A stretch of 47,859 nucleotides of DNA, from contig LPNZ01008512.1 of assembly GCA_001655205.1 (NCBI GenBank), positions 1 to 47,859 on the forward strand. Reading direction: 5' to 3'. This DNA comes from Lenisia limosa (Eukaryota > Protista > Breviatea). The notes beneath the pieces were generated by a model. It did no database searches. It was not told the origin of the DNA and worked only from the letters and a program-made list of their open reading frames with translations. Positions 1-47,859 of this stretch are shown here, in pieces (position 1 is the first letter of the stretch; each line of letters opens with the position of its first letter). The translations under genes were made by a program, and so were the position numbers.

Positions 1-180
1 TATCAGAGTCATATATGTACCTATTGGCGTCAAGGTTATATCAGTGTCATATACCTATTGGCGTCAAGGTCAGAGTCATATATAAACCTATTGGCGTCAG
101 GGATATCAGAGTCATATGCCTATTGCCGTCAGGGATATCAGAGTCATATGCCTATTGCCGTCAAGGTTATCAGAGTAATT
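1..180. repeat. Tandem minisatellite, ~30-36 bp unit, ~5.5 copies
   Basis: The unit TATCAGAGTCATATGCCTATTG(G/C)CGTCA(A/G)GG recurs head-to-tail with small indels. It is followed by a poly-G run and an N gap. Confidence 0.9.
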
Positions 181-207
181 GCCACGGGGGGGGGGGGCAA
201 CTCACAC

Positions 208-287
208 NNNNNNNNNNNNNNNNNNNNNNNNNNNNNNNNNNNNNNNNNNNNNNNNNNNNNNNNNNNNNNNNNNNNNNNNNNNNNNNN
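208..287. other. Assembly gap (others at 11347-11475, 14113-14171, 20876-20978, 21780-21849, 25209-25319)
   Basis: Runs of N. Three of the six lie next to long G, C or A homopolymers. Confidence 1.
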
Positions 288-303
288 ATTCTCGATAAAT
301 CTT

Positions 304-834
304 TCATCGTTTTTTTTGGGACCGCAGGGAATCTCTAATTGTAAAGCTTACTGGTGGCGAGAAGGTGGAGGAACACCACCCTTGGAGCTGAGAAATACTT
401 TGACATAAATACCCAACGTGTCTGTAAGTCTTGGATTGTTCCAGAGTTCTAAAGAATAAACCATACACACGACTCACCTGTGAAAATGAAACTGAGTGCA
501 GATTTTCACAAGAACGAAAGATAAGCACAGTGAAGCAAATGAAGACAACGTAAACAAATGCAAGGAGAGTCAAAGCAATCTTTGAGATCATTTCATTTGA
601 GAGAAATATTGTGAAGACCATTGCTACAACACTCAAAGAATCAAATAGCAAAGACCATTTCAGCATTGATGGAACTGTATTAGCGTTCAAAAGAGATTTG
701 ACATCGTCGTTGGATGACGGTGGCTGAGAAGAGAAACTGGGTGACGATATGAACAGCGGCCCATCAGCCCTTGGTAGTTGTGAATATAGTGATACTACTG
801 TAGATGCGGAGAGCGAGGCTGCAGACTTCAGCAT
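304..834 (-). CDS. Hypothetical membrane protein, multi-exon, 3' end lost in or near the N gap
   Basis: 176-codon ORF with a Ser/Pro-rich N-terminus and 2-3 hydrophobic stretches (LLFDSLSVVAMVFTIFL; IALTLLAFVYVVFICFTVLIF). A CAG|GTGAGT donor lies near 480. The ORF is divergent from MAT. Confidence 0.5.
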   Translation of the reverse strand: MLKSAASLSASTVVSLYSQLPRADGPLFISSPSFSSQPPSSNDDVKSLLNANTVPSMLKWSLLFDSLSVVAMVFTIFLSNEMISKIALTLLAFVYVVFICFTVLIFRSCENLHSVSFSQVSRVYGLFFRTLEQSKTYRHVGYLCQSISQLQGWCSSTFSPPVSFTIRDSLRSQKKR

Positions 835-1107
835 AGTGTTGTGATGCTTTCAAACCAACGCCTACACCAGAGGCATCTAGCTGCTAATTAACAACCAGAG
901 CTAGCCAAATACATATAATAATCTTCTCAATATATGCTATTTATTAGGTTATTAGTGCTTCAATTGTGCTTTGGTTTTTGGGCTGGGTTGATATCGGAGC
1001 GGAATCGGATAGTTCAGTTCATTACAGAAACACTCGTCATCCCGTACCGTTCATCCTTTTTCAGCAAATTTTTGAAGCGTTTTCAAGCCTTTAAAACACT
1101 CTTCACA

Positions 1108-2774
1108 ATGCCTAAGCAGTTCCTTTTCACCTCTGAGGCGGTCAACATTGGTCATCCTGGTGAGTTTGTCCACTCACTTGTTCAACTTCTAAAAGATTGC
1201 TCAATCTCCTTCTAAATTCCATAGACAAGATGGCTGATCAAGTTTCCGATGCCGTTCTTGATGCTTGCCTTGCCCAGGATCCTCAGTCTAAAGTTGCCTG
1301 CGGTATGCTTCCAATACTCCTAGATTGTTGTAACCTTCTTTAGAAACTGCTACTAAGACTGGTATGGTCATGATTTTTGGTGAAATCACTACCACTGCTC
1401 GCGTCGACTACCAGCGTGTGGTTCGTGAATGTGTGAAGCGCATTGGTTACGATGACGGCAAGAAGGGTTAGTTTCATCAATTTTTTATTGCGACTTACAT
1501 TCAAGGTTTCGATTACAACGCCTGCAACGTTCTTGTTGCTATTGAGGAGCAGTCACCTGATATTGCACAGGGTGTTCACATCAATAAGAATGATGAGGAT
1601 GTTGGTGCCGGTGATCAGGTTTGAGGGGCTTTCCTCTTCCTTCTAGAGATGATTTATGCATAACTACTCGTAATAGGGACTGCAGTGGAGCAACATTTCA
1701 TTTCTTAGGGTATCATGTTTGGCTACGCTACCGATGAGACTCCCGAGTGTATGCCCCTCACTCACCGTCTTTCCGAGGCTCTCTGCAAGCGTCTTACTGA
1801 AGTTCGTGAGTCCGGCGAGTGCGGCTGGATGGGTCCCGATTGCAAGACTCAGGTTTGTGATTAACTTATGATTTGTTCAGATCAATCTTTTAGTCAGTCG
1901 TTGGACGCCTTTCACACCATTAGGTTACAGTTGACTACGAGGATGACAACGGTGCCATGAAGCCCCTCCGCGTCCACACCGTTGTTGTTTCCTGCCAGCA
2001 CTCTGAGGTGGGCCTTTTCTCGTTTTTTCGCGTCATTATTCTGGTCTATTTCGACACAAAGATGTAATAATCTGTCTTTTCTTACCATTATAGGAGACAA
2101 CCAACGAGCAGATCCGCTCTGAGATCATGGATAAGGTCATCAAGGAGGTCATTCCCGCCAAGTACATGGACGACAAGACCATTTACCACATCAACCCCAG
2201 TGGCCGTTTCACCATTGGTGGACCTCAGGGTGATGCTGGTCTTACTGGCCGTAAGATCATTATCGATACCTATGGTGGATGGGGTGCCCACGGTGGTGGA
2301 GCTTTCTCCGGCAAGGACCCTACCAAGGTTGATCGTTCCGCTGCTTACTACCTCAGATGGGTATGATGGATGCAGTTTTTTTCTTTTTTTTTTCTTTCTA
2401 AGATAGTTCATTTCCTGATACAACAGGTTGCCAAGTCTCTCGTGAAGGCCGGCCTTTGCCGTCGTTGCCTCGTCCAATCCTCTTACGCCATCGGTGTTGC
2501 CAAGCCTCTTTCCATCAACATCACCACCTACGGTACCTCTGAGAAGTCTGAGGAAGAGCTCCTCGCTATCATTGAGAAGAACTTCGACTTCCGTCCTGGT
2601 GAGCCAACCTTCCTATCGAGCCTCGTTTTACCCTCCATGTCTAACCCATTAGGATGCATTATCAAGGAGCTCGACCTCCTCAAGCCCCGCTATGAGGTCA
2701 CTGCCCGTTACGGCCACTTCGGCCATGAGGGCCCCGAGTTCACCTGGGAGCACCCTAAGAAGCTTGTCTTCTAA
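1108..2774 (+). CDS. MAT: S-adenosylmethionine synthetase (canonical MAT type), 9 exons
   Basis: Spliced translation contains [40 protein letters not shown] and YGHFG. There are 8 GT-AG introns (first 1160-1224) and a TAA stop at 2772-2774. Confidence 0.98.
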
Positions 2775-3038
2775 GCTTCTTCTCTTCCTTCTATTCTTCT
2801 AGTCTTCTGATGTTATTGTGTGAGCGCGTTTTCGTTTGATAGATGCAGCCCCTTTTTTTTGAAAAGAAGCCCTTGCAGCATAATAGCATCCATTATTTCG
2901 TTGGTATTTTTATCACAGATAAGCCTTGAACAAGTTGATGCATCATGCAGAAGAGTCATTGTTAAAAAAAACGCGTGATATCACGTGACACAAGCGAAGA
3001 CAGACCAACATTTTTCTAGAAGATTCGAGGAAGAAGTA

Positions 3039-6000
3039 TCATTTTGGACCGGTGGCATCCGAGAGTGGTTCAGTCCCTGGAGTAATGTGAGAAGTAACGC
3101 AATTAAATACCAGGGTTGTGGCTCAGCGGTGAGATGTCCTCTTGGGGATAGACCTGAACAGGTGAAATATTAAGCCGGCATAAGGCTTATATCTTCGAAT
3201 TCAGTGGTCACATAGTCACATACCTGAGGGTGAGAAGTACCAAAGAACTGCCTTCCAGATTCACCATGCGTAAAATTTGGTAAACTCTGAAGAGTAAGCC
3301 TTACAAAAAAAATATTAGAGGAGTGATAGGAGTGATAGGGGTATTATATATACTAAGTAGTATAGAGAGCAATGAGAAAGTAAAAATAAGATGCATCTGG
3401 CCGAAGCCGTCCACCCCATCACGCTTATAAGAGATATTGGATTATAGTATAATATTAATTCACCCAATCATTTGCCTTACAACTCTGTGCACACAGCTTT
3501 CTGCGTGCCTCCCCAGCATACCTTATATTATATACTATAGTAGTACTATATCATATATTATATTACATTATATTAAATATAATAATCATATTTATTATAA
3601 AAACAAGAAATGTAACAGCCACTAACCTGCGGAGGTTCCCTTTGTGGAAGTCCCTGCTGCTCCAGAATGCTTAACTGCTGATGATCCATTTGCTCTAAAA
3701 CCACTGGGTGACTAAACAATAAGTAGAAAAGAAGAAACACTCATACTTATTCAACACGCTTTCCTCTCGAAGTATATGTGCACTATGCTGCTGCTGGAGA
3801 TGGCGAAGTACTGCTTCCTGACTGAAAGGGCCGGCAAGCGGGTCCTGAATCTAACGGTGAGACTTGATAGAAGTGTTTCTTTCCTTACCTGTGGTTCTGG
3901 GAGTGAAAGAAGGGTCTCAGGTTGGACTGCTGTTGCTTGCAAAACAGGTTGAGGCTTAGATGCAACCTGATAGGGTAAGGTAGGTGGAGAGAACAAATGG
4001 AAGAGCCAGAACATGCATACGAAAGTAGCTTGGACTGCGGGGGTGGTAAATGGTTCTGACGGGTTCTACAATAGTAAGCTGGGCGTTATGCTATGAGTCT
4101 TACCAGTGGGGTAGGTATGATAGGAGGGAACTGGGGTTGGCTGAACGAAAACACGGGCGGTTCTACAGCATAAATAAACAATACAATACCGTGGTTACCT
4201 GGGGGTGGAGCTGCAGGAATATAATTTCCCTTGTCTAAAGGCTAAAAGTGTTAAACCAAGTTTTGAAAATATACCCTTACAGTATGTTTGGGCTTTTCCG
4301 GTACCACAGTTGGTTGAGTTGGTAATGGGAAAACATTAGTCATTGTTGAGAGATTGGTCTTATCAGGCCCAGGCACTGTGCTCACTGTTAGCCCAAGCAA
4401 GCTCACCTGTGTTGTGAAGATTGGTCAAAACATGTAGAATGAAAAAGGAAATATAAAAGTCAAACAAATGGGTTTCCCTCAAACCTCATTTCTAATAGTG
4501 TCGTAGAGGAATATGCCGCCACCAATGTCCCCATCTCCACAAGGCAGTGCAAGTTGCAAGAGATTTGTGGATGTTTGTCTGGACGCATTACAGTGCAATA
4601 GAAAGCATACTTTGCTGACCAAACTCCCAGAGTAGCAAAGAGGCGCGAGGTGGTTCCTCGGTAGGAAAACGCCACCACATCCTATTTCATGAGATGTCAA
4701 CTTGAACTCAAGTTCTTTTTATTGTTGCTCACGTTGCCTGGTGCTGGGAGATTGCTAGCTTTGATAGGGGGGTTCACTTCGGAATTCAGAGTCAAACGAA
4801 CCACTTCAGGGTGAATCATGGACTCAATTGTGGCGACCACTGTCATTCGATTCACCTGAGGAGCAATCATTAGATATCTGGGTAACCAAAACTGAAATGC
4901 CAAAATATTAATCATCCAAAAGACATTCTTCGGAATACGTAGGTTTTTTAGAGGGACGGAAGGTAGTCCAACCACAACCTACATAAACTTCATATTTTGA
5001 TCCAATGGCCAATTTGTTGTACGTGGTACAATGAACTGAAAGAAGAGCTTCAGTTGAACTAATAATCAGGAGTGGCACCAAATCGTTTTTTTCTTGAGGG
5101 GGCGATTCTGAAATATGAAAATACTTTGTCAACAAACCTGGAACTGGATTGTATGGGTGCAGACCAGGAATAGACGGGAGCGAACCAGGCCCAAGTGAAA
5201 GAGGGACGATTTCCTCGTCTTGAATTCCTGGGTGGTAAATTGAAAACAGGCAACCTTTGTTGTTCCCAGAAGTGATATTTGACTGCGGTTGTGATTGTGA
5301 TGCAGTAGTCTGAGGAAAAGAAGATAGATCCGAAGCAGTAGTGCTATACTGTAAAATGCCTCATGGCATTCTGTAACTCACTTCAACGAAGGATACAGAG
5401 ACGGAAGCTCCGGAATACAGCTTTGTCCACTCAAGATTGCATTTGTCAAGGCGTCAGGGTCGATTTCTGGTACAGGCAACGGTGGTAAACTATCGCGTCA
5501 AAAGTGTTGCAAGGTTGGAATCAGGGGAGTAAAAATATGGTTGTTAGCCGACTTTTCGAAAGGGTCTTCATTTGCGAGAGGGGGTAAGATAGTCGCATTC
5601 AGAGGCATCACATTAAGACTTGGAATGCTGTCTTCTTCGTTCTAATGTGTGGGGTGAAAATATACAGTGTCCGGGAATAAGTCTTGACTGATTTTCCTAG
5701 GGAAATCACATAGCTAATCGGTCAAGACTTATCCCGGTCTCTGTGTATATAGTATGTAAAATATGCAAACACACTATCAAATTGATCTTTACCTGGTCAG
5801 GAGCAGAGATAAATTTGCCCAAAACAACAACGCGGGAAACCGCGACTGAAGTTGCACTCGCAACTAAAAATATTACTACAACATACCCGAATGATAGTTA
5901 GTGTTAAGAAGTTTGGTGAATCACTTTCCCACTTTCTTGAAGGTTCTCAGCGTGAATCTGTCTCCTTGGGAGATATCCTAAATATTGTTACACTGTTTGG

Positions 6001-7498
6001 TAACAATAAACAACCCACCATGAAGAGCAACTTCATAGGTTTTTCCATTGCGAAGGGTGTAATATGGATCTGTAATCTGAAACAGTTAAATGAATTTTAG
6101 AACGGCAATTTAACTTCAAATCCCCCAAACTTGACTAAGATCTTGTCTGTCAACAAGAAATAATTCTGGGTAATCTGGGAGCCTTTCTCTAGGAGGGTTA
6201 ATTCAACCAATCTTGACTTCACCTGATATGAGCAACTTTTGTTCCTTTGGGCTGTACAACAGGCTGACCTTCAACCAGCAGAAGGGGTGGAGATTGACAA
6301 ACTACACATTTCACAAAATAGGATATTTATCTTACGATTTGGCTGCTCTGGGGCGGCTCGCTTACTGCAAGCGGTCTGGAGGTAAAGATTAAAAAAACTG
6401 TTTTTTTAAAATGGAATATTACAGAAGAAAAATCCACCAACTTCAAAAGAGCCTCCTTCATCAATAATGGTTCTCCTTTTGATGAAGTTTCTCAACCACA
6501 CCGTACCACCACATCGCTTAATCCGCGCAGCAACTGGTGTCACATTAATTATAAACAAAGAAGTAAAAGGTATTATACGAGAACAACCTACGAATTGCGG
6601 GTGTGTCATTCTTCCGCGGTCGACCAGCGAACTGAAATTGTAAACAATTCTGAAGGAACCAGCTTGATATCCCACACACCTCCTTCGCAACTGCAGAGAG
6701 GATTGACGGGTTGTCCCATTGTGATTCATTTCGGAGCTTGCAGGTACGGACAATTTCCTAAATAGCTAAGTTACAGTATTTATGCAACAATAATAAAATA
6801 AGTTCTTCCATTTCTTCTTTTTCAATGAACAACCCCGAAAGCAGTTAAAAAACAAGATGTAATTTTTTTTTGACTTGAATTTTGCTGTTAGACGTAATTC
6901 ACATTTTGCTACTATTTTTTTGAAGCAGCCCCATTCTGACTTAATCATCTTCACAATAGTGGGCACACCATCGTGATACTTTTGGCATGCATCAATACCC
7001 CTTCCCACTTTCTCCTCTTCCTCAGTGAATGTGTTTGGACGACCAAGGCTCACAGGCTTAGATGCTTCATATGTCAGTCAGAAAGCAAGGGGGTAAGATT
7101 AACGAGTGGGGTGCCTGCCATCTCTCACAAAAACAGTTGTAAAAGAAGCGCAACGATATATTTAAAGTAATAATTTTTACCCACCCACTTAAATCACGGT
7201 CTTCATCCGCATGAGCTTTCAAAACACGTTTGTAAATGTCATACAAAGTAGAGCAAGGAAGATCATGGCCTGTTTGAAGGAGTTGCCTCCAAACTTGCCT
7301 CACGTTGCATTTGAAGTTCCCACTTTTTTCTAAGTTAGCACAACATTCAGTATAGACGGCATCAACAGCGAACTTGGCAACTTCGACACCATATCTTCTA
7401 TGTGGACCCCTTTCTTTTTTCCTTTCAACTCTCCTCACCTTCTCCTCTTCTTCTCCTCGTTGACCTTCATTAAGAAAAGGAAAATAATTGTGTTCCAT
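3039..7498 (-). CDS. Multi-exon protein: pogo/CENP-B-type double HTH + unknown region + inactive trypsin-like domain + Pro/Gln-rich tail
   Basis: HTH1: RRYGVEVAKFAV...LPCSTLYDIYKR. Tc5-like HTH2 after splicing: GRPNTFTEEEEKEIVRTCKLR...AVAKE...GTVWLRNFIKRR. Trypsin-like part: LLSVHC...HPEVVRLTL...PGNDVVAFSY...LLQLALPCGDGDIGGGIF...VSLLGLT. Exon phases could be joined to a TGA at 3039-3041. A few internal junctions are ambiguous. Confidence 0.7.
5665..5743. mobile_element. MITE-like 79-bp inverted-repeat element (Tc1/mariner-type end) inside an intron
   Basis: Left arm CAGTGTCCGGGAATAAGTCTTGACTGATT (5665-5693) versus the reverse complement of the right arm CAGAGACCGGGATAAGTCTTGACCGATT (5716-5743): 25/29 match. 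The left end is TA|CAGTG. The right flank is TGTA, so the TA duplication is imperfect. Confidence 0.55.
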
Positions 7499-7784
7499 TA
7501 GGATCTGGACTGGATATTGAAATTTTTTGGCCCCAGAAAAGCTGGGAGCCAGCGGGCCGGGCCTGTGCTTGTTTTTTATTTGATATGTCTCACTTCACCG
7601 ACGTTGAGCATGCGAAGAGCCGCCTGGGTGGCGAAGCCGACGAGTTTATTCAGAATGATTCTATGTCGGGGTATTTTTAAGTATGACCGTCAGCCCCGAG
7701 ACAAATGGAAAAAGACCAAAAAAAAACTTCATTTCAAATAATATACAGTGTATTGATATAAAATGATACCTCAAGTTTCTACAT

Positions 7785-9991
7785 TTACACCTCAATCTCG
7801 TCATTCAATTCTAAAAAAATGAGAAGAAGGAAGGATCAATTCCTTCACACCACATAGGGATATGGAAGGAACATTGCGCTAACAGACCTTTGCTATGGCG
7901 AGTTTGCTCTTCTACAAGTCCCTCCAGCATTTCATGAAAAATTTGGACTCCCTCCTGGAATGACTGTCGTGGAAGCGCTTCGAAGTAAAAAAAAAAAAGA
8001 AAAGAAGAAAAACAAGATTTGTATGTATTTTATCATCATGACTTTGCCTACTGTCTTCTTCAGCGAGAAGGATCTCAGCAATGTGTGGTTGGGCGCTAAG
8101 GGGTCATAAATGCCTTGGTAAAAACAACATACTTAGGATCCCATCCGAGTTCCTTGGGGTTAGCCGCATGAGACTCTTCGGCTCTGTGATAGTGAAGAAA
8201 CAAGACCAGAATGCCAACCGGAATGGAGTACACACAAGCCCAGTTTTGGGGTGAACACAAAAGGGGGCCTTCAGCAAATGGTTCATACCCTAAACATCAC
8301 ATTATAATAAAAGGATTATGGTAAATATCAAACACAGGAAACCACAGCAAACCTTTGACACGTGAATATCGAGACGAGGGTAGAGGTATGTCATGATCAC
8401 TTCTTGGGGAGCATCAGGACGACTGAATCTACCCTGACAGAAATTGAATACTGAAAGAAAAGATGTATGAAGTGAGGGTGACAAGTACATGCTGCAAGTA
8501 CGCTTGGAACCAACCTTTTTACCCATTGAAATAACCTCATTCCAGATCTGCTCCACTGAGTGGTCCATATTTTCACTCAACTCGATCAAAAGATCTCGGT
8601 CTGCAAAATAAATCTAACTCCACCATAGCGCCACACCTTTTGAGGATTGAGGGTCAAGCTTGGTGACGATATTCTTCCATCCTTCTCCGCGACCGTATCC
8701 TTGGCGATCGAGAATTACCGGCACAAAGAGGGACGCAAGGCTCTGGTATGCGCGCCTATGATTGAGAAATAATAATCCGGATATTGTGATATTCATTGAT
8801 AAGGTGACCCTACCCATTGGAATATTATTTAGGGAACATGAAACCTTTAGTATTACCCACTTCCAGTTAGGATGCTGCGTTTTCATTGCGTTTCCATCTT
8901 TGTTGCGTGCAATGTTGATGTATTCCGCGACAGCTGATCTTTGATCGGGAGCCAACGCTCGTGCCCTTGCATCAGATACCTACCAACCACGTGATAAAAA
9001 AAAGATCAACGCAACCAAAAGGTAAGAGATTCTCTCGATTACCCCACCCACCCAGCAATGAACTCCACGCCTTCCGGAGAAAACCCAAAGAAGGTTACTG
9101 AATCCAAAGTCCTCTGAAAAGTATTATTGCGAATGGTGAACAGGGGTTTTGCTAACCTCGAAGAGCAAGGTCAACTGCACGTACTGCTGCTGTCATATAC
9201 CACCAGCATTTTTCGCACACATTTGCTCCCCTAAACCGTAAATTCTAACCATATGCTTTGAAAGAATAGGTTATCCCCTCCTCTAACTTGCAACAAGAGC
9301 GTGAATCATCATAATCTGTCATATCAATATCGAAGACGAGCTCCTTTTCCATTGGGAAGAAAGCTGCTGGTCTCACGGATTTACGAGCTGCAGGCTACAC
9401 TAGTTATCTCAAGAAATTTGACATTCACATCGTTAGACAGGCTCACTGCAATAGGATAGACTGCTCCAAGATCCATTTTGATTGGGTTATGTTGGGTACA
9501 ATACTTTTTGAAGTCTGAGGCATCCTTGAATGAATTGAACCTGGCGTATAAGTGACACACTCAAGTTCGGTTTGCACTTTTATTCAAACCTTGAGTAAAT
9601 TTCTTCATTGTTATTGAGAAGCATTGTGAAAGAAAACTCCTTTCTACTGTACAAGTCTTTGTCGTAAACTGAAAAGTAAATACTCAAAAGTTTTTGAATA
9701 AAGAACCCCAATCCACACCTTCTCCATAAGAGAACCACTGGTGAAACTCCTCAAACGGGAACAAACTCTCTAAAGATTGTAAGAAACATAACCAGGACAA
9801 AGGTCCAACTGTAGTATTGTTTTAGGCATCGCGGAAAGTCCCCTTTGAGCTCATCGAGTTCTGAAGTGGTCCTAGCTATAAAAAGGTGACAAAGAGAAGT
9901 AGAAGGCCTTGAAGAGCGCCAAAAACCAACCTCTTTTTGAAGGATTCTCTTCTTCAATTGGGCTTTTTTCACGGTCAGATTCCGGATCCAT
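7785..9991 (-). CDS. PRIM1: DNA primase small (catalytic) subunit
   Basis: Motifs HQWFSYG, YLYPRLD and [19 protein letters not shown] at 9991 (MDPESD...) and stop at 7785-7787. Many introns. Confidence 0.95.
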
Positions 9992-10225
9992 GCTCACTGA
10001 GACAGCTGAGAAAATGAGAGAATGAGGAAATGAGAAGTTTCGTGGAATATTATGTCATAGGGCCAAATGTTCCCCCAGAATAAAAATTCCAACTCGAAAT
10101 TTCACAAAGCTCGTTTCCTTTCAGAGTGTTAATTGTGTTGAGGTATTATTTTATTATTTGAGTAGTTGTTGTTTTTTGTAAAAAAAAAGAGAAAAACAAA
10201 TCATTTTATTCTGTGAACATTGAAT
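9992..10225. promoter_or_regulatory. Short divergent intergenic region, probable bidirectional promoter for PRIM1 and SRP72
   Basis: About 235 bp separate two head-to-head start codons. No specific motif was assigned. Confidence 0.5.
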
Positions 10226-13200
10226 ATGCGCTTTGAAGTCCTGGAAAAGGCTGCTCTTGAGCATGACTTCGCAATTGTTTCCGCTGAAGCCGATAGATGT
10301 TAGATATACCAACCAGTTTGAACTCATCTTTTAGTGAAAAAAACTCGTGGAATTGCAAAGGCGGAAAAGGACACTTTGGAGAAGTTCAAGGTTATTGCCC
10401 TGCTCAAATCAGATTCTCCCCAAGAAACTCTCGCAAGCACAGAAGGCAGATCTTGGCTCTCCTTCGAGCGCGCCTATGCCCTTTATAAACTTAATAGATT
10501 TAAGGACTGTCTCAACGTCCTCCGTCCTCATCTTGACAAAAAGAACCGTGAAACAAAGGTCATTGTTCTTGCTGCCCAAACTGTATGGGGACTAGTTTTG
10601 TTATTGACCAACTGAACTGGATAGGATTATAATTATTGGTATTATTTTTCTCCAATGTAATTGTTCGGTTTTCCATGACCATCTGAATTGATTCTTCTTG
10701 GTTCCTTTTGTATGTTTTATATTCAGACATTTAGTGTGAGATTATTCTCTCTAAAGTACCTGTTTCCTTTAACCCGACAGTACTATCGTCTGGAGCAGTA
10801 TGACAGGGCAGCTGAGCTTTTCACCAGCGTTCCTCGTGATTTGGAAGTTTCTGCGAATGTTGTAGCCAGCCTAGTTAGATCAGGTACTGTCTCACACTCT
10901 ATCCACTTTTCCCTCCTGACTACGTAGGCAATGTTCAAGAGGCTCTGGCAGAAATTGCTAAATCCCAGGAGAACTCCTTTGAGCTTGTTTACAATATGGC
11001 CTGCTGCCAAGTAGGGAAGGTCATAATTGTTTATACTACACTGTCGCATTATATGATCTTGAATATTGGTTTTTGGCCTCATCGTGGCTGTTTAGGTTGC
11101 TAATGGCGAGTTGGATGAGGCGTTTGAAACTCTTCAGAAGGCAGAAGGTAAGAAATGCTCTGTTCCTTTTCTGATGTTAATATTAGATATCTCGGATATT
11201 GCTGACATTCATAATAATTTGTTGCAAAGTGGACACAAATAAAAATTGTATTTCTTGATAAAGCCCTGAAAATTATTATCCTTCTGAGACATTAAATCCT
11301 TATCTTGAATTGGTGTTCCTCTTCCGTTCTCGCTTTGCTACTTCACNNNNNNNNNNNNNNNNNNNNNNNNNNNNNNNNNNNNNNNNNNNNNNNNNNNNNN
11401 NNNNNNNNNNNNNNNNNNNNNNNNNNNNNNNNNNNNNNNNNNNNNNNNNNNNNNNNNNNNNNNNNNNNNNNNNNNTGTGATCCATTCACTTGGGTCCAGG
11501 TCTCTGCCGTAAAACCCTGGGTGAAGAAGGATACAGCCCTTCAGAAATCAATGATGAGGTTCAGATCATTAAGGCTCAGGTAAGAAATCGTCCCTTGTAC
11601 CCCTTCTTACCCTAAAGATGGCATTTGTCCTTCAGACCAATGGGCGCGCCACCGAAGCTGAAACACTCTACAAGAAAGTTTGTATGGATTCTCCCTGCTC
11701 CAAGTTTGCCATTTGACATCTGCAGATTCAGTCCAGCCGTCCATCCGATCTGTCTGTCAGAGCTGTCACTGCCGCTAACCTCATCGCAATCAATGTGAGG
11801 ATTGTACATACAGAGCTATGGTGGTGCTCTATTTTACTTATAGAGTTCCGAGTATCACTTATATTATAGGGAGATAGGAACCTCTCAGCTTCTCTCGATT
11901 CAGCCAAGTCCCTTGGTATGTCTCTAATAATGCTTTTCAGCGCTGACTTTTTAGCATCCCAAGAACTCCGCACTAAACTCACCTCATCACAACGCCACTC
12001 GATGGATATCACTCGTTGCCTTCTTCTTGTGGGGGGGGGGGTCCCTTCTTCTTCTTGCGTTTTAGGGAACCTAGTGGTTATCCCCTCCTATCACCTCCCA
12101 CTTCTCCTGATAGTTTTTAGGTCAGAATGAAAAAGTTTGAAGAGTGTAGCAAAATTGTTTCCAAAATCAAGGTGAGCTTTACACACAGTTTTTGCTCGAT
12201 ACTTGATATATTGATGACGAAACAGGGGGACTTTGTGCGAACTGAGTCAACTGTTGTTGTGAAAGGAGCTTTGGGCATTGCCCAGGAGTCCTTCGATCAA
12301 GCTCACAAGTAAGCTCAAAGATGCAACTTTACGAACATACTGGTTGAAAATTTGACGATTCAGTTTACTTCGGGCTGCTGGCGACAAATACAACTACCTC
12401 ACTGTCCGTCTCACCCTCATCCAAAGTCTTATCAACCAAGTGAGTCTTCTTCATGGGTAAGATTGACTTTAGGATCAACTTGCTGAGGCAGTTGGAGAAA
12501 TGAAGAAGTGCACAGAAATGCTGATTTACCCTGGTTTCTTGGTAAGCTGCTCTCAGACAACATGCCCTATATTATTTTTGTCTCTAATGTTGAGCCAATA
12601 GTTTTTTATATTATTTTTCATAAACCCCCCCCCCCCTCAGGCAACAATGCTTGCTGCTTATGAGAAGCTTCACCACAAGTCTCCCAAAAAGGTAATATTC
12701 AGTGTTGCGGTGCACAGTATTGACGTTTTAGGGCTACAACCTCAAGGCTGGAGCGGCAGTCTTGGCAAGTCTTGCGTTTGTGAAACTATGATTGTTTTGC
12801 CAAATATTTCGTGATGTTTGACTTCTTAGGTTATGGACAGAAGAAAAGAGGCAGGCCAACAAGCAAGCCTTCTTGGAGCTTGTCACAAACTGTGGTAATG
12901 CACTCTCAGAGCGTTTTTCAGACCATGTGAGCATCCCCGGCTTATGGGATTTCACTCTTTGTATTGGCATTTTACAAATCAGGAGACCGCATTCAAGTGC
13001 TTTGAACTCCTAAACAACAACACTGGAATCAATATGGCTCGCATGTGCTACGAAGCCTCTTTCTTCGACACAGTTCTTGCCGAAAAGTTGGTTATTGTTT
13101 GTTTGTTTTATGCCTGTTTAAAAATATATGTATGTATGTATGTATATATTTTTGAATTATCATTACCTCAGGATCTCCTTCATTGCTTCAGATATGAGAA

Positions 13201-13843
13201 ACTGCTTCCCACGATCCACATTGATGAGGATGAAATGGAGAAAGCCCTTTTGGAGCCTGTAGGGAGGACCGTTCTTTGAACCGGCATATCATATGGGGAA
13301 AACGGGATCTTTTCAAAAAAGAAATTATCTTGGTTTTTACCCCCAAATTTTCTAATCAGACATAGTATTGCTATTTAGCTGGCTTTTGACGTTCACAGAT
13401 TCGCGAGGCCTCCGCCCTGGCCACAAAGAGCAAGTAAGAAAACTCTTTACACGCTGACCTTTAGGAAAAAGACTGCCCGTCGCCAACGACACATGGTGGC
13501 CAAGCCCACTGGCAAGCCCGACCCCGAGCGCTGGATTCCCGTCCGTGATAGATCCACGTATAAGAAGGGCCGCAAGAAGGCTGTCAAGGGCTCCCAAGGC
13601 TCCGGTATGAGATGATATCGATTTAACTTGGCTTATTGTATTAGGCAGTGGGCTTTCAGGAGAAGTTGTGGAGGCTGTTTCTCCTTCGGAAGCGCCTGGT
13701 AGGTAATATGTCGTTGTCATTACCCCACAGCAGCAAAGCCTTCTTCAGGGCGTAAGCAACCTGCTCCTCGCAAGAAGAAGAAGAACGTATGTTGGATATT
13801 GCACAGGTCGTAAAATGTTCCTCTTACTATTCAGCGCAAGTAA
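10226..13843 (+). CDS. SRP72: Signal recognition particle subunit SRP72 (N gap inside the gene)
   Basis: TPR-like N-terminus (FERAYALYKLN, YYRLEQYD, FELVYNMAC, LCRKTLGEEG) and the C-terminal RNA-binding motif KPDPERWIPVRDRSTYK...QG. The final 9-nt exon ends in TAA at 13841-13843. Confidence 0.95.
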
Positions 13844-13962
13844 CTCCTCCCCCTAGGTGTGTATTTATATGCATTGATTTGGTTCTGAAAAAAAACCATA
13901 TTGGGGGAATACATCAAACAACATACTGTACAAAACACGAAAAATAATACAATAAGAAACCT

Positions 13963-16900
13963 CTAATTCTTTGGTGTCACAGGCTCGAAAATGGCTCGAT
14001 CTAACTCCCTGAAAGGTCAAAATCAATCCTTCACCGCTTGCTTCACTCCAACCCCCAACTCCTACTCTCTAGGCTTTTCCGCAGGCGGTTCCAGTGTCTC
14101 TGGAGAGGGCATNNNNNNNNNNNNNNNNNNNNNNNNNNNNNNNNNNNNNNNNNNNNNNNNNNNNNNNNNNNGTCACAGGCTCCATTGGGCTCTCAGGTAC
14201 GGTCTGTCCAATGGTACTTCGGATGACGCGATTTGCGTTGAATGCGTTCATGAGATGCTTCGAGAATGCCTGGCCACCCTGCGCTCCCTGAAAATATGAG
14301 CATGTCAAACAACTAACCTGGGGAAACTCTGAAGCAAGGCGCTGGACATTACTACTATACACACTGTCGAGTCAGAAAAGGTGTTGTGAAACAATTTCAA
14401 AGTGATTCAGGGGGGGACCGACTTTTGCAAATCGGCAAGAGCGGCGTTTGGGGCAGAGGGATACCCGTCGTGGGGTGGTGCTCCTTCATCAGGCCTGAGA
14501 AGTCAGTAGATGAAAAAAATATTCATCTGAGTGAAGAGTAGGTTTCCCACTTCTTAGGTTTTTGTGGTTTCGGCACCTGGAGAATAGGCACGATAGGGCC
14601 TTCCTGCAGATCGGAAAAGAACCTTTCTAGAAGGAATGAGAAACTCCTTTAATAGCAGATAAAACTGCCTCTTTTTGAAAAAAAAAAAACATCTTCGATT
14701 CAAAGCATCAATTTATCTTGTGTAAGCGGAAAAATGAGAAAACTTAGATCATTTTGGAACCGAAAGTGCAAAATCTAGGTTCAAACCAGTTACAAGAACA
14801 AAACAGCTTTTGACAAAAGAAAAAAAGGGTGGTAAATTATCGGATTCAAAGAGGTAGAGAGAACCAACTAAGACTTCATCAAAATAACTTTGTCGTTGAA
14901 GAAAAATTAGTGGGACTTCAATTTGTGGAATTAAAAAAATGTGAAAGATTATTATCAGGGACTTCCTCACCTTGGTGACTCAATTGTTCATTTGGCATTC
15001 CCTGTTCATTACTGGTGAGTGGCGGAGGTGTGGGTAGGGACAATGGTGCATTATGGCTGGTGTTCACACTCTGGAATGTGTTATTAAGATCGCACCCAAT
15101 CCCTTGGATTGAGGGGATGCATGAAATTCACCCACCGAGGCAACGGATTCAATGTCATCCTCCAGAGGCGGGTTAGGTCCGCGTAATCTGAAGTGTCACA
15201 TCAACTCAACACAGCAAAAAAATTAAAAACTGAAATCCAAACACAACATTATTAAAGTCCACAGTACCTTTCTGTTGGGTCGTGCATTTGAGCGAGTTGC
15301 TTCTGAACCTGTATCGTCAAAACACATAAAAAGTCATCTCAAATTAAATGAAGAAGAAACTGTGAATCGAAGACAGTAGAAATGATATCATATTTGATAT
15401 CAGAGCTCTATCTGAGGTGATCATTTTCAAGTGCAGATTGATACATAGTAATGATATTTTATATATCATAGTATATCTAATCAGAGACTAGAAATTATTA
15501 TATACATTATATATGCATATCATAGAGTTTATATTGATATGTAGTAATTATATTATACTATAAAATATATATGATATATAATATCAAATAAATAGTAGTA
15601 CTATATTATAATAGCTATTGTAATATAATATATCATGATGTCAGTAGTGTATCATATCATCAAACCAGGTATGTGAGAGATTGTGTGTCAACTGGTGGTA
15701 GTTCAGGGAGAGAGAGCGCCTGAAATTGTCAAAAAAAAAAACACCCGAAACACTACAGTCTGAAATCCCCCATTACCACAGCAGGAGCCGAGTACTGTAG
15801 TGAATCCTACGAGGTAAGGTCAATAAAAAACCAGGGATTGTAACCACTCATATCCAGAAGCAAACCAATTGGAGGGGATCTACCTGATTCGTTAACCTCT
15901 GAACATGTAAGAAAAGCCACAAAAGAGCAAAAGAGAAAAAGTGGTTTCCACCCAACTCACCGTTGAAGGAGGGGCCTGGACCTTGATACTGTTCATTGCC
16001 CTATCGAGGAAAATGGTATGTCGCGCGGTCTTTGTAGTTCCGTCAATATTGCTCTTGCGGCTGGAGTACGACATGATGAGCTGCTCGGTTGCCCTAGTTA
16101 CAGCAACTGTGGAATAAAAATCGGATTCGGATATCATAGTACTACTTATTAATGTTTAAATGGGATTGAATAAAAGGCAGTATCCATTGCCGTTCTGAAA
16201 TAGACCCAACTACGCAGACCGTAAAGAGCACGACGGTCATCGTCAATGAAGGCCTCACCGGGGGCCTTGAACTTCGGTAACACGTCATCTTCCAGGCCGG
16301 CTGAAGAGTTAGCTTTGGTTATATCATATGTATATGTATGAATGAGTCTGTAGAACGTACGCAAATAGACGACAGGAAGATGTAGGGGGCGTGCAGCCTC
16401 GTACGTAGCAATAAGAACCTTCAAGCGTTATCGGATTAACAAGAAATACCCAAATATGAAGCCCTACCTTCTTGGTGTCGTAATACTCGAGCTCGAATCC
16501 TGAAGAGAGAATACACTCACTGAGAAACTTGACGATACGCTACAGGATGAAAAGGCAAAAGACATTACTCACGCAATCACCCTTGAGCTGCCCCTGCGCG
16601 TTGAGTGTGGACACGACGCAAGGATGCCGACTGTCGAAGTGGGCCACCATCGACAAAAAGGCCTTCACAGTCATAATTGTTATGATACCTAACTGCCTAT
16701 CCTCACATATCATAGCTTATTATATGACCAAAGTTCTATTCATATTATAATATAATTAAGCAAACTCCACATGCCTACGTGCCTTCCCAAAATATCGCAT
16801 TTGACCTGTACTATATGAATAATATTTATATGTATATTATGTCAAAATAAGTTCACCAAAACGCACCTTGAATCTTGAGTAGTCAACTTTCACGTCGTTT

Positions 16901-19900
16901 TTGATGTAGTCCAGGAACTAAAATGTTAACAAGAATAGTCAACCTGAAGTAGAGATCAGAACTAACGATGTACTCACCTTGAGGTTTCGACAGAGGTTAT
17001 CAATGGCAATACTGACTTTGGCCTTGCTCAGGGCATCTCGACGCAGTTCCACAACCACATTCGTAAAGTTGATAAACTAAGGCGTCAGAAAAGTACCACA
17101 AAGTGTCACAGAAGTACCTCGGATGGGTTCCTCAGAGCTCGACCATCTGGAAGGCCTTTTTCTACAGCTCTATGCGTGGCTGCAAGAAGATTCGTTTTCT
17201 GGGGTATTAAGGGAATCAGGGGTGAAGTGACCAACCCATTCCCTAGCCGCCGAAATGACTTGCTGGATAGTCTGCAGTCCAATGTTGCGTCGAGGCAATG
17301 TGAGTGCGCGTGTAAAGGCCACTTCATCATAGGGGTTACAGGCAACTAATGCGTGAGACTAGCCCCTGAATCGCTTCAATATAGAGAACTCACTTTTGAT
17401 ATAGTTGAGAACAGGGGCAATTTCTGGTAGTGAAAAGAGATGGTCTGCACCTAAAACGCATGCGTTCACGTTCTATGAAATTATTAGGAATATTAAAGGT
17501 TCGAGGGTCCTAAACGAAGATGGTGGAGGAACACAGACCTTAATAGTGAAGGCAGTGTTAAATTTGTTGACCATTTCTGAGGTTCGACAAAGGATTCCAA
17601 CAGTGCCAGTGAAGGTGTTGAGATTGCTTAGGATATCGTCAACAACTGGAGTGTTTAGAGCCTCACTCACTAAAGAATGGTACAACAGTGAGTTTATCGA
17701 AGTAAATTTTCCAAACCCAAGTGAAGTTCTAAACACAACCAAAGGATGCGCACTAACCACTTTCTACTTCGCAACTCGGGGAGTCGTACACTCGAATGAC
17801 AACCTCTGGACCAGGCCGTCTTGACTGCATAAACGGAAGGTCTTGCTTGGTCTTCGGGGAGTCCCTAGATGGTTGGTCACCCAACATTCATTCTCCATAT
17901 CTCAAGGTGTATTCCGTTCTTACATGATAATCTGAGCAGCAAGCTGGCAAATGTGTGAATTGGTGACAAGAGAATATGGCAACGTGCTATGACTGGCATT
18001 CTTGAGAGACAGCAATAAGTGGTTTAATATGGCCAGAGACGAGAGTCGGCTGCTGTAAATCGCTTGATCCTATGGTGTAAGAGAACTTGTCATCCGGAGA
18101 TATCAAAAGCCCCTCCATACCGGGTCACACGTGCCCGTTAATGAGCCAGTTGCTTCTGCGAGAATTTGGAGCATAGAGGCCTACATTGTAAGAATCTATT
18201 ATCCATGGTCCTTTGGTTGACAACTGATACAAACTCAATACCTGAACAGGAGTGCATTCTTGAAGATCATCAACGATAATTGAACGGTATCGGCTCTTAA
18301 TATCCTAAAATATATTAGTCCTTCTCCACCCAGTACCCGAGCCGTACATTAAGTACCACATCGTTCTCCAGGAGCTGGCATGCCATAATACTTATATCAT
18401 TAGCGTCCGCCGATGACGTGGCAAGCTTAAGGACTTCATATTCCTGGGGGTGAAAAGAGTTGACGCTACAGTATCATCTCATACGATCATATACAAATAA
18501 TACTATTACTAAGACTAAAAACAGAGAACCTGGCTCATTAACAGAAAAATAGTGAGGACCAATGAAGACGAAAGCCGAGCCGCACTCACTTCAAAGACGG
18601 GGATCAAAATATTGGTGATAAAAGGCATTTTGCCTGAAACGTTAACAATTCACAATAATATGAATCCCACCAAGAGAAGACACACGCTCTTTGGCCTCGG
18701 GTTTCAGAACCTATAAAATGATAATGAAATGGAGTGGCTGGACACCTAACACCACTACCACGCCCCTTAGAAGGCCCCTTCGCTTACAAGAGCTTTGACA
18801 AGGGTTGATAGAAAAGTAGGCCCCCAGCTGGCGTCTTTGGATGTTTGAATTGCACTTAGAACCTAGATGTTAATCTTGCCACTAATGCGCCAACCTGGTG
18901 AGTGTTCGGTCGACGCTGTTCAGTTTTCAATGAGTTGATAGCCTAAATAGTGAACTCAACAAGAGCAAAGATAGCTAACCTGTGTCACCAAATGATACTG
19001 AAAAGAGTCATCCAGTAATGTGAAATCTCCAGACACTATGAAATTAGTATACAACTGCACATGACAGTAAGTATTCTGTATTGACTGATTCCTCAAACCA
19101 TTTAAGACGTGAGCAAACTGGCGAAGAATATTGTGTGCAAATGATGAGAAGGTGTGAATGTTGACCTGCATCATTATTGTGGAATCACAATAAATTGACT
19201 CAGAAACCACTCACTTGGAAGGTCAGTTCAAGACCTATCAATTCAGCCACACTGATGATGAAAAGAGAAACCTGCATGAATGTCAGACGAGACAACAAAA
19301 ACACTCACATCAAAAGAAGAAGGCAAGAGGACAAGAATGCTACTTGGCTGGATGTGGAGATTATTGATAAGGTACGCGACTCTAACAACAGCAATGCGTG
19401 TTTTGCCTGCGAAATTAGTGGAAATGGACTCAACAGGAAATGCAAAACATACCAGAAGATGGACAACCAACGTGCATGTTGGTGGAGTTTAGGGACTTCT
19501 TCACTGCTGCTCGTTGAACACTGGTCAGCTCGCCCACCGCAATCCCCACTCTAATCATAGTCACATGATTGTTATGTTTCACTATGTATGGACCAATAGC
19601 ATAATCATGAATGTTGAAAATTCAATTAAATTGATAATACTCACACTATGAAGAAGTTATAAATAGAGCGAGAATCGCTTAAAAATGGCGGTACTAACCG
19701 GTATTGAATGGACTGGGCATCGAGGCTTTGTTCACGATCAAACTTCGTTAACGGGTCAACACTTCCAATCCTTTGGTCCTGCAGGGGGTATCTTTGGATT
19801 TTAGTCTCAGGAAGGATGATGGGAGCAGGTTCCACAGGGTTTTCCTCTATCACTGATTCGTCTTCAAGTCGATTATCAACCATCTTCCTCTTCCGTTTGC

Positions 19901-21178
19901 GTGTAGACCTGCAATGTTAATACCTGCCACGAAAAGCCCAATGAAAACAAGGACTCATGCAACCTTCTTGGCGGCGTTTCAACGCGTGGCGGCCTAACAC
20001 GCCCCCCAGGAATCTGAAACACCGGCGGGATAGGTTCGAGAGGTGGTAACTGCTGCAATTGTCAAGTCACAAAAGGCAATTCATCAGTTTTTATGAATTG
20101 ACACGATTTAAATTTATTTTTAGACTCACGAGAGGAAGGATATCAAAAGACCCCGCCTGTTGTGCTGCTACTTGGGACACATCCTGGAAGGCATGAGATG
20201 CCAACTTCAGGGTTCAGACTAGCATTTGGAATAGAGAATTGCCAAAGAAAAAGATTGAGGGGCAAAATTTAGAAACCTAAATGTCCCAACTAACTTGAAT
20301 GCCATCAAGGCTAATAGTTGGCAAGACAGCTTCAACTGAAACAGAGGGAAGCTCCACCAACATTGGAGGTGCTGATGGGAGGCCGAGAGGCGGGAGGGAC
20401 GGGTAAGGTGAATCATGCGGTATTTCAGCGTTAACAGGCTCAATATCATTATTAGGCGGTTGGTGACTCCTAAATACCGGCGGAGAGTAGTCTCGTGAAG
20501 AAGAATCAACCATAAGGGGTAATCCCGGTGTCACCTCCTCTACACCGTCTAAAATAATGTTAATACAATAAAAAGGTCCACCAACTATGAGACATGGTTC
20601 TTGATTGAAAAGAATTACATCGACTTGTCCTTTTTTACTTCTATAACTCAATAACCCAAGTTGTTCTTCAATTTTACTATAAAATAAGGTTAAATCAAGG
20701 GGTCACACCCGGTATAGATCAAGTAGTTTGGAGCTTGCGGTTATGATTTTTTTGAACCCCTCCAGTAAAGTATTGTTTAGCGGTTATGATTTTTGTGCCC
20801 CAAGGGTTTTTATCCCGGGCCGCAATTTTTTTCGCCGCAGGCGCCACTTTTAAATATGAATGCCCCCCCCCCCCCNNNNNNNNNNNNNNNNNNNNNNNNN
20901 NNNNNNNNNNNNNNNNNNNNNNNNNNNNNNNNNNNNNNNNNNNNNNNNNNNNNNNNNNNNNNNNNNNNNNNNNNNNNNTACTTCACCCAACTAAGTGTGA
21001 CCCAATGGTTAAATGATAAATTCAACTGTGTACAAACTGTGCCCAAAGATCTGCCACAGATTTCCCAAACCCAAAATTCCCATATAAAACGCCCACCCAT
21101 GGGTAGTGTCACCACCTATCCAACTTCCAATATATAAGGGGTTGTATATAAAAAAAGACCTCTCCCACCCATCGCCAT
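13963..21178 (-). CDS. UvrD/PcrA-family (SF1A) helicase-like protein with degenerate motifs, putative N-terminal SAM domain and Pro-rich flanks
   Basis: Spliced motifs in order: LTSVQRAAV...GCPSSGKT (I), ILVLLPSSFD (Ia), IHTFSSFAHNILR (Ib), RYRSIIVDDLQE (II), CDPDQAIYSSR (III), ATYEAARPLHLPVVYL (V), DDDRRALYVAVTRATEQLIMSYS (VI). Both ends are less certain, and two N gaps fall within the gene. Confidence 0.85.
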
Positions 21179-21275
21179 TTTTCGTCATATCGTTTTACAC
21201 CGTTGTTCAAAAATAACTACATAAAATTGATACATTAACTCACAACACACACAACACAAAAGGACAAAAACAAAG

Positions 21276-24200
21276 TTACTGGGCCATTGCAAGAAGTTCG
21301 CTAAAGCATGAGGACTATTACAAGAGAAGAAACGCTGAAGAAAAATGTATCACAGCTTACGGATAAGTGACCTTTCCATTGTTATCAATGTCCAATCGTC
21401 TCATCAGGGTGACAATCTAAAAAGATGAAAAAAGACGCTTAACATGAAACCAAACCTCGTGAGTAGAAAGCTCAGGGGCTATTGAGGAGACAGCACTGGT
21501 AAACTCAGCAGAGTCAAGGTATCTGCAATGTGAGCGAATGAAAAAGCAATGTTCTTCACTCCTTTTTACTCATAACTATTACCAAAACCTATACTCGTAC
21601 ACACGTATGCATATATTTGTCAATCAAGTATATAACCACCCTAGTAATGATCAACCCAAACGCACCCATTCTTGTCCTTATCGGCTTCGTTGAAAGACGC
21701 CTTCAACGTGTCAATCACTGGCCGGAGCTGAATAGTCAAATAACTTTCACTAAGAGCGAAAAAAAAAAAAAAAAAAAAANNNNNNNNNNNNNNNNNNNNN
21801 NNNNNNNNNNNNNNNNNNNNNNNNNNNNNNNNNNNNNNNNNNNNNNNNNGTGGGAACTCAGCGTCATAACGCTCCATGTACCTGGAAGTCAACGAAAGTT
21901 GTAAATGTTAAAGTTCAATAGTAATAAGCATTGGGCCCACTGGAAGGCGTATTCATCAGCATCATTGAGAAGGAACTCGAAACCGTTAATTGCCAGGATA
22001 CAGCCGACATAAAGATCGGAAGCCGCCACCCATGTACCAGTACGGTCGTTCTTGGCACGGTGGCGCTCCAAGAACTTTCCTCCCTAGATTTTAAGAACAA
22101 TCGCGAGGGAGGGGGACTCACCTTGAAACCGGAGTTTCTAACAGGCGGCTCAAAGATTAGCACAGTGTTATCAGCCATGAAGAAGGAAACAATGAAGGAT
22201 CTGTCCACATCCTCTGCCTGGGAGATTACGTCAGTAACAGGATTTATAATGACAAACAGAGGGGTTGTTGAAAGTGCCAGTGAAGCGCAACACGTCTCCA
22301 GACTTTGCAAGTGCTCTAGCGTAGTCTTTGCGGGGAACCTACCACAATTATTACGCAGCAAAAAAGAATGACGAGTTTGTATTTGAGTTAGTTCATTATT
22401 GTAACTCATATCACTTGATAAATGAAAGCGATACTTAACACCCACCCACCTTAGGGACAAGATTGATGCAAGAGGCAAGAGAATCTTCCTCGGATCCGAA
22501 ACCTGAAAGGATCAAACAACATTCAAGGAACAGAATAATACATAATGAGAACTCACCAGTTGGGGGAGGAGGGACGAAAGAAGCTTCACCACCATGTACA
22601 GATACATCAGACTCGAACTCAACATTTGGGGTGTCGTCACCATAATGCTCCTAAGAGATATTAATTCGCGCAGTGATAATAGGGGAGTTTCACCCAATCC
22701 CTGGACTGCCCACCTTGAGGTATTGCCGGGTGAATTCGTCAGCTGAGAGGATCTTGAAGCGGCGGCCAAAGACCTACAGAATTAGATGTTAGCGAAGCAA
22801 GGGTACCCAAGCCCCGAACCCACAAAGATCTCGGCGCCAATACGAAGATCCTCGGCGGTGTAGCACTCCACTTCACCGACATCGTCGGAAACAGAGAAGT
22901 TTTTCTTCGGCAGCTTCTGCCGGCGTACAAAGACCGGGCCTCCCTCACGGCCGGTGTTGACCTCACTAACTGAACGCACTTCGGTCGTGCTGTCTACCAG
23001 GAAGTGGTGCAGAACCTGTTGTGGTGAATAATCCAAGTCTGTTGATATGTACATATGAGTTGCGGTTTTTTCTGTCATCGCTGTAATCAGAAAATTACGA
23101 ATCTTCCATTTCCCAAGCCAAGCCTACGAATTTCCTGACTTGACCATAAACATCGGAAGTGTTGTCCCAAACACAGTGGAACCTGAGAACATGCCTATCC
23201 TTGTCCAAGAATCTTGAGAGTTATGAGACCACTTCAAGTAGGCTCACCTTGCAAGGTTGTCTTTTTGGTTGTAGGTATGGACTCGGGGCTGAACCTCAAC
23301 AAGGCTTCGTGTCTGAGTGAACTCGTCATCATCGACCTTCTCAGCGTCACCGCAGCAAATGCCCAATTTGGCAAGAACTATCTAAATTCTGGTTATTGCA
23401 GGCCGTGGTTTTCACCTTGATAGAAAAGCCTTTTCCCCTCTAACCCTGGCAGTATCATCACAATCGAAGATATGATATTTCTGCGCATAGAAATGGACAT
23501 TGTTTCTGTGGACGAGTCAGTGGCAACAAATCGAACACATAACAGCAACCTTATCATGATACAAACGTACAGCAGCCCATCCCACCCAATGACCAAGTCC
23601 TGGGGGACGACAAGTTCGCCAGTGACGTCGTTAGGGACCTGCTGTCTCTTCAGACGAACCCCCTGTGCAAGGCCTATGTGGTAATGAGAGAAATAATAAA
23701 AGGATGCATCTGTCCTCAGTAGCATCACGTTTGGAATACATATCATATTACAGTTGTAATATTATTGTGCAATACTCATCAGAAACTATGGACAACAAAC
23801 CGGAGTTGTCACGACGGGGTTCAGTGATTCTCATTGTGTTATCCTCCATAAAGTAGACAAGGTTGACAATGCGCTTGCGTGTCTTTTCTTCACGGCTAAA
23901 TACAATATCCTCATCGAAGAAAGCCTTGAAGACAAGGGTCTGAGGAAGGTAAACAGGGAATCGGGCTACAGAAAACAAACTGCTTTGTTCACGCTTGCTT
24001 CTCCATCAAAATCATGACCATCTTCTGCTTTAGGGTTCTTGGGACGTCTTAAAACCCCCTTGAAAGTCATGGAAGGGTCATACGGCTCAGCTTCAGTGAT
24101 ATCTCCAGTAACTGGGGCAGCTAAACAAAAGATTAAGAATATAAATATCACATTTCACCAGATGAATGGGAAGGAAGGGTCTTCAAAAACCTGAGGGCCA

Positions 24201-24305
24201 ACCTTGAACAATAGCGTAGCCGTTTACGTATCTCATCGACTGCTTCATGTTTTTTTGCTCAACTTTGCCAACAGAGTTACCTGGTAAGAAGGCAATTTGC
24301 GACAT
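21276..24305 (-). CDS. EFHC1: EFHC1/Rib72 axonemal protein (3 DM10 domains + EF-hand region)
   Basis: Starts MSQIAFLPG. DM10 repeats: YFMEDNTMRITEPRRDNSG, HFLVDSTTEVR...FVRRQKLPK, FFMADNTVLIFEPPVRNSG. EF-hand FNEADKDKNG. Stop at 21276-21278. Confidence 0.93.
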
Positions 24306-24529
24306 TGTAAACAGTCCTTCACTAATCTCGTTATCTCTTATTATACCTCTCCTGCCTTTTTTCTAGTTGTAAAAATACACCAGTGTTTCTAACTCACTCT
24401 GTTTTCATTTTGTTGTGCCAATTTTTTTGCGCTACAATATGACGGCGGCGTAGAATTTAAGCAAATTTTGGTGAAGAATATTTCTTTCCTTAACGCAGTT
24501 ATACCAGTTTATTATTGACAGTTAACGAA

Positions 24530-26804
24530 AATGCCAATTACTCTATCGCTTACGCGGTCATGCCTTATGTGCATGGCCAGCTGTTGCACTCTTGCGTCCT
24601 TTGTTTATATGCTCGTGAGTTTTTTTTTTGGTATTGAGTGGTAATAACTGCATTTAGCTCTTTTGGCCCTTGTATTACATTCACATCGACTCAAGTAACG
24701 ACGTTTGGTTCTCTTATCAGTTTGATACAATTCAACGGAAGGTTGAAACAGATGATGCAACAACAATCCAATATACAGACTGGTTTGTTTCTCTTTGATT
24801 GTTTTTCGGCTCTTCTTATTGTTTCCTTTCCCTTCTCTTACGTCCTCAAGGGGAGAAAGCGGTCCATTCCAGTCTGACAATGACGATTTCAAAGGAGTAC
24901 GCTTTGATTTTTTTTTTTTCGTTTTATTCCCTCTTTACCGTTTCACCATTCGAATTCCTGTGACCACCGCTTATAATCTGCTTAGACTTTCACTCTTCAC
25001 ATGGTTCTCACAGTAATTGCCATCTGTCTCACTTGCTGCACCTTCGTCATGCAGAGTGGGACCAACCGCCTTTTTTCATCTGTCTCTCAAGTCTATTGAA
25101 TTATGTGGGGAACTAATTTTTTCAGCCATCACCAACTGGCCTGGATGCATGTGCAAAATCTTTGAAGGCCGTGTGAATCTCATCAAAATGATCACCAGTG
25201 TAAGAGGANNNNNNNNNNNNNNNNNNNNNNNNNNNNNNNNNNNNNNNNNNNNNNNNNNNNNNNNNNNNNNNNNNNNNNNNNNNNNNNNNNNNNNNNNNNN
25301 NNNNNNNNNNNNNNNNNNNTGTTGTCACATCTGTAATTTTGTTCTGCTTAAATCTTCCTGGAAACATGGCTGATGGCATGTCCAGTTGTCCCTCTGAAGA
25401 CCAGTTGGGGGGTTAAGATTGAGAGTTTATTTCCTTTTGACATACACTCACTCTGTAGTCCATGCAATACGCTCATTGGCTCCAATGACAGCATGAACAT
25501 GGGATGGGGCCTTGACTATGGAATGTACTTCAACATCATGATGGCCTTCTTCATGATCTTCATCTTCGTTGTTATCTTCATGTACCGTGATGAGACTCCT
25601 CAGAGTTCCAACTCCAGTGCTAACTCTGGTTACGTCAACTTCACCCTTGGCATGAAGTAGGATCTGAGTTTCCCTTCTGTTCTCACCTCTCAGCCTCCGT
25701 TGGTCTCGTGGCAAGTGGCTGTGGGCTTTCGGTATCATGATCATCTTCTTCGGTTACTTCTCATATGTTTGAGGGAGGGACTGAATCCTTTGTTTGTGTC
25801 AAAACTGATAATGACAGGTCTGGCCCTGGTACTACGTCAAGAGTGTCAACACCTCTAGTGATACTGAGAGCTACGTTGATTATAAGCTCGGAGGCCCTGA
25901 TGTCGTATCTATCCAGGATCCTGGAAGCAGAACTGTGGGGAGGAGGGGCCAAGTTAGAATGAAGGTTTTTGAAGCTGAAGGAAAGTGATCTGCAAAAAAG
26001 ACTGACTTTATAGGCTTCGGTGACTACTTCTCACAGAAGCTGGGGTGATGACGGTTATGATGGCGAAGTTAGGGATACCTTCCTCATCTGCTTTATTTTC
26101 TGTTTGTTGGGTTGTTTTATTTTTGAACATGATATTCTTTCAATTGAATGTTACAATTTCAGGGATCATTGCTGCTCTTGCTGCTATCTTCTACTGCATT
26201 CTGAACAGTAACCAGGGGTGGAATTCTCCAGATGTTTTAGTTCATTTTTATATATGGTTTTGAACTCTCCCTTACCCCCCTCAGCGGTGACACAATACCC
26301 TCGCCTCAAGTGCCCCTGTTTCCCTGCCTCTATGTATCTTTTGCGCACTATTGCGGCTGCCGCCATTCTTGCCTTCCACTCCCTCTCTTTCTTCATCTTC
26401 ATCTTTACTATTAGTGATGTGGGAGGGGCGTTGTATATTCCCCTCTTTGAACATATTAATGCCGCTTATTTGATATTTTTAGTCATTTGGTGAGGATATG
26501 AGTGGAAGCTGCCCATCTTCATCTAATCGCAAGCACCCTTGTAACTCTCTGGTAGGAGATTGATTCACCTTTCAGCTCATGAACTTGTTTGACCTTCTTA
26601 GATTGGCTCCCACGACGAAGGCAGTATTGAGTCTTCTTGGGGATTCGATTTTGGCTTCCTTAGGTTTGTTGTATTTCATGTGTGAAGTTTCCAATACTCT
26701 CTTTGTGACCTTGTAGCATGTTCTTCATCTTTGTGACTGGCATCTTCGCACTCGTCATGTCTCTGATGCACAGATCCGAGCCTATTGCCGGAAGCCGTGT
26801 CTAG
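24530..26804 (+). CDS. Uncharacterised multi-pass membrane protein (start uncertain, N gap inside)
   Basis: A series of hydrophobic exons (TFTLHMVLTVIAICLTCCTFVM; MYFNIMMAFFMIFIFVVIFM; WLWAFGIMIIFFGYF; GIIAALAAIFYCIL; MFFIFVTGIFALVMSLM) joined by GT-AG introns. TAG at 26802-26804. Confidence 0.7.
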
Positions 26805-27120
26805 AGAATGATGTTTACTGGTTTGGGCTAATGTACAATGTTAATAATTACAAATAATGGCAACGCTGGAATAAAAGGTAAAATTTATTTGATGAGCTTA
26901 GAGACAATACAACATAGATAAGAGGTAACAACAGGTTTAGGGTAACATTTCAAAATTTTATAACGTGAACATAATCGTAACATTGAAGAAAAAAAGGGAA
27001 ACTACTATGGTGCTCTAAATTATGCTATTTATTGAGGTGTGTTGCTCTTCATTCTTCCCGAGTTGATGAGACACCCTAATGGATGAATAATGGACACACA
27101 ATGATAATCAAAGATAGTAT

Positions 27121-31081
<3,961 letters not shown>

Positions 31082-31741
31082 CTTTGGACCCAAATTGGGT
31101 GCTCTGCCCTCTTTGGTGGCCAAGCCAAATGCGTCACAGTGATAGGAATACAAAGAAAATGCCTATTACGGAATCCTTGTGGTGATAGTTTGATAATTTG
31201 AGGGATGAGAGGAAAGGAAGTAAAAGAAGAGGTTTCTTGGGCTGGGCGCAAGAACTTGGAAGAAAATATAGCGTGGCGTTGAGTGTGAAATACTTTTATT
31301 TATTACACAGACTAATAAGAATAAAAGTATTGGGTAAAAAATGAAGAAGGTCGTCCAAATGACGGAAAAGGAAAAAAGGTGATGACGTGTCAGTCAGATA
31401 CCTTCTTTGGGAACTTCTTTTTTAAATACCGCTTTTTGATAACAATTTTACATTAATATCTTACTTTTGGAAGAGTTATAAAGAATAAGGCGGTTGAGCT
31501 AGAAAAATATCCAAATTAGTCAATCTTTACGAAATTACCGTCACCTCTTTAGAAACCCCACGACACGAAACCCGGAAACCCGGAAACCTGTAGTTATTTT
31601 TTGTACGTAGCGAGACAGAGAGGATATATAATAGAAAAACAAGGTCCATCAATCAAAATAAAGAGATTACTGCAACAGAATAGCGTTGTCCCACTGTATA
31701 GTTAGACCTTCGTGGTCTTCTATCGTTCTTTATCTTTGAAT

Positions 31742-34700
31742 ATGGTTATAAAGTCATCTCCGGAGCCTCTTCTCCAAAAAAGTGACTCCACTGATACAGA
31801 CCTCAAAGTTCATACTGAAGATGTTGTCCTGATCAAGCCATCCCCTTCACCAGAGCCAAGGCCAGATATACTGACCCCAGGTAAAAAGAGTATTGTTAAG
31901 TTTGTGTTAAGTGCCTGAAGCAGGGGGTATTTTATTCATTTCGTATCTACCTTATTTCTGTCCACTCGTCTTGTTTTTTCATTTTCATTCAGAGGAACGT
32001 GAGAATGAAGCACGTCTTGCAGAGTGGCGGAGAAGTGGAATTGTTCCTGCTGGAGGTCTGAGAACGTGATATTTCGTGGTTGACATATCCAGCGAGTGAA
32101 TACGACGTTAGAGGTATCTTCCTGAAGACCATCCACCCTGAGAATACGTTCAAACTTATCTTCGACTGGGTTATCGCCTTTATCAGTGGGTGTCTTCACC
32201 TTGTCCTAAGAGCTCTAGTCATGGTGACGTGCTTCATTGTGCCGACTGAATTAGCCTTCAACCAGGCTTTACCAACGTATATGTCAGTCTTCATCGACGT
32301 TTTCTTTGTGTTGGACGTCGCCATCAACTTTCGAACTGGATACAGGGAAGGTTGGTGCAACAGCTTCTGGCTGACTCTTGAAGGTGTGGCGTATGTTGTT
32401 ATGAATCACAAGTTGATCCAAAAGAAGTACCTCAAGGGATGGTTCACGGTGAGGGGTCATCTATTTCGGTAATTTAAATGTTGTAACTTTAAAATACTTC
32501 AATCTTTACCAGAAGATGTGTAAATTTTTCTGCAAAAAGGGCCAAAATGAAACAAAAGAATTGATGAACCCCAAAAAAAAAAGACATCATGTATTACTAA
32601 TATACCAACATAATATGAGCTCTTTAAGCATCTGTACATCATATAGTTGTAGATATGATATGATATTGATTTAATTATTTCTACTTTCGTCGTCTTTGTC
32701 TTTCAGAAGATGACTCAATGATCCAGGTGGACTTCTTGTCGTCAATCCCTTTTGATTTGATCTTCTTGATCGGGAATATGGGTCCCACAGGCCCGTACCT
32801 CCTACTTATTCGTCTCGTTAAGTGAGTGAATCCTCAAAACCATTACCATTTTCGACCCAGTTGCACATCTAACCTCTCAGGGTCCTTCGCCTCCTTCGTC
32901 TCTTGCGGCTTTTGAAGGTAACTTGGGACAATGGCAGGAGTTTGATCTCATGATCTAGGGGAGAAAGCTGAACCGTGTTGCTGGAGGCGCCTCTGTTGTT
33001 CGCACTTTGGTGCTCATCATATCCCTTGCGCTTCTCGCTGTAGGCACGGACGCTTTCCTTCTTATATTTGTAGCATTGGGTAGCCTGTATCGTTTTTGCA
33101 GTCAGCTCACCTCACGACGATGGATGGGTAGCCGACCAAGGGGTATGATGATCCGTTATTGATGCTGATTGCACAGATTAAGGACAGTGATTTCTTTGAA
33201 CAGTATACAACTTCAATATACTTCGCCTTGGTATCCCTCACGACTGTTGGGTATGAGGGACATTGTTTTCCTTTGATATATTGATGAAAAATGTGATGAT
33301 TTGGATATATCTTCAACCAGATAAAACATTATTCTCAAGTATTTTGCACATTTCTTGTGTGAAAAAAATTTACATGACCTATAATGGACTTTTCTAAATT
33401 TGAAACTTAGATACGGAGATATTTCACCTATTCGAGCCGATGAACAGTGGACAGTTTCAATCATTATCCTGTTTGGCACCTTAGTGACTGGAATGGTGTT
33501 TGGTTCCATGACAAGCATTGTTGAAGGTAATGAAACCAGTGAATATGACGTCATTCTATTAGCAATGGACAGCAGCTATCGACGTTATCGCAATAAACTG
33601 AACCAAGTTAATGAGTTTATCAAGTGAGTCAAATGAATATCCCTCCCCATAACAAACATGAAAGTTGACATTTTACCGTTAAGTTTCTATAAGATATCGA
33701 GATCTTTAGCTGAGCGACTTCGCATTTACTCAGATCAGCACTGGGAATTGACTAACGGTCGTGAGGTAGCCGGGATTGAACCTCTGATACCATTTCAATA
33801 GTCGGATGACCCCTTTAGTGGGATCTCTTCTTCAACATTTTACCACGGCCTGTTTCGGCTGAAATTGCGATTGAAATGCACTCGTAAGTCGGATACGTCA
33901 CATGACCATGTAGGTCCCTCATCAAAAGCTGTGAGGCCTTCCGACAAGTGTCGCCTGCCTTCATAAGAGAACTGGCACCCTCCCTCAAACTTTCTCTCTG
34001 TGTCTCAGGTGACTATATCATCAGACAGGGCGATATTGGTTAGTGGGACTGTTTCATTTTGATGCCTAAGGTGATAGAGTGTACTTCATTCGAAGTGGAA
34101 TGGTCAACCTTTACATTGATGGAGAGGTAGGTTGCTTCTGTTCTGGCCTGGGTTGAACTCATGCAGAAAATCGAACAACTCGGTCCGGGAGACTCTTTTG
34201 GTGAAGATTCTCTCATATCACCCGGACATAAAGTCTCGGTATGAGCTGTTGCTAGTAATTTAAATATGACCGGATCTCCTTTTTATTATCTGAATCTGTT
34301 GCATAAGACGGATTTAGGATGGCTTACCTCCTTCATGAATATAGGTCAAAGCAAAGAGTTTCACTGTTCTTCACTTCATTGAACATGAAACAGTAACAGA
34401 TATCCTCAAAAGTTGGTGTTTCTCATTATAATGAACACACGTTCTAAATTTTCACAACTCCAGAGCACCCTGGTGATGTCTCGCCTTTTTGTGAGGTAAT
34501 GAGACCCTCAAAACAGCAATTTCCTTATATTGTAGTCCTTGGCAAAGATTCAGTACACTGGGGAAGAAAAGAAGAAGAAGAAAAAGTCCAGTGGTTGGAG
34601 CAGCATTAGTCTTAGGGAAATTAAGCAACTTGAAAGAATCAACTCTAAAGTAAGCAAGCCTGTACCTTTATTCTCTCTAGACCCCTTCATTACAAAAGAT

Positions 34701-35010
34701 CGATACCCCACAGAAGTCGGAACCGCCGGTTGATAGCTCCACGTTCAAGCCCCTTCCCGACCATCTCACTCCTTCAACTCCACTTCAGGCCACAAAAGAC
34801 ATCGAATTAATGATGGAGGAAATCAAGCTTCTGAAAAGGACTTTGGCTGAGAGGGATAATGAAATTGCCCAAATGGTAGTAGGCCTTATCATAATAGTCC
34901 TGACACTTCAGAAAACATCAATAGGTCATCCAATTCCAACTCCTCCTGAGGTAAGCCAGTTTTCTTCCTTTTCACTCTTTAGATCTCCACTCCAAATGTG
35001 TTTTAACTGA
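31742..35010 (+). CDS. Voltage-sensor + K+-selective pore + cyclic-nucleotide-binding-domain channel (KCNH/HCN/plant-Shaker-like)
   Basis: DVAINFRTGY, KKYLKGWF..DFLSSIP, S4 LRLLRLLRLLK, filter LTTVG|YGD (split by an intron), C-linker, CNBD GDSFGE...R, and a C-terminal coiled coil. Ends are approximate. Confidence 0.92.
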
Positions 35011-35090
35011 AATTCAAATAATGTACATTAAACTGATCAAATCTGACATTCTCAAACAGAGTCTTGATTGATATTACTTTGGTGACATTC

Positions 35091-38000
35091 CTATGCGTAT
35101 TGTGACAGCAGCTTGCGAAGCGTAATTAAATTGATTGGTTTGGGTACGAAGTCCTGCAGCATCAAGGCCACAGCACAAATGCACATCTTTTGAAATACGA
35201 GTCGAGTGACATTTTCAACATAATCGAGGCTGTTTGGCAAACCTGCATTCCAGAGTCAAGACAGGCCTTTTGGTCACTCGGAGCAACTTGTCCCGTGACA
35301 GCAACAATGTTGACGGGGCGCTCCACTGACATTCGAGATTCCATTTCACCTGGGGTGTGAGTGTCAACCTCCCTACGAATGGCTTTGGTAGCTTCGATGC
35401 CGTCCATAACAGGCATTTGGTAGTCCATAAAAATCATGCGATAGGGTCTGAAAGAATAAGTTCTGAGTATGCTTCTCACTTATCCTCTTCGACAGCTTCG
35501 CTGACCATGTCAAGTGCTTCTTTACCATTATTTGCAACTTCAACCTAGGGAATGAACCGCTAATCACAATCTTACAATAGACCCTGCCTTTTTGATCATC
35601 AACGCAAGCACTTTCTAAAGGAGTTATTCCATTTTGGGTCTGACCTGGTTGACGGGATTATCTTCGGCCAGCAGAACTCTTGGCATTAGAGGCGACGATT
35701 CTGAAGAGTCAAGATGAAGCAAATACGTAAATGCGTACGGTCTGACGCATGAGACGGCGTTGACACAGTGGAGGGGTTCGGACACGCGGGGATGGGGAGG
35801 GTGTTTTGTGACGGACTGTTTGTCATCGAAACATTTGTCGAAAGCTGGGTGGTGAGTCAAAAGCGCAGCCAACTTTGAGGGGGGGAAAGTAAGGCCCTTC
35901 CTTAGTGTCAAGAATAACTGCTGGTGTGGCAGGTGACATCAGTTCGGGGCTTGGAAACGAGACCATCGGCAGGTCTGGCATGGACGGTGAATTCTCAAAT
36001 TGGTGTACGGTAATTTCCGGAAGTGGGATGATGATGGCCTAGACCGGTGACAATATAGATGTGTGCCAACTTTCAATGAACCCTTAATGACTAGTTTCAG
36101 CGCCGAGAGTGATGTTGGTTTGGGGAGTAGTTCAATGTTAAGAAGCCCTGAGACCTGCAGAGTTAGTATAGTACTTGTGCGTACCATTGAGTTACTTGAG
36201 AGGTGAGACAAGATGCTTCGGACTTTGGACATTTCAGAATACGCCGCAGTGAAGGCTATGGTATGCGGCCGTGCGGAAGGCGGAATAGACTCAAAGGCCA
36301 GAATAGACTCTTTGAGGAAGCGTGCGTCTTCACTGGTCATGTCGAGTATGTCTATATTTGTCAAAAACACAGGGTTATTGGATTTTCCTTACAGTTTTGG
36401 TGTTTGTGTTTACCAACAGTCTAAAACGGTCAAAGAAATTCAACAAGAACTTGCCCTGGTAGTCTCACTTTCAAATCTCCGCTTGAAGAGCAATAATGGT
36501 ATGTAGGTCTTCGCACAATCACCAGTGCTGGGGGTGCCGCTGGTGGGGTTCGAAGGGACAAAATTGCATCTGACAACTGGAACATATGAGCAAAAAAAGT
36601 GGAAATCTTGTCATTGATAACTGTAAGCATAGTAGCCACAGAATTATGTCAAACTTGGTGAGAGAACAGCAAAAAATTGGGGAAATAATAGGCTCCACAT
36701 GATATTTAATCAACCTTCAGCCTACAGAGTGGAACAGGTTTGGTCTAGCATAGAGAGCCATGACGTCACAAACCAGGCTGTCGTCACTCGTCTGGTCTCC
36801 AATTATTACGACTGAGGGTCTGTTCTCAGCAACAACTACATACATAAGACGAAAACAGCCCCACTTCTAGTGTTTAAAGGAGACAACGCAGAGCTGTTGC
36901 GACGGCTGTGGATTTTGCTGTGAACAAGGAGCGGAGTGGTGTGTAGTGAGCTTCTTGGAGAGTGCCTTGGGGAACACGCAGGTGAAGACAATGGCGAACG
37001 CAATTTCGGAGATCTGAGAGAGTGACGACAACCCGAAGCAACACACCTGATCTGTCTGATGCGCTGCTGGAGGGACAGTATTGATGATGAGCTGGCTGGA
37101 GGCGCCACTTTCAAAAGCTCGGGCTTCGCAAACGATGACATCAAAGGAAACACCTGGGCAATAAGACCGTGCTGCGAATAATGGGGCGTCTACCAAAGTA
37201 AACGTCGTCCCTTCGTCAAGCTTCGACGACACCCTTATGGTTCCACCCAAAATCTCCACTAAATGCTACATGGTGAGTGGGATGATGTATATGCTGAAAT
37301 TCAGCAAATGGGCAGGTAATAAATTAGTATTTCGATGTGAAAGCTCATTATTTTTCATAACTGATAAGCTATCATTTGTAACTGCTTATAGAGTTAGAAT
37401 ACCCATACTTTTGTGATACTTAGGCCAAGGCCACTTCCACCATATTTGGACCTGATTTCCGGCTGAAGCTGATCAAAGGGGTTAAACAGACGATGTAAGT
37501 TCTCGGGCGACACGCCTCTTCCGGTATCGGACACCTGGGGGTCAGGTTGCTATTTTGGTGTCTTACCTTGACTTCAATTGTTCGTCTTTGCGGCGGTTCC
37601 TGAGAAATGAGATGGAGATGTGGGCCTACATCATCCATGACAAGGGATGAAGGGTCAATGAATTCGTCATCACTTAGACGGGCTTTAATTGTCACCTATT
37701 GCATGAGATGAAAGAAGGGATGAGCCACCTCTCCCTTGTCGGTGAATTTCACAGCGTTTGACAGTAAGTTGAAGAAGACTTCCTTCAAACGACCAGGGTC
37801 TGAAATCACCTGCAAATCATAACCAATGAGGAATGAAGAAGACAAACCTCAAGTCGTGAGAGGTCAGTGGAGGCAATTACGTTCAGTTCCAGGTTCTGTA
37901 CAGTCAAATGACAGCACTTCCGTCTGTACCTTAGTTTGTGCTTTGAGCCCGAATATCATGGCAACTTCATCGATCATTCTAAGGAGTAAAAAAGGGCACT

Positions 38001-41000
38001 TTTTCTAACCCTCTAAAGGAGAACTGCAAAAGGGACAAGTCTGAAGTGTTCATTTGGCCCGTCTGGAAACATCATGGAAAGCAATGAATCATAGAATTTA
38101 CCAAATTAATATTTTAAAAGTCAATGAAAAAAACTCTCATTCTTACGCTCAAAGTACTGTGCGAAAGGACTTGAGACGCCATTCTAAGCAAGTCCTCCCC
38201 TCCGGCTCGGATAACGTCAACATGTGGCCTCTGCTCTTCTGTCAGGTCCGTTTCGGCAAGCAGACTGGCGGAACCGATGATGGTTGTTAGGGGAGTGCGG
38301 ATGTCATGACTGAAGCGTTATTACCATGTATTCGTTACCTAAAAGCCGCAAAGAACTTCCTGGTCATGGCCTCTACCTCCTGTGCGTTACCTTCAGCACA
38401 CTCGCGAAGTCGCATCTACATTGTCAGCATCAGGATGAGACATACTTCACTCTCCAGTACGCTACATGCAGATTTAATTGCCTTGGTCCGGGCGTTGACC
38501 GTGGCTTCGAGTCGGTGTCGTTTCTACTCATGTCAAACAGACAGCTTATTACCTCCATCAGCTGAGCAATTTGTTTGCACTGGATTAAATCGCGTATGAT
38601 CAGGCTTGACGACGTGTTAGACTAAACCATGGGTTACTCATAACTAGCCCACCTCAAGAATCAGACCTGGCAGCTGACATGACCCTTCGGACCCCTCTCT
38701 CCACCAGGACTCTGCTGCGTCTTGCATAATGGTAATGACGACCCTTGCTTGCTGAAGCCAACACTCTGGCAGCTTGATTTCTGATTGTTCTGGAGGGCAA
38801 GCTAGAACTGGACTGGTTAGGTGCCAAAAGCAAGGAGATTTGCGAACTTTCACTTGGCGTGAGAGGAATGAAATTATGATGGCTTGAAGAAGGACCAGTC
38901 TCCATACTACTGCGACTGCTTGACTGTTGCAATCCTGTCCCGTCAAATTAAAGCACACGACAGAACACCCACCAAGCTGGGTTAGAATTTTCAGTCGTGT
39001 CAGCTCCCAAGACATGAAACTGTCAGCGTGGATGACTTGTTCAGTAGGCTGCACTGTAGAGTGGTCCTGTTGATGAGTTGCCGGCACGCAACGTACATAA
39101 ATTTTTGAATTGATAGACCTCCAAGGAAGTCTCATCAATGTCAGCGCTTCAGGCAAGATAGGGACGTGCAAGTTTGGTATAATTCCGGGATTATTGTCCA
39201 CAATAATGCGACTGGGCTGACACATTATTGAGGGTCTTGCTTACCGAGAGTGACAGACTTTCGTAATGGTCTTGAAGAGGTTCAGCAAGCCAAATAAGAG
39301 ACAGTATCAGATCAATGGCACTTTGGCAAACCTGAAGAATGAGGGAGAATATGGCCTACCACCACGGGTGATAGGATTTCGTGTTGTCGCATGAGAGACG
39401 TCAGCGTCGTTCCAGTTATTGAAGGGTAAATGCAGACCTTAAGAAATAAACAACCAGAAGAACTCACATCCACCATCTCCTGGTCACTTTCGGCCACATC
39501 GTTGACAATACTCATGTCCAAAATTGTTACACCTGAGAGAGCAGAAGACGAGACAGTTCGGGAGGTTTGGTTGGAGCGACTACTGTCGAAGTGGATGTTA
39601 GTGGAGCGGAGAGCAGAGTTGCGAGTATTTGGCAGAGTGGAACTATACCCTCTTCTATGTATAGAGCGTCTGAGACAGTTATTCTCAAATAACTCTCACG
39701 ATTCTTTGAAACTGCCGTGTGGCCGGATCGGTTTGAGGGACTGACCACGCCGCCGTGCAAGAGAAGGTTGTGGCAGCGTCCTGCACATATTTCGATCAAT
39801 CATCGACAGAAATTCATAGGATATGATTTAGGTATCTGGCCGAAGCCGTCCTCACCATCACACAAAATGCATATGGGTCTTTTCAGATCAAAGAAATAAA
39901 TGATCCTAACACTGCTCACTGGAATAAATGATCCTAACACTGCTCACTGGAATAAACGATTTTAACACTGCTCACTGGAATAGTGGTGATTCATCAAAAA
40001 ATGGCGTGGAAAAGGGGCTGAATGGGGTATCGGAGGGATCAGCTTGTGGGCTTGCCATTGCTGCTGCAGCAGTGTACGGACAATTGTCCTGAACAGTAAC
40101 AACTAGGGTGAACAGTAAACAGTAATAACTTTGGTAAACAGTAACAACTTGGGTGGACAGTAACAACTTGGTGAACAGTAACAACTTGGGTGAACAGTCA
40201 CAACTTGGGTGAAAACTCACTTGGAAACATGGGACGCACGCCAGCCTTTCTCTCCAATGTGACAAGCGTATTCGATGTGTTGCAAGGGGGGTGTGAATAC
40301 AGGGAACCTACACAGTGAAACAATTTCATAGGAGGAAGCCCAAAACTACTTTAAAAAAGGTATCTCGTGCGAAGGACATTTGCGCCAAAAAACGTTCTCT
40401 TCTCTATTATGTGAATTAAAGACGACCCGAAGAGTTGGGATATATACACCCCGCAAACAGATAGGCCGGCCATAATGAACCTCTCAAAAAGAGTCGGACT
40501 CAGGCCTGGGTGGTCCTCCAAGGTCGGCCATTCTACAGCCCATCTCAGCCTTCCCTCGTTGGACGCTACAATACCTAGTGGTGTTAAATGGATGCCCATC
40601 CCACCAATTGAAACCCTCCCCCATTTCCCAACCTCCAGTAGCAACGTTACGTAATCTCGTGGGGGATAGCTCAATTGGAGGTACTGGTATCTGAGAGGCG
40701 TATTGTTGGAACGACGCGGGTTTAGCAGAGAAGGATGCGGAGCGTATGGCGCGACATGCATAAGGTGTGTCTAATTGTGAGTTCACTTCGGTCATCACCA
40801 ACTTTCAATGTCAATATCAGGAATATCAGTAGAAAAAGAAGGACACAGCTTTTCATTCAAAGGGCAAATCTACACTTAATAAATAGTCAAAGAGCAACCA
40901 ACATTGAGAGGATTGTCACATGTACATTCAGGCTTGAGGGAAGCATGAAGGGAGAACATTGGTCCTTGGAGTACCTGAAGAGCTAAGCTCAGGTGGTGAA

Positions 41001-44000
41001 CTTACTTCGTTTAAAATGGCTTGATGGAGCAAACAAGGGGTTGCCTTAAAGATTGGACACGACAGAAAAGCACCCGAGATATTGGTTGTGGGGTTGCTGA
41101 AGGATCAGATGCACACTGTACATACTGGGTGAAAACTTCAATGTTGACAGCGTTGGAGTACGTGACGACAACAAAAGCAGTGGACTCGGTAATTGCAGCT
41201 GAACTGTACCGTTTGAAGCATCTTCGACATTGTCGCCTCTTTCGCCTTGGGTGTCAAATAAAAAAATATGAAATGATGTTTCTAATCCCACTTACACCAA
41301 GTAGACGAACAGAATGATGACCAGTCCCACAATAACAGCGAATATCACAATGAGAACTATAGCCCAGACCGCTAAAAGGTAATAAGAATTAAGGACGAAC
41401 GAAGGAGGTCGCTCGACGCCTGGTCTGGCTCAATAAGAAAATAGGAGTTCCCGACGAGTTTTGAAGGCGAAAGCTCATTAGCAACTGTGATCAGTGAAAT
41501 TCATCGGTTTTGGTGCTGACTCACGTGCTAAAGCTCTAATGTTGACTTCACCAGGTTGAGAGAAAACCAGCTTAATGAAGTCGGTACTGAAGTGGGGCTG
41601 GAATTCATGAATGGAATTATCAAAAATAAACAAATATTGTTATTTCTACCATATCCTTTTTTGAGACAGGATATAATTTGAAAAAAAATTTGAAAAAAAA
41701 TTGGCTCTGCTTACGCTAGTGTTGCTGGGTTGTGTGCCATCGGTGGTGAAGTACACTTCTGTCCCTTGGGCAGCTGTAATAACAACCTGTTGCCAATTTG
41801 AGATGCAAATACATAACTACCTACTTACCTCAAGAGGAAAATTATACGATCCAGGGTCAGGCGAAATCTGTGGTGTAACATACTGAAAGGACGGAAGGAT
41901 CATTCGGATCCTGAAAAAGAGAGTGCCAGGCTTACAGATGGATCAGCAGCAGACCCTTTTAGTTGTGCAATTCTTGCGGAGTCCACCTCACCTGAAAGTT
42001 GCTCCAGGCCCTAGCGCCGAGTAAGCCAATAATGTAATGGTTATGCAGCAATGTGTAGCTTGATTGATTATTATTCCCATCCATTCAATGCTATGAATAA
42101 CTTAGTTACACCAAGCTTACACTGAGGGATAAAACGCCAGAAACAAAATTGTCCCGCTTTCTGGACACTGAAACGCTGAGTGAACTACTTTGATCGTCAA
42201 GGAACTGGCCGATTTCTCGAAAGGACGTAACCTCCTCGCTGCCAAGGCCAGCCTAATCTGTCAATAGATGGAAGGAGCTCACCGAGCTTCGCACCGCAGC
42301 GACGAATGGACGGCTTGCCATGAGGCCTCGTGGAATCTCAAGAAACGCTGTCAGCACCTGCGTTGATCAGTCGGTACAACTTCGAGCAAACGTCGTCAGT
42401 CCAGGGCGGGCCGGAGTACGGAAGAGCAATTTGGGTGCTCAAAAGTGCCACATCATCATGAAGACTCGCGTCGCTGGCAATGAACTGGTTCATAAGAGCT
42501 GACATCTGGACAGTTTCATTCTCTATTCCCACAAACCAAGTCGAAGTCAGGCGAGTTGTAAGTGGGTATCCCACCAAAGTTTTGAGAAATGGACACCGCA
42601 ATTCTCTGTGAAGTGAACAAGACTGCCCCTTTTTGACTTACTGAATCAAACAAGCTATCACCCATTATGTTGAGATCTTTGGGATCTCCACGAGCGTCAG
42701 CAATCAAATAGTAGAACTGAACAATAAGTTTTAACCTACGGCGTACCATCCCTAGTTCAAAGTTCTGGGCGAGGGCGTTGAGAGGGAGACGATAAAGACG
42801 GAACTGCTTCATTTCTGCCATCCCATATTGTTCAATAAACTGCGTTCTGTACCCAATTGACGAGAACGCCTAAATGAAAGTCATCCACTCCCATTCGTAC
42901 CATGAGAGTGACATTGTTGAATAGCAGGTCAGAAACACTGGGAAATTCATTTTCCTCTCCTGGTAGACGAACTTGGTGCGGGTAGAAGCATTCATTGACA
43001 ACCATGTCTCCAAGAGTTGTTGATGTGTCGAAAGCGACCCCACTTGAGTACTAAGATGTGAGTACCGCGTTGATACGATTCTGACACTCTCAGCAGACCG
43101 AAATGTCACCACTTTTAAGTTGTTCAAACGACTCGAAAATCACCTCATCTTGTCTTGAGAAGAGAGAGCTCCAAAGCAGAAGCGTCTCAGCCATTGACGT
43201 GTCTGTATCGGTAATTCGTGAGGAGACAGAACGTCGCATTCACCATACAAACCGTTATGGTTGATAGCAAAAAGGTACTTTCCATTACTGCGCTGCCTCC
43301 TGCATGCTTTGAGCAAATCAGGCATTGTTTTAGGCAAATCTGTGTAACTCTTGAAGCCAAAAACGGGAAGGGATGGCTGCGAAGTCAAATGACACTCTGG
43401 ATTACCTCGTAGAATCTAAATCCAGCATGGCTAAAAAATGCACCTAAAGCTGGTACAGCTCCATAAGTTAGCAAAGATACTTGAACATCTGCATAGTCAG
43501 CCAGAACTCGTGAGTGCAGACATACAGGGGAAAAATAGTGAGTGCAGACATACAGGGGAAAAATAGTGAGTGTATGCTCTTCTTCAGATCTATCATCAGG
43601 TTAAAGTCAATACTGGTGCTGAGGTACGAAGCAACGTTGGGAAACTGCAGCTGATTCAACGCGTTGTCTTCTGAGGTTTACAATGAAAAATCCTTAACTG
43701 CTCACTTTCAAGAACTACATCAACAGGGAAGAGCATAGTGATTAATGGCTTATGTTGTATCGGATAGAAATACTGAAGATCAACAGAACCTCCAGGATAA
43801 CCTTGGGACCAATAGTCCAAGCTAAAGCGTTATCTGTCCTTCAGGTAAGGAGTCTTACCAATGTGGCAATCCATTCACAATATTACTATTTAGAACTGAA
43901 ATTGCTTCGCTATCACTCTAAAGGGAATCATTAGATACGAGAGTGGAATAGCATCCCAAGAAGTGAGACGAGAGTTACACAAGCTAAAACCATTTACCTT

Positions 44001-44364
44001 CACAGCTCCAAAGCTTGCTCGTGGAGAAAACACTTGAAACACCCCACTTGTATCCACTGTCACATTTGCCATATTCAAGCATACTAAGGTATCAAGCACA
44101 CTAAGTCGTGCCAAAATATCATTATTAGTGCGATTAAATTATAGAAACTATTATGGGGGGAGGAACCAAATGTTACAATGTTTACACTACGTTCAAAAGA
44201 ATGGCAATTGAAAATTACTTTATAATATTAAATAAACTGCTATGCTTTGGTAGAGTAATAAAACAAGGCGTACAAAAGGATTGAGACTGTGAGAAGACCC
44301 CTTGCAAGATGGCGACCACGAGGAGAAAAAGCGGCAATACCCCCTGCTGGCTGCGACTTGCCAT
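35091..44364 (-). CDS. Single-pass receptor hybrid histidine kinase (SP, PBP2-like ectodomain, Fn3-associated domain, TM, possible pseudokinase, HisKA, HATPase, degenerate REC, REC)
   Basis: H-box SHDIRTPL (~38310), N-box NLLSNAVKFT, G1 DTGRGV, F/G2 LFNPF...GGSGLGL. REC: LLAEDNPVN, MIFMDYQMPVMDG, VAVTG, FVPKP. TM AVWAIVLIVIFAVIVGLVIILFVYLV followed by RKRR. Signal peptide MASRSQQGVLPLFLLVVAILQGVFS. The HK/REC core is certain. That the whole 9.3 kb is one gene is inferred from uninterrupted exon-intron structure. Confidence 0.85.
39895..39982. repeat. 28-bp tandem repeat x3 spanning a splice donor
   Basis: AATAAATGATCCTAACACTGCTCACTGG occurs twice, plus one variant copy. Confidence 0.95.
40090..40213. 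repeat. ~19-bp tandem repeat x~6.5 filling an intron
   Basis: Unit GAACAGTAACAACTTGGGT, with degenerate copies. Confidence 0.9.
43510..43572. repeat. 28-bp tandem repeat x2.25 spanning a splice donor
   Basis: GTGAGTGCAGACATACAGGGGAAAAATA x2 followed by GTGAGTG. Confidence 0.95.
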
Positions 44365-44983
44365 TTCTGTTCTGTACTGCCAAAGGCCAAAATGAAATCT
44401 AAATGGTAAATTCCTCACATCCTTTTACTGGATGCCTGTTTCGAGGAGAAAATTAAAAGGATAACTAGCCCTACTACCTGCCGTATAAGGCAGTTTGGGT
44501 TGGGAAGAAAATCGGCCGAACGACACATGACTTTCCAAGCATGATTAATTATTTATTCAAAGTGTGCACAATTTCCTCGTACCTTGGCCCTAATGCTGGA
44601 AACAAGCCTCATCATGCGATGATATGCCACATCTGCACCGTACCACCTGATCATCACCATCACAACTGCTCCACAAGGACCAATGCTTCTTTGATTTATG
44701 TTTCTTTTTCTATCCTTAACTATCGCTACACTTGCACCATTCTGTGTTGTTTTTGTGTGGTTGAGAGTCGGGTTGAGAAGTGGTGGTATCAAGGTGGTAC
44801 AGAAGGGATTCGAGGGGGTGCAAAACAGTTGATCTTGAAGATCTATTTGAGCAACAAGTGGTGCCTCCATCCTCCATCCACTTTTAGTTGTTAAGTTTAT
44901 TATTAGACTAGAAATAGATGCCTAGAAGTTTATTTTGACATTTAGAAGGTAGAATAAACGGGGAGTAGTAAGGCGAGGCGATC

Positions 44984-46724
44984 ATGGCCGACATCCATCC
45001 AGACATGATGAAGGTTAGCGAGGAAGTGGTTGCTCAAAGCCTTCTTCCTTTCTATTGTTAATAATATCACATTATGTATTGTTTTAATGCTAGGAGGACA
45101 TGGAAGGTCCTACTCCCCCTCTCCCCCTACATTTATAATCATAGAACATGATGGAGTACACGAACTTGAACACCCTCATGGAAGCTGAAGCCATCTATAC
45201 AAAGGCCATGGAATTTGCAAGGAGGCTAAACCAGACCCAAAATAGGAAAAAGGTATTGATTTCCAGAGTGGCACTTCTTCGCTGTTAAGGTTGCTCATAC
45301 TTCAGGGTGACATTCCTATAGCAGCCGTTAGTCTTCATTTGGCATGTAATAGGTGAGTTTTCAAGATTTATTATCAATATGTCTCAACTCTCCAAATATT
45401 CTGAAAATTGAGCTTTTGGTTGGGGCATACGCTTCTGCAGTATTCTTTGATATCGAAGTCTTGGGAGGCCAGCACCCCGTGATCGTTTGGAGCTTCGATC
45501 CACTCTCAACAAGAAGTATCAGTCTTTACTCGTTAGTGCTAAGCAGTCCCTTAAAATACCGTAAGCTGTGCATGTCATGTTCAGACACGATATTCTGTCT
45601 TACCATTTAGGACTGTGACAATGGGGGTCCTTTGTGGACAGGCTCATTGCGAACCTGCTAGTGCCTTCCATGCAAGTGCCATTTTAAAGAAGTTTGTCGA
45701 AGCTTTTCTGACATTTTAGGTTTCAAAAAGCACCATCTGGTGGAGTAGATGTTAAAAGGGGAGTATACCTTTCTGCAGCTCTTTACCTGGTTGTTCAGAA
45801 GGAAGAAGGGGTAAGATACCAACAGTTCAACTCCTCAACTGATTTTGTATTACAACTCTTTGACCTTTAGAAAAAATTATCAAAGAAAAGGCTCGCAGAA
45901 GACTCTGATGCCATTATAAAGGAAATTGACAAGGTAGGAGTCGGGAAGGTTCCGCAAGATTTGCACATTTGAGAGGCCTGAGCTTTTGTGTCAATGATTT
46001 TTGCCCTAAACTCAACATTTGCCATTTGAGTTGATCGTATCTTTTTCAATACGTGCTTCTTTCATATTGCAGCATTTTTCGTATTTTCGCAGGATATACG
46101 ATGACTCCTTATATTTAGACTATCGTACTTCTCCGGCCCTTTGTTGAGGAATACTTCAAAAGCGGGGCACCCAAGGTTCCTGTCAAAAAGAGTCAGCCCA
46201 AAACGTCACAACTCCCAAGTGCGTTTGGGATTCACTTGTGTTGGATTTAAGCATTTCGTTCATACTTCAGATCCCAAAACAGAGACAACCCAAAAGAAAG
46301 CAGAACCAAAGAAACAATCAAATAAGAACACGAAAGCGGTGGCTACTGATGTCAACTTAGTGGAGCGACTAGTAAAGAATTCTCGTAATGTAAGGTGAGA
46401 ATGGTCAAACACAATAAGCTATTTTGAGTGAAACTCTCTGTTTGGTATTGAATGTTTATTTTTGACTTCAACAGAAAGGATCGAGAAACGGCCAAGAAGT
46501 TTGCGGATTCTCAGATCAACAAAGAGATTGATGAAGCGTTAGCAGCGCCAAGCACGGAGTACGTTTATCCGGCTGAGGTATGTCCTGGTGTTATAAAACG
46601 TACACAGGAGTTGAGTGTATTATTAACTCTTTAGGTTGACCCAATTTTTATCCACTTTTATGAATGCAAACAAAATGGAGAAGACCCCTACAAATGGATC
46701 AGCAACATGAAGCTGAAGTGGTGA
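44984..46724 (+). CDS. ORC6: Probable origin recognition complex subunit 6 (TFIIB-like fold)
   Basis: Exons encode TKAMEFARRL...IAAVSLHLAC and DVKRGVYLSAALYL. These resemble the ORC6 segments KAEEYLRL...AVMCLDLAA and DLSRPLFTSAALL. C-terminal DPYKWI. Similarity was judged by eye. Confidence 0.6.
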
Positions 46725-46846
46725 TAATAATGTTCTGAAACCTGGGTGAGGTGTTTTTTTTAGCTGTACCATATCTTGTTTCAATGTACAATAAAGGTAA
46801 TATCCCTGATGATTTCAAGACATAAATAAATATGTGTACCATAGCA

Positions 46847-47859
46847 CTAACCCTTCTTGGCCGCTAAAATATGGTCCATGTATGACCCACTCATAAGGTC
46901 ACCTGTGCTGATGCCTGAAGGATGAGGAAAGGCAAGTCAACAAAAATGCCTCTTTTGTAGCTCACCAACCTAGCATTTTTTTGAGCCGTTCAACTTCACA
47001 GACACCTTCGCTTTCATCCTCATCATCAGCAAGCATTACTTCAAGCTCCATAAAGCAGCCTAAAGAATGAGACTAGCTTCCCCTAAACACTCGACAGAGG
47101 TTGCGATGGCCCGCGACCAACCCAGTCCCTTGACTTGGTCAAAGTGGATCCGCGTTCTGTCATACATCACCAAAGTTCTGGTCTTACTCACTGTCCCCTT
47201 ATGATGTGAGTAAAATGACCAAACAGGTGCGTTAAATATTCATGCTCACCACTTTCTCCATTGTCAAGTTGAGAATGTTAAGCATATCAGCTGCAGGATT
47301 GACATCCACCTGTATCATGAAATGGAAAACATATTGGAAACCTTCATGATTTTATAAGTGGCTCACCTTTGAATAGGTGCTGGTTTTTGCATCACCATCA
47401 TCAGCCCTAACCTATACCAGTGAAGCGGTTCTTTTGAATGGAATGAAAACGATCGTGTTGTTTTCATGGGTAGCTCTCTAACACTTATGTCATCCAATTC
47501 CACACCTACATAGTATATCAACTCAGCTGATTTTGTTTGTTCGCTCTTAGCAGCCTAAAAAGACAATGAACCTGAGAAGCCAAAAGTATAGCCATACAAG
47601 GAAGGGATATACGGGATGATAGAAGATACCTCTCCAACCTCCTCATCTGAGACATCGCCCTCCGGGAGCTCCTTCGGAAACATTCGAAGCTTCAACCTGT
47701 TGGCAGGAGCCTTGAAGAACACGTCATGTTGACAGAAAATCTTGAGGGTGAGAGAAGTATTTGGAGGGTACCTGAGGCTTCTGAGTGGCATTGGCACGCG
47801 CTGCTTCCATGAACCCATCGGCATCCCTCACGACTGCCTTAATCTCAACATTGCGCGGC
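46847..47859 (-). CDS. CYTH-domain protein, CyaB/class IV adenylate cyclase-like (ATG apparently 2 nt beyond the window edge)
   Basis: PRNVEIKA, QHDVFF...RLKLR, ELIYY, KTRTLVMYEQTRIHFDQVKGLG, FMELEVML, GDLMSGSYMD. TAG at 46847-46849. Confidence 0.9.

Follow-up and report, generated by a model that had tools for sequence, protein, structure and literature searches.

A lineage-restricted, intron-rich gene of the breviate Lenisia limosa with a putative pogo/Tc5-type helix-turn-helix module and a conserved C-terminal domain

Gene structure and a diverged second copy

The window analysed here covers positions 1 to 47,859 of contig LPNZ01008512.1 of Lenisia limosa. Its minus strand carries a gene that extends from an ATG at 7498 to a TGA at 3039 and is modelled as 21 exons and 709 codons, based on a chain of stop-free exons with GT-AG boundaries and consistent phases. 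All introns of the model are GT-AG, the phases match at every junction, and a single stop closes the frame at 3039. The span is exactly that of the initial annotation (3039-7498), which described a domesticated pogo/CENP-B DNA-binding module fused to an inactive trypsin-like protease. All features below are on the minus strand.

The first five exons make up the N-terminal half. Exon 1 (7189-7498) contains the ATG and an acidic/basic low-complexity start, followed by a three-helix domain that is the candidate first helix-turn-helix (HTH). The last helix of this domain begins at a P.STL motif, and the exon ends in phase 1 at the donor gtgggt, which has the identical position in a second copy of the gene. 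Exon 2 (7009-7064; ..KPVSLGRPNTF.EEEE.) provides a GRP linker ahead of the putative second HTH, whose first helix region is predicted in exon 3 (6680-6757). Exon 4 (6592-6631) is short and reads ..GRPRKNDTPAI. Exon 5 (6442-6533; ..RIKRCGG..W..NF.KRR..) is predicted to supply the final helix of an HTH_Tnp_Tc5-type domain. No intron of the model is longer than the proposed intron 5 (5642-6441; 800 nt), which has GT-AG ends and compatible phases. It contains a palindromic dispersed repeat of about 90 bp (5657-5749) that is also present on other contigs and within a second-copy intron.

Exons 6 (5553-5641), 7 (5382-5489), and 8 (5138-5343) encode a linker rich in Pro, Ser, and Gln and are predicted from their stop-free frame, GT-AG ends, and phases; exon 8 has no in-frame ATG. 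The conserved C-terminal domain follows. Exon A (4983-5107) encodes a beta-hairpin-like segment ending in ..LLSVHC.., which contains the proposed catalytic His, and in exon B (4733-4855; ..HPEVVRL..) a Glu takes the proposed Asp position. Exon C (4611-4681) is separated by a 32-nt intron from exon D (4485-4578), in which Ile occupies the proposed nucleophile position (..PCGDGDIGGG..). Exon E (4281-4406), with a stop-free frame and GT-AG ends, is proposed to hold the last strands of the domain.

The remaining exons form the tail, whose richness in Pro and Gln, noted in the initial annotation, is evident in the tail exons. They are predicted from the GT-AG chain and comprise exons F (4199-4241), G (4104-4162), H (3889-4065), I (3747-3850), J (3627-3711), K (3224-3286), L (3111-3153), and M (3039-3076), the last ending in the terminal TGA at 3041-3039. 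The 340-nt intron between exons J and K (3626-3287) bears an abundant dispersed repeat at 3343-3564. Exons 6-8 and E-M and the junction between exons 5 and 6 were derived by splice logic alone. The motifs that led to the initial annotation lie on the minus strand where they were placed: STLYDIYK in exon 1, GRP..TEEEEK and EIV on either side of the GT-AG intron between exons 2 and 3, WLRNFIKRR in exon 5, LSVHC in exon A, HPEVVRL in exon B, and GDIGG in exon D.

A second, diverged copy of the gene is present in the same assembly, distributed over three short contigs (C1299/ENA NODE_4799, C9766, and C9410). This copy confirms nine exons, of which five belong to the HTH half and four to the protease-like half; searches of the assembly returned no second-copy match to exons 6-8 or to exon E. 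In the HTH half, the copies share 68% identity over 76 aa of exon 1, 88% in exon 2, 73% in exon 3, 77% in exon 4, and 61% in exon 5 (on C9766), and the donors of exons 3 and 5 are at the same sites. In the protease-like half, exon A is 79-85% identical and keeps the His, and exon B retains ..HPE.. ahead of a masked stretch. Exon C is 87% identical and is followed by an intron of about 170 nt in the second copy, compared with 32 nt in the window. Exon D of the second copy reads ..EDVGGG.., with Val where the window has Ile. A candidate AT-hook in exon 4 (GRPRK) was rejected: the second copy reads SRPRE, so no AT-hook is conserved there.

Similarity between the copies is confined to the exons. 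Intron positions and phases are identical wherever both flanks are readable (introns 1 and 2 and the intron between exons C and D), and the donors of exons 3, 4, 5, A, B, and D are common to both copies. Because similarity is limited to the exons and intron positions and phases are shared, the spliceosomal introns first proposed from the window are real. In sum, the nine exon blocks give a pN of 0.16 and a pS of 0.78, the latter saturated, and the two halves are similar in both values. Both halves are thus under purifying selection. The second copy is old and diverged, and the 49-Mb assembly contains only these two. The initial annotation had named a single copy and purifying selection as support for domestication; the gene has two copies, with dN far below dS.

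The N-terminal module

The AlphaFold2 (AF2) model of exon 1 is a three-helix bundle with helices at residues 33-59, 66-76, and 82-103 and a pLDDT of about 88. Searches with this model using Foldseek and VIA gave non-specific matches, with CENP-B (1hlv) at an E-value of 4.9. The nearest neighbours of exon 1 in protein-language-model space are HTH families of the transposase type (HTH_21/28/29/32 and HTH_ABP1_N clusters), with Atlas scores of 0.78-0.84; scores below 0.9 are also reached by shuffled sequences, so these neighbours serve as a lead only. HMMER searches with exon 1 against 1.84 billion representative proteins recovered exon 1 itself, its second copy, and proteins with Ig repeats, and the last were rejected as spurious matches through repeated short stretches. 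Neither exon 1 nor the open stretch of 150 aa at 4911-5360 found mRNA-derived or other relatives in word searches, and PDB sequence searches with exon 1 and exons 3-4 gave no relevant match. In exon-by-exon Pfam searches, no exon matched any family even at an E-value of 10. HTH_psq, CENP-B_N, and HTH_Tnp_Tc5 were not reached in these single-exon runs, in which the putative pogo/CENP-B-type domain is divided among exons 2-5.

A more specific comparison is offered by a pogo-type transposase resident in the same genome (G000:C9521, open frame L110:622-2037), which contains HTH_Tnp_Tc5 and DDE_1. Its elements follow the same order as in the gene described here: a first HTH, a GR(K/P) linker, and a second HTH that closes with W..(I/F)..R. 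The identity between the two is too low for BLAST. Against a 472-column profile of this transposase, hhalign places exon 5 best at columns 208-219 (P 0.0096, 1 of 160 decoys), within the Pfam HTH_Tnp_Tc5 match at 170-222. Exon 2 is placed best at the PLGRK motif in columns 161-172 (P 0.12; 15 of 160 decoys, an empirical P of about 0.09). These alignments of exons 2 and 5 to the transposase extend over 8-12 columns and fall on the very motifs from which the hypothesis arose. Exons 1, 3, and 4 find no support against this profile. With a second pogo protein (P0011) as query, tblastn also picks the W..F..R stretch of exon 5.

The tandem HTH seen as typical of pogo and CENP-B proteins in the initial annotation thus holds at the level of motifs and is joined by weak, correctly placed profile alignments; a significant Pfam or PDB match did not emerge. 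Judged from sequence, a transposase-type HTH origin of the module is plausible, and support for a transposase-like module is moderate. In a rival reading, the module is helical but generic and does not descend from a transposase, and its likeness in the GRP and W..F.KRR motifs would be due to chance or convergence. This reading fits the lack of a significant Pfam, PDB, or Foldseek match, the failure of exons 1, 3, and 4 to align to the pogo DNA-binding region, and Atlas scores in the range of shuffled sequences. However, two of the four exons tested align best on the motif-equivalent transposase columns (P about 0.01 and 0.09), the P0011 search lands on the same stretch of exon 5, and the element order (HTH, GRP linker, and second HTH ending in W..F.KR) is that of the resident transposase. 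We regard a generic helical domain as somewhat unlikely.

The conserved C-terminal domain

The initial annotation assigned 4300-5110 to an HtrA/Trypsin_2-like fold in which the His is kept, Asp is replaced by Glu, and the nucleophile motif reads GDIGG. These residues are all present. The second copy retains the His and the Glu and has Val in place of Ile, so that the hydrophobic replacement of Ser, like the His and the Glu, is conserved in both copies. The His-Asp-Ser triad is hence incomplete, with His kept, Glu at the Asp position, and Ile (window) or Val (second copy) at the Ser position. The His and the Glu are 33 residues apart, and the Glu and the Ile are 66 residues apart.

The fold assignment itself found no backing from profile, PDB, or structure comparison beyond the order and spacing of these three short motifs. 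Exon-level Pfam searches with E-values up to 10 detected neither Trypsin nor Trypsin_2 nor any further peptidase family. Used as PDB queries, exons A, B, D, and E gave no relevant match, nor did two-sequence profiles. No exon scored above decoys against an HtrA profile built from 83 DegS/DegP/DegQ-like sequences, in exon-by-exon runs of hmmsearch --max and of hhalign alike. Within the hhalign comparison, the Ile of exon D falls on Ser201 of DegS (probability 0.3%, with 20 of 120 decoys equal or better) and exon C falls on the strand just ahead of this site, collinear with exon D; exons A, B, and E are misplaced. A six-frame scan of the genome with PF13365 produced no candidates, which says little because the scan also missed bacterial contigs. 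An Atlas search with exon D returned nothing usable. The domain is divided among at least five exons; in an AF2 model of one contiguous piece, from the end of exon 8 to exon A, two strands form a beta-hairpin with the His at its end, at low confidence (pLDDT 44).

Like HtrA/Trypsin_2-type proteases, the domain has, in the same order and spacing, a His motif, an acidic residue with hydrophobics, and a G-D-x-G-G loop with hydrophobic strands, and it shares a substituted nucleophile position with pseudo-proteases of the chymotrypsin fold. Unlike DegS and trypsin, its His motif is, by our reading, one residue shorter than the ..T-x-x-H.. spacing. PDZ domains are absent here, and the likeness to HtrA lacks profile, PDB, or fold support.

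It is rather doubtful that exons A-E represent a chymotrypsin-fold pseudo-protease fused to a transposase-derived HTH and acting as a sensor that binds peptides or ligands. This reading gains from the three motifs, which follow the expected order within conserved exons, at spacings (33 and 66) in the range of small chymotrypsin-fold proteases, from the retention of the His, the Glu, and a hydrophobic residue for Ser in the second copy, from the collinear hhalign placement of exons C and D around Ser201 of DegS, and from the low-confidence hairpin terminating at the His. It is set against the failure of every exon to beat decoys with the HtrA profile and the misplacement of exons A, B, and E, the absence of peptidase families in Pfam, and the unproductive Atlas search. 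The PDB was equally silent despite its thousands of serine-protease chains, and we estimate that about two GD.GG motifs are expected by chance in six frames of the 48-kb window. On these sequences the protein cannot be a serine protease, even with a chymotrypsin fold, because both copies lack the Ser; it would be a pseudo-enzyme at best. The C-terminal region is a conserved, probably beta-rich domain of about 180 aa that belongs to no assignable family.

Unity of the gene and its probable origin

A single transcript covering both halves is a self-consistent model that we infer from the splice sites. Alternatively, the locus may hold two adjacent genes that would have been copied together by segmental duplication: one for a short HTH protein (exons 1-5) and another for the C-terminal domain, which would begin at the single ATG that is in frame in the linker (about 5608). 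The link between exons 5 and 6 comes from splice logic and not from transcripts, it crosses the longest intron in the model, exons 6-8 lack conservation support, and the second copy is split across three short contigs. However, a canonical donor lies exactly at the end of exon 5 in both copies and conservation ends there, the phases agree over every junction down to the single stop at 3039, exon 8 offers no in-frame ATG, and the two halves have similar pN and saturated pS. Two genes are an unlikely arrangement.

The hallmarks of a mobile element are missing, as the initial annotation had indicated from the lack of DDE_1 motifs and long terminal inverted repeats (TIRs). Pfam searches of the stop-free pieces and exons found no DDE_1 in the window, tblastn with the resident pogo transposase as query found no DDE remnant there, and none of 40 DDE_1 matches, among at least 40 in the genome, is on this contig. 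No TIRs flank the gene. Neither DDE_1, TIRs, nor many copies, as in an autonomous or decayed pogo transposon, were found. A decaying transposon copy or pseudogene is highly improbable even in a genome where pogo-type elements are common and with dispersed repeats inside the locus, given only two copies, absent TIRs, no DDE remnant, many introns at positions kept between copies, pN far below pS, and an intact chain of 709 codons. The gene is real, spliced, intron-rich, and under selection, and it is not a transposon copy.

Domesticated pogo transposases, including CENP-B, Abp1/Cbh1/Cbh2 of fission yeast, and JRK, TIGD, POGK, and POGZ of vertebrates, are covered in two reviews (PMC4231638; PMC7386202). 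The gene described here resembles them in its putative N-terminal tandem-HTH layout, GRP linker, and W..F.KR last helix, and in being an intron-bearing host gene of low copy number that is free of TIRs and under purifying selection. In most domesticated pogo proteins, a (dead) DDE_1 domain and a dimerisation region are kept, or KRAB or zinc-finger domains have been added. In contrast, this gene has no DDE remnant, its HTH module shares the gene model with a conserved domain of unrelated type, and its single exons reach no Pfam match to HTH_psq, CENP-B_N, or HTH_Tnp_Tc5. The resident transposase, for its part, has DDE_1, with at least 40 matches in the genome, and lacks the C-terminal domain of this gene.

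Taken as a whole, the locus is best explained as a genuine, lineage-restricted gene in which a tandem HTH derived from a pogo/Tc5-type transposase precedes a conserved domain of unassigned family, a reading with about an even chance of being right. The N-terminal DNA-binding module of about 190 aa would consist of two HTH units, most likely taken from a transposase of the pogo/Tc5 type, a family with members in this genome, and the DDE nuclease of the ancestral element would have been lost. A disordered Pro/Ser/Gln-rich linker, the conserved domain of about 180 aa, and a Pro/Gln-rich tail are predicted to follow. The protein may act as a sequence-specific DNA-binding factor in transcription or chromatin, in which the C-terminal domain would bind proteins or ligands and the low-complexity regions would serve in interaction or activation. 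The bolder proposal, that a tandem HTH without DDE is fused to a dead chymotrypsin-fold domain whose cleft reads a peptide or small ligand, kept as two old copies in a breviate, has perhaps one chance in several; our searches found no description of such an architecture.

On present evidence, this is an orphan gene whose limits are well defined and whose ancestry is plausible but has weak support, and its novelty is not demonstrated. The architecture would be new if the C-terminal domain is indeed an inactive protease. If the transposase ancestry is true, a pogo-type DNA-binding module would have been domesticated independently once more, in a poorly sampled lineage, the breviates. The HTH part alone would then have been retained and joined to a conserved domain outside assignable families, and the gene would be an example of how transposon DNA-binding domains seed lineage-specific regulators.

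Gene structure, second copy and surroundings

The gene on the minus strand is described by a model of 21 exons (1-8, then A-M) and 709 codons, from an ATG at 7498 to a TGA at 3041-3039. This is exactly the span (3039-7498) given in the initial annotation, whose motifs were all found on this strand at the places it named. All introns are GT-AG, each of the 21 exons lacks stops in its own phase, and split codons never form stops. Many introns in the window are just 30-80 nt; together with the small genome and an S-adenosylmethionine synthetase sequence (2370-2774) that appears to differ from its human counterparts, this marks the DNA as non-human. The model was built outward by splice logic and anchored on exon blocks matched by a second, diverged copy in the same assembly, which comprises 49 Mb in 11,727 contigs, the window being contig C8512. 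The window DNA is also present in the ENA metagenome assembly ERZ3820729.

The second copy is spread over three short contigs, with exons 1-4 on C1299 (ENA NODE_4799, L008), exon 5 on C9766, and exons A-D on C9410. Likeness between the copies is restricted to blocks each preceded by AG and followed by GT, the sequence between them being unalignable. Introns sit at matching positions and in matching phases wherever the two flanks are readable. The intron between exons C and D measures 32 nt in the window gene vs. ~170 nt in the second copy. Residue identity ranges from 61 to 88% across nine exon blocks. Because pN, summed over these blocks, is 0.16 against a saturated pS of 0.78, the sequence comparison indicates that the two copies are old and that strong purifying selection acts on both the HTH half (exons 1-5) and the protease-like half (exons A-D). 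Comparison with the second copy gave no conservation support for exons 6-8 and E-M.

The second copy could be a paralogue, or else the culture may contain a related strain at lower abundance that contributes it as an orthologue; young repeat families found with both copies favour a single genome. ENA read coverage is 18.8 for NODE_4799, about half that of NODE_167 (34.4), which corresponds to the window. The second-copy contigs break at poly-C runs.

A dispersed repeat of ~160-220 bp lies at 3343-3564 (minus-strand sense), in the 3' part of a proposed intron of 340 nt (3626-3287). Searching the whole genome at the DNA level yielded over 4,000 first-look candidates for this repeat, and copies are 83-94% identical; others occur in the stretches L002 (1563-1684), L004 (1222-1361) and L025 (about 560-620). 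The second gene copy has this repeat in its introns as well. Just upstream of the proposed acceptor of an 800-nt intron is a dispersed, MITE-like palindrome of ~90 bp (5657-5749), whose inverted arms of 20 nt occupy 5674-5693 and 5716-5735. It recurs in L002 (1352-1439) and on contigs C9139, C4467, C8638 and C11166; intron 2 of the second gene copy contains a version with 89% identity. At 2370-2774 on the plus strand lies the 3' end of a gene for S-adenosylmethionine synthetase, with one short intron of ~57 nt, in convergent orientation, tail to tail with the studied gene.

Origin of the N-terminal module

In line with the initial annotation, a transposon identity is rejected: the assembly has just two copies of the gene, the flanking inverted repeats are all poly-T/poly-A runs rather than TIRs, and DDE_1 was undetected in the window by Pfam search of pieces and by tblastn with the resident pogo transposases. 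The genome contains at least 40 DDE_1 matches, and none of the 40 is on the window contig. The resident pogo-type family occupies C9521 (L110), C11431 (L111), C4648 (L117) and ~37 other contigs, and includes at least one open frame of 472 aa with both HTH_Tnp_Tc5 and DDE_1. In the open frame L110:622-2037 on C9521, HTH_Tnp_Tc5 spans residues 170-222 and is accompanied by DDE_1. Among 5.8 billion proteins, the family has one distant relative only (P0011, 28% identity).

Pfam assigned no family to the N-terminal module, exon by exon, at E up to 10, and PDB sequence searches with its exons taken singly gave no relevant match. Among 1.84 billion representative proteins, exon 1 retrieved only itself, the second copy, and Ig-repeat proteins, the last rejected as artefacts of repeated short matches. 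Modelled together with its second-copy counterpart, exon 1 is predicted to form helices at 33-59, 66-76 and 82-103 (pLDDT ~88). Fold searches returned the DNA-binding domains of GT-1, StbA, Fur, Mu transposase I-beta, CENP-B (rank 33) and IstA mixed with unrelated helical proteins, a lack of specificity expected of a three-helix bundle. The nearest protein-language-model clusters are HTH_21, HTH_28/29/32 and HTH_ABP1_N, the last of which represents the fission-yeast CENP-B homologue. Since the scores are just 0.78-0.84, the kinship they suggest with transposase-type HTH families is a lead only.

Exons 1-5 were also compared singly, using hhalign, with a 472-column profile of L110:622-2037 and P0011, with 160 length-matched peptides from elsewhere in the window as decoys. 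Exon 5 falls best on the profile's W..R helix at columns 208-219, within the Tc5 HTH (P 0.0096; 1/160 decoys as high), and tblastn with P0011 selects the same stretch of the exon. Exon 2 falls best on the profile's PLGRK motif at columns 161-172 (P 0.12; 15/160). The alignment of exon 1 is non-significant (P 0.26; 38/160), and exons 3 (P 0.2; 137/160) and 4 (124/160) are placed wrongly. About 30% of decoys land somewhere in the profile's DNA-binding region; thus, the informative point is the exact motif-to-motif placement of exons 2 and 5. This support is moderate, not strong, because the same motifs prompted the hypothesis. The proposed domesticated transposase-type DNA-binding module is plausible; exons 1, 3 and 4 lend it no profile support. 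On balance, a transposase-type HTH ancestry is slightly favoured.

The protease-like domain

The His/Glu/Ile pattern that led the initial annotation to propose a dead trypsin-like protease is real and conserved in the second copy. The proposed catalytic His (exon A) is kept, the Asp position (exon B) is Glu in both copies, and the Ser position (exon D) is occupied by Ile in the window and by Val in the other copy. Small chymotrypsin-fold enzymes are compatible with the observed spacings, 33 residues from His to Glu and 66 from Glu to Ile.

The protease assignment itself is unproven, as every exon-by-exon statistical test was negative. No exon matched a peptidase family in Pfam, PDB gave no match with exons A, B, D, E or two-sequence profiles, and an Atlas search with exon D returned nothing. 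Against an 83-sequence profile of DegS/DegP/DegQ-like protease domains, with HMMER filters off, no exon rose above 1,468 decoy peptides. With hhalign, exons C and D took their expected collinear places, the exon D Ile falling on DegS Ser201, but 23% (C) and 17% (D) of decoys score as high; exons A, B and E were placed elsewhere than expected. The contiguous piece from the end of exon 8 through exon A is predicted to form a beta-hairpin ending at the His, with a pLDDT of just 44. A six-frame Pfam Trypsin_2 scan of the whole 49-Mb assembly yielded no candidates, although its negatives on this assembly are not trustworthy. The domain is clearly conserved and probably beta-rich, a chymotrypsin fold is rather unlikely, and, whatever its fold, it lacks serine protease activity.

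One gene or two

There is a fair likelihood that both halves share a single transcript. In both copies a canonical donor directly follows exon 5, the phases stay compatible down to one stop, and exon 8 has no in-frame ATG. Two separate genes are less probable, but the intron between exons 5 and 6 is 800 nt, the second copy is fragmented, and no transcript-derived protein was found in the databases searched. Overall, the original observation is partly confirmed and its interpretation partly supported; the locus is an orphan gene with well-defined limits.

Follow-up and report, generated by a model that had tools for sequence, protein, structure and literature searches.

Does the minus strand of this stretch of DNA encode one receptor histidine kinase, or two neighbouring genes that only resemble one? 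The breviate lineage lies near the root of animals and fungi. In the window, i.e. the whole stretch of 47,859 nucleotides that was analysed, the minus strand holds two well-defined coding units from 44364 to 35091, in an intron-dense protist genome. As far as can be read from the sequence, the first unit (44364 to ~40876) is a type-I membrane protein with an orphan ectodomain, and the second (~38621 to 35091) is a hybrid histidine kinase with intact catalytic motifs. We prefer to join the two as a single gene for one receptor hybrid histidine kinase, a reading that we give roughly an even chance of being right. An earlier note had also placed a bacterial sugar-binding domain on the outside of this receptor. 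The strings that it quoted were all found on the minus strand, where it had put them or close by.

Surveys of eukaryotic two-component systems describe few extracellular inputs, namely CHASE domains, Cache-like loops and ethylene-binding domains (PMC6944256, PMC6324907). Neither of these papers mentions a solute-binding domain, in agreement with the earlier note. Transmembrane histidine kinases are almost absent from protists other than ciliates (PMC10463195).

The membrane protein unit

The exons of the first unit were joined by hand. An automatic exon chainer, run with generic or locally trained parameters, missed known exons and was for that reason dropped from the final model. Hand-splicing gives a protein of 788 aa from 23 exons and 22 GT-AG introns of 25-118 nt, in one open frame; like the domains themselves, this exon chain is established.

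Exon 1 (44219..44364, minus strand, as are all features below unless stated) was read directly and has the donor GTAATT. It contains the start ATG at 44364, the N-terminus MASRSQQGVLPLFLLVVAILQGVFSQSQS and the signal peptide, MASRSQQGVLPLFLLVVAILQGVFS followed by QSQS. Our signal peptide and transmembrane calls rest on Kyte-Doolittle (KD) hydropathy, and the N-terminal 19-residue maximum of 1.97 supports the cleavable-looking signal peptide proposed before. Exons 2-16 (41992..44100), also hand-spliced with all introns GT-AG and of 25-118 nt, encode an ectodomain of ~520 aa that belongs to no recognised family. These exons carry the strings DLPKTMPDLL, LLFNNVTLM/AF and FRLYRLP. The stretch DLPKTMPDLLKACRRQRSNGKYLFAI sits within exon 7 (43376-43253), LLFNNVTLM/AF arises from the splice of exon 9 to exon 10 over a 31-nt GT-AG intron, and FRLYRLP is located in exon 10. 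The least certain exons of the ectodomain are 15 and 16, within which residues 523-541 are hydrophobic (KD 1.81).

Exons 17-19 (41525..41910) hold a membrane-proximal beta-sandwich module of the CHB_HEX_C_1/Fn3_assoc type, over which TPQISPDPGSYNFPLE, VVIT...VYFTTDGTQP... and ...VNIRALA are spread. The exon-18 piece at 41649-41816 reaches both Pfam gathering thresholds, with 27.5 bits for CHB_HEX_C_1 (cut-off 22) and 23.0 bits for Fn3_assoc (cut-off 23), so the earlier call of an Fn3-associated/CHB_HEX_C domain stands. The match is partial, covering profile positions 9-36 of 67 in one exon, and the flanking exons fit the remainder by eye only. Beta-sandwiches of this kind are found attached to bacterial glycan-processing enzymes. 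Exon 18 has in common with the modules of bacterial chitobiases, hexosaminidases and surface glycan-processing proteins (CHB_HEX_C_1, PF13290; Fn3_assoc, PF13287) their hallmark strand, ...VYFTTDGTQP.... However, the bacterial modules adjoin a glycoside hydrolase, whereas here the module adjoins a eukaryotic transmembrane helix.

This helix, IVLIVIFAVIVGLVIILFV, is encoded by exon 20 (41296..41428; donor GTAAGT) and is the single strong one of the unit, with a KD value of 3.72. It is followed, after a 50-nt intron, by the basic stop-transfer sequence RKRRQCRRCFKR, as expected of the helix with a basic inner side that had been described. Starting from RKRRQCRRCFKR, the hand-spliced exons 21-23 (40876..41245; introns of 50, 29 and 31 nt) encode a cytoplasmic tail with a possible stop, TAA 40878-40876. 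The tail is ~110 aa long if this codon ends the frame. The TAA could also be bypassed by a putative 33-nt GT-AG intron with the donor GTTGGT, read from the sequence. The layout of the first unit thus supports a predicted secreted or type-I membrane protein.

The hybrid histidine kinase unit

The second unit begins with three exons (38339..38621) that form an in-frame chain, SNTSSSLIIRDLIQCKQIAQLME, KRHRLEATVNARTKAIKSACSVLESE and MRLRECAEGNAQEVEAMTRKFFAAF, and encode a long signalling helix into the H-box. The next exon (38147..38309) matches Pfam HisKA with 49.5 bits (E 4.4e-13) and carries the H-box FAAFSHDIRTPL with its conserved phospho-accepting histidine (FAAF-S-H-DIRTPL). Seven further exons (37194..38062) encode the HATPase_c domain, with the N-box FFNLLSNAVKFT, G1 DTGRGV, F-box FNPF and G2 GGSGLGL; the exon that spans G1-G2 scores 38.7 bits. 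Together these 11 exons, 38621-37194, give 303 aa in an uninterrupted single frame, with HATPase_c in frame with HisKA.

A probable Ser/Pro-rich linker of 1.5 kb (35701..37193) leads from the ATPase to the receiver. Several open frames run through it and Pfam finds no domain there; it lies on the same strand, and contains no stop-bounded gap that would force kinase and receiver apart. The receiver itself is encoded by five exons (35091..35700; Response_reg, 32.3 bits), the second of which has the donor GTAAGA at 35575. It retains the acidic pocket and the phospho-Asp, Thr and Lys positions (LLAEDNPVNQ, MIFMDYQMPVMDG, AVTG and VPKP), and ends at the stop TAG 35093-35091. All Pfam scores were taken on exon pieces and not on spliced proteins. 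The claim of an intact HisKA/HATPase/REC core is supported.

The unit is in this respect like other eukaryotic hybrid histidine kinases, e.g. fungal Sln1, plant AHK1 and the Dictyostelium Dhk proteins: its H, N, G1, F and G2 boxes are all intact, and the receiver that follows is probably fused to the kinase as it is in those proteins. Long low-complexity linkers are a further shared feature, and a multistep phosphorelay would be expected. The difference lies at the membrane. Sln1 and AHK1 have two transmembrane helices around a Cache-like loop, and the inputs of other membrane-bound members are CHASE or ethylene-binding domains (PMC6944256). At this locus just one transmembrane helix is clear; it lies in the signal-peptide-bearing type-I unit ~3 kb upstream of the kinase, to which it is only tentatively linked. 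In the favoured frames neither a sensor nor a transmembrane segment can be recognised within the kinase itself. An alternative frame at ~38.9 kb contains the transmembrane-like AVAVVWRLVLLQAIIISFL (KD 2.32), and LILQVCQSAIDLILSLIWL at ~39.3 kb has a hydropathy of 1.91. A stop-blind codon score prefers the non-transmembrane frame at ~38.9 kb (-0.8 versus -5.7), and this is a weak score that proved correct in just 18 of 27 exons.

One gene or two

The question turns on the middle region (38622..40875), which could consist of linker exons with long introns, or of a 3'UTR, a spacer and the start of a second gene. This stretch of ~2.3 kb between tail and kinase contains tandem and high-copy repeats and a possible second start. 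We found no Pfam domain in any of its frames and no gene on the opposite strand. Its codon-based coding score does not rise above that of plus-strand controls, i.e. the score does not separate minus-strand stretches from these controls in this region.

We infer the continuity of the two units from several observations, e.g. that they lie on the same strand. Once the stop at 40876 is bypassed, a 32-nt GT-AG intron leads into a single-copy frame of 106 aa that has the best coding score of the interval. This frame and another of 139 aa lie at 40.35-40.80 kb, in single-copy sequence. A SINE or tRNA origin for this sequence was rejected, as it has no tRNA, no Rfam match and single-copy depth. It would also be uncommon a priori for a histidine kinase that lacks a sensor to lie by chance directly behind a gene for a sensor-like ectodomain and transmembrane helix. 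Paths that connect the two units in frame do exist, and these require introns of 190-920 nt. Among the points against a single gene, ~450 low-complexity residues would separate the transmembrane helix from the DHp, and these would not allow helical signal transmission as in bacterial sensors.

The main alternative is that there are two adjacent genes on the same strand and that the appearance of a receptor comes from adjacency alone. To this we assign a probability somewhat short of even. Gene A would encode a type-I membrane glycoprotein, made up of the orphan ectodomain, the CHB_HEX_C module, the transmembrane helix and a tail of ~110 aa, and would end at TAA 40876, a natural stop that completes its open frame. 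Gene B would encode a cytosolic hybrid histidine kinase whose N-terminal region is long and of low complexity, starting from the in-frame ATG at 40056..40058 (ATGGCAAGC..., MASPQADPSDTPFSPFSTPFFDESPLFQ; MASPQADPSD...). This candidate start has a ATGGCAAG context like that of the first start at 44364, and its exon (40088-39976) has the acceptor ttcag and the donor GTGAGC. The spacer of ~800 nt between the two genes would contain an array of ~6 copies of a 19-nt tandem repeat (40090..40213, no strand assigned; Tandem Repeats Finder), which abuts the acceptor of the MASPQ exon. The introns curated at the locus also favour two genes, since 29 of 29 fall within 25-118 nt, yet joining the units takes introns of 190-920 nt. 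Furthermore, continuity is seen in no RNA and no orthologue, and in non-plant eukaryotes hybrid kinases are typically cytosolic and lack a recognisable sensor (PMC6944256). Against two genes stand the coding-strand, single-copy frames of 106 and 139 aa inside the supposed spacer, which are reached from exon 23 by two typical GT-AG introns of 32-33 nt, and the unlikely coincidence of the neighbourhood itself.

Downstream of the candidate start, at 39830..39982, there are three 28-nt tandem units, each with a GTGAGC donor-like site, together with a very high-copy element of 31-37 nt (Tandem Repeats Finder; word depth). In the DNA run the word depth reaches 10,127 in this repeat bin, compared with ~40 elsewhere, and many short contig pieces match at 39830-39866 and 39895-39952. 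The stretch is probably an Introner-like intron.

No RNA could be placed on 37001-43000, a polyA run included. The few words that this run shares with the locus most likely come from the high-copy repeat at 39.83-39.95 kb. The databases contained no transcript-derived protein fragments for either the ectodomain or the kinase side. The only protein match to the best contiguous piece of the ectodomain (P0001) comes from the same contig, and we do not regard it as a gene model because it stems from a prokaryote-style ORF call in which TGA is translated as W. The protein match on the kinase side (P0122) is a call of the same kind. A metagenome scan with the HisKA exon gave no orthologous locus, the best match being 55% over 51 aa, and the flanks of the metagenome matches contained nothing like the ectodomain.

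The ectodomain and solute-binding proteins

A third reading concerns what a single receptor might sense. According to the earlier note, the ectodomain is a highly diverged class-II periplasmic-binding protein (PBP), i.e. a Venus flytrap like SBP_bac_1, that sits on one type-I receptor kinase and senses a sugar or another solute. We consider this improbable. It depends on the unproven single-gene model, and its own evidence does not hold up. The ectodomain is of similar size to members of solute-binding protein (SBP) family 1 (~400-500 aa; SBP_bac_1/SBP_bac_8, e.g. MalE, UgpB and YcjN), and a few short strings that resemble motifs of this family follow one another as they do there. By eye, these blocks are YGAVP..., PKTMPDLL...SNG, NNVTLMAFSSIG and IMGDSLF. 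However, this similarity finds no statistical support in Pfam, PDB sequences, a custom HMM or an alignment panel. With Pfam at E up to 1-10, none of the ectodomain exon pieces matched an SBP family, a PDB sequence search with the ectodomain gave no match, and no relatives were found in Pfam, PDB sequences or the protein databases searched.

The custom HMM was built from 19 diverse SBPs, a spread sample from a plasmid collection, and was run with filters off. It gave -0.6 bits, while unrelated ORFs reached up to 4.6 bits. Its only alignment pairs columns 166-282 with residues 222-350 and is correctly placed in relative terms, and 8 of 1,000 shuffles score as high. A UgpB-seeded homologue search and a scan of genome contigs had returned only orthologues of at least 80% identity, and pSymB one SBP per 50 kb.

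The strongest single score came from E. coli UgpB, which aligns semi-globally with z = 5.5 (0 of 2,000 shuffles), or z = 3.8-4.2 without its C-terminal tail. We rejected this score as evidence for a PBP because real-protein controls match it and UgpB orthologues do not repeat it. A single z of at least 4 occurred in 5 of the 45 unrelated ORFs that served as controls; their maximum of 6.06 is above the UgpB values of 5.5 and 5.8, and the orthologues gave only 1.29 and 0.49. Over all 19 SBPs the ectodomain has a mean z of 0.93 in the collinear panel, a value reached or exceeded by 4 of the 45 controls (mean 0.17, SD 0.49, maximum 1.35). A home-made profile aligner failed its own positive controls and was discarded. 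The ectodomain is thus not demonstrably of the PBP fold, and the earlier PBP2/SBP_bac_1 assignment fails in Pfam, PDB sequences, the 19-member HMM and the collinear panel. Still more improbable is the fullest version of the idea, in which a lineage-specific ectodomain combines an extremely diverged solute-binding-protein fold with the glycan-associated CHB_HEX_C module on a single-pass, signal-peptide-bearing breviate receptor hybrid histidine kinase.

The bacterial counterparts that suggest themselves are the Venus-flytrap kinases of the BvgS/EvgS type. Their order of parts, from an extracytoplasmic binding module over a transmembrane helix to HisKA-HATPase-REC, is the layout that the earlier note proposed. 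BvgS has SBP_bac_3 domains, which reach its kinase through an unbroken helix and a PAS domain; here there are hundreds of low-complexity residues instead, and no PBP fold has been demonstrated.

Proposed mechanism

For the preferred single receptor, both the ligand and the signalling steps are what we infer. The ligand would bind outside the cell and would most plausibly be a glycan or another surface polymer, a proposal made because of the CHB_HEX_C module; chitin oligomers or GlcNAc-type compounds would be the leading candidates. Binding could alter the dimer state or the geometry of the kinase. The kinase would then autophosphorylate on the H-box histidine and the phosphate would pass to the aspartate of its own receiver, from where it may move to an HPt protein encoded elsewhere in the genome.

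Significance

If there are two genes, the locus holds an ordinary hybrid kinase whose neighbour is an orphan surface protein. It was the idea of a sugar-binding protein that gave this locus its appeal, and structural evidence is needed before that idea is taken any further. Were a single receptor with an extremely diverged PBP nevertheless true, eukaryotes would have their first counterpart of the bacterial Venus-flytrap sensor kinases, and the receptor could belong to a larger group of PBP-type receptors in the same genome. If the two units form a single gene, as we prefer, then this breviate would add a new receptor layout to the short list of eukaryotic inputs, one in which a protein of type-I topology combines an orphan ectodomain with a glycan-associated beta-sandwich at the membrane.

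The surface protein and its ectodomain

Starting from the ATG at 44364, we hand-spliced 23 exons on the minus strand, separated by 22 GT-AG introns of 25–118 nt, into one 788-aa open frame. This contains a signal peptide (hydropathy 1.97), an ectodomain of ~520 aa, a membrane-proximal module reading TPQISPDPGSYNFPLE, VVITAAQGTEVYFTTDGTQPSNTS and PHFSTDFIKLVFSQPGEVNIRALA in succession, and a very strong TM helix (hydropathy 3.72). A 50-nt intron follows the helix, then RKRRQCRRCFKR and a tail of ~110 aa that may end at the TAA at 40876. The sequence strings quoted in the earlier note are all found at the locus, and the membrane topology that it proposed holds for this protein. The CHB_HEX_C/Fn3_assoc module also stands: in stop-free exon pieces Pfam recovers CHB_HEX_C_1 (27.5 bits) and Fn3_assoc (23.0 bits), each reaching or passing its curated cut-off.

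The same note had assigned the ectodomain to the PBP2 fold of solute-binding proteins (SBPs), and this assignment fared worse. No SBP family was detected by Pfam in any ectodomain exon piece, even at permissive thresholds. The PDB includes hundreds of SBP structures; a phmmer search of all its sequences with the four largest exon blocks gave no SBP match at E-values up to 10. A 76-aa ectodomain piece, searched exhaustively against 1.84 billion representatives, had a single match, the contig's own ORF call. Local pairwise alignments of the hand-spliced ectodomain with E. coli MalE, UgpB and YcjN scored at the level of shuffled sequences.

End-gap-free global alignment with UgpB gave z = 5.5 (0/2,000 shuffles). 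This became 4.8 under block-shuffle nulls, and 3.8–4.2 once a suspicious 7/10 match to the non-conserved UgpB C-terminal tail was taken out. We then used a wider panel of 19 SBPs from Proteobacteria, Thermus, Deinococcus, Firmicutes and haloarchaea. In place of shuffles, the null now came from real sequences, 45 unrelated bacterial ORFs. The ectodomain has a mean z of 0.93 over the panel, against a control mean of 0.17 (SD 0.49), and four of the 45 controls reach at least 0.93. A single z of at least 4 against some SBP is seen for 5/45 controls, with a maximum of 6.06, and UgpB orthologues score only 1.29 and 0.49 against the ectodomain; the UgpB value was therefore dropped as SBP evidence. 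An HMM of the 19 members, run with all filters off, scores the ectodomain at -0.6 bits, lower than several unrelated ORFs; its alignment lies at the correct relative position (HMM columns 166–282 on residues 222–350). From the panel, HMM, Pfam and PDB outcomes we conclude that, by these tests, the motif resemblance to SBPs is no greater than chance. A very remote structural similarity to the fold may exist.

Gene structure and annotation

The surroundings are those of a eukaryotic, intron-dense genome. Its GC content is about 42–47%, and open frames on the minus strand of the interval are interrupted at 50–150-nt spacing. Local introns are mostly 25–50 nt long, some around 100 nt, with varied donors (GTAAGT, GTGAGT, GTTAGA, GTACAG and others) and AG acceptors. 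In intron 5 of the ectodomain gene (43510–43572, minus strand) there is a perfect 28-nt tandem duplication (2.2 copies) covering the exon end and its GTATGT donor, so that two identical candidate donors lie 28 nt apart. To judge from its sequence, this looks like a duplicated splice junction or an insertion footprint.

The public copy of the contig, NODE_167 of the ENA metagenome-style assembly ERZ3820729, carries prokaryote-type ORF calls, and is therefore without a eukaryotic gene model. The calls P0001 and P0122 (L001) translate in-frame TGA codons as Trp and take no account of introns. Such database 'proteins' of this genome are thus artefacts that mask real genes in homology searches.

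The hybrid histidine kinase

The intact histidine kinase (HK) core described earlier is confirmed. Stop-free exon pieces match HisKA (49.5 bits), HATPase_c (38.7) and Response_reg (32.3). Eleven exons (38621–37194) join without interruption into a 303-aa chain, in which a long signalling helix is followed by the H-box (FAAFSHDIRTPL) and then by the N, G1, F and G2 boxes. The receiver, with every key residue present, is encoded by another five exons and stops at TAG 35093–35091, exactly where the gene end had been placed. With this predicted layout the kinase falls among the ordinary eukaryotic hybrid HKs.

Plus-strand open frames at ~32080–33630, containing FIDVFFVLDVAINFRTGY, have the look of an ion-transport channel. 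They suggest that a gene for a voltage-gated or cyclic-nucleotide-gated-type channel converges on the kinase 3' end.

One gene or two

Whether the surface protein and the kinase form a single receptor, as first proposed, depends on the interval from 40876 to 38621. We put a single gene at an even chance; two genes are a serious alternative, rated slightly under even. The weak codon score and the conflicting arguments below lead to these estimates.

Two genes would explain the natural stop at the end of the surface protein, as well as an in-frame ATG at 40058 that opens MASPQADPSD in the ATGGCAAG context common to the first start. However, the stop at 40876 is avoidable through a typical 33-nt GT-AG intron, and the next such intron (32 nt) leads to a single-copy 106-aa open frame with the best coding score of the interval. 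A further point for two genes is that the best joining paths need introns of 190–920 nt, whereas 29/29 curated introns are no longer than 118 nt.

Repeats in the interval also favour two genes. A 19-nt tandem array (40090–40213; about six copies, minus-strand unit CACCCAAGTTGTTACTGTT) is accompanied by three 28-nt tandem units (39830–39982, minus strand), each with a GTGAGC donor-like site. These are followed by a 31–37-nt element whose copy number is enormous, with a DNA-run depth of 10,127 in its bin compared with about 40. The last, slightly changed 19-nt unit provides the TGTTCAG acceptor of the exon that carries the ATG at 40058. With an acceptor at 39782, the 28-nt units and the high-copy element would make an intron of ~190 nt, largely mobile repeat, which by analogy resembles an Introner-like system.

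Against two genes, the units have neither an opposite-strand gene nor another domain between them, and the kinase would be without its own sensor. It would be an improbable coincidence for such an HK to lie right behind a sensor-like ectodomain-TM gene. One candidate pre-kinase reading does contain TM-like stretches in alternative minus-strand frames, at 38860–38920 (AVAVVWRLVLLQAIIISFL then SRQVKVRK; KD 2.32) and at 39280–39340 (LILQVCQSAIDLILSLIWL). If both were real, the kinase would own a two-TM sensor loop of ~120 aa, like Sln1/AHK1. The earlier count of one TM helix fits the surface protein but may not hold for the whole locus. Near 38.9 kb the codon score prefers a Ser-rich frame over the TM-like one, at an accuracy of 18/27 exons with stops ignored. 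The score, trained locally, placed 25/28 held-out exons correctly, solely through stop counting, and in the contested interval it did no better than plus-strand controls.

No contig of a polyA metatranscriptome lies on 37001–43000. The ~20 shared words all fall within 38300–41400, a region including the high-copy repeat, where DNA-run depth rises from about 40 to >10,000. Large protein collections contained no transcript-derived fragments of either unit, and metagenome contigs no orthologous locus.

A possible mechanism

For a single protein, we infer that a ligand would be bound by the extracellular part. It would most plausibly be a glycan or surface polymer, because the membrane-proximal CHB_HEX_C/Fn3_assoc module is typical of chitobiases and kindred glycan-processing proteins on bacterial surfaces. 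Binding would change kinase dimer geometry or clustering, and a His-to-Asp phosphorelay would carry the signal through the fused receiver to an HPt protein whose gene lies elsewhere. The membrane and the DHp would be several hundred low-complexity residues apart, so ligand-induced dimerisation or clustering is more plausible here than the helical piston or rotation of bacterial sensors.

Implications

The inputs listed for eukaryotic HKs are CHASE, Cache-like loops, ethylene-binding, PAS, GAF, phytochrome and HAMP (PMC6944256; PMC6324907). Neither paper mentions solute-binding domains in this role, and in PMC6324907 the relevant terms occur zero times. A cross-kingdom survey finds transmembrane HKs few or absent in most protists (PMC10463195). 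The overall reading keeps its CHB_HEX_C module, surface topology and intact kinase; its PBP2 ectodomain finds no support. If continuity is true, Lenisia limosa would have a receptor HK whose type-I layout is unusual and whose ectodomain is an orphan; if there are two genes, an ordinary HK adjoins an orphan surface protein.
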